Positions 1 through 64,000 of a DNA stretch of 64,000 nt are shown here, piece after piece. Position 1 is the first letter of the stretch. Each line of letters starts with the position of its first letter. The stretch is from Patescibacteria group bacterium (GTDB taxonomy: Bacteria > Patescibacteriota > Gracilibacteria > UBA1369 > PNNO01), in assembly GCA_042568575.1 (NCBI GenBank), contig JBHPIO010000001.1, positions 64,001-128,000 on the forward strand, in the 5' to 3' direction. A program made the translations under genes and the position numbers. Under the pieces are notes generated by a model. The model was given only the letters and a program-made list of their open reading frames with translations, had not been told where the DNA came from and ran no database searches.

Positions 1-1
1 A

Positions 2-844
2 ATCCATGTTTTAAGTCACACATTGCATTATGGAGGTGGGGCATTTGAAGGCATTCGTTTTTATGAAACTGAAGACGGGAAAGCCGCAATATTTAGGCTA
101 GAAGAGCATATTGAAAGATTGTTGTTTTCAGCAAACACAATTCAAATGGAAGTTCCTTATACAAAAGAAGAACTTGTTGAAGCTTGCTTAGAAACAATTC
201 GTAAAAACAATATTAAATCAGGATATATAAGGCCAATAATTTATTTTGGATATGGCAAAATGGGGATTGATCCAAGAGGAGCAAAAGTCGAAACGTGTAT
301 TGCAGCGTGGGGATGGGGATCGTATCTTGGAGAAGATATGGTGAAAGTTAAGACTTCTTCATATGTGAGAATCCACCCAAAAAGCACAGAAACACAGGCA
401 AAACTTTGTGGACATTACGTAAATTCAATAATGGCTAGCCTGGAAGCGCACAATGCTGGTTTTCATGAGGCATTACTATTAGATCACAAAGGTTTTGTTG
501 CCGAAGGACCGGGCGAAAACATATTCGCAGTAAAAGATGGTAAACTAATTACACCGGAATCAGGAAACATTCTTGTAGGAATAACACGTGACTCAATATT
601 CGAAATCGCTAGAGACAACAATATTGAAGTAGTAGAAATGAAAATGAAACTTGAAGATTTAAAAAATGCTGATGAAGCTTTCTTTACAGGCACAGCAGCG
701 GAAGTTACGCCAATCAATCAAATTGACGACTCCGTCATTGGAGATGGTAAAATCGGACCAGTAACAGAACAATTAAAATCTATTTACACTAAAGCTATAC
801 ATGGAGCTTTAGACCAATATATTAAATGGCTTACCTATGCTTAA
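2..844 (+). CDS. ilvE: Branched-chain amino acid aminotransferase (class IV PLP), 5'-truncated by window edge
   Basis: Frame open from base 2 (IHVLSHTLHYGGGAFEG). Motifs FRLEEHIERL, YIRP, AK..GHY.NS, EGPGENIF, ILVGITR, EAFFTGTAAEVTPI. Confidence 0.9.
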   Translation: MHVLSHTLHYGGGAFEGIRFYETEDGKAAIFRLEEHIERLLFSANTIQMEVPYTKEELVEACLETIRKNNIKSGYIRPIIYFGYGKMGIDPRGAKVETCIAAWGWGSYLGEDMVKVKTSSYVRIHPKSTETQAKLCGHYVNSIMASLEAHNAGFHEALLLDHKGFVAEGPGENIFAVKDGKLITPESGNILVGITRDSIFEIARDNNIEVVEMKMKLEDLKNADEAFFTGTAAEVTPINQIDDSVIGDGKIGPVTEQLKSIYTKAIHGALDQYIKWLTYA

Positions 845-2390
845 ACAATTCAAAGTAATTTTTGCGAGCCTTCTGCTTGCCATGCTTCTCCTTCCTTATG
901 CTGCGCTTGCTCAGGATTCTCCAGAATTCACTGAAGCAGGAGAAGTAACATTCGAAGCGATTATCAACTCACTAGATAGTGTCGAACTTGATAAGAACAT
1001 CATTTTTGATGCTACAAAATCAACTCATCCAGATACAGAAAAAGAACTAACTTATAATTGGGATTTTGGTGATGGCAACAAAAAAGAGGGGCCTGAAGTT
1101 GTTCATACATATACAACATTAGGACAAAAGACGATCACATTAACAGTAAATGATGGGGCCCAAACCGTAACAGCTACAAAGGAAATTTTCGTATACACGA
1201 AAATCATAATGTTTATTACGGATAAAGCAGGTCTGCAGGATAGAGTAGAAGGATTCAATAATTATGCGCGTGATAGAGATGTGCATATCCTGCTAATTGA
1301 AAGTTACGATAGTGCAACTGAGTTTATCTCGGAAGAAGTTTTGAAGCAAAAACTTAGTGAAGTAGTTGAAGATTTAAGAAAAATAGACGAAATAGTTGTG
1401 TGGACGGATGGAAACACAGGACTAAATGCTCTTTCTTGGGTAAAGCAAAAACAGGCGGAGCTAGATCCTCCCTTAACTTTTGATTCAAAAACAATACTTG
1501 TTTTAAGCGATAACGAGCAAGGAACAAGCCAAATTCATCGACAATACGATCTTTTGCGTCCTGACAATATAGTTATTGCTAAAGAAGCTGCAATCTATCC
1601 ATTTATTGATAGTGCGGATTCTGATGTATTCATTGAACGCTTAGAAGCTGATGGATATGATTATTCAGTTATCAACGCAGAAACAGGACAGCTGCAATTG
1701 TGGAACTTCATGTCGTATTTCGTAAACTATCTTATTGATAGTGGAATTCCGGCAAACACAGTTATTCTCATTTTAATGCTTCCTGTAATTGCAACTATTG
1801 TTTCTTTCATGAAGCAGATTATCGGAGTTACAACATTTGGTGTTTATACGCCATCGATTATTACGCTAACATTTTGGATTCTTGGTCTTAAAGTAGGACT
1901 TTTGACACTCCTTATAATGGTACTTGTTGGAACAGGAGCAAGATATGTATTAAAACGTTTCAGACTCTTATATATACCAAAAATGGCAGTAGTGCTATCA
2001 GCTGTGGCATTAGCGATTCTCGCGATGCTTATCATATCAATTAGATTTAACTTATTTGATGCTCAGTTCTTCTCATTATCAATATTCCCAATGTTGATTT
2101 TGAGTACGTTAACAGAGAAATTCGTAAACATTCAAACTGGAAAAGGATTTAGACAAGCTATCACTTTGACGCTTGAAACAGTATTGGTATCGATAGTTGC
2201 ATACATTGCAATTGGAGGAGAATTCTTCTGGAATTTAAAATTCACTGCACTACAAAGTTTTATGCTGGCATATCCGGAAATCATCATAGTAATGATTGTG
2301 ATAAATATTTTCTTAGGAAGATGGACGGGACTCAGACTTCTTGAATATGTACGTTTCCGTGAAGTACTTCGCCATGTAGAAGAAGAATAA
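837..2390 (+). CDS. Signal peptide + PKD domain + extracellular alpha/beta domain + 7TM domain (7TM_transglut family, partner of RimK-like ATP-grasp ligases)
   Basis: Signal peptide ending ALA-Q. PKD motif YNWDFGDG...VVHTYTTLGQKTITLTV. 7TM motifs LMLPVIATIVSFMKQIIGVTTFGVYTP, IFPMLIL...EK, GRWTGLRLLEYVRFR. Confidence 0.8.
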   Translation: MLKQFKVIFASLLLAMLLLPYAALAQDSPEFTEAGEVTFEAIINSLDSVELDKNIIFDATKSTHPDTEKELTYNWDFGDGNKKEGPEVVHTYTTLGQKTITLTVNDGAQTVTATKEIFVYTKIIMFITDKAGLQDRVEGFNNYARDRDVHILLIESYDSATEFISEEVLKQKLSEVVEDLRKIDEIVVWTDGNTGLNALSWVKQKQAELDPPLTFDSKTILVLSDNEQGTSQIHRQYDLLRPDNIVIAKEAAIYPFIDSADSDVFIERLEADGYDYSVINAETGQLQLWNFMSYFVNYLIDSGIPANTVILILMLPVIATIVSFMKQIIGVTTFGVYTPSIITLTFWILGLKVGLLTLLIMVLVGTGARYVLKRFRLLYIPKMAVVLSAVALAILAMLIISIRFNLFDAQFFSLSIFPMLILSTLTEKFVNIQTGKGFRQAITLTLETVLVSIVAYIAIGGEFFWNLKFTALQSFMLAYPEIIIVMIVINIFLGRWTGLRLLEYVRFREVLRHVEEE

Positions 2391-2399
2391 CCCTAAAAT

Positions 2400-4799
2400 A
2401 TGTTTTTCTTTAATGACAAAGGGGTTCTAGGAATTAATGCAAGAAATTTGTTGTATGTTAGGCCGTACAACAGAAAGAAAGTCATCAAAATGGCAGATGA
2501 CAAAATTAAATCTAAAAAGTTTTTGGCGGCAAGAGGCATTCCGGTTCCAAAACTATATGCTGAAATAAGAAACAAACAGGATCTGGAGAAGTTTGATTTC
2601 AACTCGCTTCCTTCGTCTTTTGTATTAAAACCAAATCATGGATTTGGAGGTGAGGGGATTATTCCTGTTGCAAGTAAGAGAGATCAATTTTGGGTAACAG
2701 CTTCAGGTAAAAAAATCAATAAAGATGAATTTATTGATCATATTTCCGATATCTTGGATGGAAGATATTCTATTGCCAACGTTGGGGATACAGCATTTTT
2801 TGAGCAAATGATTATTTCTCATGACAGTATTGGGAATTATTCGTTTAGAGGACTTCCAGATATCAGAGTTATTGTTCACAATTTAATCCCTGTGATGGCG
2901 ATGCTTCGTCTCCCAACAAAAGAATCCGGTGGGAAAGCAAACATCCATCTTGGCGCTGTTGGTATTGGAATTGATATATCTAAAGGTGAAACAACATTCA
3001 TTTCATATAAGAACAAGATTATAGATGAGATACCTGGAATAGGACCAATTAAAGGCCTCAAAATACCGTTTTGGGACGATATATTGATGGTAGCCTCAAA
3101 ATGTCAGCTAAACACAAATCTGGGGTATATGGCGGCTGATATAGTTATAGATAAAACAAGCGGACCTGTGCTTCTTGAAATTAATGCTCGCGGTGGATTG
3201 GATGTACAAACTGCTAATCTTGCTCCACTTAAAAAAAGACTCCAAAGAATTGAAGGTGTAAAAGTAACCACACCAATCAAGGGAGTTCGTATAGCAAAAG
3301 ACATGTTTGGAAATGTAGTTGAAAAGGAAATCCAACACGTGTCTGGTAAAACTGTTGTTGGAATTGAAGAAATGGTTGAGATCATTTTGAAAGAGGGAAC
3401 AAGACGTGTTGCAGCAAAGCTTGATTCGGGCAAGGAAAGAACTATTATCGATGAACAATACGCTATAGATTGTGGACTTCTTGGAGAAGGTTATGAGTAT
3501 GATGACGAAAAATCCACTGTTAAATTAAAACTTTCGATTGCCAAAGAAAGAATCCAAACTGTTGCTGATATAGAAAAAATAACTGACAGCGATATTAATT
3601 TGGTTTTAGGACGACGGGATTTGGTAAACTTCTTTATCGACCCTTCAAAGAAAATTCAGAAAACAAACCTTCCTTCGGAGAAGAGCGTAGAGACTTCGGA
3701 AAAACCCAAGACTACCAATGTGTCAAAAAAGGCTCCATATAGCGAAGTAGACCAAAAGTTAATAAAAATAGATGAAAAACTGAAGCTTTTGTATCACTTA
3801 AGGCCAACTAACCTTGCGGAAGAGCAAGACAAGTTCTTTAAAAACTTTAAAAAGAATCCTCAATTTGAATATCCTGAACTAAAATTTGATTTATATGATA
3901 TTCGAAAAGAGCTCGACCAAATAGTTACTGACGAAACGCCTGTTGGTATTTTATTCGAGAAGAAACGTGAAGAAATTAGTCACAAGATTAATTTACTTAA
4001 TTCACGAGGATTTGCTGAAGAATTCACAGAAGCTTCCGTTGATTTATATGGCAAACCTTCTGAAGCTCTTGCGAAGGAAGCAATTGAATACCTGGAAAAA
4101 GCCAGCATTACTTATTCACAACCAAAAGGAAATATAAATGCCGAAGAAGCGAAGGTAAAATTGGACAAAGTATTTGAAGATTATGGTCTTAAAAACTGGG
4201 AAGTTAAGATTAAAGAAGAAATGGTTTCTGATGCTATTGCCGGTAAAAACAATAGGCTCTTTATTAGAAAAGGAGCTGAGTTTACTCAATCAAGACTTGA
4301 AAATCTTATTATTCATGAAATTGAAACTCACATATTAACCGCAGAAAACGGGAAATCTCAAGCTTATGAATTGTTTAATAGGGGACTTGCAAACTATCTT
4401 GAAACACAAGAAGGCCTGGCTATCTATAATATTTTGTCGCAAAAGAAAGAAGAAGAAAAGAATTTGTACCTTTCTATCTCTCTAGTTTATGCAGTCGATT
4501 TGGCGATGAATCATTCGTTTGTTGAAATATTCGAGAAAATGCTTGATGCAAAAATCCCACCCGAGCGTGCTTGGCGAAGTGCTGTTAAAGTTAAGAGAGG
4601 GCTGGAAGACACAAAAGAAGCAGGGGGATTCACAAAAGATTTCCTTTATTTCAAAGGATACAGGCAAATCCAAAGTTTCGTTGCAAAAGGCGGAAAAATC
4701 AAAGATTTATACACAGGGAAATTCAATGCAGACGATGTTGATATAATTCTTCAAATTCCAGAGCTAAAAGAGCCGAAGTATCTTCCAAAGTGGCTTTAA
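2400..4799 (+). CDS. Fusion: alpha-L-glutamate ligase-like (RimK-related) ATP-grasp + retropepsin-like peptidase + DUF1704/MATCAP-like HExxxH metallocarboxypeptidase
   Basis: ATP-grasp motifs GINARN, DDK, FVLKPNHGFGGEGI, GLPDIRV, AMLRLPT..SGGKANIHLG, LEINAR. Peptidase motifs AKLDSG and LVLGRRDL. C-terminal IHEIETH, TQEGLA, RVKRG-like VKVKRG, FTKD..YFKGY. Confidence 0.8.
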   Translation: MFFFNDKGVLGINARNLLYVRPYNRKKVIKMADDKIKSKKFLAARGIPVPKLYAEIRNKQDLEKFDFNSLPSSFVLKPNHGFGGEGIIPVASKRDQFWVTASGKKINKDEFIDHISDILDGRYSIANVGDTAFFEQMIISHDSIGNYSFRGLPDIRVIVHNLIPVMAMLRLPTKESGGKANIHLGAVGIGIDISKGETTFISYKNKIIDEIPGIGPIKGLKIPFWDDILMVASKCQLNTNLGYMAADIVIDKTSGPVLLEINARGGLDVQTANLAPLKKRLQRIEGVKVTTPIKGVRIAKDMFGNVVEKEIQHVSGKTVVGIEEMVEIILKEGTRRVAAKLDSGKERTIIDEQYAIDCGLLGEGYEYDDEKSTVKLKLSIAKERIQTVADIEKITDSDINLVLGRRDLVNFFIDPSKKIQKTNLPSEKSVETSEKPKTTNVSKKAPYSEVDQKLIKIDEKLKLLYHLRPTNLAEEQDKFFKNFKKNPQFEYPELKFDLYDIRKELDQIVTDETPVGILFEKKREEISHKINLLNSRGFAEEFTEASVDLYGKPSEALAKEAIEYLEKASITYSQPKGNINAEEAKVKLDKVFEDYGLKNWEVKIKEEMVSDAIAGKNNRLFIRKGAEFTQSRLENLIIHEIETHILTAENGKSQAYELFNRGLANYLETQEGLAIYNILSQKKEEEKNLYLSISLVYAVDLAMNHSFVEIFEKMLDAKIPPERAWRSAVKVKRGLEDTKEAGGFTKDFLYFKGYRQIQSFVAKGGKIKDLYTGKFNADDVDIILQIPELKEPKYLPKWL

Positions 4800-4831
4800 G
4801 AAAAACGCGTCCCAGGGAATCCCGGAACGCG
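4799..4831 (-). terminator. Rho-independent terminator of the ppnP-like gene
   Basis: Minus-strand stem CGCGUUCCGGG/CCUGGGACGCG followed by UUUUUCUU. Confidence 0.65.
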
Positions 4832-4860
4832 CATTGGAGGTGCTTTCACCCCCAGGCCCA

Positions 4861-5172
4861 TCACTCTTCCTTGGGAGTGAGAGGGGGGTCGTAGTAGCAG
4901 AGGTAGGTTGATAGCTCGTCGGCCTTGATCTGGATGTGCTCACCCGGCTGGATGACGCACGGCTCCATATCGCCTGAGACGAACTGTTTGCCATTGACCG
5001 ACAGCATGCCGCTGGTGACGACGATCGTCTCCTGACTAGCTGCCATACCGCAGTCCCAGTCACCCGGTCGAACCATGCCCGACGTCATATGGATCAACTC
5101 ATCTTCGCCGATGAAAGCAAGACTATTGATCCCTACGTTATCCTCTTCGTAGTCCTTGTGCATCCAACCCAT
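4861..5172 (-). CDS. Pyrimidine/purine nucleoside phosphorylase PpnP-like cupin (DUF1255), GC-rich
   Basis: Pattern SLAF...SGMVRPGDW...QETIVVTSGML...TYLCYY resembles PpnP. SD GGAGG upstream. About 55-60% GC. Confidence 0.65.
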   Translation of the reverse strand: MGWMHKDYEEDNVGINSLAFIGEDELIHMTSGMVRPGDWDCGMAASQETIVVTSGMLSVNGKQFVSGDMEPCVIQPGEHIQIKADELSTYLCYYDPPLTPKEE

Positions 5173-5241
5173 GACAAACCTCCAAAACTCCGCGGAATTG
5201 CGAAGACTAAATTAAAACACAATTGGAGCTGCTATGCAAAT

Positions 5242-6264
5242 CTATAAGATCAACATTGCATCTCCAAAACTATAAAAGCGGTACTTCTCGCGTATTGCTT
5301 CTTCGTAAGCCTCAAATATAAACTCTTTATCAGCAAGTGCACTTATAAGCATAATCAATGTGCTTTCCGGCAAATGAAAGTTAGTTAGAAGGCAATCGAT
5401 TGCCTTAAATTCATATCCAGGATAAATAAAGATGTCTGTTTCAGTTCGTTCAGGATGGAAAGACCCATCTTTAAAGTTAGACTCCAAGACTCTCACTGAA
5501 GTAGTTCCTACAGCTAGAATTTTCTTACCTGCTGTCCGGGCCTCATTCAGCATCTCGGCAGTTTCTTCGGTCATTTCATAAGATTCACTATGCATTACAT
5601 GATCTTCAATCTTTTCACTTTTCACCGGAAGGAAAGTTCCACGTCCAACATGCAAAGTTACAAAAGCAGTTTCGATCCCTTTTGATTTAAGCTTCTCAAA
5701 TACCTCATCAGTAAAATGCAGACCGGCTGTTGGAGCTGCAATACTTCCTGTTTCTTCTGCGTAAACAGTTTGATATTCAGCCATGCCAGCTTTAGAATCC
5801 TTAATGTAAGGGGGTAGGGGAACGCTACCATTTTCTTCAATCCAATTATCAAAATTACCTTCCATTTTGAATTCTATCTCTCGAGTTCCATCTTCATAAA
5901 TAGATACTACTTGCGCTCTAATAGACTCTTTTTTGCCAACAACCTCTAACTCTTTACTCTCGGCAAACTTCTTTCCCGGCTTAACCATGCATTGCCATTT
6001 CTTTTCATCAATCTTTTTTAACAACAAAAGCTCAGCATTTCTTTCATCGACTTTAGCTTCAAGGCGTGCGGGAAAAACACGTGTTTTATTGAAAACAATA
6101 ATATAATCAGATGAAAGTAAATCAGGAAGCTCATTAAAAAAACGATGCTCTAGCTTTTTAGATTTGCGATCGAGAAGCATTAGCCTGGAAGTGTCCCTTG
6201 GATAAGCAGGAACAGTAGCAATTAGTTCCTTTGGCAGATTATATGAGAAGTCCTTTGTAAACAT
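5242..6264 (-). CDS. queA: S-adenosylmethionine:tRNA ribosyltransferase-isomerase
   Basis: Motifs FSYNLPKELIA, PLPPYI, YQTVYA, AAPTAGLHF, TLHVG.GTF, AVGTTSVR, LLTNFHLP.ST, YRFYSFGDAML. Confidence 0.95.
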   Translation of the reverse strand: MFTKDFSYNLPKELIATVPAYPRDTSRLMLLDRKSKKLEHRFFNELPDLLSSDYIIVFNKTRVFPARLEAKVDERNAELLLLKKIDEKKWQCMVKPGKKFAESKELEVVGKKESIRAQVVSIYEDGTREIEFKMEGNFDNWIEENGSVPLPPYIKDSKAGMAEYQTVYAEETGSIAAPTAGLHFTDEVFEKLKSKGIETAFVTLHVGRGTFLPVKSEKIEDHVMHSESYEMTEETAEMLNEARTAGKKILAVGTTSVRVLESNFKDGSFHPERTETDIFIYPGYEFKAIDCLLTNFHLPESTLIMLISALADKEFIFEAYEEAIREKYRFYSFGDAMLIL

Positions 6265-6267
6265 TTA

Positions 6268-7404
6268 TTACCATTTAGTACTCTTATCAGCAGGTTTTGC
6301 CTGCTCATCAGTTGTACCAGTATATTTCATAACCATCAAGGTTACGTCATCTGCCTGCTCTGTGTCTCCAACGTAATTAGAATAATCAGTCGCTATATGA
6401 TGAGAAATTCCCTCAGGACCATATTGCGCAGCATGCTTTGCGAATGACTCCTTTAGTCGATCTATTTCAAACATTTCTCCCTGATTGTTCTTGGCTTCTG
6501 TAATACCATCAGTATAAAGTAGAATTACGTCATCCTTTTCTAGTTTAACCTCTTGTTCTTTTATAAGCTTACCGTTATCTGGAACCATTCCAAGTGCGAT
6601 TCCTCCAGCAGCCTGTGCTTCTACTTTTCCTGTAGCTGCCCTATAAACAAGTAGATATTCGTGACCAGCACCAACATATGTCATTTTTTGTGTCTTATGA
6701 TCCCACTTCATCATCACCATTGTCATAAACATTGCCGATTTGATTCTTGGTTTAAGCTGTCTGTTTGTATTAACTACTATGTCATAAAGATTGTCGTACA
6801 TTTCACTATAAGTATAAAGAAGTGTGTTAACCATCATCATAACAAGCGCAGCAGGCGCACCATGACCGGTAACGTCACCAACATACATAAAAGTTGAATC
6901 AGGCCTATTAATAAAGTCAAAACTATCTCCACCAACCTCTGCAGCACTTCTGTTTTTAGCTACAATTTCCAGTCCAGGAATTTGTGGACTTTCAAGAGGT
7001 AATATCTTCCTCTGAATACTACTAGCAATCTCCAACTCAGACGACATTCGCTCTTGCTCCTTTAATTTACTTGAAATTGTTTCAATATTATCAGTTATCT
7101 CATTAAAAAATTGAGCCATAACTCCAATTTCATCTACTCTGTTAGAATAAATCCTTTTGTAAGGTCTACCTGTCAGTAGATATTTCATTTGTGTAGTAAC
7201 TTTTTTCAACGGCCTTCCAACAACATTAAAAGTTATCGCAATAAAGAGTACCACCAACATACCAGCTCCAATTAACGTGTAAGTTAACGGGAAACTCATT
7301 GGATTAGTCCACAATAGATATGTAGCTACGCCCAAAACAATAGCAACAACAATCATAAATATTGAAATTCTTCGAGTAACAGTTTTTCTTAAAAAGGTCA
7401 GCAT
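6268..7404 (-). CDS. Membrane HAMP + PP2C (SpoIIE/RsbU-type) serine phosphatase
   Basis: Two TM helices and a HAMP segment (DEIG...FN). Catalytic motifs EVGGDSFD, GDVTGHG, GAGH, LYTDGITEA, DDVTL. Confidence 0.9.
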   Translation of the reverse strand: MLTFLRKTVTRRISIFMIVVAIVLGVATYLLWTNPMSFPLTYTLIGAGMLVVLFIAITFNVVGRPLKKVTTQMKYLLTGRPYKRIYSNRVDEIGVMAQFFNEITDNIETISSKLKEQERMSSELEIASSIQRKILPLESPQIPGLEIVAKNRSAAEVGGDSFDFINRPDSTFMYVGDVTGHGAPAALVMMMVNTLLYTYSEMYDNLYDIVVNTNRQLKPRIKSAMFMTMVMMKWDHKTQKMTYVGAGHEYLLVYRAATGKVEAQAAGGIALGMVPDNGKLIKEQEVKLEKDDVILLYTDGITEAKNNQGEMFEIDRLKESFAKHAAQYGPEGISHHIATDYSNYVGDTEQADDVTLMVMKYTGTTDEQAKPADKSTKW

Positions 7405-7416
7405 ATCTTATAATAT

Positions 7417-7785
7417 TTAAATAGCATTTTGTAGACATTCCTCATCTGAATTGTAGCAAGGAATAATTTGATCAAGACCAACAAGTTGGAAAATATCCAT
7501 AATTCTAGCTGAAGCTCTAAGTATCATTATTTTCTTACTCTGAGTCGAAAAACGATTGTAAACGTCACTTAAATATCCAATTCCCTCACTATTTATAAAT
7601 TCAAGATTCTCAAGATCAAGCACTAAGTTCGTTTGCTGAAAGGTTTGAAGGAAAGCCTCCATTTTGTCGCGAAAGTCAGGCATTGTATCCCTATCGACTT
7701 CGCCCTTCACAGTAACTTTCTGGAGCTTTTTCTCCGCATCCGGATCGTTAACAATTAATTCGACGGTTGGCATAGTTGGTGTCAT
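7417..7785 (-). CDS. STAS-domain anti-sigma factor antagonist (RsbV/SpoIIAA-like)
   Basis: Motifs VKGEVD, LVLDLENLEFINSEGIGYL (phospho-Ser position), IFQLVGLD. Confidence 0.85.
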   Translation of the reverse strand: MTPTMPTVELIVNDPDAEKKLQKVTVKGEVDRDTMPDFRDKMEAFLQTFQQTNLVLDLENLEFINSEGIGYLSDVYNRFSTQSKKIMILRASARIMDIFQLVGLDQIIPCYNSDEECLQNAI

Positions 7786-7786
7786 T

Positions 7787-10204
7787 TTAACTTGGATTAA
7801 ATTGTATTGAACGCATTAAGAGATCTTGTTGATTTAGAATCTCATTGATATTTTGGACTTCTTCATGCTCATTTACAAGTTCATATGCTCTGCGAAGCTT
7901 GAGAAGCTCATTTTTGTCAAGATCTTCTAGGTTCTTTTTGTGCGAATCGGCAAGCAAAGCATTTATATATTCAGACACATGTCGTCTTACTGAATTCTGT
8001 ATTTGGTCAGACATATTTGTAGGTAATGTGTCTTGTACATGAATTGCATAAGCATTTAAAGGACTAGTTTCATCCATGATCGCATCAACAATTAATTGAA
8101 TTCCATCGTTAAAGCCCATTTTTGCCAAAGATAACGCAGCAACAAACTTTTCTTCTTCATCCTGCACTTTTAAAGATTCTCTTAAACGGTTCTTTTCCTG
8201 AATCGCTTTGATTTCTCCAACTGCATAGTATCCTTCAAGTCTTACTGACTTTTCATTACTAAAAATCATACTCTTTAATGCTTCCATCAAGCTTACTCGA
8301 TATTTTTTAAACTTCCACAAAGCGACAATTGTATAAGCCCGAATTCTAGAATCTGATGATTCAAGATAGGGAAGTAAGTAATGTGCAAGATTAATGTCAT
8401 CAAAATTTCCGCAAACAGCAATACAATCTGCCTTCATCCTATCATCCTCAGTTTGCAAAAGCTTTAATAAAAACGGAACTATTTCGTGCCTATTGATCTT
8501 AGTCAAAATCCTTATGATCAATGCTTTTATGTCGTTATCCTCTTCATGTGCAAAGAGTTGTTTTAAAGTGTCATTAGCCCTGTAATTTGAAAATGGGTAC
8601 GATCTTTTATGCTTACCACTAAGATCAAATGTATCAAGAGCCTTCAAGGCTACTGTTCGTACTTTCTGATTTTTATTATGTAAACAATCGAGTATTTCCA
8701 GAATCGCTGTTTCGGCCTTCATGCGGCCAAGAGTTTCAATAATTTTAATTCTTACTTCGTCATTAAGATTTTCTTGCTGAAGCTTCCTTGTTAGTATTTC
8801 AACACTGCTCCTATGACCTTTCTGACCCAAAATTTCTACTGCATTCAACTGAATAGCAGGATCCTTTGAATGTAGAAGGTTCTTAACTGATATATGTGTA
8901 TATTTAGATTCATTCTTCAATAAAACGAATAGCATAAATGCCATTATTATGATCATTAAAGCTGTTACCGAAAAATTCAGAAAACTTCCAGTAAAGAAAA
9001 ATTCAAATATAAGAAGCAACCCCATTCCAATCAATGTTCCAAGCGGATGAACAAATCCTTCAAGGAATTCGCGAACTTGCTCCCTGACTTTGGGCTCAAT
9101 TGCGTAATAGGAAGTATGATAAGCACTTTTATGTACAATATTGGTCATTTCAAAATTAGTCTTTGCTAATACTGCAGAAGCAAAACCAAATTTAAACATT
9201 AATGCACCCAAACTTAACAAAGTCACAACTGGATGCAATAGAAGTGAGGAAATTATTCCCAATGAAGAAATAATCCTACTTGCTACAAGTAATTGCATAC
9301 CAAGTGCAAGCGAATGAAATAGAATCTGCAAGGAACCAAGTCCATGTGTTAATTCTTGCTCAACATGCTGACTTTCACTACCTATATTTGCAAATACAGC
9401 ACTTGTAAATTGAAACTCTAAAAGATTATGAAATATCCATTGAGTTAGAATCACTAAGAAGAGAACCTTTAGAAATGGTATTCGACTCATATGATGAAAA
9501 CTCTCTTTAACTTTCTTTAAACTAATTTTCCCAATTTCCTTTTTCTTTTTAAAATGAATGAACGGAAGTTTTTTAAGTATCTGCCTATGAAATAGGATTA
9601 TCGGAACAATCATTATGATACTCACAATTACCATATGCATTAAGTAGATTGGAGCAATTGAAGATGCAAATACAGCAATGAATATACCTCCAATCACACC
9701 ACCAATGGTCTCTGACGATTCAATTATCGGAAACGTCCTTTCACTTTCAAGTGGCGAGAACATATCTTCGATAAATGCAGAATTTAATATATATAGTTGT
9801 GAGAAGAAGATTGAAATGATTGGTAACGTCAAAAAGATAAATCCTGCCTCACTTATTTGACTTATTAATAAGGCTCCAAATAACAATACTGCTGCGATAA
9901 GAGCTGTAAACAAGATTATATTTTCTTTTCTAAATCTATTAATTATGTTTGCATATATAAAGGTTCCAACAATCCTGAAAACTGCATGGATTATAAAGAA
10001 ATAGGGGAGTGCAAGTATCCCAAAACGTGATACGTACATCGAAATCAAAACAGTCCATGTTACAACAAATGCCATTCTATAAAAGAACTGCAGCAGCCAA
10101 GAAATTGATATACGCGACCACTCATCACGAGATATGTTCATGACTTTATTTAGGATTACCCCAATGAATCCACCATCTTTTTTTGTTTTCGTTTTAGTCG
10201 GCAC
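7787..10204 (-). CDS. MFS/NTT (Npt1/TLC-like nucleotide transporter-related) membrane domain fused to HEAT repeats
   Basis: About 12 TM helices in the first ~430 aa, with FSPLESERTFPII resembling the NTT-family loop. C-terminal helical repeats (VRIKIIETLGRM, VRTVALKAL, IRAYTIVALW). GTG start. Confidence 0.65.
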   Translation of the reverse strand: MPTKTKTKKDGGFIGVILNKVMNISRDEWSRISISWLLQFFYRMAFVVTWTVLISMYVSRFGILALPYFFIIHAVFRIVGTFIYANIINRFRKENIILFTALIAAVLLFGALLISQISEAGFIFLTLPIISIFFSQLYILNSAFIEDMFSPLESERTFPIIESSETIGGVIGGIFIAVFASSIAPIYLMHMVIVSIIMIVPIILFHRQILKKLPFIHFKKKKEIGKISLKKVKESFHHMSRIPFLKVLFLVILTQWIFHNLLEFQFTSAVFANIGSESQHVEQELTHGLGSLQILFHSLALGMQLLVASRIISSLGIISSLLLHPVVTLLSLGALMFKFGFASAVLAKTNFEMTNIVHKSAYHTSYYAIEPKVREQVREFLEGFVHPLGTLIGMGLLLIFEFFFTGSFLNFSVTALMIIIMAFMLFVLLKNESKYTHISVKNLLHSKDPAIQLNAVEILGQKGHRSSVEILTRKLQQENLNDEVRIKIIETLGRMKAETAILEILDCLHNKNQKVRTVALKALDTFDLSGKHKRSYPFSNYRANDTLKQLFAHEEDNDIKALIIRILTKINRHEIVPFLLKLLQTEDDRMKADCIAVCGNFDDINLAHYLLPYLESSDSRIRAYTIVALWKFKKYRVSLMEALKSMIFSNEKSVRLEGYYAVGEIKAIQEKNRLRESLKVQDEEEKFVAALSLAKMGFNDGIQLIVDAIMDETSPLNAYAIHVQDTLPTNMSDQIQNSVRRHVSEYINALLADSHKKNLEDLDKNELLKLRRAYELVNEHEEVQNINEILNQQDLLMRSIQFNPS

Positions 10205-10237
10205 AATCGTACGGTTTACTTTTGTTTATCTAATATT

Positions 10238-10266
10238 ATTATACAACATTTTGGCTTACTTGTGAA
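10238..10266 (-). promoter_or_regulatory. Sigma70-type promoter of the NTT-HEAT/STAS/PP2C/queA operon
   Basis: TTCACA-17bp-TATAAT on the minus strand. Confidence 0.6.
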
Positions 10267-10281
10267 GGTTATTAAATAAAG

Positions 10282-10334
10282 CAAAACCGTCCGTAGAGGT
10301 ATAAGGAGGAGAAACCTCTGCCCGGACAGTTTTG
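10282..10334 (-). other. Long RNA hairpin with anti-Shine-Dalgarno loop (terminator of the rpsB operon or a small RNA)
   Basis: Stems CAAAACUGUCCG/CGGACGGUUUUG and AGAGGU/ACCUCU, loop UUCUCCUCCUUAU, followed by CUUUAUUU. TTGACT-18bp-TAAGAT lies just upstream (10342-10371). Confidence 0.5.
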
Positions 10335-10379
10335 TAATACTATCTTAGCTACTTTGATATGGCAAAGTCAAACACATGC

Positions 10380-11126
10380 CTACCACAAGCCCTTTCTAAC
10401 CTTTATTTCGAACTTATTAACTGCTTTGAATGTTTTTCCATCTCCTTTATCAACATAAATAAGAACGTAAAAAATACCTATATCTTTAAAATACACATTA
10501 AAATCGAAAGTTTTCTTATTCAAATAAACTACCTCTTCAAAAAGAGGCTTTTCATCTTTAATATGCCGCTTTACTTGATAAATTATCTTTTTTGCAGAGG
10601 CAAAAGCCTGACCTCGTATTCGCAAACCTCTTTTAAGAGTTGTTTTGTTAGGAAATTTCTTTTTGAAAAGGAGATCTCTTGATGCAAAATTCTGTGTATA
10701 GTAAAAGGATTTATCAACACTTGTTATAATCCCAATACCAACAGTATTGTATGCCTTGTGCAGTATGTTTGCCCTGTGCCCAGGACTGTTCATCAAGCCA
10801 ATTTCCGCTTCTATTACCGGGTTTTTATAACCACGGATCTTTGCCAAATTCTCACCAGCCACAACATCCGTAACTCTTGCTTCTTCAAGACGATCAAAAG
10901 GAGTTTTCCCTTGAATATTCTCATGTTCAAAATAATCTTTGCGCGCCATGTCCTTGCTATGCTTTCGTGCAACAATACGCAAGTCCTCTTGCATTCTTAC
11001 TGGCTTAAGACCATGCTTTTTCCTGTCTTTATTAAGGAGTTTAAGCATTTGCCACTCCATTGTTCGGAGTGAATTAGGAAGGAAAATCCTTCTAAAAAGA
11101 TACTTAACATGTTCCCAAAGCGTCAT
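10380..11126 (-). CDS. CAP (SCP) domain protein
   Basis: Motifs [51 protein letters not shown]. Confidence 0.85.
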
Positions 11127-12328
11127 ACACTTTTAAGTAAATGACCCATCTTCTTTTTCTTAGTTTTAAGATAGGACTTATTTCTATTGTGAGGTTTTGT
11201 TTCCAGTGATACACGATCAACAATCTCCAGACCATGGCCCTTTAGACCTATAATTTTTTTGGGATTGTTCGTTAATAATTTGATCTTTTTAATACCTAAA
11301 TCTGAAAGAATTTGTGCACCTATACCATATTCACGTAAATCATCTTTAAATCCCAGTTTTTTGTTAGCTTCAACGGTATCGTATCCCTGATCCTGTAAAT
11401 TATACGCTTTTATCTTGTTAGTAAGGCCAATTCCTCTTCCTTCATGCCTCAAATAAACCAGAACACCATTCTTTTCTTTAGAAATCATTTCAAGCGCAAG
11501 TGAAAGCTGTTTTTGACAATCACATCTTATTGAATGAAAAACATCACCTGTCATACATTCACTATGCATTCGAACTAAAATAGACTTTTTACTATCAACC
11601 TTTCCCATTTTAAGAACAACATGTTCTTTCTTATTCGTTAAATCTTTATAAACACCGAATTGGAAAGTACCAAATTCCGTTGGAAGCTCCGATTCTGCAA
11701 CTTTCTCAACAAGTTTCTCATGCTTTCTTCTGTATTCAATTAGGTCAGCAATACTTATCATTATCAGTTTATGCTTTTTGGTAAACTCGATTAAATCTTT
11801 GAATCTAGCCATTTCTCCATCATCACGAGTTATCTCACAAATTACACCCGCCGGTTTAAATCCAGCTAGTTTTGCAAGATCAGTTGCTGCTTCAGTATGA
11901 CCAGCACGTACAAGAACACCTCCATCATGAGCGCGGAGTGGAAAGATATGCCCAGGACGAGCAAAATCATCGGGAATAGTCTTTGGATCAACTAGTGCTT
12001 TTATTGTTTTATATCTATCAGAAGCAGAAATCCCGGTTGTCGTATCCTTTTTATAATCAACTGGGACAGTAAAATTACATTGAGTAAATTCCTCATTCCG
12101 TTTTACCATCAAAGGTAAATCGAGCCTGTCTGCGATTTTATTACTCAAAGGAACACAAATTAAGCCACGTCCATGAGTTGCCATGAAATTGATAACTTCC
12201 GGAGTAACTTTCTCAGCTGCACATATAAGATCACCCTCATTTTCTCTTTCCTCGCTATCAACAACTACAACGATTTTTCCTTGCTTGATAGCAGAAATGG
12301 CATCTTCAATAGGATGTGTATACTTCAT
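11123..12328 (-). CDS. ribBA: Bifunctional DHBP synthase / GTP cyclohydrolase II
   Basis: Motifs [56 protein letters not shown]. Confidence 0.95.
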
Positions 12329-12329
12329 G

Positions 12330-12917
12330 TTAAATTGAATATCTCACGAATTTCTCAATCTTAATGTTTTCACCAATCTTTGTAATGGAATCCGTAATAA
12401 GTCGTTCGATAGTAAGTTCTGGATCTTTTACAAATGGCTGCTTCATTAAAGAAATCTCATTTCGAAATTTATTTTCTTTACCATCCATGATTTGATCCCA
12501 CATTTTCTCTGGTTTTCCTTCAGACTTTAATTGATCTGTCCAAATTTCTTTCTCTTTATCGATAAGTTCTTGTGGAACATCTTCTGGATTTTGGTAAAGT
12601 GGAGCACTTGCAGCAATATGCATTGCAATATCTCTTCCTAAAGCTTGGAAATCTTCATTCTTCGCAACGAAATCTGTTTCGCAAGCAAAATGTACCAGTA
12701 CACCAATTTGATTGTTTGAGTGAATATACGAAGCAACAACTCCGTTTCCTGTACTTCTTTCTGCGCGTGATACGGCTTTTGCTTCACCACTTTTTCGCAA
12801 ATCATCAATAGCTTTTTCAAAATCTCCATTAGATTCTGTAAGTGCCTTTTTACAAGCCATCATAGAAACGCCTGTCTTACTACGAAGCTCTTTAATCTGA
12901 TCAAGAGTAACTGTCAT
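12330..12917 (-). CDS. tsf: Elongation factor Ts (short form)
   Basis: Motifs [47 protein letters not shown]. Confidence 0.95.
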
Positions 12918-12940
12918 GATATATTTAGTTAGTTAAAATT

Positions 12941-13582
12941 TTATTGAGGTTTTTCTTCAGTGTTTTCCGGAGCCTGTGGAGCCTCAGGAGTTTCTGATTG
13001 TGCTGGAGATTGTGGCTCAGCAGGTTGTTCTGGTGCAGCAGGGGGTTGCTCAGTTTCTTGAGCTGGAGTTTCAGCCTTTGGAGCTTCAACAGCTTTTCCA
13101 GTTACAGATCCTACGATTGCCCCTACAGGAATTTTAGCTGCAATGTCAGATAGTACAGGAACTTTAAATTCAAAGCTCTGGATAGCTTTTACAATTCCAA
13201 GAACAGCAACGATACTAGCAGCAAGTAGGATTACTCCTCCAATTGCACCAATAAATGAAGGGAAAGCTAAAACAATAAGTCCAATAAACCAAACCGCAAA
13301 GATCACTAAACCTTGTGAAGCATGTTTTTTACAAAACTCACTTTTTGGGTTCATTGCCATTGCTACAACTCCAAGAAATGCAACATATCCAATTGCAGCC
13401 CAGATTCTTTCTTCTTGAGTAGTCTTTACTGGAACATCAGCAGGATGAGCTGGTTTAGCCGGAGGCTTAGGTGCTTCAGGTGTTTGTGGAGCCTGAGGTG
13501 CACTCTCAGGTGCAGCTGGTTGTTCAGCTTGTGGAGTTGGAGTTTCAGGTTGTTGTGTTGGTTGTGTGTTATCTTCAAACAT
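12941..13582 (-). CDS. DUF4870/Tic20-like membrane protein with Pro/Glu/Gln-rich disordered termini
   Basis: Core ERIWAAIGY...FCKKHASQGL with 3 TM helices ending G..KA....FKVP. Flanked by PQAPE-rich low-complexity sequence. Confidence 0.65.
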   Translation of the reverse strand: MFEDNTQPTQQPETPTPQAEQPAAPESAPQAPQTPEAPKPPAKPAHPADVPVKTTQEERIWAAIGYVAFLGVVAMAMNPKSEFCKKHASQGLVIFAVWFIGLIVLAFPSFIGAIGGVILLAASIVAVLGIVKAIQSFEFKVPVLSDIAAKIPVGAIVGSVTGKAVEAPKAETPAQETEQPPAAPEQPAEPQSPAQSETPEAPQAPENTEEKPQ

Positions 13583-13611
13583 AATAGGATGTTATATCTA
13601 AATAAAAAAGA

Positions 13612-14310
13612 TTATGCGGCTTTACTCCTTTTGCTTTTTGCATTAAGAATAGCGTCTTCAACTTTTCCTAGGAAATATTTAACAGATCTAATAGCATCAT
13701 CATTACCAGGAATACAGTAATCAATTTCATCCGGATCAGCATTTGAATCAGTAATTGCAACAATAGGAATCTTTAGTTTCCTTGCTTCTTTAATAGCAAT
13801 ATTGTCACGAACACAGTCAATTACAAATAGAGCATCAGGTAGACGAGTCATATTTTTAAGACCACCGAAGGCTATTTCAAGCTTAGCGATGTCCTTTTTC
13901 ATCTTGCTCACTTCTTTCTTAGTATACTTGTCAAATTGACCAGTATCCTGCTGTTCAATAAGATTGAGGAAATGTTTCATCCTCTTTTTTACAGTAGTGT
14001 AGTTAGTTAAAAGGCCACCAATCCATTTATGAGTAACATGTGGCATGTTACATTTCTTAGCAACAGCCTCAACTATTGAAGCAGCTTGTTGTTTTGTGCT
14101 TACAAAAAGCACATTTTTACCTTCACCAACCGTTTTTTGAAGAAATCCAAGTGCGGTTTGAAGGCTATCAAATGTTTTTTGTAAATCAAAAACATGAACA
14201 CCTTCACGTACGCCATAAAGATACCTTCTCATTTTCGGGTTCCATTTGTGTTTCTGGTGACCGAAATGAACCGCTGCCGAAAGCATTTCTTTGAGTTCAA
14301 CTTGTGACAT
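13612..14310 (-). CDS. rpsB: 30S ribosomal protein S2 (start re-called to ATG at 14310)
   Basis: Motifs MSQVELKEML..AVHFGHQKHKWNPKM, KWIGGLLTN, AIKEA.KL.IP, DSNADP, IPGNDDAIRS. Confidence 0.95.
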   Translation of the reverse strand: MSQVELKEMLSAAVHFGHQKHKWNPKMRRYLYGVREGVHVFDLQKTFDSLQTALGFLQKTVGEGKNVLFVSTKQQAASIVEAVAKKCNMPHVTHKWIGGLLTNYTTVKKRMKHFLNLIEQQDTGQFDKYTKKEVSKMKKDIAKLEIAFGGLKNMTRLPDALFVIDCVRDNIAIKEARKLKIPIVAITDSNADPDEIDYCIPGNDDAIRSVKYFLGKVEDAILNAKSKRSKAA

Positions 14311-14446
14311 ATCCTTGGGGTTATCGTCCATATCTCTCATTTTGCAGTTAGCCCGGTTAGGGGAGGATTCTGCAATCAAAACATAGACTGGAATAAAATG
14401 CATCGCTACTGTAATATAAGACCAATGTAATTGCAAGATAAAAACC

Positions 14447-14713
14447 ATGGAAACACTTGATTCTCTACGCAAAAAAATAGAAACGACAGACCGAAAAATC
14501 ACCAAACTTCTTAAAAAGAGGTATGCTTTGGTTAAAAAAATAGGAGCTATTAAACGAAAACAGAAGATTTCAGTTATACATAAGGATCGCGAGAATCAGC
14601 TTCTTTTAAAGACAAAACTATATTGCAAAGGGTCTAAGGAAATTTTCAAGTATATTTCGAATATATTTAAGCATATTTATAAAGAGTCGCATAAAATCCA
14701 AAAAAAGGACTAA
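14447..14713 (+). CDS. Chorismate mutase type II (AroQ-like)
   Basis: Pattern LDSLRKKIE..D..I..LL.KR..LV..IG.IK......V....RE, then IF..IYKES..IQ. Confidence 0.7.
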   Translation: METLDSLRKKIETTDRKITKLLKKRYALVKKIGAIKRKQKISVIHKDRENQLLLKTKLYCKGSKEIFKYISNIFKHIYKESHKIQKKD

Positions 14714-14779
14714 GTTGGTTTACAACCAGCAAAAAAATTGGTAAAATGGTATGAAGCATTTAAATGAATAACGTTTCAT

Positions 14780-15328
14780 ATGAACGATATTGCTACATCA
14801 ATCAAAGATAATAGTGACAAACCGGTAAAAATCACAATAACCCTGCCAACTACAGCGTATTTCATGTCAGGGATTCGTGATTTCACATTATCTTTAATAA
14901 GAAATACAACTGATTTCTCTGAACAATGGGCTTACAGATTCCAATCTGTCGTTGATGAATTATGTAACAACGCAATTGAACACGGGTCACAGCCAGGCGA
15001 AGAAATTAAAATTATCTTCATAAATAATCCATCTGACAGCATAGAATTTATAGTGGAAGATACTGGGACTGGTGGAAAAGACGGCAAGAAAGCGGCAGAA
15101 ATTGCAGCACTTGTCGAAAAAAGTTCAACCAACGATGTCCCATTAACTCAACTTAGAGGAAGAGGGCTATCAAAAATAGTGAAAGAATGGACAGACGAAC
15201 TAGAATTCAAAGATAAACCTGAAGGAGGCCTCATAGTAAGAGTGAAAAAAACGCTTACAGATGCCAAAGCAAAGGAATTAAAGCAAGAACTCTCTCTTGC
15301 TGGAGATCAGACACACATTGTTGTATAA
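14780..15328 (+). CDS. RsbW/SpoIIAB-like anti-sigma factor serine kinase (GHKL ATPase)
   Basis: N-box VVDELCNNAIEHG, G1 VEDTGTG, G2 RGRGL. Confidence 0.8.
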   Translation: MNDIATSIKDNSDKPVKITITLPTTAYFMSGIRDFTLSLIRNTTDFSEQWAYRFQSVVDELCNNAIEHGSQPGEEIKIIFINNPSDSIEFIVEDTGTGGKDGKKAAEIAALVEKSSTNDVPLTQLRGRGLSKIVKEWTDELEFKDKPEGGLIVRVKKTLTDAKAKELKQELSLAGDQTHIVV

Positions 15329-15364
15329 TGACATTAAATATCAAATAAATAACAAACTTACATT

Positions 15365-15739
15365 ATGCCTACACCTGCTGAAATAACCATAGAGGATGTT
15401 GAATCATCTTCTCCAGAAGTGGTTGTAAAAATAGCTAAATTTTCTGGTCAACTTGATGAAAGCAATGTTGATGATAAAGCTAAACTCATCTACGACCTGA
15501 TTGAACAAAATCCAAAAAATCTAAATCTTATTTTTGATTTTGAGGAGCTGGAGTATATGAACAGTAAATCGATTGGTTATCTCACAGATTGGTACGGGAA
15601 GGTGTATGAGAATGGCGGAAAAATCGTTATTGCAAAGACAAGACCGAATATTTTGGATATTCTTCAAGTTGTAGGACTTACTCAGTTAATTAAAACATAC
15701 CCGACCATAGATGAGGCGAAGTTTGCAATTACTCATTAG
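15365..15739 (+). CDS. STAS-domain anti-sigma factor antagonist
   Basis: Motifs FSGQLD, IFDFEELEYMNSKSIGYL, ILQVVGL, YPTIDEA. Confidence 0.85.
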   Translation: MPTPAEITIEDVESSSPEVVVKIAKFSGQLDESNVDDKAKLIYDLIEQNPKNLNLIFDFEELEYMNSKSIGYLTDWYGKVYENGGKIVIAKTRPNILDILQVVGLTQLIKTYPTIDEAKFAITH

Positions 15740-15750
15740 GCCTCTTTAAC

Positions 15751-16950
15751 ATGACGACGTTATATTGGATTATTAGCGGAATACTAGCCATAATTCCTGT
15801 AGGGATATGGCTTTATATTTTATTTAAAGATACTAGACACGGGAAGGGGATATTGGCTTTGATGTTTTCTGGAGGTATTTTAGCTGTTTTAATCGTATTT
15901 GGATTACAGTTCTTCTGGCTATATTTCCCGGAAATTGATCCATTTTTATGGCTTGAAACAAACATCACCGACCCTACATATTACTTTGTGATTCTTTTTG
16001 TTTTAGTCGGTGTTCTTGAAGAAATTGTTAAACAAGTAATGGTTCGTTTTGTTGATACAAGGACGATACTTGTACAAACAGTTAACGATTCAATAAAATT
16101 CAGTCTTGCGGCAGCGCTTGGATTTGCTTTTGCGGAAAATATCGTTTACTTCTACTCGGTAATTACAGAAGCAGCTATTCAAGACGTAATAGTTACTTTC
16201 TTATTTAGATCAATATTCACGGCTTGTGCCCATATGATCTTCTCTGGAATATTTGGATATTTCTTTGGTATTGCGAAATTCACACTCGATATTACACGGC
16301 ATAGGCACTGGCAGGGAAAAATTTATATTGGAGTACATCTTATGAGCAAATTATTCAAGATTCCATATGCCCAGGCTTTTAAAGAATATAAGATTCTGCA
16401 AGGGCTGGTTATTGCGATACTGTTACATGCTGTCTTCAATTATATGCTTCAAATGAATTACATCCTGCCTGTCATAGGCCTTGTTGTACTCGGATATCTA
16501 TATTTAAGATATTTACTTCACAGAAAAGCAGGTAACTTGATTTTAGTTACAGATATCGATGAAAAGAAGCAATCTTCAATGGGTAAAAAGGACGAAGACA
16601 TCGTTCTAGAATTAATTGGTATGTGGTTCGAACAAAAGAAGTTTGTAGACGTAATGCATATTTGCGAACGCCTTCTCGAAAGAGATCCAGACAACAATGT
16701 AGTAAAACTTTTCAAAGCTAAGGCTATGGATAAACTGGATCCTAACAATCCTTATAGAAAGATTCTAGATACAGTTGTTGGTAAGAAAAGAAGCAATAAA
16801 GACGTGAATACAATCCACCATTATCGTCAAAAGAAAGAGGTTGAAGAGAAGAATGTTTCAGAAAAAAAGAAAGAAAAAATGTTCAGATTCATCGAGGAGA
16901 AGAAAGAGAAGCAGGATGAAATTTACAAATTAGGAAAGATCAATAAATAA
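15751..16950 (+). CDS. PrsW-family intramembrane metalloprotease with C-terminal TPR-like/charged tail
   Basis: PrsW motifs EEIVK, GFAFAEN, AHMIFSG, LHAVFN. Multiple TM helices. Confidence 0.85.
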   Translation: MTTLYWIISGILAIIPVGIWLYILFKDTRHGKGILALMFSGGILAVLIVFGLQFFWLYFPEIDPFLWLETNITDPTYYFVILFVLVGVLEEIVKQVMVRFVDTRTILVQTVNDSIKFSLAAALGFAFAENIVYFYSVITEAAIQDVIVTFLFRSIFTACAHMIFSGIFGYFFGIAKFTLDITRHRHWQGKIYIGVHLMSKLFKIPYAQAFKEYKILQGLVIAILLHAVFNYMLQMNYILPVIGLVVLGYLYLRYLLHRKAGNLILVTDIDEKKQSSMGKKDEDIVLELIGMWFEQKKFVDVMHICERLLERDPDNNVVKLFKAKAMDKLDPNNPYRKILDTVVGKKRSNKDVNTIHHYRQKKEVEEKNVSEKKKEKMFRFIEEKKEKQDEIYKLGKINK

Positions 16951-17013
16951 GAGATCTTTACTTTAAAGGCCATCCCATTCTATTATACAAGGGCGCTTTT
17001 TAATGTACGTGAA

Positions 17014-18132
17014 ATGAAGCTAGAAAATGCAAAAATCGCTATTGTATGTGACTGGTTAACTAATTTTGCAGGTGCAGAGAGAGTTATTTTGAAGTTACAC
17101 AAAATGTTCCCTCACGCGCCTATATACACCTCAACATTCAATTCCAAAAAGATGAAAGCCTTTTCGGATGCTGTTATTCATACATCTTTCTTACAAGGAT
17201 TCCCTAAAGCACAAGTTAAACATCAATGGTATTTGCCTTTATATCCATTGGCGTTTGAGCAATTCGATTTAAGTAATTACGATATTGTTATTTCAAGTTG
17301 CCACTCATGTTCAAAAGGAATAGTCACAAAACCAGAAACAATGCATATTTCGTACTGTCATTCTCCAATGAGATACGCTTGGGATAATTCACATGAATAC
17401 TTGAGGACTTACAAGATTCCTTGGCCAGCACGGCATTTCCTTCCAAAAGTCATTCACAAAATCAGAATGTGGGATCGACTTGCTGCCGATCGTGTTGATC
17501 ATTTCGTAACCAATTCAAAATATGTAAAAAAACGGATTGGAAAGTATTACAAAAGGGATTCTGAGGTTGTTTATCCAATGGTTAATACAAAGGACTATTA
17601 TATTTCAAAAGCCAAAAAAGAGTATTATTTAGCGGTCGGAAGATTCACTCCTTACAAGAAGTTTGATCTTATTGTTGATGCTTTCAACGAACTTCCTTAT
17701 AAGTTGAAAATCGTTGGAACTGGTGTGGCAGAAAAAGAGCTAAAGCAAAAGGCGAAAAAGAATATAGAATTTCTGGGATTTGTATCGGAAGAGCGCTTGA
17801 AAGACTTATACGCAAATGCAAAAGCATTAATTTTCCCTCAAGTTGAGGATTTTGGCATCACTCCACTTGAATCGATGGCCAGTGGAAGACCAGTTGTAGC
17901 ATTTAGGCAAGGAGGCGCACTTGAAACTGTTAAAGAAGGGGAGACAGGTATATTCTTTGATGAACAAAATGTTTTGGAACTTAAAGGAGGCATTTTAAGA
18001 TGCGAGAAAACAAAGTGGGATAGCACTAAAATTCGAAATCATGCCAAGAAGTTCGATGAAACTGTTTTCGAAAAAGACTTCATGAAATACTTAAAATCAA
18101 AGTGGCAAAAGTGGGAGAAAGAGATGCGCTAA
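17014..18132 (+). CDS. Glycosyltransferase family 4
   Basis: Motifs DWL..FAGAERV, YCHSPMRYAWD, VGRF.PYKK, EDFGITPLESMASGRPV. Confidence 0.9.
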   Translation: MKLENAKIAIVCDWLTNFAGAERVILKLHKMFPHAPIYTSTFNSKKMKAFSDAVIHTSFLQGFPKAQVKHQWYLPLYPLAFEQFDLSNYDIVISSCHSCSKGIVTKPETMHISYCHSPMRYAWDNSHEYLRTYKIPWPARHFLPKVIHKIRMWDRLAADRVDHFVTNSKYVKKRIGKYYKRDSEVVYPMVNTKDYYISKAKKEYYLAVGRFTPYKKFDLIVDAFNELPYKLKIVGTGVAEKELKQKAKKNIEFLGFVSEERLKDLYANAKALIFPQVEDFGITPLESMASGRPVVAFRQGGALETVKEGETGIFFDEQNVLELKGGILRCEKTKWDSTKIRNHAKKFDETVFEKDFMKYLKSKWQKWEKEMR

Positions 18133-18222
18133 AACTTTGATTAATGCATCACAGCCTTTACTAATGCGCTTTTTCGTAGTATAATATTATAATGTTTTAA
18201 AATAAAAATTAACAAATACAAA

Positions 18223-20313
18223 ATGGCAAATGAAACACAAAATCCAGCTCCAAAGAAAATGTCTAAATGGCTAATTGGAGGTGGTATTACAGCACTTGTT
18301 GCAGTAATTGCAGTTATTGGGATATTTGGAACCCAAGGAGGATGGTTCAAGGGATATACTTTCCAGGCAATCGCAGATACTACAATTTATGTTGACGGTA
18401 ATAAATCGTGGATAGATTACAGCAGTTATGTTCATGGTTCAAAGGAAGCACCTTATCTAACAATCAGTGAAGCTATCACTGATTTCAGTCAATCAGGTGG
18501 TGGACCAATCAGAGTTGCTGCAGGATTCTATGAAGAAGGTTTTAATCTTTCTGGATATGATGATTTTGAAATTCTTGGTGGATATAACAGTACTTTCTCA
18601 TCTCGAAATTCTTTAAGTACAATAAAAGGTATCGTTTCTTTTGGAAATATGGGAGGTGAAGTTTCAGGATTCACCTTCGCAGCTATTGATGGTGCAAACT
18701 ATATGCTAACTGTAAATAACACAGGAAACAGCGAATATATGGATGTCAAAAATAATATCTTTACTGGTGGTATTGTAAGCCAAGCCTTTGTAAAAGCAGA
18801 AGGAAAAGTGAACGTAATAAATAACGAATTCAATTTTGCTAAATCAGGAAAAGCAGTGCTTCATACTACTACCGGAGCATATGTTGGAAACAACGAGTTT
18901 TATGGTTCCGTTGGTGGACAGAGTGACAAAGGAATCATAGTTGCAGACGGATCTACAGTTGTGAACAATGTTATTGCAAAATCATTATCTGGAACAAGCA
19001 ATGGTATTCGTGGAAATGGACTTACAAAAATATATAACAATACTATTTCAGACAACGCATTTATAAACGACTCAATTTCAATAAATGGTGATGAAACTGC
19101 ATACAACAATTTGATTGCAAACAATTCAGGAAATGCGATAGGTATTATTGGATTTGGTGCAGCAAGAAATAATGGAATTCATAATACAAATGTGAGCACA
19201 GGATTTCTTTTAAATGGGAATTTCCTTTGTGATCCAAAGTTAAAGTCATCAAGAGGCTATAACGCCGAAGACTACAAATTAGGTGAGGGCTCAAATTGTA
19301 TTGATGCAGGAGCAAATGCTGCATCTTATGCTCCAAAAGATTACTTTGGAACATCAAGACCTCAAAACTCGAAATTTGATGTTGGATTCCATGAAGTACC
19401 AGTTGCAATAATTGGGTTCATAGTTGATCCAATTATTACTATTCAAAGTGTTTGTGGAAATAATATTAAAGAAGCAGGAGAGCTATGTGACGACGGAAAT
19501 ACTGTGAGCGGTGATGGATGTGATTCTTCATGTCAGGTTGAAGCAGTTCTTATTGATCCAGTATTCGTTGAATGTGGAAATGGAAGCCTGGAAATTAATG
19601 AAGAATGTGACGACGGAAATACAACAAGCGGTGACGGTTGTAGCTCAACTTGTGAAGAAGAGGAAGACGTTTGTCCAAACTTAAATGGATTTCAATCAGA
19701 GGTTCCAAACGGTTATGAAGAAGTTTCTGGTGAGTGTTTCCCGCTTGGAGATCCTTCAATCCCAGATCCAGAACCAGTAGAATGTGGTGAATGGTCTGAT
19801 ATTTCAAAAAATGACACTGAATATGACATTTGGGTATGGCTTTGTGAAAAGGATATTGTGCAAGGTCATTCAAGCGGATACCTAGCTCCAGAAGACCTAC
19901 TTACTCGAGCTGAACTACTTGCATTAGCATTTAGAGCAAGTGATTACTTGAATATCTACAATGTAGATGAAAATGCAGATTTTTGTTTCAATGATGTAGA
20001 AGACGAATGGTATGCACCATACTTCTGTACTGCAAAAGACGAAGGATTTGTTCAAGGTTACGCAGGAAATCTTGCAAAACCAGGTAACAATGTAATTCTT
20101 GCAGAAGGATTAAAGATGTTCCTTGGAGCGGTAGATCATGCTTATTCAATCGATTCTGGTGATTGTTGGTATTGTTCAATGGTTTGGTCATCTGAGCCAA
20201 AAGGATTCCTTCCATATACATTCAATAGCCCAACTGACATTGGTCCAATTGAATTAACACGAAGAAAAGCATTTAACATGCTTTACAGAATTCTAAGTTA
20301 CGACAATCTGTAA
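18223..20313 (+). CDS. Surface protein: N-terminal TM, right-handed beta-helix, choice-of-anchor Q-like motif, two Myxococcus-type Cys-rich repeats, SLH domains
   Basis: IYVD...GS..APY.TI..A; NN-rich beta-helix; YKL...S.CIDAG...DVGFHE; SLH motifs TRAELL, FNDV...WYA, VQGY, ILAEGLK. Confidence 0.75.
19453..19662 (+). repeat. Two Myxococcus Cys-rich (DUF4215-type) repeats
   Basis: [30 protein letters not shown] (19453-19542) and [30 protein letters not shown] (19573-19662). Confidence 0.85.
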
Positions 20314-20330
20314 AAACATAAAAAACATTC

Positions 20331-20367
20331 AAAAGGGGAATCTTATAACTAAGGTTCCTCTTTTTTT
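20331..20367. terminator. Bidirectional intrinsic terminator
   Basis: AAAAGGGGAATCTT-ataact-AAGGTTCCTCTTTTTTT between convergent genes. Confidence 0.6.
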
Positions 20368-20848
20368 ATATAGTAAGTACAAATTGGATAATATTCACAA
20401 CCACCCAGGCAACAAGAACTAACACAAGGCCTAGTAATGCATGCATAACCGTTCCTTTTGCTGCATCACGTTTATCTGTAGCTCCAGCAATTACAAACTG
20501 GTACCCCGCTATCACAAGGAACAAAATAGCTATAAGCCCTGCAATTCCAATTAAAAACTCAATAAAGTTCACAATAAAGTAGGGAACCATCCAAAAATGG
20601 ATTCTTCCTGTTTTTATAGCACATCCCAAAACTTCACCTCTTTCCGAAGCATCTTCTTTAATAGCTTCTCTAAATTGCTTTACTGGATCTTCTGCTTCAT
20701 CATAATCATCCAGCAAATCTCCACATTTCATTGTTTCTTCTTTTGGCTGAGGAATCAACGTTCCTAAGCCCTGGGCAGACGCAGGAACTGCCAGCAATTG
20801 AAAGCTGAGAATGAAAACAATCAGAAATGTTGTGAAGAATTTTGTCAT
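20366..20848 (-). CDS. TrbC/VirB2-like CPR pilin-family membrane protein (start re-called to 20848)
   Basis: Signal peptide ending ASAQ and a Cys pair. C-terminal IAGLIAILFLVIAGYQFVIAG..DK...AK.T...ALLGL hairpin typical of this family. Confidence 0.65.
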   Translation of the reverse strand: MTKFFTTFLIVFILSFQLLAVPASAQGLGTLIPQPKEETMKCGDLLDDYDEAEDPVKQFREAIKEDASERGEVLGCAIKTGRIHFWMVPYFIVNFIEFLIGIAGLIAILFLVIAGYQFVIAGATDKRDAAKGTVMHALLGLVLVLVAWVVVNIIQFVLTI

Positions 20849-20936
20849 TTTAATCTTTAAATTTCTCAATAATTATACCATACCATTGCTGCAATCAAAT
20901 AGTTCAAGTAATATAGAGCAGCCTTAATTAAAAATC

Positions 20937-22268
20937 ATGAAACCGTTAATAGCATTAGTGGGCAGGCCAAATGTAGGAAAATCGACATTATTCAACAGAT
21001 TAATAGGAAAAAGACTCGCTGTTATTTCCGATGTTGCAGGTACTACTCGTGATCGAATTTATCAAAATATAGAAATGGATGACATTGAAGTTACACTTGT
21101 GGATACGGGTGGGCTTTCATATGGTAAAAAAGAGAGTTTGGAAGCGGAAATACAAACACAAGCGCATCTTGCGATTGAAAAGGCTGATATTATTTATTTC
21201 GTAGTTGATGCCAGTCACCAACTTACTGTTGACGACTTTGCTGCAGCGGATATTCTGCGTAAAACAAAAAAGCCAGTACTTTTTATTGCGAATAAATATG
21301 ATGGTAAAGAAGCAATAGACCGTTTAATGGAACTGTACGAAATTGGTTTTGGTGAACCTTTAGCAATTTCTGCGATTCACAATAGGGGAATAGACGAACT
21401 AGTTCAAAGAACAACAAAACTACTTAAAAAACTTCCAAAAGAGAAACGTAAAAAAGTAAAAGAAGACAAGAATTCGGTTCATATTAGCTTTCTTGGAAAA
21501 CCAAATGTAGGGAAATCGTCACTTGTTAACGCCTTACTTGGTGAAGATCGTGTAATAGTTTCAGATATTCCAGGAACAACAAGAGATTCAACTAATACCC
21601 ATATAGAATTCGAAGATAAAAAGTACACTCTGATTGATACAGCAGGTTTGCGAAAAAGAGGAAAGATAGAGAGGGGGATTGAAAAATTCAGCAGTCTTAG
21701 ATGCTTTCAGGCTCTTGATCAAAGCGATGTTGCACTTTTGATTTTGGATTTTGATGAAAGAATAAGCAAGCAGGACATGCATATTGCCGGCTACATTTTA
21801 GAAGCAAAAAAAGGAGTAATAATTGTGGTAAATAAAATCGACCTAACAGAAGAAGAAAAAGATCGTGATAAATTTTTGCGGCTTGTACAAAGGAAATTTT
21901 CATTCCTTCCATGGGCTCCACTCGTGTTCGTATCGGCATTAAAGAAAAAGAATATTACAAAGATTTATGAACTTGCAGAGCAAATCGTCGAAGAAAGAAA
22001 GAAAAGAATACCAACAGGAGAATTAAATAACTTCATTAAAAAGATTACTTTCAAACATGTTCCAAGCGGAACTAAAAGGATCAAACCTAAGATCTTTTAT
22101 GTTACTCAAACTGGAATTAATCCGCCGGAATTTGTGTTTTTTGTGAATCAAGCAAATGCGATTCACTTTTCTTATCGACGCTATCTTGAAAATGAGCTTC
22201 GGAAGGAATATGGCTTTGGTGGGACCGCTCTGAAACTGGAATTTCGAAGTCGGAGTGAGCGGGCATAA
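20937..22268 (+). CDS. der: Ribosome biogenesis GTPase Der
   Basis: Two G-domains (GRPNVGKS/DTGG/NKYD and GKPNVGKS/DTAG/NKID) and a KH-like end YRRYLEN.LR..YGF.GT. Confidence 0.95.
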   Translation: MKPLIALVGRPNVGKSTLFNRLIGKRLAVISDVAGTTRDRIYQNIEMDDIEVTLVDTGGLSYGKKESLEAEIQTQAHLAIEKADIIYFVVDASHQLTVDDFAAADILRKTKKPVLFIANKYDGKEAIDRLMELYEIGFGEPLAISAIHNRGIDELVQRTTKLLKKLPKEKRKKVKEDKNSVHISFLGKPNVGKSSLVNALLGEDRVIVSDIPGTTRDSTNTHIEFEDKKYTLIDTAGLRKRGKIERGIEKFSSLRCFQALDQSDVALLILDFDERISKQDMHIAGYILEAKKGVIIVVNKIDLTEEEKDRDKFLRLVQRKFSFLPWAPLVFVSALKKKNITKIYELAEQIVEERKKRIPTGELNNFIKKITFKHVPSGTKRIKPKIFYVTQTGINPPEFVFFVNQANAIHFSYRRYLENELRKEYGFGGTALKLEFRSRSERA

Positions 22269-23190
22269 AATATCTAGTATATTGATTAACTCTCTTTCGC
22301 CAAAGAGCGGAGTATTTTTTTCGCATATCATTATTATGGAATTTCAGCATTGTTCTTGAAACCACAATCCCATTATCTTCAGTAAGACAACTTGCCTTCT
22401 TTTTACATCTTCTCATTTGCCAATTCCTGAAAAAACATTCAATAAGATTTCCGAAATTACCTTTTAATGGAAACTCAAGAATCTTTTGTAATCTAAGTAA
22501 AAATTTTGATTCAGGAAGAAGGTGTAATTTTTGATTTACCTCGTAATCAAAATATCTTTTCAGCCAATCGTTCTCTTTAATGAATTCCTTATAAGTATGC
22601 TTACCAATCAAAGGCCGCATAAGACGCATCCAAAACACGAAGTAGATATCTTTTTCTTGTTTAACAGACTCGATATTCAACTGATCTCGTGAAATTAAAA
22701 AACTCAAGCAAAATCTCCCCCTAATCTTGTTACCATGACGTCTTATTCCAAGGAAATGAGTAAAAAGCCATGCATAAGTACGAGCTAAAAATAAACGATT
22801 CTTTTCGGCAATAATGAATATATCAATATCGCTTCCTTTTTCTGCATCATAAAAAGAGAGACTATTGCAAAGACCAACCATTCTTATAAACGGAAGCATC
22901 TGCATATATTTAACAAACTTCTTTGTTTTTGAAATCAACTTTCTTGCTCTATGCTCCTTCTCCTTTCTTACTCTAACCGTCAAAGACCTTCCTCTTAAAT
23001 AAACATGGCTATGCGTCTCATTCAGGAACTCTTCGTGATTATTAAAATTGCTTAATTCAGGTAAAGTCCACTTCTTATATAAGACGTAATCGCAAAATTC
23101 TTCCCTTGTCAGAGAAAAATCAAAAATATCGAAAAAGCATAGTGTTTCTATGAGCGCTTTTCGTTTTTTTGAAAGTTCCTCTTCTCGCAT
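22117..23190 (-). CDS. Pol-beta superfamily nucleotidyltransferase-domain protein (CPR-type)
   Basis: N-terminal TL.FFDIFDFSLT.EE; catalytic-like LPFIRMVGLCNSLS....SDIDIFII; NRLFLAR; RFCLSF; LKFH..D.R. 3' end overlaps der by 152 bp. Confidence 0.6.
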   Translation of the reverse strand: MREEELSKKRKALIETLCFFDIFDFSLTREEFCDYVLYKKWTLPELSNFNNHEEFLNETHSHVYLRGRSLTVRVRKEKEHRARKLISKTKKFVKYMQMLPFIRMVGLCNSLSFYDAEKGSDIDIFIIAEKNRLFLARTYAWLFTHFLGIRRHGNKIRGRFCLSFLISRDQLNIESVKQEKDIYFVFWMRLMRPLIGKHTYKEFIKENDWLKRYFDYEVNQKLHLLPESKFLLRLQKILEFPLKGNFGNLIECFFRNWQMRRCKKKASCLTEDNGIVVSRTMLKFHNNDMRKKYSALWRKRVNQYTRYFMPAHSDFEIPVSERSHQSHIPSEAHFQDSVDKKSESHLLDSQKTQIPAD

Positions 23191-23324
23191 AGTAATCCTA
23201 GATTATGACAATATAACTATACACTATTTTGTTGATATTTCCAGTTGAATCGACCTTTAAAACGAACAATAAATGCACCTTCATTCGTTATGGTATTATG
23301 TACGAAGAAATTAACCAACTTTCT

Positions 23325-25409
23325 ATGAAAAAACACGTGCGACTAGTAAGCTTTATTGTTGGACTTACGCTATTTCTCACAACAATAGTTCCGGTGCATG
23401 CATTCTTCGTTTATGAAGTGATCATACCGATAATCTTCAATCCAATTTACGTTGACGATGTAAATGGAAACGACACTAACTCTGGGTTGGATACAAGCAA
23501 TGCAGTGAAAACAATTACGAAAGCTATGGATATAGCGGAAAATGGAGCATTTACCACTTATCAAGTTCTAATCGCAGAAGGAAATTATGATGCGGAAACA
23601 TTCCCACTGGTAATTGCAGATAAAGATATTTCTGTTTTTGGAGGATATTATAACGATTTTGCTGAAAGAGACTCTGAAAATCATCAAACTGAAATTCAAG
23701 GAAACACCGATAACGCCGAACTATATACATTTGATATTTCAAATGCCTCTTCAACAATTTCTGGATTACGAATTTACGGACAATCTGCAGGTGCCTCAGT
23801 TATCAACATCTCAAACGGGGATGGTGCTGGGCATAACCTAAACATTAATGCCGTTGAAGTTGATGATTCATTCGTCCTTGGAGGAGCAATTTTTGCAAAC
23901 CTTGAATCTGGAGATAATCTTTCTGTTTTCAATAACTACATTCACGATACGGAAGCGTGGATTAGTGCAATAACAGTAGAAGGAGATCATAGTCTGGCGT
24001 ATGTTTATGGAAACTTTATTTACAACACAACCGCTTCAACACAAGTAAATGTTACAAATACATTGGTTTATAACAATATCATTTCGAAGGGTACTGCAAT
24101 TGGGCTAAACCTAAAAAATGGAAGCGCTGCATATAACAATACAATTGTTGATAATGCTACAGGAATCAATGTTCCATCTGGAGTTTCGGGAGCTAAATTC
24201 TTCAATAATCTTATTGCGGACAACTCAAGCTCAGGTGTGGCTTTAGGTTCTTCGGCTACTTTCGATTACAACGCTTATTTCGGAAATGGAACGATTCTTC
24301 TTGGAGCAAATGAAGTAGAATGTGATCCTGGACTTTCATACACATCAAACCAAAGTGACTACCAATTAGCTGATGGATCTGAATGTATTGATAAAGGAAC
24401 TGAAATAACTGAAGTAGGTGTTGATTATTTTGGTGAGACCAGAAAAAAAGATGGAAACGCTGACAGTGTTTACGCAACTGATCCTGGAGCTCATGAAGCT
24501 GATGGAGATGAAGCTGATACTCCCGCAATTTCTAACGACGATGCAAGTCCAGATGCTTTCTCGCCTGATGGAGACGGTGTAAATGATACAAGTACAATAA
24601 CTTTTGAACTTAACGTTACTTCGAACATAATGGTTGAAATTTACCAAGATACAACCCTCATAACTGAAGTTGTTAATGAAGTAATGGAATCAGGAACTCA
24701 CAATGTTATATGGAACGGAACTGATGCAAGCAGTGATCCAGCTGGAGAAGGAAACTACACATACAAAATAACTGCTGAAAACAGTGAAGGCACAGATGAC
24801 GTTGATGGAACTGTTGCAATCAATTTCAATGCAAATGCACAAGTGTGTGCAGCATTTACCGATGTAGCTTTCAATGATCCTTTATGTCCCGCAATTGAAT
24901 TCGTAAAAAATCAAGGAATCTTCCAAGGTTATCCTGATGGAACTTTCCGACCTAACGATGTAATTAATCGTGTTGAATCAACAAAAGTAATTCTTGAAGG
25001 GTTTAGCATTCCACTTCTTGCTGATGACAATACAAACCAAGGATTCACCGATGTGATCGTAAATGAATGGTATATGACTTATTTAAGGACTGGTAAAGAC
25101 GAAGGAGTTGTTCAGGGATATCCAGACGGAACCTTTAGACCTAACCAGCAAGTTGTAAGAGTAGAGCTGTTAAAGATCTTCTTTGAAACTTCTGGCGAAG
25201 ATTTATCAAGCGTGACAATAACAGGTGATCCATATCCAGATACAGTGGTTGATACAGAAACTAGCTGGTATATGCCGTATGTTCAATTCTCGAAAGACTA
25301 CGCACTTGTAGACGCTGACAATCAAGGAAACTTCAATCCTGCCGAAGGCATGAAACGTGGAGATGTAGCTGAACTATTCTACAGATTCCACCAAGAAGGG
25401 TTTATTTAA
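23325..25409 (+). CDS. Secreted S-layer-associated protein: beta-helix, choice-of-anchor Q-like motif, FlgD-Ig domain, three SLH domains (start re-called to 23325)
   Basis: Signal peptide MKKH...VHA; IYVDDVNGNDTNSG...KTITKA; YQL...S.CIDKG...DPGAHE; FSPDGDGVND...WNGTD (FlgD); GYPDGTFRPN..INRVE repeats. Confidence 0.8.
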   Translation: MKKHVRLVSFIVGLTLFLTTIVPVHAFFVYEVIIPIIFNPIYVDDVNGNDTNSGLDTSNAVKTITKAMDIAENGAFTTYQVLIAEGNYDAETFPLVIADKDISVFGGYYNDFAERDSENHQTEIQGNTDNAELYTFDISNASSTISGLRIYGQSAGASVINISNGDGAGHNLNINAVEVDDSFVLGGAIFANLESGDNLSVFNNYIHDTEAWISAITVEGDHSLAYVYGNFIYNTTASTQVNVTNTLVYNNIISKGTAIGLNLKNGSAAYNNTIVDNATGINVPSGVSGAKFFNNLIADNSSSGVALGSSATFDYNAYFGNGTILLGANEVECDPGLSYTSNQSDYQLADGSECIDKGTEITEVGVDYFGETRKKDGNADSVYATDPGAHEADGDEADTPAISNDDASPDAFSPDGDGVNDTSTITFELNVTSNIMVEIYQDTTLITEVVNEVMESGTHNVIWNGTDASSDPAGEGNYTYKITAENSEGTDDVDGTVAINFNANAQVCAAFTDVAFNDPLCPAIEFVKNQGIFQGYPDGTFRPNDVINRVESTKVILEGFSIPLLADDNTNQGFTDVIVNEWYMTYLRTGKDEGVVQGYPDGTFRPNQQVVRVELLKIFFETSGEDLSSVTITGDPYPDTVVDTETSWYMPYVQFSKDYALVDADNQGNFNPAEGMKRGDVAELFYRFHQEGFI

Positions 25410-25428
25410 AAAGTATTAAAGAGTAAGG

Positions 25429-25468
25429 ATGATCCGGGTGCCTTTACATTGGTATCCGGATCATTTTG
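25429..25468 (+). terminator. Intrinsic terminator
   Basis: ATGATCCGGGTGCC-tttacatt-GGTATCCGGATCAT followed by TTTGTT. Confidence 0.65.
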
Positions 25469-25486
25469 TTATAAGATAGGATCGCT

Positions 25487-27583
25487 ATGAAAACTTCGAA
25501 AAAAATCTTGAAGATTTTGGAGAACATTCCAAAAAAACCTGGAGTCTATCAATTTAAAGATGAGTCAGGTGAAATTTTATATATTGGAAAAGCGATTGAT
25601 CTGCGTAAACGTGTAAAAAACTACTTCCAGCAAACAGATAAGCAATCGGTTCGAATTCAGAAGATGATTTCGCAAATAAATGATATAGATTACACGATTG
25701 TTTCGTCTGATCTTGAAGCGATTATCCTAGAAACAAACCTAATTAAAGAAATACGTCCGAAATACAATATCTTGATGAAGGACGATAAGAACTTTGTGTA
25801 TATCAAAATAACTAAGAATGAGGATTTCCCACAAATTAGTATAGTTAGAAAGGTTTTGAATGACGGAGCCCTATATTTTGGCCCAAAAACAGCAGCAAAC
25901 AAAGTTCGCAAGACGCTTGATGTACTTAAGAAGATTTTTCCATACCGGCATTGCAATTTGTTTATGGAATACCATAAAGGAAAGGTGGTCGTAACAAAGA
26001 AAACAACAAAATATCCGTGTTTGGATTTTCATATCAAAAGATGTATTGGCCCTTGTGTTGGAAATTGCTCCAAAGAGGAGTACGACGCTATTATTAAGCA
26101 AATAATTCATTTTCTTCAAGGCAAGGCAGATGAAATTTTAGAAATGCTTTCAAAAGAAATGCAACAAGCTGCACTAGATAAGAAATTCGAGAAAGCAGCA
26201 AAATTGCGTGATAAACTTCACGCTGTTCAAGAGATAATTGAGAAGCAAGTAATAAGTGCGCCGCATCGTGAGGATATAGATGCCGTGAACTATTCCGAAG
26301 ATTCAGGACGAGTGTTTTTCACTTTATTCATGATTCGTGACGGGAAGCTTATTAATCAGGAAAACTTCGTCTTTAAGAGCGGAGAAGATGATGAAAAAAT
26401 CGATGATACTAATGAAATTTTAGAGTCATTTTTAAAGCAGTATTATGAGAAAACAACAGATTTTCCAAAAGAAATCTTAATTCCTCACGAGATTGTGAAT
26501 GCAGAATTAATGGCAAAGTGGATTACTTCATTAAAAGGAAAAAAAGTGTCACTCATGATTCCGCAAAAAGGGGAGAAGCATAAAATCCTCGATTTAACTT
26601 TGAGGAATGCTAAAACTTATGCAAATCTAAGTCGAGTAAAATGGCAAAACAATGAAGTAAAACGCAAAAAGGCATTAGAAGAATTAAAAGAGAAACTGAA
26701 ATTACCAAAAATACCGCGACGCATAGAGTGCTACGATATTTCTCATATTTCAGGCACAAACCAGGTTGCATCAATGGTTGTGTTTGAAAATGGGATGCCA
26801 ACCAATAACAAGTACAGGCGATTCAAAATTCGAACTGTTCAAGAAGGTAAACCTGACGATTTTGCCGCAATGCTCGAAGTTTTAAAAAGACGATTTTTGT
26901 ATTTAGTTAAGAGCAAAAGCAATGTTTCGCTCCGAAAAGGCTCAAAAAAAGATCATGATGAAATTGCGAAGCTAGCTGGAAAAAAGAAAGTGAAGGTAGA
27001 AGAATATATTAAAGGCACAAAAGATAAAAAGATTGCTGGAATAGCAAAATATGAATCATTTGATGAGTTAGATTATTTTAAAGATATTCATTTTGCTGAC
27101 GAAAAAGAGGATACTCACAAAAACTTTATTATGGCCATGATTGATAAGGCTAAGAGAAGTCGTGTGTACGTTTCTGTTCCTAAGGCGGAAATAAAAGAAT
27201 ATGAAACAAGCGGATTTCAAATTGTAAAAAAGACCCCAAATGAAATTAAATTGCAAAGAGGAAAAGCCTGTCTTTTGTTCAACAAGTCAAAATATAAAGA
27301 AGAAAAAGGTTTTGCTAAAAAACCTGATTTAGTAGTGATTGATGGAGGAAAAGGACAGCTTACGCAAGGCATAAAAGTCGAAAAGGAATTCGATGTTGAT
27401 ATCCCACTTGTCGCTCTTGCAAAAAAACATGAGGATGTATTTGTTCCCGGATCAAAAGGACCACTTCCTTTCGAAAAGAATTCCGAAGGGCTATACTTGC
27501 TTCAGCAAGTGCGTGATGAAGCGCATCGGTTCGCACTCGCATATCACAGGAAACTCAGAGGGAAAGAAATGATTGAATCTTAA
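25487..27583 (+). CDS. uvrC: Excinuclease ABC subunit C, with a ~135-aa insertion and no C-terminal HhH domain
   Basis: GIY-YIG (PGVYQF...LYIGKA..LRKRV..YF), UVR coil (FEKAAKLRD), RIECYDISH, DDFAAM.EVL.RRF, PDLVVIDGGKGQL, RDEAHRFA. Confidence 0.93.
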   Translation: MKTSKKILKILENIPKKPGVYQFKDESGEILYIGKAIDLRKRVKNYFQQTDKQSVRIQKMISQINDIDYTIVSSDLEAIILETNLIKEIRPKYNILMKDDKNFVYIKITKNEDFPQISIVRKVLNDGALYFGPKTAANKVRKTLDVLKKIFPYRHCNLFMEYHKGKVVVTKKTTKYPCLDFHIKRCIGPCVGNCSKEEYDAIIKQIIHFLQGKADEILEMLSKEMQQAALDKKFEKAAKLRDKLHAVQEIIEKQVISAPHREDIDAVNYSEDSGRVFFTLFMIRDGKLINQENFVFKSGEDDEKIDDTNEILESFLKQYYEKTTDFPKEILIPHEIVNAELMAKWITSLKGKKVSLMIPQKGEKHKILDLTLRNAKTYANLSRVKWQNNEVKRKKALEELKEKLKLPKIPRRIECYDISHISGTNQVASMVVFENGMPTNNKYRRFKIRTVQEGKPDDFAAMLEVLKRRFLYLVKSKSNVSLRKGSKKDHDEIAKLAGKKKVKVEEYIKGTKDKKIAGIAKYESFDELDYFKDIHFADEKEDTHKNFIMAMIDKAKRSRVYVSVPKAEIKEYETSGFQIVKKTPNEIKLQRGKACLLFNKSKYKEEKGFAKKPDLVVIDGGKGQLTQGIKVEKEFDVDIPLVALAKKHEDVFVPGSKGPLPFEKNSEGLYLLQQVRDEAHRFALAYHRKLRGKEMIES

Positions 27584-27594
27584 AATTTACATAT

Positions 27595-28278
27595 ATGTGT
27601 TTCTCGGCAACAGCAAGCCTAATTGCAGGTGCAACTACGGCTGGAATCGGGGTAGCAACAGTAAAAAACATTAAGTCTAAGCGCCAAATCCCACTTGCGA
27701 GCATTCCGTTTTTATTTGGTGTCCAACAGTTTATCGAAGGAGGAATATGGCTTTCTTTTAACATGCCGATGTTAAATTTAGTTCTGACTTATGTTTATAT
27801 ATTTTATTCACACATTTGGTGGCCATTCTTTATTCCATTTGCGATATTCATGGTCGAAGATCACAAAATTCGAAAGAAGATCCTATTTTTCTATATGGTC
27901 ATCGGAATTTGTATCGGAGTATATTTCACTGCATTCACTCTTACCGGACCAGTATCTTCAAGCATAATGAACAACAGTATCGGATATACGTGCAACTATT
28001 ATAATTTGGAGATAGTTCTTCTCTTTTACATGCTTACAACTTGCATTTGTTGCTTTATTTCAAGCCATAAAATGATTCGAGTATTTGGTGGGGCAACACT
28101 CCTTTCATCGTTTGTTGCATACCATTTTTACATCTACGTTTTCACGTCAGTTTGGTGCTTCTTCTCGGCGGTTTTGAGTGTAATTTTATATTTGCACTTC
28201 AAAGAAGAATACAAAATTGGTGATTACATCAATTCAGCATTCAAGAAAATGAAAAGTAGCTTTGATATCTTGAAATAG
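27595..28278 (+). CDS. DUF6629-like multi-pass membrane protein
   Basis: MCFSATAS N-terminus, LASIPFLFGVQQFIEG..W, FTSVWCFFSA. Confidence 0.7.
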   Translation: MCFSATASLIAGATTAGIGVATVKNIKSKRQIPLASIPFLFGVQQFIEGGIWLSFNMPMLNLVLTYVYIFYSHIWWPFFIPFAIFMVEDHKIRKKILFFYMVIGICIGVYFTAFTLTGPVSSSIMNNSIGYTCNYYNLEIVLLFYMLTTCICCFISSHKMIRVFGGATLLSSFVAYHFYIYVFTSVWCFFSAVLSVILYLHFKEEYKIGDYINSAFKKMKSSFDILK

Positions 28279-28299
28279 GGAAAGCTGCGAAGGAGGGAG

Positions 28300-28716
28300 C
28301 TATCCGAGGATTTCTTGGAGGGCTCTATTGGGATAGAGGAGAACTTTGGAGGGTTTTTTCTGTGAGAAACGAACACGAATATGTGCCTTAGTCATATTAT
28401 CATTGATTTGAACTGGCGTGATGGCATTCGGTCGCATCGGCGGGTGGGGAATGACATGAAGACAAACTGTATACAAGTCATTTAAATTCCCATATCTGGG
28501 CTCAATGTACTCATACTGTGATACAGACAAAACCATGGTAATTTTGGTTATCCCTGTATCGTCGTACGCAACCACAACCATGTCGTCTCCGAACATAAGA
28601 GTTTTATCATTCCGCGTATCGTATTCTCTACCCGTACCGAAGATATAGTATCTTTCGGGTTTATCAATGATTGTCATAGAGCCAACGAACTGCAGTTCCA
28701 CTTTTCCATGTCTCAT
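28300..28716 (-). CDS. Hypothetical protein
   Basis: ORF with SD AGGAG and a TTCACA-17-TATAGT promoter just downstream of tRNA-Leu. No recognisable motif. Confidence 0.5.
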   Translation of the reverse strand: MRHGKVELQFVGSMTIIDKPERYYIFGTGREYDTRNDKTLMFGDDMVVVAYDDTGITKITMVLSVSQYEYIEPRYGNLNDLYTVCLHVIPHPPMRPNAITPVQINDNMTKAHIRVRFSQKKPSKVLLYPNRALQEILG

Positions 28717-28861
28717 CAATCCACTCCTGTATCATTCCAAAGAAAAAGGACATGCCTTCTTCGCAACGTGTTAAAGGTCAGACTTGACCAAAACCAACAT
28801 CGGTTCTCCAAGCCTAGGAGGCGAACTATACAAGAAAATGTGGTTTTTGTGAAATACTTTT

Positions 28862-28948
28862 TGGTGCCGAAGGAGGGAATCGAACCCTCACTCCATTGCT
28901 GGAATGCGATTTTGAGTCGCACGCGTCTACCAATTCCGCCACTTCGGC
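28862..28948 (-). tRNA. tRNA-Leu(CAA), 87 nt, encoded CCA
   Basis: Minus strand GCCGAAG-TGGCGGAATTGGTAGACGCG-TGCGA CT CAA AA TCGCA, long variable arm, GAGGGTTCGATTCCCTC-CTTCGGCACCA. Confidence 0.95.
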
Positions 28949-29014
28949 TCATATGAAGATGTGCCTTACTAATATAGCTAGTTTCTGCTAGAATGCAAGA
29001 AGTATGAATAATGA

Positions 29015-30899
<1,885 letters not shown>

Positions 30900-30900
<1 letters not shown>

Positions 30901-31589
30901 TGATTAAATCAGATCTTACAAAACCGCTAACTATGGCTCATGCAGGCGGTATTGGACATGGGCGCGAGAATACACTTGAAGCAGTTTTGGCTGTAAACAA
31001 ACATAATCCGGATATAATTGAACTTGATATTCGTAAAAGCAAAGACGGTATTCTATTTTGTTATCATGGGACAGGGATATTAGGCTTTATAAAAGCATAC
31101 TTTTTGCAATTCTCGTCATTTAGTTCGATCAAAAAACTAATCAAAGTGGATACATTGGAAAAAATTCTCTCATCAATTCAGGATAGAAAGATATTTTTCT
31201 TGGACATAAAGCAAAGGAATATAACTTCACAGGACATAAGTGACGCATGCAATGATGATAATCACGAAATATGGATAGCTGCATTCTCGTTAAAATATTT
31301 AAAAAAACTAAAGAATGAATTAGGAAATAAGTATAAATATATTTACAATTTTGGATTCCTTCAATTCAAAAAAGGATTGAGAAAAGCGAATAAAAGCGGT
31401 ATAGACGCTTTTCAAATATTCTCATGGCAATGCAATAAAACTAATACAGGGATGATTGGAAAATTAGGGTTATCTTTTGCGATATGGATCGGGTTTATTT
31501 CAAAAAAAAGATATTTAGAATTAATTAATAAATACGGCTCATTATGGATATGTAAGGATAGTTTTCCTCATGAACATAAAACAGCTTGA
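30900..31589 (+). CDS. Glycerophosphodiester phosphodiesterase-family protein (divergent)
   Basis: Motifs MAHAGG...RENTLEA, IELDIRKSKDG..FCYH, LDIK. Confidence 0.65.
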
Positions 31590-31640
31590 TTTTTACACAA
31601 GTTTTAATTAAAGTTATTGGGCAATTTAACGACAAAAACC

Positions 31641-32018
31641 ATGTTCGCAATAGTAGAAATAGCAGGGAAACAATATAAAGTGACCCAAAATGACAAGATA
31701 GAAGTAGATCGTCTTCAACAAGACAAAGGTAAAATCACTTTTGATAAAGTTCTTTTGTACGCAAAAGATGACAAAGATGTAAGCATTGGAAATCCATATG
31801 TTAATGGAGCATCAGTGGAAGCTGAAGTTCTTGAAAACATTCGTGGAGACAAAATTCGAGTATTCAAAATGAAACCTAAGAAAAGATATGCAAAAACAAT
31901 AGGACACAGAACAGATTTAACTGTTATAGAGATCAAGAAAATCAACGCTGGTGCAACAAAAAAATCAGCGGCTCCGAAGAAAGAAGCAGAGCCTAAAGAA
32001 GAGAAGACAGAAGAATAG
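31641..32018 (+). CDS. rplU: 50S ribosomal protein bL21 with K/E-rich tail (start re-called to 31641)
   Basis: Motifs MFAIVEIAGKQYKV, IGNPYV.GA.V, KIRVFKMKPKK.Y....GHR..LT. Confidence 0.93.
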   Translation: MFAIVEIAGKQYKVTQNDKIEVDRLQQDKGKITFDKVLLYAKDDKDVSIGNPYVNGASVEAEVLENIRGDKIRVFKMKPKKRYAKTIGHRTDLTVIEIKKINAGATKKSAAPKKEAEPKEEKTEE

Positions 32019-32026
32019 ACCAGAAG

Positions 32027-32989
32027 TTATCGCAATTTATCCAGAACTCCCTTCAAATCGTTTGGGAGTTTTGTTTTTACAACAATTTCTTCACCATTAG
32101 ACAATACAAACTTAAGCTGAGTTGCATGCAGAAACTGTCTCTTTAAACCCAAATCACCCATAACTGCATCGTTAAACTTCTTGTTTCCATAAACAGGATC
32201 ACCAACAACAGGATAACCTATCGAATTACAGTGCACACGAATCTGATGCGTACGTCCTGTTTGAATCTGAACTGCCAGTAAGGAAAGCTTGTGACCTTCA
32301 AACTGAAGATGCTCATCAACATGATAAGTAGTAACAGCATGCTTCCCTTCATCTTCAGGAGCAAGAAACATCTTCGTTGGATTACGTTTTCCCCGCATTA
32401 TTGGGGAATCAATCGTCCCATCCTCTGGATTCAAATGTCCAAAAACCAAAGCTGTATAAGTCTTTTCAATATTTCTGTTTTTAAAAAGATCCACAAGATA
32501 CTCATGAATCTCATTATTTTTTGCAACAACAATCAACCCCGAAGTGTCTTTATCTAAACGATGCACAATCCCGGGGCGAAGATCACCATTAAGATTACTC
32601 AAACCCTCAGCCCCATACTTATTTAAAAGGGCATTAACAAGCGTTCCTTCCATATGCCGACCGTCTTCAGTCGGATGAACAATCATACCCGCAGGTTTAT
32701 TAATAATCGCAAAATCATCATTTTCAAATACTGCCTCAAGCGGGATATCTTCTTTTTGCGGAATCTTTGAAACAGGAGCCGGCAATTTTATAGAAATCTC
32801 TTGGTCTATTGCAACATTAAAATGCGGATTTACCGCTTTGGAATCAACAAGGACATCACCCTTTTCGATCATTTTTTTAAATGCGGTGCGCGAAAAGCCA
32901 GGAATATGTTTAACAAGAAATTTATCAATTCTTATTGATGCATCTTCTTCACTTACGATTAACTTTATTTCTTTTTGGCTGCTTTCCAT
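32027..32989 (-). CDS. rluD: RluA/RluD-family pseudouridine synthase with S4 domain
   Basis: Motifs RIDKFL, INKPAGMIVHP, RPGIVHRLDKDTSG, TGRTHQIRVH, GDPVYG, RQFLHA. Confidence 0.85.
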   Translation of the reverse strand: MESSQKEIKLIVSEEDASIRIDKFLVKHIPGFSRTAFKKMIEKGDVLVDSKAVNPHFNVAIDQEISIKLPAPVSKIPQKEDIPLEAVFENDDFAIINKPAGMIVHPTEDGRHMEGTLVNALLNKYGAEGLSNLNGDLRPGIVHRLDKDTSGLIVVAKNNEIHEYLVDLFKNRNIEKTYTALVFGHLNPEDGTIDSPIMRGKRNPTKMFLAPEDEGKHAVTTYHVDEHLQFEGHKLSLLAVQIQTGRTHQIRVHCNSIGYPVVGDPVYGNKKFNDAVMGDLGLKRQFLHATQLKFVLSNGEEIVVKTKLPNDLKGVLDKLR

Positions 32990-33753
32990 GCTAATTCAAA
33001 CATTGCTTTATGAACTTTGTAAATTTCATGACTCTCGATAATTACTCCAAGTAATTCGTCTTTGACCAAAGAAACAAGAGTCACTTTGTCATTGTAGATG
33101 TTTAATCCTATATTGAAAGGAGAAATTTCTTTAGGAATCCATTTGAAATCTAAAAGAGAGCCTACCTTCTTCTTATCAACAGGATAATCTTTAACAATAT
33201 ATTTGCGAGCTAAAGGGCTATCAATAAATAACGCCTGAAGTGGAATTTTATGCTTTTCAACCCTTAATTTGCCATATTCAACAAGATAGTCCTGCAGCAC
33301 TTCTGTACTATTAAACCACGCATCTAAAGAATCCCAACTTTGCAGAGTTTCCGTAGAGGTAAGAGTATCTTCCATCGCACGAATAACACCTTTTTCTCCT
33401 TCGTAAAAACGAACTTTGGGTTTAACGCTTAATGGACTTGCAAGCCCATAAAGATCGGGAAGTATAGTTTTTAAATTTTGCCGCGTTTTCTTTAACTTAG
33501 ATTCTTGCTTTTTGATAGACTTAACAATAATTTGCGGATCAGCGGCAGTAAAATACTTAACATCTGCCCGCATGTACTGATTCACAAATCCTCTTTTTAT
33601 TAAACTATCCAAAATCAGATATGTACTCGAACGATTTATATCGGATTTTTTACCAATTACACTTGCCGGTTGAGAACCAAGTTCAAGCAAAGCCAGATAA
33701 ACTGAAATCTCTTTTTCATTCAAACCGACTTGTTGGAGAACGTCGATAACCAT
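32965..33753 (-). CDS. TrmB-family transcriptional regulator (start re-called to 33753)
   Basis: Pattern LQQVGLNEKEISVYLALLELG, INRSSTY.IL..L...G, PKVRFYEG..G, IYNDKV, GVIIES. Confidence 0.85.
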   Translation of the reverse strand: MVIDVLQQVGLNEKEISVYLALLELGSQPASVIGKKSDINRSSTYLILDSLIKRGFVNQYMRADVKYFTAADPQIIVKSIKKQESKLKKTRQNLKTILPDLYGLASPLSVKPKVRFYEGEKGVIRAMEDTLTSTETLQSWDSLDAWFNSTEVLQDYLVEYGKLRVEKHKIPLQALFIDSPLARKYIVKDYPVDKKKVGSLLDFKWIPKEISPFNIGLNIYNDKVTLVSLVKDELLGVIIESHEIYKVHKAMFELAWKAAKKK

Positions 33754-33866
33754 ATGAATAAAAGTGAGTAATAAAACAAATTTTGTTGTTGGCACCCACC
33801 AACACCCCCATTATTGCAATTCAACAAGATAAAAGCAATATGACATCTAAAAGTGACCTAGAGGCG

Positions 33867-33895
33867 TTGATAATTTCTCCCAATTTTTGTATCAT
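33867..33895 (+). promoter_or_regulatory. Sigma70-type promoter of the putative small RNA
   Basis: TTGATA-17bp-TATCAT, ending 3 nt before the hairpin start. Confidence 0.6.
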
Positions 33896-33898
33896 ATA

Positions 33899-33986
33899 GG
33901 TGCAGCTAGTTGGTTGAGGACTATAAAATCTTCATCAACTAGCTACACCAAAAGAGAAGAAGCACGAGCGCGCTTCTTCTTTTTTT
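33899..33986 (+). ncRNA. Putative ~90-nt small non-coding RNA (long hairpin + terminator)
   Basis: Hairpin GGUG-C-AGCUAGUUG...CAACUAGCU-A-CACC (33899-33949), then terminator AGAAGAAGC/GCUUCUUCU + U-run. Has its own promoter; tyrS has a separate promoter downstream. Confidence 0.55.
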
Positions 33987-33993
33987 ATTCAGG

Positions 33994-34022
33994 TTTACAG
34001 CAAACCCAAAAATCCTTATGAT
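33994..34022 (+). promoter_or_regulatory. Sigma70-type promoter of tyrS
   Basis: TTTACA-17bp-TATGAT. Confidence 0.55.
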
Positions 34023-34060
34023 TTAGTAAGAAAATATTACATTACTTAAACTATATAAAA

Positions 34061-35251
34061 ATGGCTGACAAAAAGATCGACGAAGTATTAAGCAGAGGAG
34101 TTGTGGAAGTAATTCAAAAAGATGAACTCAAAAAGAAACTCGCTTCAGGAAAACCTTTAAGAATCAAACTAGGAATCGACCCTTCTGGGGCTGATTTGCA
34201 TATAGGCCACATGGTGGTAATCAAAAAACTTAAGGAATTCCAGGATTTAGGACATCAAATCATTTTGTTGTTTGGAAATTTCACCGGTCAGATTGGTGAC
34301 CCAACCGGGAAAATGGAAACAAGAGCAGCCAAAACAAAAGAAGAGCTCGAAAAAAATGCTAAGAAATATGTTGATCAAGTTAAGTTCTTTCTCGACACAG
34401 ATAAGGTAGAAGTTAGATGGAATGCAGATTGGCTAGAAAAGCTTAATTTTGCTGATGTAATTCAGCTTGCTTCGTGCTTCACTGTCGCTCAGATGATGGA
34501 AAGAGACATGTTTAAAGAACGAGCAAACAATAATCTTCCAATCTCAATGCATGAATTCATGTATCCACTCATGCAAGGGTACGATTCAGTAGCATTAGAA
34601 GCTGATTTAGAGCTTGGAGGGACTGATCAAACTTTCAACCTACTTGCTGGTAGAACTATCCAAAAAGCGTACGGAAAGACTCCTCAAGACGTGTTGACTG
34701 TCCCAATCCTTGAAGGAACAGATGGTGTTAAGAAAATGGGTAAGTCAGAAGACAACTACATTGCAGTAGATGATGCACCTAAAGATATGTTTGGAAAAGT
34801 AATGAGTATTCCAGACGAACTAATTCTGAAATATTTTGAACTCGCAACAGAGGTGCCGACAGAACAAATCAAAGAATATGGACTAGCAATTGAAAATGGC
34901 GAAAACCCTATGAAATACAAGAAAATCCTTGGTCAAGAAATCATTAAAATCTATCATGACGAAGCAGCCGGAGAAAAAGCTCAGGAAGAGTTTGAGAATG
35001 TTTTCAGGGAACACAAGCTTCCAGAAGATATTGAATCGGTAAAAGTTGCAGAGCCAGAAATGAAACTTATTGATGTGATTGCAGAAACTGGCATGACCGC
35101 TTCAAAAAGCGAAGCACGAAGAATGATCCAGCAGGGAGCGGTTAAAGTAAATGAATCAAAAGTCGACGATGTTGATAAAATTATAGACTTCAATAAAGAA
35201 ACATTATTGCAGGTTGGGAAAAGGAAGTTCTTAAAAGTTGTTAAAGGATAA
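34061..35251 (+). CDS. tyrS: Tyrosine--tRNA ligase
   Basis: Motifs KLGIDPSGADLHIGH, IGDPTG, YPLMQGYD, GGTDQ.FN, KMGKS; S4 domain SKSEARR. Confidence 0.95.
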   Translation: MADKKIDEVLSRGVVEVIQKDELKKKLASGKPLRIKLGIDPSGADLHIGHMVVIKKLKEFQDLGHQIILLFGNFTGQIGDPTGKMETRAAKTKEELEKNAKKYVDQVKFFLDTDKVEVRWNADWLEKLNFADVIQLASCFTVAQMMERDMFKERANNNLPISMHEFMYPLMQGYDSVALEADLELGGTDQTFNLLAGRTIQKAYGKTPQDVLTVPILEGTDGVKKMGKSEDNYIAVDDAPKDMFGKVMSIPDELILKYFELATEVPTEQIKEYGLAIENGENPMKYKKILGQEIIKIYHDEAAGEKAQEEFENVFREHKLPEDIESVKVAEPEMKLIDVIAETGMTASKSEARRMIQQGAVKVNESKVDDVDKIIDFNKETLLQVGKRKFLKVVKG

Positions 35252-35289
35252 ACCGCTGTGATAGAATTAGTCACCAATAAAGAGTTTTT

Positions 35290-37329
35290 ATGCTAAAAAC
35301 GCCTCTTAAAGATATATTAAGGACAACATCGAAACACCTGGGTAAGCTAAAAGACCTCGGGATAAAAACAGCCGAAGATCTGCTTCTGTATTTTCCGCGA
35401 ACATACAACGATCGGAGCGATCTCACCAAGATTGCAGAACTACGGACAGACCAGATTAACACGGTTAGGGGCACTCTCACCAGTTTTTTTAGTCAACGAA
35501 CCAAATACGGCAAATATATAAGCCGTGGTGTACTTACAGATAGCACTGGTAGCATCGAAGTCATTTGGTTTAATCAGCCGCATTTAAGTCGAATGCTCTT
35601 TAAAGGAATGGAGATTATCCTAACAGGTAAGCTTAAGTTTTCGTTCGGCAAGATGAGCATGCAAAGTCCAGCGTACGAACTTGTTCAGGAGGAACAGATT
35701 CACACAGCCAGAATCGTTCCGACATATCACGAAACCGAAGGGATTTCTTCAAAATGGATACGTGAGAAAATCAAACCACTTATCGACGACTGGTCTAAGC
35801 ACTTTAGAGAATATATGCCGCTCGACATTATAGATAAACATGGCTTTCTTCTGCATAGTGAGGCAATCAAGCAGGCGCATTTTCCGGAAGATGAAGAAAT
35901 GTTAAACAAAGCAAAAGAACGTCTGAGTTTCGACGAGCTTTTCTTGCTTCAGCTAAAAGCGCTTCAGAAAAAATGGCACTGGCAACAAATAGCTGCAGAA
36001 GAACAAAAGCAAATCCCAAGAGACAAGGTGCTCATAGAAGAGTTCATGAATAAACTTCCTTTTGAATTAACAGGTGCACAAAAAAAATCGCTTGATGAAA
36101 TTCTAACCGATATCGAAAAACCATATCCAATGAGTCGTCTTGTTCAAGGAGACGTTGGGTCAGGGAAAACAATCGTTGCTGCCATCGCAGTTTTGAATGT
36201 AATTAAAGCCGGATTTCAATGTGCATTGATGGCGCCAACAGAAATTCTCGCAAAACAGCATTATGAAGGCATTTCAAAGTATCTGCTTCCATACGGATTC
36301 AATATAAAATTCGTATCAGGAAGTGTAACTGATAAGAATAAAAAGGAAATCATCCAGCAAATGAAAGGTGGAACAGTTGATATGGTAATTGGAACACACG
36401 CGCTCATTCAGGAAGGCGTTGGATTTAAGAATCTTGGCCTTGCAATCATAGATGAACAACATCGGTTTGGTGTGAAACAAAGGAGTATTTTAAAGAGCTT
36501 CGGAAGTCCGCATCTACTAAGTTTGTCCGCTACACCAATTCCACGAACACTCGCAATGACAATTTACGGAGATCAGGATCTTTCAATCATTGATGAGATG
36601 CCGAAAGGAAGAAAGCCGATTATTACGAGGATTGTTCCGGAGAAAAAACGTAACGATGCAAATTTGTGGATTAAGGATCACGTTCTTAAAGGACGTCAGG
36701 TTTTCGTGATCTGCCCGTTGATAGATGAATCCGATACTCTCGAAGTGAAGTCTGTAATTCAGGAATATGACCGCCTCCGTGAACATATTTTCAAAGAGTT
36801 CGAAGTAGGTCTTCTACATGGAAGGCTAAAGTCACAAGACAAGGAAGAAATAATGAACCTGTTTAATGACAATAAAATAAACATTCTTGTATCAACATCC
36901 GTTGTCGAGGTTGGAATAGATGTGCCTAACGCAACAATCATGATGATCGAAGGCGCAGAGCGATTTGGTTTATCACAACTGCATCAGTTTAGAGGGCGAG
37001 TTGGTAGGGGAGAGCACCAATCATATTGCTTCCTATTTTCAGGCGCGCAATCAGAAGAAACTCAAAAACGACTTTCCGCAATGGTAAAGCACAATTCAGG
37101 GTTTGACCTTGCTGAAATAGATCTGGAATTACGCGGTCCAGGTGAAATTTACGGAGTTCGCCAAAGTGGAATCCCTGATTTAAAAATGGCATCACTTACA
37201 GATTCAAAAACAATTGAAAAAGCCCGGATAGAAGCGCAAGCAATCATAGACAGAGATCCAAAACTTATTCAGTATCCTAAGCTGCTGGAGAAGATTGCGG
37301 AATACGAGGATGTTTTTGTGAAGGATTAG
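35290..37329 (+). CDS. recG: ATP-dependent DNA helicase RecG
   Basis: Wedge/OB domain, then QGDVGSGKT, MAPTEILA.QH, DEQHRFG, SATPIPRTL, QLHQFRGRVGRG, DLELRGPGE. Confidence 0.95.
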   Translation: MLKTPLKDILRTTSKHLGKLKDLGIKTAEDLLLYFPRTYNDRSDLTKIAELRTDQINTVRGTLTSFFSQRTKYGKYISRGVLTDSTGSIEVIWFNQPHLSRMLFKGMEIILTGKLKFSFGKMSMQSPAYELVQEEQIHTARIVPTYHETEGISSKWIREKIKPLIDDWSKHFREYMPLDIIDKHGFLLHSEAIKQAHFPEDEEMLNKAKERLSFDELFLLQLKALQKKWHWQQIAAEEQKQIPRDKVLIEEFMNKLPFELTGAQKKSLDEILTDIEKPYPMSRLVQGDVGSGKTIVAAIAVLNVIKAGFQCALMAPTEILAKQHYEGISKYLLPYGFNIKFVSGSVTDKNKKEIIQQMKGGTVDMVIGTHALIQEGVGFKNLGLAIIDEQHRFGVKQRSILKSFGSPHLLSLSATPIPRTLAMTIYGDQDLSIIDEMPKGRKPIITRIVPEKKRNDANLWIKDHVLKGRQVFVICPLIDESDTLEVKSVIQEYDRLREHIFKEFEVGLLHGRLKSQDKEEIMNLFNDNKINILVSTSVVEVGIDVPNATIMMIEGAERFGLSQLHQFRGRVGRGEHQSYCFLFSGAQSEETQKRLSAMVKHNSGFDLAEIDLELRGPGEIYGVRQSGIPDLKMASLTDSKTIEKARIEAQAIIDRDPKLIQYPKLLEKIAEYEDVFVKD

Positions 37330-38657
37330 AACTGAGTCCCTAGTGCATTCATAATACTCTGCGCCTTATGAAGCGTTTCCTCATATTCCATAGCAGGATC
37401 GGAATCGTAAACAACCGCACCACCGATATTGAAGTACAGATTATCTTTATGAACAATCGCAGTTCGAATAACTATGCTTGAGTCAAAGCGTTGGTCGTTT
37501 GCTATAAAGATTGTTCCGGTGTAGATGCCGCGCGTGTAATTCTCTAGTTCATCGATAATTTCCATGCTTCGGATTTTGGGGCAGCCTGTTATTGACCCGC
37601 CGGGGAAACACGCGCGCAGAAGCGATCCGTAGTTTTCCTTAAGTCTTAACTTTCCTTCAATAATCGAGACCAAATGCCAGACATTCGGATATTCTTCCAC
37701 CCTTTTGTGCTCTCGAACTTTCACAGAACCATATTCGCTAACCTTCCCAAGATCGTTCCGCAAAAGATCAACTATCATAGCAAGTTCCGCATCATCTTTT
37801 GTTGATCGCGCGAGCTCATCTCTAATTTGAATATCTTCTTCTGGAGTTTTTCCTCTTGGAGCTGTGCCTTTAATCGGCCTTGATTCAACAAAATCTTTAT
37901 CAGCATATAGAAATCGTTCTGGCGAACTTGAAATTATCACATGATCTCCAAAAGGGAGATAAGCCGAGAATGGAGCAGGATTAAGTTCATACAACCGCTT
38001 AAAAACAGCATAGGGATGTCCTTTAAATGGAACCTCGCATCGATGAGAAAGACTCACTTCATATACATCACCTTTAACAATATAATCCATTATTTCATTA
38101 ACTTTTTTCATATATACATCTTTGCTGCAGCAATTAATTGGTCCTTCAACATTAAACTCATATTTGGAAGCAGGTTCATTAAACTTTCTGAATATCTCTC
38201 GTGAATCAGTAAAATCGTCATCTTCAACTTTAATCTGAACAAGGAATTTTTTATCCTCATGTAAATCATAAATAATCATGTCCTTGTAAAAAACAATCTC
38301 CATATCGGACATTTTGAGATCATTTTTTGTGGTGCGCGGTAATTTCTCTACATAGTGACCTGCATCATACGAGAAATATCCAATTCCTCCCCACAAGTTC
38401 ACAGGATAACTAAATTCTTTAACACTGTAGTGATCCAAAACTTGCTGGAATTCAGCAAACGGATCATTGGTAAATTTGGCTTTATAAAAAGGATTCAGAC
38501 CAATAAACGCATATCGACCATTATCTTTACCACCTTTCCCGCAAAGCAGGGAAGTGTAAGGAATATCAGCGAAATTTGCATACAACTCTTCTGGAGATTT
38601 AGTTATTTTAATCTCCTCGAATTGCACAGATTCTATTTTGGGCAAATTCTCATTCAA
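37326..38657 (-). CDS. pabB: Aminodeoxychorismate synthase component I (TrpE/PabB family)
   Basis: NPAPFSAYL (PabB-type), SSSPERFL, RPIKGT.PRG, MIVDLLRNDLG, FPGGSITGCPKIRSM. Confidence 0.8.
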   Translation of the reverse strand: MNENLPKIESVQFEEIKITKSPEELYANFADIPYTSLLCGKGGKDNGRYAFIGLNPFYKAKFTNDPFAEFQQVLDHYSVKEFSYPVNLWGGIGYFSYDAGHYVEKLPRTTKNDLKMSDMEIVFYKDMIIYDLHEDKKFLVQIKVEDDDFTDSREIFRKFNEPASKYEFNVEGPINCCSKDVYMKKVNEIMDYIVKGDVYEVSLSHRCEVPFKGHPYAVFKRLYELNPAPFSAYLPFGDHVIISSSPERFLYADKDFVESRPIKGTAPRGKTPEEDIQIRDELARSTKDDAELAMIVDLLRNDLGKVSEYGSVKVREHKRVEEYPNVWHLVSIIEGKLRLKENYGSLLRACFPGGSITGCPKIRSMEIIDELENYTRGIYTGTIFIANDQRFDSSIVIRTAIVHKDNLYFNIGGAVVYDSDPAMEYEETLHKAQSIMNALGTQF

Positions 38658-38722
38658 TATTTAACTTAAATTAGTGACCAAACCGCTAAACAATAATATG
38701 TATAAGCGTCAATCCTGTAAAG

Positions 38723-38751
38723 TTGACCTTGGTAGTATTATGCATTATAAT
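38723..38751 (+). promoter_or_regulatory. Sigma70-type promoter of the type IV pilus operon
   Basis: TTGACC-17bp-TATAAT. Confidence 0.65.
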
Positions 38752-38824
38752 AATATAATATTAAAGAAAAATTTTTTGTTTTCTGAGGAGCACAGAAACG
38801 TTTTGTGTCCTTTTTTATATAATT

Positions 38825-40495
38825 ATGAAAATAAAGAATTTAAAAGAATTTACAAGTTATTTACTTGAAAACAACTTCGTTAATCAAGCTCAACTAAATG
38901 ACGCCCTAAATTTATCCAAAAAGAAAGGTCTTCCTTTGGACCAAGCGTTAGTTGAAGCCAATGCAATAAACGATGAACATCTAGGGCAATTGATTGCCAC
39001 ACATAATAACTGGAAGTTCATCAATTTAAAGAAAGAAATTATTGATCATACACTCTTAAGGAAAATTCCTGAAGAAGTGGCGCGTAATCAGCAAATCATT
39101 GCCTATAAAAAATCTCAATTTGGCATAGAAATTGCAACAAATGATCCCTCAAACACAATCCTAATTCATTTGTTAACAAAAAAGCTGGGACAAAATCTCA
39201 ACATCCATTACGCAACAGTAAACGATATTTCTCAGCATTTTAAACTCTACAAATCTGATATTGGAAAGGAATTTGAGGACATCATCGCAGTGCAAGAAGA
39301 GAAAACAATCAAAAACTATAGCAGCACAATTCAAATTGTTAATATGTTACTCACTCGTGGATACGAGAAAAGTGCTTCGGATATACATATTGATCCAACT
39401 GAAAATGACACAAGCATCCGTTTTAGAATAGACGGTGTAATGCACGATATCATCAATATTCCAAGAAATATTCACGAATCGCTTATTTCAAGAATTAAAG
39501 TGATGTCGCATCTTCGCACAGATGAACATCAAGTTCCACAAGACGGTAAACTGCGATTTGAAATAAATGGTGAAAAAGTAGATGTCCGTGTTTCTATTGT
39601 CCCAACAACCAAAGGAGAAAACGTTGTTATGAGATTGCTGTCAGAAAAGAGTAAACAATATGCACTTGAGGAATTGGGACTCTCGAATAAAGATTATACA
39701 AAACTCTCTAAGGCAATTAAAAAACCTTGGGGGATGATTTTATCTACAGGCCCTACAGGAAGCGGGAAAACAACTATGCTTTATTCAATTCTAAAAATCC
39801 TAAATAGATCTGAAGTACACATAGCAACAATCGAAGACCCGGTTGAATACAATGTAGATGAGATAACTCAAATTCAAGTTAATCCAAAAACAAAATTAAC
39901 GTTTGGAGAAGGACTTAAGTCTATTGTTAGGCAAGATCCAGATATAATTATGGTAGGGGAGATACGTGATAAAGAAACTGCCGGTATTGCCATAAATTCA
40001 GCGATGACAGGCCATTTGGTGCTCTCAACTCTTCATACTAACGACGCATCCACTACATTGCCTCGTATTTTGGATATGGGGATTGAGCCATTTCTAATTG
40101 CATCAACTGCAAATATCGCTATTGGGCAAAGGCTAGTTCGAAAGATTTGCATAAAATGTGTCCAAAGTTACGAAACCACGGTTGATAGTTTAAAAGAAAA
40201 AGTCCCCACTTCTATAGCTGAAAAAATTATGGGTGATAAGAAAACAATCATGACTTATGAAGGCAAGGGATGCGATCTTTGTAATCACACAGGGTATCAT
40301 GGACGAACAGGTGTATTTGAAATTCTTGAAATAGATAACGATATCAAAAAAATGATTATGGAAAATGCTGATGCCGATGAAGTAAAGAAAAAAGCTGTAG
40401 AAAAAGGCATGACAACTATGTTCGATGACGCCTTAGACAAAGCATTAAATGGGATAATCACAGTTGAAGAGTTGTTTAGAGTAATAAAAATATAA
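38825..40495 (+). CDS. pilB: Type IV pilus/T2SS assembly ATPase (PilB/GspE family)
   Basis: Motifs ASDIHI, PQDG, GPTGSGKTT, TIEDPVEY, RQDPDIIMVGEIRD, TGHLVLSTLHTND; CxxC...CxxC zinc site. Confidence 0.9.
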   Translation: MKIKNLKEFTSYLLENNFVNQAQLNDALNLSKKKGLPLDQALVEANAINDEHLGQLIATHNNWKFINLKKEIIDHTLLRKIPEEVARNQQIIAYKKSQFGIEIATNDPSNTILIHLLTKKLGQNLNIHYATVNDISQHFKLYKSDIGKEFEDIIAVQEEKTIKNYSSTIQIVNMLLTRGYEKSASDIHIDPTENDTSIRFRIDGVMHDIINIPRNIHESLISRIKVMSHLRTDEHQVPQDGKLRFEINGEKVDVRVSIVPTTKGENVVMRLLSEKSKQYALEELGLSNKDYTKLSKAIKKPWGMILSTGPTGSGKTTMLYSILKILNRSEVHIATIEDPVEYNVDEITQIQVNPKTKLTFGEGLKSIVRQDPDIIMVGEIRDKETAGIAINSAMTGHLVLSTLHTNDASTTLPRILDMGIEPFLIASTANIAIGQRLVRKICIKCVQSYETTVDSLKEKVPTSIAEKIMGDKKTIMTYEGKGCDLCNHTGYHGRTGVFEILEIDNDIKKMIMENADADEVKKKAVEKGMTTMFDDALDKALNGIITVEELFRVIKI

Positions 40496-40497
40496 AC

Positions 40498-41580
40498 ATG
40501 CTAAATAAAAAACTAAACTGGCATAAAGAAATAAATATCGGCGGAATAAAACAAGTCGATATTTTACTTTTCACTAAACACTTATCCGTCGCCTTAGAAA
40601 GCGGCTTAACTCTTGTAGAAGGGTTAGAACTTTTGCGCGATCAAGCAAAAGGAAAAATGAAAATGGTTATTAACGGCATTCACGAAACTGTTTATAGTGG
40701 AAAATCATTTCACGAAGCATTGAATCCTCACACCAAATATTTTTCTGCTATATACATAAACATGGTAAAATCTGGAGAACTTTCAGGGACATTACAAGAA
40801 AATCTCGCAAGACTTAGCGATCAATTGAATAAAAAGCTAAAAATAAAGAAAAAGGTGAAATCAGCAATGCTTTACCCTATGTTTATTTTCATTGCGATAT
40901 TTGGACTCGGCATGTCTGTGGCAATCTTTGTTTTACCAAAAATCCTGCCACTATTCAAAATCCTTGATGTTGAACTTCCCGTAACCACAAAAGCACTAAT
41001 ATATGTTGCCGAACTATTCGAGACACAAGGATTGCTTATTTTTGCAGGAATGATAGTTGGAACAATTTTTCTCATATGGTTTTTTAAAGCAGATTTTATG
41101 AAACCTATTAGCCATCGAATAATGCTAAAAATTCCAATAATCAAACACATAATCATTAAAGTTAATTTGGAAAGATTCCTATACACTCTTGGGACATTGC
41201 TTGAAAGCGGAATATCCCTAGATCAAGCCATTAAAATAACAACATCTGCAACAGACAACAGAGTCTACAAGAAAATCATTGGATCATTTTTACAGGATAT
41301 TGAAGCTGGGAAGAACTTAGCATCATCTTTGGTAAGTGATCCCAAGTTGTTTCCAATCATTGTGTCTAGAATGGTTGGAGTAGGAGAGAGAACCGGAAAT
41401 TTACACAGTACTCTTAAATATCTATCTAAATTTTACGAAGAAGAGATTGATTCATCTATGAAAAACCTATCAACCATAATCGAACCGGTGTTATTAATAT
41501 TTATTGGGATAATTGTAGGAACAGTTGCAATTTCCATTCTCGGACCAATTTATCAAATCACCGGAAGCCTTAGAAACTAA
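40498..41580 (+). CDS. pilC: Type IV pilus/T2SS inner-membrane platform protein (PilC/GspF)
   Basis: Motifs FTKHL...LESG, GELSG.L, AMLYP, VGERTGNL, IIEP. Confidence 0.9.
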   Translation: MLNKKLNWHKEINIGGIKQVDILLFTKHLSVALESGLTLVEGLELLRDQAKGKMKMVINGIHETVYSGKSFHEALNPHTKYFSAIYINMVKSGELSGTLQENLARLSDQLNKKLKIKKKVKSAMLYPMFIFIAIFGLGMSVAIFVLPKILPLFKILDVELPVTTKALIYVAELFETQGLLIFAGMIVGTIFLIWFFKADFMKPISHRIMLKIPIIKHIIIKVNLERFLYTLGTLLESGISLDQAIKITTSATDNRVYKKIIGSFLQDIEAGKNLASSLVSDPKLFPIIVSRMVGVGERTGNLHSTLKYLSKFYEEEIDSSMKNLSTIIEPVLLIFIGIIVGTVAISILGPIYQITGSLRN

Positions 41581-41586
41581 ACAAAT

Positions 41587-42816
41587 ATGGAAAACAAAAA
41601 TCATAAAAAAAATGGATTTACGATAATTGAACTTCTATTGGTAATAGCACTTACAGTAATCATATTTTCAGGTGTATTTGCGGTTCAGGGAAGATTTCTT
41701 GTAAACACATACCTTGATACAAATACAGAACAGATAGTTCAGCAATTACGGCTCGCACAAATGCGTTCGATAAGTAAATTTAAAGATTCTGAGTGGGGTG
41801 TTTATTTTGACGAAGACGTGGACGGAAATGATGACAAATTTGTACTTTTTAAAGGCTCTAACTATGAAAACAGAGATCAATCATATGACATCATAACCAA
41901 TTTACCTGACTCCATAGCGCTTTCAAGCATTAACTTAACAGGCGGCACTGATTATATCGTTTTCAATAAAGTTACTGGAGCAACAAAAAACTCTGGATCA
42001 ATTCAAATTTTTGATAATCAAGAAGGTGTAAATACAATTTTAATCAATGGGAAAGGGCTTACAGGGGTAAATGAAATCCCAGCAGGAAGTGGTAGTGGTG
42101 ACTCAACTGAACCATTATCAATAACCGACTTAGCTCTATCCGGTGCCACCGAAGAAAGCCTGGATCTTTCTTGGAGTGCAACAGGAGACGATGGAATTGT
42201 CGGCATTGCAGATTTGTATGATGTCAGATATTCAACATCAACAATAACAGAAGAAAACTGGGCAACTGCAACTCACGTTGCAGCAGAACCAACGCCAGCT
42301 GCTTATGGGTCAGCAGAATCGATGACAGTTTCTGGATTATCATCCGCAACAACATATTATTTTGCCATGAAAGCTTTGGATGAAGTGCCAAATGAATCAT
42401 CCCTTTCCAATGTAGTTTCACTAACAACTTTGGATTCAAGTTCACAAACAGAATCACTAGTTGTTAATACTTCAAAAGCATATTTATCAAATGGGAATAA
42501 ATATCTTAAAGGAATCACAATAAGCAATAGCGCAGAGGAGGACATAATAATCGATAAAATGACTGTTGAATGGAATAATGAGCCATACAAAAGAACATAT
42601 CTAAGAGTAATTAGGATTAATTCGAGGAATGTTTGGGTTGGATATGGATATTCAGGTGTAGAGGTTGATATAAAGGATTTCACGCTTTCACCAAAGCAGA
42701 AAAGTTATTCAATTAATCAAATTAGATTCACTAAAAATATGAAGGGATCCAATATAACAATAACATTAACAATGGCAGACAAAAGTACCATAACAACCCC
42801 CGTACTAAAATTTTAA
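41587..42816 (+). CDS. Large minor pilin with FN3 domain and C-terminal beta domain
   Basis: Prepilin site NG|FTIIE. FN3 motif ITDL...LSWSATGDDG..G.A..YDVRYS...GLSSATTYYFAMKA.DEVPN.S.LSN. Confidence 0.8.
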   Translation: MENKNHKKNGFTIIELLLVIALTVIIFSGVFAVQGRFLVNTYLDTNTEQIVQQLRLAQMRSISKFKDSEWGVYFDEDVDGNDDKFVLFKGSNYENRDQSYDIITNLPDSIALSSINLTGGTDYIVFNKVTGATKNSGSIQIFDNQEGVNTILINGKGLTGVNEIPAGSGSGDSTEPLSITDLALSGATEESLDLSWSATGDDGIVGIADLYDVRYSTSTITEENWATATHVAAEPTPAAYGSAESMTVSGLSSATTYYFAMKALDEVPNESSLSNVVSLTTLDSSSQTESLVVNTSKAYLSNGNKYLKGITISNSAEEDIIIDKMTVEWNNEPYKRTYLRVIRINSRNVWVGYGYSGVEVDIKDFTLSPKQKSYSINQIRFTKNMKGSNITITLTMADKSTITTPVLKF

Positions 42817-42817
42817 A

Positions 42818-43666
42818 ATGAACAAAATCAAAAGAAATAAAGGCAACTCAATTATTGAAATAATCATTGCGATTGGAATATTCGCTTTAGTTTTTCCTAC
42901 TTTATCGATTTTGGTAATTGGGGGTTTCAGCACTACCTTGCGAGATAGTGAACGCTTCCAGGCCGACATGTATCTGCAACAAGGATTCGAAGCAATGCGA
43001 TCTATTAGAGATTACGGTTACGCCAATTTAACCACTGGAACACACGGACTCACAAAAACAAATGGATACTGGGAATTATCAGGAAGTTCTGACACAAACG
43101 GTCAATTCACGCGCGAGATAGTAGTTGAAGAAGTAGAGAGAGACAGCAATTGTGCAATTGTTGCTAGTGGGGGAAAAGTCGACAATAACTCAAAAAAAAT
43201 AACAGCAACAATAACGTGGGACATTGAAGCCGGAAACAGCACCTCTATTTCAACAAGCCAATATTTACATAATTGGACCGATGCCACAGGATGCAATGCT
43301 TCGGATAACTTTAGCGTTGATACTTCAAGTGCATATTTATCAAGTGGCAATAAGACAATAAATGATATATTCATTGAAAACACCGGAGGAGTTGGGATAA
43401 GTATCGATAAAATAACAGTTTCATGGAGTGGAGCGCCTAGCGGCACTGATATTAAAAGAATTAAAATTGACGGAGACACTCTTTGGTCTGGAAATAAAGG
43501 TTCCGGAGAAGTATTGAATATAGAAAATTTCACACTTGATGCGGGATCAGGTGTATATGAAATAGACCAAATTAGATTCGACAAATCAATGGTTGGAACA
43601 ACAGTTAGTCTTGAATTTGAAATGACAGACACAAGCACAGCAACTATTCCTAATATTCAATTTTAA
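42818..43666 (+). CDS. Minor pilin (PilV-like) with C-terminal beta domain
   Basis: Prepilin-like KG|NSIIEIIIA, then QQGFEAMRSIRD, FTREI, SKKITATITW. Confidence 0.75.
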   Translation: MNKIKRNKGNSIIEIIIAIGIFALVFPTLSILVIGGFSTTLRDSERFQADMYLQQGFEAMRSIRDYGYANLTTGTHGLTKTNGYWELSGSSDTNGQFTREIVVEEVERDSNCAIVASGGKVDNNSKKITATITWDIEAGNSTSISTSQYLHNWTDATGCNASDNFSVDTSSAYLSSGNKTINDIFIENTGGVGISIDKITVSWSGAPSGTDIKRIKIDGDTLWSGNKGSGEVLNIENFTLDAGSGVYEIDQIRFDKSMVGTTVSLEFEMTDTSTATIPNIQF

Positions 43667-44215
43667 ATGAAAAAGCCAGTTACACAGAAAGGATTTACTC
43701 TCGTTGAGTTCATAATATATGTGGCAATAGCTTCTTTTGTGCTTATTTCAACCGTAAATGTAAGTTGGAACATTATGAGTGCACAGGCTAATTTCAATGC
43801 AAAACAGGAAGTCTACATCAACTCCAGACTAGCCATGAATCAAGTTGGAATAGTGATCAAGGAAGCCGAAGACGTACTTACTGCCCAATCTGTATTCGAT
43901 TCGCATCCTGGCGTGCTCACTTTAGATTATCCAGGAGTTAATGACGTTATAATTGATACTTACATCAAAAACATAAGTGTTGGAGGTCAGTCAGCCGCAA
44001 TTCGCAAACTTCAAATCAAGGGGATTGATGGAAGCTTTACGGATTTAACAACAGACAAAGTTAATGTTACTAACTTTAAATTAACAAACCTTACTCGTGG
44101 ATCAGAGAAAGACAACATAAATATGGAATTACGAATTGAAAAAATCAACCCAGGGGACGATCCAACATACGATGCTTCTATTGAGTTTGAAACGGCAATT
44201 TCTTTAAGAGAATAA
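43667..44215 (+). CDS. Minor pilin (PilW/GspJ-like)
   Basis: KG|FTLVE followed by a hydrophobic helix. Confidence 0.8.
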   Translation: MKKPVTQKGFTLVEFIIYVAIASFVLISTVNVSWNIMSAQANFNAKQEVYINSRLAMNQVGIVIKEAEDVLTAQSVFDSHPGVLTLDYPGVNDVIIDTYIKNISVGGQSAAIRKLQIKGIDGSFTDLTTDKVNVTNFKLTNLTRGSEKDNINMELRIEKINPGDDPTYDASIEFETAISLRE

Positions 44216-44217
44216 AT

Positions 44218-44622
44218 ATGAACAAAATAATGAAAACAATTAGAAAAACAAATGAAGGTGCTGCTGTGCTAATTATTGTTATTATTATGGGGTCGGCAAT
44301 GCTATTAATTGCGTTAAGTCTCGGCATATCTTCAATTTCTGAAAATCTGATAAATCTCTATCAAAGTCAATCGAGTCGGTTGTCGCTTAGCATTGATGGT
44401 TGTGCTGAAGAAGCCTTAATACGGCTTAACAGGGATAATAGCTACAACGAAGAAACTCTTTCAATTGGAGGGACTTCTTGCACAATTAGCGTATCAGGTA
44501 GTGGAAGCAGTAGGACTATTAATGTTGCAGGAACAAAAAGCGATTACAGCAGAGAGCTGGAAATCGCAGTAAATATATCACCTACATATGCCATAACTTC
44601 ATGGCAGGAACTAACCACATAA
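44218..44622 (+). CDS. Minor pilin (PilX/GspK-like)
   Basis: EG|AAVLII (no E5), DGCAEEAL.RL, ITSWQE end. Confidence 0.7.
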   Translation: MNKIMKTIRKTNEGAAVLIIVIIMGSAMLLIALSLGISSISENLINLYQSQSSRLSLSIDGCAEEALIRLNRDNSYNEETLSIGGTSCTISVSGSGSSRTINVAGTKSDYSRELEIAVNISPTYAITSWQELTT

Positions 44623-44624
44623 CT

Positions 44625-45587
44625 ATGTTCGAATTTTTTAAGAAAAGAAATCTCACTTTATATTGTACAGACACCTATGTACAAATACTCGTCCTAAAAG
44701 GCAAAAAGCGAAATATGAGAGTTGGCGCGTACGGTCAACGAAATCTATCATCAGGTATAATCAAAAACGGTGAGATTATGCAGGAAAAACAGCTAGCTAT
44801 AGAAATAATCACACTCCTTTCTGAGTTAAATATTAAAGATAAGAATTGCCTTATCGCCCTACCGAAAAATCATATTTTTGAGCATATCATTTACATGGAC
44901 TCTTCACTAAAAAAAGAGGCTTTTACAGAGAAATTAGAAGAAGAAATTAAAAAAATAATTCCAATACCTTTTCAAGAGTTAAAATATACTTATAGTGCTA
45001 CAACATACGGAAAAGCGCAGGCAGTATATGTTGTGGCCATAAAAAAAGAAATAGTTGCCAAATATTACGAAGTTTTGAAGTCCTTCTGCAATCTTAATCC
45101 TTTAGTCTTTGAATCTGAAACTTCAAGTTTAATAAGAAATGTTCCAATAGATTTGCGCGAAGATAAGGGGAAAATCCTAATTGAAGTCCTTCCAAATAAA
45201 ACTGAATGGCTCATTCTCTGGAAGGAAAATATTTTCGATAGCAATACAATATCTAAGACAGGGGATCAGGATGATATTCAAATTGTCACAAGCGACTTGT
45301 TGGAATCAATAATTAATTTTTCTAATAAAACCAAACGCAAAATAAGTGATATCTATTTAATAGGGGACAAAGAAAAAGCTGCAATTATAGGTAACTCTCT
45401 AGAACAAAGCGTGAAACTCAAACCTCAATATCTTTCTGATTTCAGAATCAACTTAAAAACTAAAAAAGAAAATTTGTCTACAAAATTTAAAGTAATTGGT
45501 GGTCTAGCACTACATGAAATGAATCAGAAAAATTCTCTTAACTTAATCCCAAAAAATCCTAAGAAGGGGGTTGCTAGAGGGGGATAA
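44625..45587 (+). CDS. pilM: PilM-like pilus assembly protein (start re-called to 44625)
   Basis: Pattern GIIKNGEI....LA..I..L, IALP, IIPIP..EL.Y.Y, V.A.KKEIV..Y, ESE..SL.R, IYLIG, GLAL. Confidence 0.65.
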   Translation: MFEFFKKRNLTLYCTDTYVQILVLKGKKRNMRVGAYGQRNLSSGIIKNGEIMQEKQLAIEIITLLSELNIKDKNCLIALPKNHIFEHIIYMDSSLKKEAFTEKLEEEIKKIIPIPFQELKYTYSATTYGKAQAVYVVAIKKEIVAKYYEVLKSFCNLNPLVFESETSSLIRNVPIDLREDKGKILIEVLPNKTEWLILWKENIFDSNTISKTGDQDDIQIVTSDLLESIINFSNKTKRKISDIYLIGDKEKAAIIGNSLEQSVKLKPQYLSDFRINLKTKKENLSTKFKVIGGLALHEMNQKNSLNLIPKNPKKGVARGG

Positions 45588-45599
45588 TTGATGTATAAT
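45571..45599 (+). promoter_or_regulatory. Promoter of the major pilin gene
   Basis: TTGCTA-17bp-TATAAT. Confidence 0.6.
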
Positions 45600-45686
45600 A
45601 ATAGTAGTTGAAGTAAATCTTCGGTTACCTCAAGTTAATTTGTTCTTTGACCTTTCGTGCCTTAAATAACCTTAATATAAACATTT

Positions 45687-46220
45687 ATGGGTAATCTATG
45701 CAAAACGCATAGGAGCACAAGGAGCACTCGGAGCAACAAGGGGTTCACCCTCATCGAATTAATCATCGTAATAGCAGTAATTGCTATTCTTGCGGGCTCG
45801 ATTTTCGTAGCCATCGACCCAGCAAGGCGTTTAAACGAATCACGTAATGCAAGACGTGCAAGCGATGTAACAACAGTTTTAGACGCTGTTATAAAATACC
45901 AGGCTGATAATGAAGGAACTCATTATTCAACCGTGGCTGCATTAACTGCTGGTAATTACTATACTATCGGTACATGCGCTACAGGTGGAAATAGTGATTG
46001 TGGAGCTCAAACTACACAGGCAGCTTGTGTAGATCTTTCAAGCATTGGGTCAAACTACCTTGCATCTATACCAATGGATCCAAAAACTGGAACTGCTGCA
46101 AAATCAGACTACTATCTGATGGTTGATTCAAATGGAGCGGTAACTGTTGGTTCATGCGACCCTGAAGGAGAAGGTTCAGGTGGAAGCGGAACTGCACCAA
46201 CAATTGAGTTAAGTCGCTAA
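45687..46220 (+). CDS. Type IV major pilin / GspG-like prepilin
   Basis: KG|FTLIELIIVIAVIAILA, DPARR...RNARR.SD, YL..IP.DP. Confidence 0.85.
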   Translation: MGNLCKTHRSTRSTRSNKGFTLIELIIVIAVIAILAGSIFVAIDPARRLNESRNARRASDVTTVLDAVIKYQADNEGTHYSTVAALTAGNYYTIGTCATGGNSDCGAQTTQAACVDLSSIGSNYLASIPMDPKTGTAAKSDYYLMVDSNGAVTVGSCDPEGEGSGGSGTAPTIELSR

Positions 46221-46239
46221 CATTTGAAAAAATTGCACC

Positions 46240-46623
46240 ATGGCAGATAAGAAACCATTAAAAGTAATGGTGGCTGAGGATGACTCGTTCCTAATGAACA
46301 TGTACTTAGCCAAATTTAAACAGGAAGGATATGAAGTCATTGCTTCGGCTGATGGAGTTGAAGCAATAACTTCCCTCAAAGCAGGAGAAAATCCTGATAT
46401 CATTCTATTAGATATAATGATGCCCAATAAAAATGGGTTTGAAGTCTTGGATTTTATAAACACAGATCCAAAATTAAAGAAAACACCTGTTATAATTCTT
46501 TCTAATCTAGGTCAAGAATCAGACATTCAACGAGGAAAAGATGCCGGTGCAGTAGATTTTATAGTGAAAGCAAATATTTCTTTAGAAGATATCGTTACTA
46601 AAATCAAGAAATATACAGCTTAA
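46240..46623 (+). CDS. Single-domain response regulator (CheY-like)
   Basis: Motifs AEDD, ILLDIMMP..NG, PVIILSN, FIVK. Confidence 0.9.
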   Translation: MADKKPLKVMVAEDDSFLMNMYLAKFKQEGYEVIASADGVEAITSLKAGENPDIILLDIMMPNKNGFEVLDFINTDPKLKKTPVIILSNLGQESDIQRGKDAGAVDFIVKANISLEDIVTKIKKYTA

Positions 46624-46624
46624 A

Positions 46625-47185
46625 TTAGAGATTCAGAAAATTGAACATCAATTTCGCCCCATATTCTGTCATAAATGACTCGGGATGGAATTGAACACCA
46701 TAAACCTCGTAATCTTTATGCTTAATTGCCATAGGGATTTTGTCGTTAGTCCAGGCAACAACATTTAGACATGCCGGGATATCGTCTATTATAAGAGAAT
46801 GATAACGAGCAACATCAATATTATTTTCAATGTTATTAAATAGATCATTTTGCGTATGTTGAATATTCGAAGTTTTGCCATGAACCGGCAGGGGAGAGGC
46901 AACTGTTTCTCCACCAAAGACTTCATTTATGCATTGCATCCCCAAGCATACACCTAAAATAGGCTTTGTCTTATAGTATTGCCCTATAAGTGATTTGGAA
47001 ATCCCTGCATCTTTAGGAGTTTTAGGACCAGGTGAAATCACGAATTTGTCAAATTCATCAAATAATGGTGTGATTTCTTGATCATTTCGTTTAACAATAA
47101 CTTCACATTGTTTCAACGATTTAATTTGTTGAAACAAATTGTATGTAAACGAATCAAAATTATCGATAAGTAAAATTTTTTGCAT
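46625..47185 (-). CDS. pabA: Aminodeoxychorismate/anthranilate synthase component II (start re-called to 47185)
   Basis: Motifs LLIDNFDSFTYNL, ISPGP, LGVCLGMQ, RYHSL, QFHPES. Confidence 0.85.
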   Translation of the reverse strand: MQKILLIDNFDSFTYNLFQQIKSLKQCEVIVKRNDQEITPLFDEFDKFVISPGPKTPKDAGISKSLIGQYYKTKPILGVCLGMQCINEVFGGETVASPLPVHGKTSNIQHTQNDLFNNIENNIDVARYHSLIIDDIPACLNVVAWTNDKIPMAIKHKDYEVYGVQFHPESFMTEYGAKLMFNFLNL

Positions 47186-47437
47186 AAAAATTTTTATATG
47201 GGGGCGAATTGAACTATACAAAATTTATTAGGGAAAAGGAAGAAAAACATATACAAATTTTTAGACGAAGAGTATGATTGGACGTTTTTTTTCTTTAAAC
47301 GCCTAAAATCGAACGTTTTGAATATCGCGCTTATACAAGCCATTGCTCGGGGATCGGGGTAGAGGAATATCACGGAATTTAAACTGAATCATATTTATAG
47401 ATAGAAAAAAAGCTTATTCTAAGCCTAAACACACTTT

Positions 47438-47465
47438 TGTTTGCACAAGATATATTGTGCAAAAT
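47438..47465. promoter_or_regulatory. 28-bp inverted repeat with dif-like 11-6-11 layout (or a protein operator)
   Basis: TGTTTGCACAA-GATATA-TTGTGCAAAAT with 9-bp perfect inverted arms. Confidence 0.35.
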
Positions 47466-47500
47466 ACTATCTGTTGATCAAATTAGTTATCCCCTGCATT

Positions 47501-49108
47501 TTATTTCAAATCTTTAACCATGAATGTATCTCCTAATTTGAATCCACGTTTTCGATAATACTCTCGAACTCCAATTCCGCTAATCACGGCCAATTTCGAA
47601 AGTTTATATTCAGAAGTAATTTCTTCTGCACGCTCAAGTAGCCTCTTCCCGTAGCCCTGATGCTGAACCGCTAAATCATCATGTTGCGTTAATGGAATCT
47701 GAGCACCATAAGTATGCAGCTCACGAATCACAGCAGCATATTCTAAATCTTTTATAAAATGCTTCTCGCCAGAAAAAATCTGCGAAGGTATTCTTAAGCG
47801 CAAAAAAGCAATAAGCTTATTCTGTTTTATATCTTCAAAACTCAAGAAATGCTCTTTCCCCTCAGATGAATCGTAAACTCGCTCTATCAGTTTAACGTCT
47901 TTAATATCGACCTGAGTATCACGAACTTCCCTACATCGAATGCATTTGCAACTCTCCCCTTTCTCGTACATATTTGCATGAACCACTTGCCGCAAATTAG
48001 AAACTGTTGAACCACCAAGAATACTTTCGGCCGGAATATCCCTATATAAACGTGCAATTCGAACATATTCAGGAACCAATGTTTTCATTTCACTAATAAG
48101 TTCAATTAGCTCGTCGTCTGAATAAGGCTTATGTTTGCCATCCTTGAACACTTTCTCAAGCTCACTATGAGGAGTAACAACACACGGATAAATCTTAAGC
48201 CAATCAGGTTTAAAATCAGGATCTTTAAATAATTCTGCAAACATTTCGAGATCTTTTTTTGGCGTGCTTCCATAAAGATTTGGCATCATGTGGGCGTTTA
48301 TCTTGAACCCGGCATCTTTAAGAAGCTTCATTGCAGTGCGGATCTCCCCCACTCCGTGTCCCCTCTTATTTTTCTTGAGAATCTTATCATCAAGCGCTTG
48401 AATCCCTATTTCTACTTTTGTAGCCCCAAGATTTCGCATGCGCTTAACCTCATCTATATTAATCCAGTCCGGACGTGTTTCTAGAGAAAGACCAACACAT
48501 CTATGTTTTGCAGTCTCATTTATCTTCTGTGCATCCTCAAGTGAAGTTGATTTTTCGCCTTCATTAAGCGCATTATAAACTCCTCGTATAAAAGAAGTCT
48601 GATAGTTTTTTGGATAGTATGAAAAAGTTCCACCGGCAACAATAATCTCAATTTTGTCTGTTGGATGACCTGTTCTTTCAAGCCCCTGAAGACGATTTGT
48701 AACCTGACGATAACCATCAAAATCGTTGAGTATTGCTCTCATCATTGCGGGCTCATTCGAAAGGTAACTCTTTGGCATTTCCGGTTCAGAAGGGCAAAAA
48801 ATACACGTTCCCGGACAAGCATAATGCTTCGTTAAGACAGTAACATTAGCAATCCCGGATTGTGATCTAACTTTCCGCTTTATTATTAAGTCAAAAAAGA
48901 CTTTGTTTTCCTGTATATCACCATCTTTCACCAATTTCCGATAGGTCTTAATTAAAGAAACATTAGTAGGCGAACTTATACGATACTTTAGGCTATATTC
49001 GTTCTTTAACGTCTGAAGATCTTTCTGTTTAGTGATATTTTTAGAAAGCGCTTCACAGAGCAAATCTTCCAAAATTTTATTAAGCGGTTTTCGCTGCTTG
49101 CAGTCCAT
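47501..49108 (-). CDS. elp3: Elp3 tRNA uridine(34) acetyltransferase (radical SAM + GNAT; start re-called to 49108)
   Basis: Motifs RSQSGIA, CPGTCIFCP, PKSY, GGTF, LETRPD, EIGIQ, KIYP, IRELHTYG, QHQGYG..LL..AE, ISGIGVREYYRK. Confidence 0.9.
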   Translation of the reverse strand: MDCKQRKPLNKILEDLLCEALSKNITKQKDLQTLKNEYSLKYRISSPTNVSLIKTYRKLVKDGDIQENKVFFDLIIKRKVRSQSGIANVTVLTKHYACPGTCIFCPSEPEMPKSYLSNEPAMMRAILNDFDGYRQVTNRLQGLERTGHPTDKIEIIVAGGTFSYYPKNYQTSFIRGVYNALNEGEKSTSLEDAQKINETAKHRCVGLSLETRPDWINIDEVKRMRNLGATKVEIGIQALDDKILKKNKRGHGVGEIRTAMKLLKDAGFKINAHMMPNLYGSTPKKDLEMFAELFKDPDFKPDWLKIYPCVVTPHSELEKVFKDGKHKPYSDDELIELISEMKTLVPEYVRIARLYRDIPAESILGGSTVSNLRQVVHANMYEKGESCKCIRCREVRDTQVDIKDVKLIERVYDSSEGKEHFLSFEDIKQNKLIAFLRLRIPSQIFSGEKHFIKDLEYAAVIRELHTYGAQIPLTQHDDLAVQHQGYGKRLLERAEEITSEYKLSKLAVISGIGVREYYRKRGFKLGDTFMVKDLK

Positions 49109-49153
49109 ATGCCTTTCTTGTATGGTTATTATTGCGGATCCTAATTCTATCCT

Positions 49154-49828
49154 ATGAAAGAGTCGGTGGCAAAACAATTATTGCAGAAAGTTCAGGAGGA
49201 TTATGCGACTATTGCAGATGAATTTTCCCAAACAAGACAGTATGCATGGCCAGAATTTAAACATTTTAAGAAATATATTAACCCAGGTGATACAATTCTG
49301 GATCTTGGATGTGGAAATGGTCGTTTATATGAATCTTTGAAGGATTTACAAAACATAAAATATATTGGGATAGATAATAACAAAAAATTTATACAGCTTG
49401 CGCAAAAAAAGTATACAGACACAAAATTTATAGTCGGAGATGCACTAAATATCCCCCTAAAAGAGGATATCGATATCGTGCTTTCTATTGCATCTTTACA
49501 CCACATCGCCTCATCACGTTTGCGCAAAAAAAGTGTACGCGAATTATCAAGAATTACAAAGAAAAATGGATACGTCATTGTTACTGTTTGGGATCTCTTC
49601 CAAAAGCGCTACAGGAAATACATACTCCAAAGCTTGTTCAAATATTTTATTCAATTTGGGAAGTATGACTGGAATGATACGTTCATCCCATGGGGCAAGA
49701 CTGGAGTTAAAAGATACTATCATGCGTTCACAAAGCGTGAGCTAAAAAAACTCTTTGAAAAGAACGGGTTCGAGATAGTAGAATTATTTAAAACGAATAA
49801 CCTTTGCTTGGTATGCAGAAAAAAATAG
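49154..49828 (+). CDS. Class I SAM methyltransferase, Trm9/ALKBH8-like
   Basis: Motifs Y..IADEFSQTR..AWP, LDLGCGNGR, GDALNIP, SIASLHH, TVW, DTFIPW, RYYHAF...EL. Confidence 0.75.
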   Translation: MKESVAKQLLQKVQEDYATIADEFSQTRQYAWPEFKHFKKYINPGDTILDLGCGNGRLYESLKDLQNIKYIGIDNNKKFIQLAQKKYTDTKFIVGDALNIPLKEDIDIVLSIASLHHIASSRLRKKSVRELSRITKKNGYVIVTVWDLFQKRYRKYILQSLFKYFIQFGKYDWNDTFIPWGKTGVKRYYHAFTKRELKKLFEKNGFEIVELFKTNNLCLVCRKK

Positions 49829-50610
49829 ATGTACTGAACGTAAGATTCGACAATGTAACTATCGAGGAAACTCTCGATTATATTTTCGATCATATTAACA
49901 GAGGAAAAAAGGGATATCTTTGTACACCTAATCCTGAAATGCTTCTTGAAGCAGAGAGAAATCACGACTTCAAGAAAGTCTTAAATCACTCATTATTAAA
50001 TATCCCAGATGGAATAGGGATTTTATGGGCAGCAACTCATATTGCACGTAAATCATCGAAACTTAAGGCATTCTTCACCCTTCCATTAATTGCATTTATG
50101 CCAAGTATGTTTAAAAAGATCCTTAGAGAACGAGTAACAGGATCAGATTTAATGAAGAAAATCGCAAGAGAGGCGGCGAGAGCAAACAAAAGCATCTTTC
50201 TACTCGGTGCTGCCGAAGGAATCGCAGAAGAAACAGCTGAGAAATTAAAAAAAACATATACCGGATTACAAATTGCAGGAACTTATGCCGGCTCCCCTAC
50301 CCCAGATGAAGAAGAATTCATAATCAATGGCATCAACGATGCATCTCCAGACATACTTTTTGTTGCGTATGGCGCGCCAAGACAGGAAATGTGGATATCC
50401 AGGAACCTCAAATACTTAAACAGCGTAAAAATAGCAATAGGGATCGGAGGCGCTTTCGACTTTATTGCCGGAAAAAGAAAACGAGCTCCAAAGTGGATGC
50501 AAAAACTAGGACTCGAATGGCTTTTCAGACTAATTCAAGAACCGTCACGCTGGAAACGCATCTACAACGCCACAATTAAATTCCCAACAAAAGTAATTAA
50601 AAAACTTTGA
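49813..50610 (+). CDS. WecB/TagA/CpsF glycosyltransferase
   Basis: Motifs TPNPE, PDGIG, RVTGSD, FLLG, PDILFVAYGAPRQE, GGAFDF, RAPKW..LGLEWLFRL.QEP.R. Confidence 0.9.
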   Translation: MQKKIDVLNVRFDNVTIEETLDYIFDHINRGKKGYLCTPNPEMLLEAERNHDFKKVLNHSLLNIPDGIGILWAATHIARKSSKLKAFFTLPLIAFMPSMFKKILRERVTGSDLMKKIAREAARANKSIFLLGAAEGIAEETAEKLKKTYTGLQIAGTYAGSPTPDEEEFIINGINDASPDILFVAYGAPRQEMWISRNLKYLNSVKIAIGIGGAFDFIAGKRKRAPKWMQKLGLEWLFRLIQEPSRWKRIYNATIKFPTKVIKKL

Positions 50611-50919
50611 TTACTTCTTTTTGCGAGGTCGTCCCCTCTTCTTAACTTTTCTAGCTGCAGATTCTGCCATCTCTTCTCCTCGATGAGCAATAGACTCAAG
50701 AATAGGAGCTACTTTGTCCATAACAGAATTTGCCATAACAAGAGGTCTGTATACAAAATCATTCACTTTTTTCACAGTATCACGTACATAATGTGATGTT
50801 TTGCTCGCATCACGAAGAATGAAGATCAGATAAATAATCGCAATCGCCAAAAGGATCCCCACAAGAAGAATAACCGCTGCCAGTACAATGTAGAGAATGT
50901 CGAGAGAAGAATTAAACAT
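50611..50919 (-). CDS. Small membrane protein (single TM + coiled coil, DUF948-like)
   Basis: DILYIVLA...hydrophobic helix, helical tail, basic C-terminus. Confidence 0.55.
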   Translation of the reverse strand: MFNSSLDILYIVLAAVILLVGILLAIAIIYLIFILRDASKTSHYVRDTVKKVNDFVYRPLVMANSVMDKVAPILESIAHRGEEMAESAARKVKKRGRPRKKK

Positions 50920-51050
50920 ATTTTTTGGGTGAAATTTCGCTATTTATTTTAAAGACATGCGAGAAATAGTGCAATGAAAGGCTCAAAGTAATGTTGACAA
51001 AAAGCAGTTACATGAGTATTGTTTGCACTTGGAAATCTAAATTTAGTGCA

Positions 51051-51542
51051 ATGATGCTTCATAGAAAAATAGATAAAAGGCTCGTATTACCAAGGATCGA
51101 AGAAGATCCTCAGGATGGCAAAGCTGAACAACAAGAAAACCCACAATCAATAAGCCCTGAGATAAAAAGGGTTAAATTTGAAATCAAATCAAAACTAACT
51201 GCGCTTCAAGGAAAACTAAGATTGAGCAAACTTCTATTTCCATTGTTGGAAGAGCTGGATTTATCTGAGGTTGAACCAAACATAGCAGTAAGCATGTTAC
51301 ATAGAGCATGTAAACAAGTTGAAATTAGCGATGAAACTGATGAAGTTGTTGATAGCACAGATTTAATTGATGCAGAGCCCATATTGACAAGCAAACTTCC
51401 AAGACCTCACATAATTAAAAAAATGAAGTGTAGGCAAGAAATTGCAATTGTTCCAAAAGATGCAGATGTAGTATGCATTTATTATCCTTCAAACTTGAGA
51501 AAAACAAAAAAATGGGTGTGTGGAAATGTGATTACAATTTAA
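51051..51542 (+). CDS. Hypothetical protein
   Basis: ORF downstream of a TTGACA-17-TATTGT promoter (50994-51022). Start uncertain. Confidence 0.45.
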   Translation: MMLHRKIDKRLVLPRIEEDPQDGKAEQQENPQSISPEIKRVKFEIKSKLTALQGKLRLSKLLFPLLEELDLSEVEPNIAVSMLHRACKQVEISDETDEVVDSTDLIDAEPILTSKLPRPHIIKKMKCRQEIAIVPKDADVVCIYYPSNLRKTKKWVCGNVITI

Positions 51543-51553
51543 TCTCTCACTGT

Positions 51554-52045
51554 ATGGGTAGGGAAAAAAAATCAGCGCTCCAAACTTTCTATGAAGATCC
51601 AGCAAAATTAGCAGAGGAAGCTAAATCAGTTTTGGGAGAATCACCTGAAGCTGAAAGATACTTCGAACAAGCAATTGGTCAACTTATACACTTAACTCAA
51701 AAAAAAGCCGAAAGTATTAAAATCCATAATCAATTAGTTGAAGCTCTAACTGAATTAGCAAGAACAGCAAAAACATTAGAAGAACTAGGTACATGCGTTG
51801 AAGCTTTCTGTGCATTAAACGGAATGGTTGAATACGAACCAACGTTTGAAATAAGCCCAGAATTAGCAAAAATGTCTCAAGAACTTGAACAACCTCTTTC
51901 TGTAAACCAAGTAACAGTGTCCTCTCCTCCAGATCTTCAATTAGAAGTTGATGGGCATGAATGCGCTTTCTCAATTAATTACCTTTATTTTACTGTATGT
52001 ATAAATGGTCAACCTTGGGCCCATTACTACAGAGGTTCAATCTAG
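51554..52045 (+). CDS. Hypothetical protein
   Basis: ATG 11 bp after the upstream stop; helical acidic sequence. Confidence 0.5.
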   Translation: MGREKKSALQTFYEDPAKLAEEAKSVLGESPEAERYFEQAIGQLIHLTQKKAESIKIHNQLVEALTELARTAKTLEELGTCVEAFCALNGMVEYEPTFEISPELAKMSQELEQPLSVNQVTVSSPPDLQLEVDGHECAFSINYLYFTVCINGQPWAHYYRGSI

Positions 52046-53475
52046 GATATCAATTTCTTCAAAATATCGTTCACAACCTGAGGATTTGCCTGGCCTTTCA
52101 TTTCTTTCATAACCTGGCCGACTAAGAAGCCAAAGACTCTGTCTTTTCCGCTTTTAAAGTCTTCGATAACTTTTGGATTTGCTTCGATAACTTTTTTGCA
52201 AGCTTCTTCAATTGCGCCCGTATCACTTACAACTTTCAATCCCTTTTCTTCAACAATTTTGGAAGGACTATCCCCTGTTTCGTACATCACATTAAATACT
52301 TCAGCTTTTGCCTGATTCATAGAAATATCTCCGGACTCAACAAGCTGAATTAGTTCGCCCATCATTTCCGCGGTTACTTTGGATTCGCTTAAACTAATCT
52401 GCTCTTCGTTTAAACGTTTCATCAAAATCGTATTGATAAAAGAAACTGCTTTCTTGGGCTCTTTTATCATAGAGGTTACTTTTTCAAAATATTGAGCAAT
52501 ATGTAGATCAGCAGTCAGAATGCGTATATCATCTGGAAGCAATTTATATTCTTTTGCATAGCGTGCTCTTTTTTGAGCCGGCAATTCTGGAACAAGCTTT
52601 CCAAGCTCTTTAAGATTTTCTTTTGTTGTAATTAGCGGTGGCAAGTCAGGTTCAGGAAAATATCTGTAATCATCCGAACCTTCTTTATCACGAAGGAAGT
52701 ATGTTTTTTGACTATCATCAGCCCACCCCATCGTTATATCTTTATTCAAAGGTTCATCGTTATTCCACAAAGTAATCTGACGCTCTATTTCATAATCAAT
52801 TGCAGATCCAAGTGATCTAAAAGAGTTTAAATTCTTAATTTCAGCACGATTGTTAAGTTTAGTTTCCCCTTTCGGACGAATCGACACACTCGCATCAAAA
52901 CGCATCATCCCCTTCTCCATATCCGCATCTGAAGCCTCACAAAATCGCAAAACATTCTGAATTTCGCGCGCATAGGCCATTGCTTCTTCTGAATTTCTAA
53001 TGTCAGGCTCAGAAACAATTTCCATCAATGGAGTTCCACAACGATTGTAGTCAACAAGCGAACCACCTGGAACGTGAGTTAGCTTCCCTGCATCGTCTTC
53101 CAAATGCAAACGCGTGATTCGAATTTTCTTTTTTTCGTCACCTACTTCAATTTCAATCTCGCCGTTTATTGCAAGCGGTTTATCGAATTGAGAAATCTGA
53201 AATCCCTTTGGAAGATCCGGGTAGAAATAATTTTTACGATCGAACTTGCAGTACTCGGGAATTTCACAATTAAGTGCAAGAGAAGCAACAGTCCCCTTTT
53301 GCACTGCTGTTTCGTTAATGACTGGAAGCTGCCCCGGGAAGCCCATGCAAACTTCACAAACATTGCTATTTGGATCTTTATCAAAAGAATCATTATCGCA
53401 TCGACAAAACATTTTCGTTTTTGTTGAAATCTGCGCGTGTATTTCTATTCCGATAACTGCTTCAAAATCAGGCAT
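52042..53475 (-). CDS. gatB: Asp-tRNA(Asn)/Glu-tRNA(Gln) amidotransferase subunit B
   Basis: Motifs IGIEIHAQ..TKTKMFC, FDRKNYFYPDLPKGFQISQ, HLEDDAGK, EIKNLNSF, DYRYFPEPDLP, GQVMK..KG.ANP. Confidence 0.95.
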   Translation of the reverse strand: MPDFEAVIGIEIHAQISTKTKMFCRCDNDSFDKDPNSNVCEVCMGFPGQLPVINETAVQKGTVASLALNCEIPEYCKFDRKNYFYPDLPKGFQISQFDKPLAINGEIEIEVGDEKKKIRITRLHLEDDAGKLTHVPGGSLVDYNRCGTPLMEIVSEPDIRNSEEAMAYAREIQNVLRFCEASDADMEKGMMRFDASVSIRPKGETKLNNRAEIKNLNSFRSLGSAIDYEIERQITLWNNDEPLNKDITMGWADDSQKTYFLRDKEGSDDYRYFPEPDLPPLITTKENLKELGKLVPELPAQKRARYAKEYKLLPDDIRILTADLHIAQYFEKVTSMIKEPKKAVSFINTILMKRLNEEQISLSESKVTAEMMGELIQLVESGDISMNQAKAEVFNVMYETGDSPSKIVEEKGLKVVSDTGAIEEACKKVIEANPKVIEDFKSGKDRVFGFLVGQVMKEMKGQANPQVVNDILKKLIS

Positions 53476-53538
53476 TATAAATAATTAACACTCTGAGATG
53501 TATTGTACTAAAAAAGAATCACATTTGAAATACCTAGC

Positions 53539-53844
53539 TTATGATATTTCAACTTCTTCTAAAATCGTTAAAGCCCGTTCAAGATCATCACCTTTTCTAT
53601 CAAACGATCTAAATAATGACCTGGCCCAAAAAATAATTCCTGTAACATCTGCTCGCGATATAACTTCTGGAGTCCTAGTAATTGGCTGTTCCAACGATTG
53701 CAAACGACACATGTGATGTAAATCTCCTGATGTCCTTATTTTTTCAGTTAAACCGTATGCTTCTTTAAGAATTGTTTGTGCTGCTAATCCAACTTCATCC
53801 CTCCCCTTAGGTGGATCTAGAGTTTTGTCTTCACTTAATGCCAT
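53539..53844 (-). CDS. Hypothetical protein
   Basis: ATG-started ORF filling the gap between coaE and gatB. Confidence 0.45.
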   Translation of the reverse strand: MALSEDKTLDPPKGRDEVGLAAQTILKEAYGLTEKIRTSGDLHHMCRLQSLEQPITRTPEVISRADVTGIIFWARSLFRSFDRKGDDLERALTILEEVEIS

Positions 53845-53910
53845 AATTATTTATTATCAAATACAGTCAATATTTAATAAATATTTAATGTTCTGTCAAG
53901 TGAAAGCTAG

Positions 53911-54483
53911 CTAAATTCTCTCAACAACTTTTTCGATCTGTTTCTTCAAATCTTTCAAACTCCCATTATTTTCAATCACAAAATCAATCTTGAAAGGCTT
54001 TTTCTGATATGAAATCAACTTATCGTAATCCTCTCGGCTTAGCTTTCTTTTCTCAATTACTCGCTTATAAGCGGTATCATGATCTGCCTCAACCCAAACT
54101 GTATGAGTTAATTTGGCGCCAATTCTTTTCTCATCAAAACGAATCGCCTCAATTGCTATCTTGTCAGACTTATTTGCCTGAATTTCCTTACTCATTTCAT
54201 TAAAAACAATCGGATGAATAATTTTTTCCAGAATCCTAAGCTTTGCTGGATTGCAAAAAACAGTTTTTGCCAACTTCTTCCTGTTAACCTTGCCATTTTT
54301 CAAAATATATTCCGGTCCAAAAAAATCATTGATCTTTCGCCACCCATCATTCTCAGGCTCATAAAGTTTATGAACAATCTCGTCCGCATCAATAATATAA
54401 AACCCATGCTCCTTAAAATACTTTAAAGCAGTGCTTTTCCCAGATCCAAGATACCCTGTAATTCCAACAATTACTTTATTCAT
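53911..54483 (-). CDS. coaE: Dephospho-CoA kinase
   Basis: Motifs GITGYLGSGKST, IDAD.IVH, NRKKLA..VF, LEKIIHP, DFVIENNG. Confidence 0.9.
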   Translation of the reverse strand: MNKVIVGITGYLGSGKSTALKYFKEHGFYIIDADEIVHKLYEPENDGWRKINDFFGPEYILKNGKVNRKKLAKTVFCNPAKLRILEKIIHPIVFNEMSKEIQANKSDKIAIEAIRFDEKRIGAKLTHTVWVEADHDTAYKRVIEKRKLSREDYDKLISYQKKPFKIDFVIENNGSLKDLKKQIEKVVERI

Positions 54484-54890
54484 AATTTTGCGCCTAAATC
54501 CTTATATGCACTTTTAAATTGAGATAGTGTCACTTTAACCTCCCTTGAAGATAATGAAACTCCTATCTCGTGCGCAATTCTGTTCCTCGTTTTATGAGCC
54601 GTCCAAACATCATTTAAATTTCCAAATAAACTTCCACCTTTTTTGAGCATTTCCCCAAGTGTTCCATCGTACCCTTTTGCTTCAAGTAAATAAGCCAAAA
54701 GTTTGTCTGCATCTAAAATCGATTGAACAGGATTGTGCTGGCTTTCAGAAACTATTTTCGTCCACTGTTTATTTAAGAACCTTTGCTGCTGCGCTGTTAA
54801 CTTCCTTGAACCTCCCTTTATCAAAACCAAAACCGCCACAACAATGGCAAGCCCAATAAAAACCAGCAAAACAATCGAAAAAATCTCCAT
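54480..54890 (-). CDS. Membrane-anchored protein with HEPN/DUF4145-like helical domain
   Basis: N-terminal TM helix; ILDADKLL, G.TLGE.LK, W.AHK.RNRIAHE (Rx4H). Confidence 0.55.
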   Translation of the reverse strand: MEIFSIVLLVFIGLAIVVAVLVLIKGGSRKLTAQQQRFLNKQWTKIVSESQHNPVQSILDADKLLAYLLEAKGYDGTLGEMLKKGGSLFGNLNDVWTAHKTRNRIAHEIGVSLSSREVKVTLSQFKSAYKDLGAKL

Positions 54891-54893
54891 AAG

Positions 54894-55514
54894 TTATTTC
54901 TTTTTTACAGAATCTATTGGTGTCTCATCAACTTTATCAGGAAGCCCATTTCTTTTCACATGATCAACGACTAAATCCGAAAGAAGCTGCTTTAAAACCT
55001 CCTGATCTTGGAAGTTTTTTGAAGTCATATATTTTTCCTGATACTTCAATACATATTTCTCACATTTTTTTGGATTCATCGCCTCCTTAAGAGTTATTGT
55101 TGAAGGTCCACCAAACTTCGCAAGACTCATGTCTCCATAATTCATCATCGTCTGCCAGAAGCCTTTTAAACTGTACGAAACACCCTCAATCGAAGGATAT
55201 TCAATTCTGCTGCTGCTTCTATCAAAAAAGCCAAGCCATTCAACACCAATAATCCCCATGTTTGTAAGAAGCCAAACATCATAATACCAATCTTGAACAA
55301 CAAAAAACGCTCTTGCAAGGCCAATAAAAGCCCATCCTCCATAAATAAGCAAAAGTTGTGGGAACATTATCCAAAATAGAAAAGGAACAAAAGCATGAAA
55401 AAAGACAATCCTCAGAATATCTCGAAGCATAATTATCGGATGCCTTCTAGCAACAAAAAGAATGTGCTCGTCATCCTCAAGATAATCTTTAAATAAATAC
55501 TCAGTTATTTTCAT
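54894..55514 (-). CDS. Membrane protein with bacterial PH (bPH_2-like) domain
   Basis: Pattern LE.DE.I.FVARRH, two TM helices, WYYDVWLLTN..II, GFF.R, I.GV...KGFW.T..NYG. Confidence 0.7.
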   Translation of the reverse strand: MKITEYLFKDYLEDDEHILFVARRHPIIMLRDILRIVFFHAFVPFLFWIMFPQLLLIYGGWAFIGLARAFFVVQDWYYDVWLLTNMGIIGVEWLGFFDRSSSRIEYPSIEGVSYSLKGFWQTMMNYGDMSLAKFGGPSTITLKEAMNPKKCEKYVLKYQEKYMTSKNFQDQEVLKQLLSDLVVDHVKRNGLPDKVDETPIDSVKKK

Positions 55515-55604
55515 ACAAAATGGAATTATTCCGACAACATATTACCCTGATTTGAAAAATATGAAAAGAGCGAGTAAAATCAAATAAATGTTTAAATTTA
55601 TCTC

Positions 55605-56507
55605 ATGAAAGTTATTTTTTGCGGAACTCCCGATTTTGCAGTTCCATTTCTTATTAGTCTCATATATGACAAAGATATCGAAGTGGAAGCTGTCGTGACT
55701 CAGCCAGATAAGCCTGTTGGCCGCAAGCAAATTCTCACGCCTCCAGCAGTAAAAGAGATCGCAATTGAAAATAATCTACCTGTATTGCAGCCAGATTCAA
55801 TTAATGATGACTTTCTTGAGTTAATTAGAAATATAGAACCAGATTTTATTGTTGTTATTGCTTACGGAGTAATTCTTCCTCAGGAAATGATCGACATTCC
55901 AAAGCGTGACTGCATTAATGTTCACGCATCACTCCTTCCAAAATATCGCGGTGCTTCACCAATTCAAACTTCACTTCTAAACGGAGACAAGGAGACCGGG
56001 CTAACTATTATGCAAATTGATAAAGAACTGGATAAAGGCGGTATTTATATGCTTAGAAAAGTTGCAATCGATTCAACAGACACAACTGAAATCCTTTCTA
56101 AAAGACTTTCAGAAATCGGTGCAATTATTCTTCCATCTGCCCTTAAGGATATTGAGGAGGAAGTTCTCTCCCCTCTCAAGCAAGATGAAAATGATGCAAG
56201 TTATTGTAAAAAGATTTCAAAAAAAGACGCTCAAATTGATCCAGAAAAAGATGATGCAGAAAAAATTCTCAATAAACTTAGAGCCTTTACACCTTGGCCC
56301 GGCATTTACATGGATTTCCAGGAAAAACGATTAAAGGTTTTACATGCTAAAGCAAGCGAAGAGAAAGCTAACCCTGGGGAGCTTAAAGGTATTGATGGCA
56401 GCTTAATTCTTGGCACAAAAAAAGACTCAATAGAGCTTTTTAAAGTTCAAATGGAAGGGAAAAATCCTGTTTCCGCAAAGGAATTCATTAATGGCTTTTT
56501 GAAGTAA
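55605..56507 (+). CDS. fmt: Methionyl-tRNA formyltransferase
   Basis: Motifs FCGTPDFA, VVTQPDKPVGR, INVHASLLPKYRGASPIQ, LDKG, RAFTPWPG. Confidence 0.95.
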   Translation: MKVIFCGTPDFAVPFLISLIYDKDIEVEAVVTQPDKPVGRKQILTPPAVKEIAIENNLPVLQPDSINDDFLELIRNIEPDFIVVIAYGVILPQEMIDIPKRDCINVHASLLPKYRGASPIQTSLLNGDKETGLTIMQIDKELDKGGIYMLRKVAIDSTDTTEILSKRLSEIGAIILPSALKDIEEEVLSPLKQDENDASYCKKISKKDAQIDPEKDDAEKILNKLRAFTPWPGIYMDFQEKRLKVLHAKASEEKANPGELKGIDGSLILGTKKDSIELFKVQMEGKNPVSAKEFINGFLK

Positions 56508-57807
56508 TAGCGTAGCTTCCAAACACAGCAAACATAAGGAAAAGTAAAGCTTGTCCGTGATATAAAGAGATAAGGTAGTGATCGAAAAGTCCAATTATAC
56601 AAAGTGCGGTGAGCAACGAAATCAAAATGGCTCCAAGGTTTCTTTTATGCTTGTCTGCTTTTTTCATTGCAAGGAAAATTAAAACAGCAAAGCTCACAAG
56701 AAGTAGCACAAATACTATAAATCCAAACACTCCCATTTCGTTTGTAATGAGCATGTAAATATTATGCACCGGCTGAAAATCCCATGGTGCAAGCTTGGCC
56801 GAAGTAAAATCAGACATAAGTAATGTAAAATTACCAAGGCCAATCCCAAACGGAATTGCATACATCATCTGCTTACTTATATTGAAATAAAAGACACGGT
56901 CGGTAAGGCTACTATCGTCCATCAAGAATAGACGCGTAAGAATACTTTGCTCAAGATTAAAAAGTACAACAAAGAAAATCAAAATACTTAAAGAAAACAG
57001 AATGTATTTAATAGAAATCCTGCTATTTTTTAAAGATATATAAACAAGGAAAGCCACAAGGATTGCAAGAAATGCTCCCCTTGAAAAAGCCAATACAAGA
57101 GCCGCTGACATAAGAATTAATAGCGGATAAGCAATATACTCCTTCTGACGTATTCGATGGTAAGCAAAGAGAATTCCGGCTAGTAGATATCCAGCAAGAA
57201 TATTTGGATGTGGAAGTGTCCCGTAAGGCCGCATCAGCGTGTTCTCCTCAAGTTGAATCTTTGCAACTCCAGGGATGTCCGCGGAAATCTGTGGTTCTCC
57301 AAAAATCGCAAAACCAACTGAGCCCTGATAAAGGTACTGAATGACAGCAAGTAAAGCCTGCAGACTAACCGAAGCAATGAAAACATTAATAATTGTATTG
57401 ATCTTTACTGTTTTATTAACAACAAAGAAATACATGAGAATCAATTCAACAAATCGAATGACATACGCAAACGAAAGCCATTGATCTTCCGCAAATAAAA
57501 CTGAAACCTCAGCAATAATCAAAAACAAGACTAGCAAAATCGCGATTGCACTTTTACCATAAGTAATCTTCTCCTTAAATTCATTTTTAAATATTGCAAT
57601 CCCCCAGCAAATAAACGCTGCCAAAAATAAGAAATCCGTGAGATATAGAAAGAACGATGTTATCTGATTAAAATTCCCACTCTCAAAAATTGGTGTTGCG
57701 TAAACAATCACATTGATTTGGAGAGGCAGCAGAAAAACAAATGCGTAAAAACAAAAACGACAAACCTTCATCCATGTTAGTTGTTTACGAAGCTTGTTCA
57801 GTTTCAT
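56488..57807 (-). CDS. O-antigen ligase / Wzy_C family membrane protein (start may be 57771)
   Basis: Many TM helices; RPYGTLPHPNILAG, FSRGA, GIGLGNF, QPVHNIY...E.G..G. Confidence 0.8.
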   Translation of the reverse strand: MKLNKLRKQLTWMKVCRFCFYAFVFLLPLQINVIVYATPIFESGNFNQITSFFLYLTDFLFLAAFICWGIAIFKNEFKEKITYGKSAIAILLVLFLIIAEVSVLFAEDQWLSFAYVIRFVELILMYFFVVNKTVKINTIINVFIASVSLQALLAVIQYLYQGSVGFAIFGEPQISADIPGVAKIQLEENTLMRPYGTLPHPNILAGYLLAGILFAYHRIRQKEYIAYPLLILMSAALVLAFSRGAFLAILVAFLVYISLKNSRISIKYILFSLSILIFFVVLFNLEQSILTRLFLMDDSSLTDRVFYFNISKQMMYAIPFGIGLGNFTLLMSDFTSAKLAPWDFQPVHNIYMLITNEMGVFGFIVFVLLLVSFAVLIFLAMKKADKHKRNLGAILISLLTALCIIGLFDHYLISLYHGQALLFLMFAVFGSYAITSKSH

Positions 57808-59251
57808 CCTCAGTTACAGTTACTTGCGGGAGCAATCCTCCGCTAGGTAGGATAGCATTTATTTCGTCCTGTGCAATCTTCATTGCATCATCAGGACTTT
57901 TTGTCGCAAGAACTGCGTTAATCGCCTTCATCATACTTCCCTCGTATGTTTCTTCGTCATATATCAGAAAACTTTCAGCAAAACCAATCTGTTCTGCAAA
58001 CACACCATAAATCGGATCGTTTTTCTGTTCTTCAATCATGTCACGACGACTTGTTGGCTTGTGAGTTTTTTCATTGTAATGCTGCAGTGATTCCTGTGAA
58101 GTAACAAATATTAGGAAATCCCATGCCCATCGTGGATTTTCTGAAGTTCGAGCAACCGTTTCAGCAAAATAATGTGCATATGCATCACGCTTTTCGGTCG
58201 AAACAGATGGATCGACAACTTGAGGAATAACTGAAACTCTAATGCTTGCCGGGTCAATTGTAGAAAGACCCTTTGATTTAAGCTCATTAATTTCATCAAC
58301 TATTTGATCGTACATATAAGAATAACCAATCACCATTGATACTTTACCTCGAGCAAATGTAGTAATTTCTTTTTCGTCAGAATTTCCATCAGAAAGATAT
58401 GCATTCCATGAATAGTTTTTATTTGAAGGGTTTGCAAAACTTGTATAAAGCTCTAGTGCATTTGGGCCAGGTTTTAAAGTACTTCCATCACTTCCGACAC
58501 CCTGTTGATTCGCAAAAATAGATTGAGTGAAACTATCATCATAAAAGTCTCCGTTTTGTTGAACCATTAATAAATATAGGATATCAACAGCACGAGAAAT
58601 ATTGTCCGCAAATCCCATTGCCATTCCAGAAACTTCAAATCTTTCAAAACTATTATCTTTTTTAGTTAGTTTAAACACGTCTTCTTTAATTCCATCCCAA
58701 GTGGTCGCTGGCTTCCCTCTCTCAGGCACAGCGTCGTCAAAATGATCCTTATTGTAATATAAAGCTAGGGTATCAACTGTCATTGGAAGCGCATAAGGAG
58801 TTAAAACTCCTGTTTGTGGATCCGTTCTCACCAAATCATCGTATGCAACTCCAACAAAAGTGTCCTCAAATATCTTTGCAGGTACTAAATCTGGTGGCGC
58901 TGGTGTGACTTTCTTGTGATTCTTTACAAACCAAGTGTTTGGAACAGAGAAAATGTCTGGTCCTTCACCTTCTGCAAGCTCATTTAGTATTAAATCGTAA
59001 TATTCTTCTGTATCTGTAAATTGTCGATAATTTATCTTAACATTCGGATGCGTAGCAACATATTCCTGAATCAAAGGCTCAATTACCTCAGAATCATCAA
59101 AAAGCTTGTAATACGTAAGCTCAACTACATCAAAAGTTTGCTTTACAACAGGGCTTTTTGTGCGAAAACATCCCGCTCCAAATGCAATTAAAAAAAGAAA
59201 TGCGAGTCCTGCCGCTCCTGCACCAATTATAAGAACAAGTCTTCGATTCAT
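57785..59251 (-). CDS. Extracellular solute-binding protein (family 1, sugar-type)
   Basis: TM anchor/lipobox-like GAGC; GEGPDIF, YALP..VDTLALYYNKD, P.TW, FARGKV.M, AWDFL.F. Confidence 0.85.
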   Translation of the reverse strand: MNRRLVLIIGAGAAGLAFLFLIAFGAGCFRTKSPVVKQTFDVVELTYYKLFDDSEVIEPLIQEYVATHPNVKINYRQFTDTEEYYDLILNELAEGEGPDIFSVPNTWFVKNHKKVTPAPPDLVPAKIFEDTFVGVAYDDLVRTDPQTGVLTPYALPMTVDTLALYYNKDHFDDAVPERGKPATTWDGIKEDVFKLTKKDNSFERFEVSGMAMGFADNISRAVDILYLLMVQQNGDFYDDSFTQSIFANQQGVGSDGSTLKPGPNALELYTSFANPSNKNYSWNAYLSDGNSDEKEITTFARGKVSMVIGYSYMYDQIVDEINELKSKGLSTIDPASIRVSVIPQVVDPSVSTEKRDAYAHYFAETVARTSENPRWAWDFLIFVTSQESLQHYNEKTHKPTSRRDMIEEQKNDPIYGVFAEQIGFAESFLIYDEETYEGSMMKAINAVLATKSPDDAMKIAQDEINAILPSGGLLPQVTVTEDETEQAS

Positions 59252-59323
59252 ATGATTTTCTTAAATGTCAGTTTTTATTTATATACTTATATTATTATAC
59301 TACTTTTTCGCCTCCTAAACAAA

Positions 59324-59352
59324 TTGCCACGGGATTATTTTTGTAGTATAAT
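59324..59352 (+). promoter_or_regulatory. Promoter of the small acidic protein gene
   Basis: TTGCCA-17bp-TATAAT. Confidence 0.65.
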
Positions 59353-59374
59353 ATAGGGAAAACATAAATTAACC

Positions 59375-59674
59375 ATGTTCAAAATGGCTAATCCAGAAGG
59401 ATCATATTATGACGAGGATGAACTAGGTACTCCTGAAGCTCATAATCAAAGTGATTATGAGGCTCCAGAAAGCGCATTTATGCCTCAAATTAACGAAGCT
59501 CAAGAAGAAACGCATGCTAGTTATGCAAGACTTTGGGAACAATATTCGTCAGAACAAGGCATTTCTACGGATGAAGAGCCAGAAGCTGCTAATGATGAAG
59601 GAATGTCATTCGCTGAAGAAACTCCAGAAAACATTGGTGGAAGCGAAGGCGGAGGAATGGCCGCAGCTGCTTAA
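59375..59674 (+). CDS. Small acidic, probably disordered protein ending in AAAA
   Basis: E/D-rich; own promoter; contains AANDE and C-terminal MAAAA. Confidence 0.6.
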   Translation: MFKMANPEGSYYDEDELGTPEAHNQSDYEAPESAFMPQINEAQEETHASYARLWEQYSSEQGISTDEEPEAANDEGMSFAEETPENIGGSEGGGMAAAA

Positions 59675-60594
59675 GCTCCCTCTTTCAAGCCTTTTAGGAA
59701 GTATTTTTTTGAAAGCGCATAATAATATAACGTGCAGTATTTCCCATCAGAGATATCGCGGATTTTTTTGAATACAAATAAAGGAATGGGATTTGATAGA
59801 AGCGCAAAAGCTATCTTTTTCCATGTTGAGGGAACTTTATTCAATTCAGGATATTTTTTATGAATCAAATGTGCCGATTTCCCGATCATTCTCATTCTAT
59901 CTGCAAGACTTTCCTCTTCCATTGGGTGATAATGATAACCAATAGCCCGAGGATTGTAGTGCAGCACTAAATTCTCTTTTTTTGTTAATCGATAGCCAAG
60001 TTCAATATCTTCCCATCCATATGAACTAAACCTCGAATCGAAAGGGTACTTTTTAAGAACAGATGTCTTTAAGGAAATATTAATCGTATAGAAAAAGTTA
60101 TAATCTGCCTTCGTTTTACCTTCAAGTTTCTCAAAAGCAAACTGATGTCCGCCAAATTTCCCCATCACAGAAGAACCATTTGTAAGCCAATCCATAAAAG
60201 GTGTAATTTCAAGACGCGGATCCCAACTTACAAATCCCAAAACAGCTTCATTTGGCTTATTAAACCTGCGATGATACTGAACATGTTGCTTAACAAAATC
60301 TGGAAGAACCATAAGATCATCTCCGATAAGAATAACTATCTTCCCCTGAGCATATCTAAGCGCATAATTCCGAGCAATCCCCTGCCCCTGATTTTTCTGG
60401 TGTAGTGCTTTAAACTGCACTTTCGATTTTTTCTCAAATTCTTCAAGAACTTCCTTAGTATTATCCGTACTCCCATCATCAACAACAATAATTTCGAACT
60501 CGTTTTTAACAAAGTCCTGCTTCAAAAGCTTTTCAAGACATTCTTTTAAAATATCTGCTCTGTTGTATGTTGGGATAATAACGGTTGCCTGCAC
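59671..60594 (-). CDS. Glycosyltransferase family 2
   Basis: Motifs VIIPTYNR, IIVVDDGSTD, ARN, IGDD, FD..F..YGWEDIELGYRL. GTG start. Confidence 0.9.
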   Translation of the reverse strand: MQATVIIPTYNRADILKECLEKLLKQDFVKNEFEIIVVDDGSTDNTKEVLEEFEKKSKVQFKALHQKNQGQGIARNYALRYAQGKIVILIGDDLMVLPDFVKQHVQYHRRFNKPNEAVLGFVSWDPRLEITPFMDWLTNGSSVMGKFGGHQFAFEKLEGKTKADYNFFYTINISLKTSVLKKYPFDSRFSSYGWEDIELGYRLTKKENLVLHYNPRAIGYHYHPMEEESLADRMRMIGKSAHLIHKKYPELNKVPSTWKKIAFALLSNPIPLFVFKKIRDISDGKYCTLYYYALSKKYFLKGLKEGA

Positions 60595-60652
60595 CTTGTG
60601 ATTTTGATTAAGAACATTTGAAGTTTACGGCAGCACGCAAGAAAATTCAACT

Positions 60653-60691
60653 AAGTCGCATGCCATACATTTTAAATATGACACGCGACTT
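60653..60691 (-). terminator. Long hairpin downstream of ssb (probable terminator, weak U tract)
   Basis: AAGUCGCGUGUCAUA/UAUGGCAUGCGACUU, with two G-U pairs that only form on the minus strand. Confidence 0.5.
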
Positions 60692-60727
60692 TAGTCCCAA
60701 CAAAGCCTATCTTAAATTTTCGGCTTA

Positions 60728-61144
60728 CTATTTATCCTCTTCCTCGTCTTCCATCTCTTCATCCTCATCCTTAATTGGCTCAACCGACGCATTCGGTTCA
60801 CCCTGCTTATTCTTCTTCCAAGTTAAAATATTCACATCCTTCGCAACTATTTCAGTAACATATTTAGTATCACCCTCCTTTGTTTCATAACTTCGATTTT
60901 TCAGCATCCCTTCAAGATAAATACTTGAACCCTTCTTTAGGTATTCACCACAAATTTCCCCAAGTTTATGCCATGCAATGATCCGATGAAAATCTGTCGC
61001 ACGTTTTTGTTCCCCATCTGGATTTTTCCACTGACGATTTGTTGCTAGCGCAAAATTCGCCACTTTTTTGCCCGTAGTTGTCTCACGCAGATCTGGATCA
61101 GCAACCAGGTTCCCCATGAGAGTCACTCGATTTAAACTTCGCAT
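60728..61144 (-). CDS. ssb: Single-stranded DNA-binding protein (start re-called to 61144)
   Basis: Motifs SLNRVTLMGNLVADP.LR, F.LATNR.W, T.FH.I.AW, YLKKGS.IY.EG.L..RSY, Y.TEIV. Confidence 0.92.
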   Translation of the reverse strand: MRSLNRVTLMGNLVADPDLRETTTGKKVANFALATNRQWKNPDGEQKRATDFHRIIAWHKLGEICGEYLKKGSSIYLEGMLKNRSYETKEGDTKYVTEIVAKDVNILTWKKNKQGEPNASVEPIKDEDEEMEDEEEDK

Positions 61145-61292
61145 ATTTTTTTGGTTAAAAAATGAAAGTGCCCTAAGCTTAGCGAACACTTGTAAAAAGG
61201 ATCTAAAAAAAATATTAAAAGTTGAAGTGTGTTTTTTCTTGTTTTTTAGGCATATTTCGCTAATAATGAACGCACAAAATAATACTCTATCA

Positions 61293-61874
61293 ATGTTCAC
61301 AGGAATCATTCAGGAAATCGGAACCATTAAAAAAATCACGCAGGACGGTGACAACAAAGTCGTTGAGATTGAAGCAAAGACAACTTTAAAGGATTGTAAG
61401 AAAGGAGGTTCTATTTGCGTAAACGGAATCTGTTCAACCGTTATGAATATTTCAGATAGCGAATTTTCTGTTGAATACATGCCTGAAACTCTAAAATTAA
61501 CAACTGTTCAAGATTGGCAGGAAAAAGAAAGTGTAAACCTCGAATCTTCACTAACCTTAAGCGATAAACTAAGCGGACATTTTGTTGCAGGACACGTGGA
61601 TGCTGTCGGAAAAATAATCAATATTAAAGAAAATGATTTTGATATTTCATTCCCACCGGAAATTGCTAAATTTATCGCATTTAAAGGATCAATTACTGTT
61701 GATGGCATTAGTCTCACAGTTTCAAAACTCGATGACGAACACTTCACAGTTTCTATCATTCCTCACACGCTTGAAAACACTACGCTTGGAAAGAAGATAG
61801 TTAGTGATACTATTAATCTGGAAGTTGATTTAATAAGTCGTTATTTGCAAAGATTCGCTGATTTATCTAACTAA
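61293..61874 (+). CDS. ribE: Riboflavin synthase alpha chain (start re-called to 61293)
   Basis: MFTGII N-terminus, SICVNG.C.TV, ETL..T, VNLE, GHFVAGHVD, KGSITVDGISLTV, IIPHT, NLEVD. Confidence 0.93.
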   Translation: MFTGIIQEIGTIKKITQDGDNKVVEIEAKTTLKDCKKGGSICVNGICSTVMNISDSEFSVEYMPETLKLTTVQDWQEKESVNLESSLTLSDKLSGHFVAGHVDAVGKIINIKENDFDISFPPEIAKFIAFKGSITVDGISLTVSKLDDEHFTVSIIPHTLENTTLGKKIVSDTINLEVDLISRYLQRFADLSN

Positions 61875-61876
61875 TT

Positions 61877-62326
61877 ATGAAAAAAGAAACTACCGACAAT
61901 TCGGATTACACAGGAGAAAACGTGAAAGTTGCGATTGTATACTCGCAGTTTAATGAAGAGATTGTGGAAAAGTTGCTTTCCGGGACTATTAATGAACTGG
62001 AAAGGCTTCAAACTAAAGAAATTAAAACATTCAAAGTTCCCGGAGCACTCGAAATTCCTGTGGTTGCAAAAAAAATTATCGAGAAGAATGAGTTCGATGT
62101 TATTATTGCTCTCGGTGCGATAATTAAAGGAGGTACAACGCATTTTGAGCATGTATCGACCGAAAGTATCCATGCATTATCAATACTCTCCTTACAAACA
62201 GGAGTCCCCATAATTTCTGGAATTCTTACAGCGCTAGATGAAAATCAAGCAAATGAAAGAATTGATAGAGGAAAAGAATTCGCACAAAGCGCGCTTCACA
62301 CCGTTCACACTTTAAAATCAATTTAA
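61877..62326 (+). CDS. ribH: 6,7-dimethyl-8-ribityllumazine synthase
   Basis: Motifs AIVYSQFN, VPGALEIP, ALGAIIKGGTTHFE, VP...GILT. Confidence 0.93.
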   Translation: MKKETTDNSDYTGENVKVAIVYSQFNEEIVEKLLSGTINELERLQTKEIKTFKVPGALEIPVVAKKIIEKNEFDVIIALGAIIKGGTTHFEHVSTESIHALSILSLQTGVPIISGILTALDENQANERIDRGKEFAQSALHTVHTLKSI

Positions 62327-62336
62327 TTATAAACTC

Positions 62337-63518
62337 ATGAAACTCCAAACACTAAAAGATGCTGATATTGCTCACAAAACCGTTCTCTTACGAGTTGATT
62401 ATAATGTTCCATTACGAAATGGAAAAGTTGCTGATGATACACGGATAAAGCAGTCACTTCCAACTCTAAAACACCTTGTTCAACAAGATGCGAAAATAAT
62501 TATTATGTCGCATCTCGGACGTCCAAAAGGTGAAGTTAATGAGGAATTACGTTTAACGCCGGTTGCGGATCATCTATCTAAACTTCTTGATGCACCAATA
62601 ATTAAAGTTGAAAGTTGCATTGGAGCCGATGTTGAAGAAGCAATCAAGTCTATGAAAAACGGACAAATTTTAATGCTTGAAAATACTCGTTTCCATGCTG
62701 AAGAGAAAAAGAACGACCCTGAGTTTGCAAAAAAACTCGCAAGCTATGCGGATGTTTACGTAAGTGATGCATTTGGCACAGTTCATAGAGCTCATGCATC
62801 AACAGAAGGAGTTGCTCACCATTTACCGGCTTATGCGGGATTCTTGATTGAAAAGGAAATAGCAGCACTCTCCCCTCTTTTGGAGAAACCTGAGGCGCCA
62901 TTTGTATTAATTATGGGTGGAGCAAAAATCGACACTAAAATTGGTGTGATAAAAAATTATCTAGAAAAGGCTGACAAAATTATTATTGGAGGTGGACTTG
63001 CAAACACTTTCCTTCTTGCTCGAGGATTTGATGTAGGAGCTTCATTATGTGAGAAAGACAAAGTTGAAACAGCTCAAGATATAATGCTTGAAGCTGACAA
63101 AGCCAATTGTGAAATCGTAATGCCGGAAGATGTAATTGCCGCAGATGAAATAAGCGACGATGCAATTACAGCAGATGCAAATATTAGAGGAATTGAAGGT
63201 GAAATGCAGATTTTAGATATTGGTGAAGAGTCGCTGAAGCAATTTGTTGAAATAATTAATGAAGCAGCAACAATTATCTGGAACGGACCAGTTGGTTTAT
63301 ATGAGAAAAAGCCATTCGAAAAAGGAACACGAGAAATTGCATGGGCAGTAAAAAACAGCCAAGCCAAGACCTATTTAGGTGGCGGCGACACAGTGGATGC
63401 AATCAAACGATTCGACATCTCTCCAGATTCATTTACTCATGTTTCTACAGGAGGCGGAGCAATGTTGGAGTTCTTGGAAGGAAAAGATTTGCCTGGACTT
63501 AAAGTGTTAAAAAAATAA
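62337..63518 (+). CDS. pgk: Phosphoglycerate kinase
   Basis: Motifs RVDYNVP, SHLGRP, LENTRF, DAFGTVHRAHAS, GGAK, WNGP.G, GGGDT, HVSTGGGA.LE. Confidence 0.96.
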   Translation: MKLQTLKDADIAHKTVLLRVDYNVPLRNGKVADDTRIKQSLPTLKHLVQQDAKIIIMSHLGRPKGEVNEELRLTPVADHLSKLLDAPIIKVESCIGADVEEAIKSMKNGQILMLENTRFHAEEKKNDPEFAKKLASYADVYVSDAFGTVHRAHASTEGVAHHLPAYAGFLIEKEIAALSPLLEKPEAPFVLIMGGAKIDTKIGVIKNYLEKADKIIIGGGLANTFLLARGFDVGASLCEKDKVETAQDIMLEADKANCEIVMPEDVIAADEISDDAITADANIRGIEGEMQILDIGEESLKQFVEIINEAATIIWNGPVGLYEKKPFEKGTREIAWAVKNSQAKTYLGGGDTVDAIKRFDISPDSFTHVSTGGGAMLEFLEGKDLPGLKVLKK

Positions 63519-63998
63519 CTACTTCTTCTTACTCTTCCAATAAAGCGCATTATACCCTCTAATATATGCGTCTATTGATGCTTGGATAATATCCGGAGAT
63601 GTCGCAGAACCAAGTACTTTTTCGCCGCTCTTGTCCCCCATCGTGATGTTTACCTCAACGGCAGCGTCTGTACCTGCGGAATGGATTGTTACCGCGTAAT
63701 CTAGTAATTTAACTTCCAATTTATCGTCCTTTGCAATTCCTTTTTTAAGAGCTTCGATAATCGCATCAACTGGCCCCACACCTTCTGCTTTTGCACATAT
63801 TTTCTTGCCCATAAATTCTATGTCGATGGTTGTAACTGGACGCTTTGCTTTGCTTATTTGTAAGTCAAAATCAATAATTTTTAAAACTGGTTTTTTCGAA
63901 GAAAATTCTTTAAGCACATTTTCTACGATTTTTTGAAGATCACTTTCTGTTACTGATTTCCCTTTTGCCTGGAAATTTAAAAGTTCACCGTGAACTGC
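63519..63998 (-). CDS. C-terminal allosteric (LeuA_dimer) domain of 2-isopropylmalate/citramalate synthase; gene begins beyond the window end
   Basis: Frame open to the window edge (..KGKSVTESDLQKIV..). Motifs GVGPVDA, LLDY.V, GTDAAVEV, SPDIIQAS..AY..GYN. Confidence 0.75.
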   Translation of the reverse strand, partial: AVHGELLNFQAKGKSVTESDLQKIVENVLKEFSSKKPVLKIIDFDLQISKAKRPVTTIDIEFMGKKICAKAEGVGPVDAIIEALKKGIAKDDKLEVKLLDYAVTIHSAGTDAAVEVNITMGDKSGEKVLGSATSPDIIQASIDAYIRGYNALYWKSKKK

Positions 63999-64000
63999 CC

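Follow-up and report, generated by a model that had tools for sequence, protein, structure and literature searches.

A divergent gene pair encoding Elp3 and a Trm9-like methyltransferase in a Patescibacteria genome, a putative bacterial route to mcm5U34

The window, i.e., the whole stretch of 64,000 nucleotides that was analysed, belongs to an ultra-small uncultured bacterium that carries Elp3 and a Trm9-like methyltransferase head to head (Table 1). A previous reading made from the sequence only (the sequence-only reading) described two starts 45 bp apart, and this is what is found: the start codon of Elp3 is read as CAT at 49106-49108 and the ATG of the methyltransferase begins at 49154. The minus-strand frame (47501-49177) begins with TTG, and the ATG at 49108 gives the 535-residue protein. 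This start is supported by the tblastn alignments of four relatives (L010, L011, L014 and L018), which begin at residue 1 of the 535-residue version. The open frames of both genes are long and match their families strongly, thus the pair is not due to chance. A promoter-like site is present on the minus strand (first hexamer at 49172, second hexamer ending at 49144, 10 matches out of 12) and overlaps the first codons of the methyltransferase gene. Since the promoter scan returned 5 sites vs. a mean of 9.7 in shuffled sequence, i.e., fewer than expected, this site is a consensus match only and the claim of a promoter was rejected. On the other side, the methyltransferase gene overlaps a WecG/TagA gene by 16-25 nt. 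The latter is a lineage-specific neighbour, probably outside the tRNA system.

Table 1. Coordinates of the genes and features of the locus (positions of the window).
Feature	Coordinates	Strand	Evidence
elp3, stand-alone Elp3, 535 aa, radical SAM and KAT/GNAT domains	47501..49108	-	TIGR01211, PDB, Pfam
Elp3 KAT-domain motif QHQGYG, residues 482-487	47648..47665	-	translation; inside weak GNAT matches 478-524
Elp3 three-cysteine motif CKCIRC, residues 387-392, interdomain linker	47933..47950	-	translation
Elp3 radical SAM cysteine motif CPGTCIFC, residues 98-105	48794..48817	-	translation; inside Pfam Radical_SAM match
Intergenic spacer of 45 bp separating the divergent start codons	49109..49153	.	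sequence read directly
Trm9-like class I SAM-dependent methyltransferase, 224 aa; predicted cm5U34 carboxyl methyltransferase	49154..49828	+	PDB, Pfam
Span with the eight Trm9 functional residues, plus D50 of motif I (DLGCGNG) and H116	49235..49801	+	
WecG/TagA-family glycosyltransferase, overlapping the 3' end of the methyltransferase gene	49804..50610	+	PF03808, E 1.2e-60

Elp3 had been described as complete, with both its radical SAM and KAT domains, and the family models agree. The match to TIGR01211 reaches 584.4 bits (cut-off 350) and covers model positions 5-522 of 522, i.e., the full length. In Pfam, Radical_SAM (residues 97-284) and Radical_SAM_C are over their cut-offs, the GNAT matches (478-524) being weak and below cut-off. 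The motifs are all present in the translation. QHQGYG follows the pattern Q/RxxGxG/A, which we take to be the GNAT acetyl-CoA site. According to the cited passages of PMC6367351, the central linker of bacterial and archaeal Elp3 contains three conserved Zn-binding cysteines; the cysteines of CKCIRC are probably those three.

This Elp3 aligns end to end with solved Elp3 structures. Its best match is 6ia8_A (E 2e-130, residues 21-534 aligned), and the score is higher with the archaeal protein (438.9 bits) than with those of D. mccartyi (387.3 bits) and yeast (346.5 bits). The closest known protein is thus the archaeal stand-alone Elp3 of Methanocaldococcus infernus (6ia8), which likewise works without Elp1, 2 and 4-6 and has in common with the present one an N-terminal extension. 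The characterised bacterial Elp3, that of Dehalococcoides mccartyi, is also stand-alone with the same domain order. However, it has no N-terminal extension (PMC6367351, in the passages cited), and the alignment to its structure (5l7j_A) begins only at residue 77 of the Elp3 described here.

The Trm9-type motifs pointed out in the methyltransferase are all in the translation: DYATIADEFSQTRQYAWP, DLGCGNG, DALNIP, SIASLHH, W146, DTFIPW and RYYHAFTKREL. In Pfam the protein matches generic families only (Methyltransf_11, 25 and 31 over their cut-offs). No equivalog-level assignment is over cut-off in NCBIfam or Pfam, and the matches below cut-offs include UbiE/MenG-like and DVU_1556-like families. 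The best solved relative by sequence is Trm9 of Yarrowia lipolytica (5cm2_Z, 23-26% identity), with an E-value of 1.5e-13 for the single sequence. With profile A1 the same chain obtains 87.2 bits (E 1.1e-23), the next one 60.7 bits (E 1.4e-15). This alignment spans residues 26-220 and includes the C-terminal W..Q / D..PW / RYYH region; on the contrary, generic PDB methyltransferases align to the core only (residues 35-149) and not to the C-terminal region.

Eight residues of S. cerevisiae Trm9 (R29, D72, H116, W145, W168, R241, Y243 and N271) abolish function when mutated to alanine (PMC4678810, in the part cited). The HMMER alignment to 5cm2_Z maps them onto R28, D74, H117, W146, W180, R187, Y189 and N216 of the methyltransferase, i.e., 8 of 8 are kept. 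D74 is the equivalent of the acidic SAM-binding residue D72, and motif I (DLGCGNG) is also there. In profile A1 seven of the eight do not vary, the exception being N216, which is kept in at least 90%. Each residue is kept in 227-268 of 269 homologues, Y189 being the least conserved (227/269), and the 260 homologues that cover all eight columns include 188 in which none of the eight differs. By its sequence, the methyltransferase is Trm9-like.

The AlphaFold model (pLDDT 93.9) is less discriminating. Foldseek places 5cm2_Z at the first rank by a narrow margin (2.2e-14 vs. 1.9e-13); with VIA-align it comes 15th (Z 19.2, rmsd 2.1, 168 aligned), METTL6 (Z 21.2) and other class I methyltransferases scoring higher and many such enzymes differing from it by no more than about 2 Z. 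Comparison of the modelled fold alone cannot separate this protein from other class I methyltransferases. The names given to homologues are mixed: TRM9 or ALKBH8 for some in JGI's own naming, UbiE in some source names. No named eukaryotic or archaeal Trm9 was found in the searches of near-length and longer proteins, where the relatives are all from uncultured bacteria, nor among the best 150 of the 968 clusters obtained at E<=1e-30 in the profile search. The longer proteins contained no ALKBH8-like or Elp3-fused methyltransferase, only three fusions with WecG. It must be mentioned that PDB entry 6f5z, considered as Haloferax Trm9-Trm112, was rejected, its title being that of the methyltransferase Hvo_0019 with Trm112.

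The conservation of the pairing was considered at 80 loci picked solely by similarity to the methyltransferase (37-58% identity). Elp3 is found within 4 kb in 67 of them, or 67/75 when counting the loci with enough flank (the flank of the other 5 is too short to judge). It is divergent at less than 400 bp in 56 loci, divergent at 432-2019 bp in 10 and co-directional in 1; in 8 of the 80 loci no Elp3 is nearby, although 1.7 kb or more of upstream flank is available. No further neighbour is conserved with the pair across the 80 loci, WecG being present only in close relatives.

At the level of the phylum, 301 genomes were sampled, with Elp3 scored over its cut-off and the methyltransferase at E<=1e-20. 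Elp3 is present in 118 genomes and the methyltransferase in 96; both are found in 91, Elp3 only in 27, the methyltransferase only in 5 and neither in 178. The predicted co-occurrence with elp3 is thus observed (91/96), and since the sampled genomes are related, hence not independent, such statistics overstate the link between the two genes. In several genomes (e.g., G108, G199, G214 and G044) both genes are present though unlinked. In some Elp3-only relatives an AsnB-like amidating enzyme occupies the gene position of the methyltransferase. As leads only, an Atlas search returned look-alike clusters in other CPR phyla, Asgard archaea, Thermoplasmatota, giant viruses and Chloroflexota.

The MnmE/MnmG pathway (cmnm5U/mnm5U) has the same target, C5 of U34, and likewise combines with MnmA thiolation, but its enzymes and chemistry are unrelated to those of the pair. 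In this genome (81.8% complete by marker genes, so that an absence is no proof) MnmG has no match, and MnmE has only GTPase-domain matches (model positions 177-335), below cut-off, in a 446-aa frame. The genome thus has no MnmG and no real MnmE, as had been expected, and does not belong with the carriers of that pathway. It does contain MnmA (359.7 bits, cut-off 237), which is common in the sampled genomes of the phylum, and it encodes substrate-type U34 tRNAs (Glu UUC, Gln UUG, Arg UCU, Gly UCC and Leu UAA). The idea that the pair replaces MnmEG holds in part: MnmG never occurs together with Elp3 or the methyltransferase, but it is rare in the whole phylum (11/301 genomes), and 172/301 genomes have neither Elp3 nor MnmG.

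In yeast-type Trm9, six positions form the buried hydrophobic contact with Trm112. Among the 269 homologues, the position of V59 (YlTrm9 numbering) is mostly K/T/R/S and that of F78 mostly K/D/N/E; V102 and P112 correspond to variable positions, A110 and F116 to positions that are mostly proline or hydrophobic. Trm112 (PF03966) has no match in this genome at its 81.8% completeness (best E 0.08). Of the 96 genomes with the methyltransferase, 89 have no Trm112p domain at E<=1e-3; in the other 7 the domain always lies inside frames of at least 201 aa. Since no Trm112 was found encoded and the V59 and F78 positions are polar or charged, it is probable that the enzyme acts as a single polypeptide without Trm112; independence from Trm112 had been proposed in the sequence-only reading with a "perhaps". 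With the partner not found and the patch only partly hydrophobic, the methyltransferase was not filed as a Trm9-Trm112 holoenzyme.

Those computational checks proposed in the sequence-only reading that were run all favoured a two-gene mcm5U system. The best explanation, to which we give a probability of about 0.8, is a bacterial Elp3 to Trm9 route leading to mcm5U, or to mcm5s2U with MnmA, and working without Trm112. For archaeal Elp3, the formation of cm5U with the help of SAM, an Fe-S cluster and acetyl-CoA is established chemistry. By analogy, (i) Elp3, with the same cofactors, would place a carboxymethyl group on C5 of U34 (cm5U); (ii) the Trm9-like methyltransferase, probably acting as a single polypeptide with no Trm112, would use SAM to methyl-esterify the cm5U carboxylate, giving mcm5U; (iii) MnmA would add the s2 group on tRNAs such as Glu(UUC) and Gln(UUG), giving mcm5s2U. 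Given that MnmG and a real MnmE are missing, we propose that the Elp3 route is the only path of this genome to an xm5U34 side chain. The Elp3-only genomes (27/118) and the 8 loci with no nearby Elp3 count against this explanation.

The methyltransferase is of the same class I SAM-dependent type as yeast Trm9-Trm112 (S. cerevisiae; Y. lipolytica 5cm2), the best match by sequence, and as the methyltransferase domain of human ALKBH8, and the logic of the pathway is shared, i.e., the methyltransferase comes after Elp3. It differs from yeast Trm9-Trm112 by the lack of Trm112, the polar or charged V59 and F78 contact positions and the bacterial host, and from ALKBH8 by the lack of RRM and AlkB domains. 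The thiolation enzyme of archaea and eukaryotes is of the Ncs6 type; here it would be the bacterial MnmA. The pathway had been called eukaryote-type; this is correct as regards eukaryotes, but it is archaeal as well (PMC6144793, in the part cited), and "archaeal/eukaryotic-type" is more accurate. The same source indicates that Haloferax makes mcm5U with Trm9-Trm112 and needs Trm112 in vivo, and that the Elp3 and Trm9 genes are clustered in Sulfolobus (PMC6144793). The Sulfolobus cluster resembles the linkage described here, while the requirement of Haloferax volcanii Trm9 for Trm112 contrasts with a genome in which no Trm112 was found. In the passages cited, a 2020 review confines bacterial Elp3 to one clade, that of D. 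mccartyi, with no evidence of xcm5U derivatives (PMC7663514); here, Elp3 is present in 118/301 genomes of another phylum, with a Trm9-like partner. In the literature searched, which does not extend to subscription journals, no published description of an Elp3-Trm9-like pair in these bacteria was found.

Three other explanations were weighed. The methyltransferase may act after Elp3 on tRNA with an end product or a partner that departs from the textbook scheme: the ester may be processed further, only some U34 tRNAs may be substrates, or an unrecognised partner may replace Trm112. It is in agreement with such a scheme that yeast trm9 mutants accumulate ncm5U, from which an extra step of the pathway was suggested (PMC3110198, in the part cited), that cm5U is missing in Haloferax trm9 mutants (PMC6144793, likewise), and that the AsnB-like enzyme found in the same position in some Elp3-only relatives points to a chemistry after Elp3 that varies in the phylum. 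Nevertheless, the eight residues that link Trm9 to cm5U methylation are all conserved and the pair has no further conserved neighbour over the 80 loci, so that this explanation is considered unlikely.

It is still less probable that the protein is a generic class I methyltransferase for another substrate (a small molecule, a quinone-type compound or another RNA), its adjacency to Elp3 being functionally meaningless. The generic-only Pfam and NCBIfam matches, with UbiE/MenG-like and DVU_1556-like families below cut-offs, the ties with many small-molecule methyltransferases in the fold search and the name UbiE among homologues would all fit. They are to be set against an adjacency maintained in 67/75 loci at only 37-58% identity, the presence of Elp3 in 91/96 methyltransferase genomes, the conservation of Trm9-specific residues outside the SAM-binding core, and the restriction of the generic PDB enzymes to that core (residues 35-149). 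A role with WecG/TagA in the synthesis of a cell-envelope glycopolymer, e.g., the methylation of a sugar or of a lipid-linked intermediate, is highly improbable. The 16-25 nt overlap would suggest it, as would the fact that WecG is the next gene downstream in 40 of the 76 loci whose flank is long enough, the fused methyltransferase-WecG proteins (P0121-P0123, 469-520 aa, P0122 being co-linear) and open frames of the same fusion type of 495 aa (G199) and 518 aa (G127). However, only the closer relatives have WecG as a neighbour: among the 36 loci with adequate flank and no WecG, mostly distant relatives (L038-L087), 31 keep Elp3 within 4 kb. Moreover, the conserved residues of the methyltransferase are those of the tRNA cm5U enzyme.

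At the wobble position, mcm5U and mcm5s2U are regarded as archaeal and eukaryotic modifications, the pathway taught for bacteria being MnmEG; the Trm9 enzyme family is linked to human disease. If the Elp3 to Trm9 route is true, a whole bacterial radiation would have Elp3 and Trm9 together with the bacterial MnmA, and the textbook distribution of these modifications would change. A Trm9 soluble and active without Trm112 would also be useful for structural and mechanistic work. It may also be asked how split codon boxes are decoded in the 172/301 genomes that lack both Elp3 and MnmG.

A wider proposal can be put forward only tentatively, and we consider it rather doubtful at present: in much of the Patescibacteria (CPR), the archaeal/eukaryotic-type Elp3 would be the only route to a side chain on C5 of the wobble U, and the second enzyme would be interchangeable, i.e., a Trm112-independent Trm9 in most lineages (mcm5(s2)U) or an AsnB-type enzyme in others (ncm5U). 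The enzyme of the ncm5U step is called unknown in the passages cited of PMC6367351. If this proposal is true, these bacteria would provide both a self-sufficient Trm9 and, with the stand-alone AsnB-type enzyme, a candidate for the missing ncm5U enzyme. It would also reopen the question of whether Elp3 is older than MnmEG in bacteria or was acquired from archaea.

As judged from its sequence, the Elp3 of the window is an intact, stand-alone, archaeal-type enzyme with an N-terminal extension. In NCBIfam, the 535-aa protein has a full-length match to TIGR01211 (584.4 bits, cut-off 350); in Pfam it matches the domains Radical_SAM and Radical_SAM_C, the GNAT matches being weak. It contains a cysteine motif (CPGTCIFC), an inter-domain linker motif (CKCIRC) and a KAT-domain motif (QHQGYG), and can be aligned over its full extent to Elp3 proteins of known structure: the best PDB match is archaeal (M. 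infernus 6ia8_A, 438.9 bits, residues 21-534), followed by D. mccartyi Elp3 (387.3 bits, alignment only from residue 77) and yeast Elp3 (346.5 bits). The full Elp3 (radical SAM plus KAT) of the sequence-only reading is thus borne out. DmcElp3 is described as having no N-terminal extension (PMC6367351). In other genomes of the phylum sample (G147:C4, G035:C34, G060:C9, G275:C27, G217:C9, G185:C2, G199:C1; genome:contig), the Elp3 gene gives a two-piece model match in one frame of 564-742 aa, which points to inserted segments within Elp3 that may be inteins or additional domains.

The ATG is the likely start of elp3, since relatives (loci L010, L011, L014, L018) align from residue 1 of the 535-aa version and the TIGR01211 match begins at residue 19; with this start, the 45 bp first read between the two divergent starts holds. 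The promoter-like site found for elp3 extends over the initial codons of the methyltransferase gene; such sites were no more numerous in the scan than in shuffled sequence. Upstream genes encode prepilin-like N-termini (GFTLVEFII, GFTLIELII, read from translations), followed by a protein resembling, by eye, a response-regulator receiver domain.

Coordinates of the features (window positions, unless a locus, L, or a genome and contig, G:C, is named)
Feature	Position	Strand	Remark
elp3 frame	ends 47501; mechanical start TTG 49177, likely start ATG 49108	minus	ORF list
Trm9-like methyltransferase frame	49154-49828	plus	ORF list
Promoter-like site for elp3, TTGCCA / 17 nt / TAGAAT	49172-49144	minus	best match of promoter scan
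WecG/TagA-family glycosyltransferase gene	49804-50610		overlaps 3' end of methyltransferase gene
Prepilin-like genes	43667-46220		
Receiver-like protein	46240-46623		127 aa
AsnB-type domain of G264	L094:6719-7534	plus	Elp3 at L094:5007-6686, minus
AsnB-type domain gene near Elp3	G235:C112:1115-1918		
AsnB-type domain gene near Elp3	G133:C17:58833-59264		
AsnB-type domain gene near Elp3	G013:C11:14531-15283		
AsnB-type domain gene near Elp3	G185:C2:232893-233591		

In Pfam and NCBIfam, the methyltransferase has generic class I SAM methyltransferase matches only. Against all PDB sequences its best match is Y. lipolytica Trm9 (5cm2 chain Z, E 1.5e-13, residues 26-220); with a profile of 26 homologues this match reaches 87.2 bits (E 1.1e-23), and the next chain 60.7 bits, aligned to the SAM-binding core only. 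Alanine replacement of R29, D72, H116, W145, W168, R241, Y243 or N271 in yeast Trm9 is reported to give zymocin resistance, the enzyme being inactive or strongly impaired (Létoquart et al. 2015, PMC4678810). Mapped through the HMMER alignment to 5cm2_Z (chain index +24 = yeast numbering), all eight are present, as R28, D74, H117, W146, W180, R187, Y189 and N216. In the 26-homologue profile, seven show no variation, and N216 is conserved at 90% or more. In a set of 269 homologues, each residue is retained in 227-268; 260 of these sequences span all eight columns, and 188 of them carry the complete set. The Trm9/ALKBH8 likeness first proposed is supported by the PDB match and these residues. It rests on them and not on the fold, since comparison of the AlphaFold model (pLDDT 93.9) does not discriminate Trm9: Foldseek places 5cm2_Z first by a narrow margin, and VIA-align places it 15th (Z 19.2, rmsd 2.1, 168 aligned), METTL6 being ahead (Z 21.2). 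Homologue searches listed no eukaryotic or archaeal Trm9 among the relatives; JGI annotation names are TRM9 or ALKBH8 for some homologues and UbiE for others.

Linkage was analysed in 80 loci from species-representative genomes, picked by the methyltransferase profile alone (37-58% identity). All are titled uncultured bacteria, mostly Peregrinibacteria, Peribacteria, Gracilibacteria and other Patescibacteria, with a few Saccharibacteria or Gammaproteobacteria. Elp3 is divergent within 400 bp in 56 loci and at 432-2019 bp in 10, and co-directional in one (L028); it is absent from 8 with an upstream flank of at least 1.7 kb, and 5 flanks are too short to judge. Elp3, the methyltransferase, MnmG, MnmA and Trm112 were searched for in 301 evenly sampled genomes of the phylum. 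Elp3 is over cut-off in 118 and the methyltransferase (E<=1e-20) is found in 96; both occur in 91, Elp3 only in 27, the methyltransferase only in 5 and neither in 178. Co-occurrence with elp3, expected from the sequence-only reading, is thus observed in 91 of 96 methyltransferase genomes; related genomes are not independent, so the Fisher p-value is given no weight. Among the five exceptions, an Elp3 fragment adjoins at a contig end in G276, and G024 has a partial, core-only match. In some genomes (e.g., G108, G199, G214, G044) the two genes are unlinked yet both present.

A generic methyltransferase lying beside Elp3 by chance is hard to hold against this conserved pairing and the Trm9-specific residues. 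A role with the downstream WecG/TagA glycosyltransferase has some support: the genes overlap, WecG lies directly 3' of the methyltransferase gene in 40 of 76 loci, and the two also occur as fusions (P0121-P0123). However, the WecG neighbour is confined to close relatives, and 31 of the 36 loci without it still keep Elp3 within 4 kb. The fusions (469-520 aa; genomes G199, G127) are a puzzle, as to why a tRNA methyltransferase and a cell-wall glycosyltransferase are joined. That the Elp3-linked enzyme has a different end product or an unrecognised partner is a less likely alternative.

A Trm112 domain was not detected in the window's genome (best E 0.08; 81.8% complete). Among the 301 genomes, Trm112p matches (E<=1e-3) occur in 19, of which just 7 belong to the 96 methyltransferase genomes (4 over cut-off), always within frames of at least 201 aa and not in small Trm112-like proteins. 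In Y. lipolytica Trm9, V59, F78, V102, A110, P112 and F116 are described as a hydrophobic core buried by Trm112 (PMC4678810); the corresponding residues here are T47, K69, I93, P101, K103 and I106. Across 269 homologues, the V59 position is mostly K/T/R/S and the F78 position mostly K/D/N/E, which is consistent with a surface exposed to solvent. That the enzyme would work without Trm112 is supported by the absence or rarity of the Trm112 domain together with polar or charged residues at two of the six contact positions.

The window's genome (1.2 Mb, 31 contigs, 81.8% complete) has no MnmG match; its MnmE matches stay below cut-off and cover the GTPase part only, in a frame of 446 aa that has two GTPase domains. 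MnmG occurs in 11 of the 301 genomes and never alongside Elp3 or the methyltransferase, which supports the proposed replacement of MnmEG in part. MnmA is present in the window's genome (359.7 bits). ARAGORN finds only 24 tRNA genes in the assembly. Those with U34 include tRNAs for Glu, Gln, Arg(UCU), Gly(UCC) and Leu(UAA). For lysine it finds tRNA-Lys(CUU) but no tRNA-Lys(UUU), and several further isoacceptors are lacking, probably because the assembly is incomplete.

Elp3 neighbours were inspected in seven genomes with Elp3 but without the methyltransferase. In G264, a divergent 271-aa stand-alone asparagine-synthetase-type domain (Pfam Asn_synthase 1.2e-29; best PDB match AsnB residues 209-452), in which no glutaminase domain was found, lies 32 bp from Elp3, the very position that the methyltransferase gene takes in G066, a member of the same family. 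Searched with this domain, 7 of the 301 genomes match: two match through long AsnB-like frames at other genomic positions, and five are Elp3-only genomes of three families (G264, G235, G133, G013, G185), each with the domain (roughly 270 aa, no glutaminase domain) within about 700 bp of Elp3. This protein is a candidate amidating enzyme for the step from cm5U to ncm5U.

Elp3 with Trm9-Trm112 is the eukaryotic route, and Dehalococcoides is a known source of bacterial Elp3. In Haloferax, mcm5U is reported to be made with Trm9-Trm112, and in Sulfolobus the Elp3/Trm9 genes are reported as clustered (PMC6144793). A 2020 review describes bacterial Elp3 as one clade, with products lacking evidence (PMC7663514), and a 2026 paper places Elp3 in "numerous bacteria" (PMC13315578). 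No description of a bacterial Trm9, or of an Elp3 and Trm9 pair in Patescibacteria, was found in the openly accessible literature that was searched.

In the predicted pathway, Elp3 would make cm5U34, as established for archaeal Elp3, the Trm9-like enzyme would methyl-esterify it to mcm5U, and MnmA would thiolate Glu/Gln/Lys-type tRNAs to mcm5s2U. The pair first observed is confirmed and its interpretation supported, the function being predicted from sequence and gene linkage. Since 172 of the 301 genomes lack both Elp3 and MnmG, whereas MnmA exceeds its cut-off in 257, many members of the phylum may carry out U34 thiolation although they have no known enzyme for a C5 side chain. The Elp3 and Trm9-like pair appears to be a bacterial variant of the known pathway, seemingly without Trm112.
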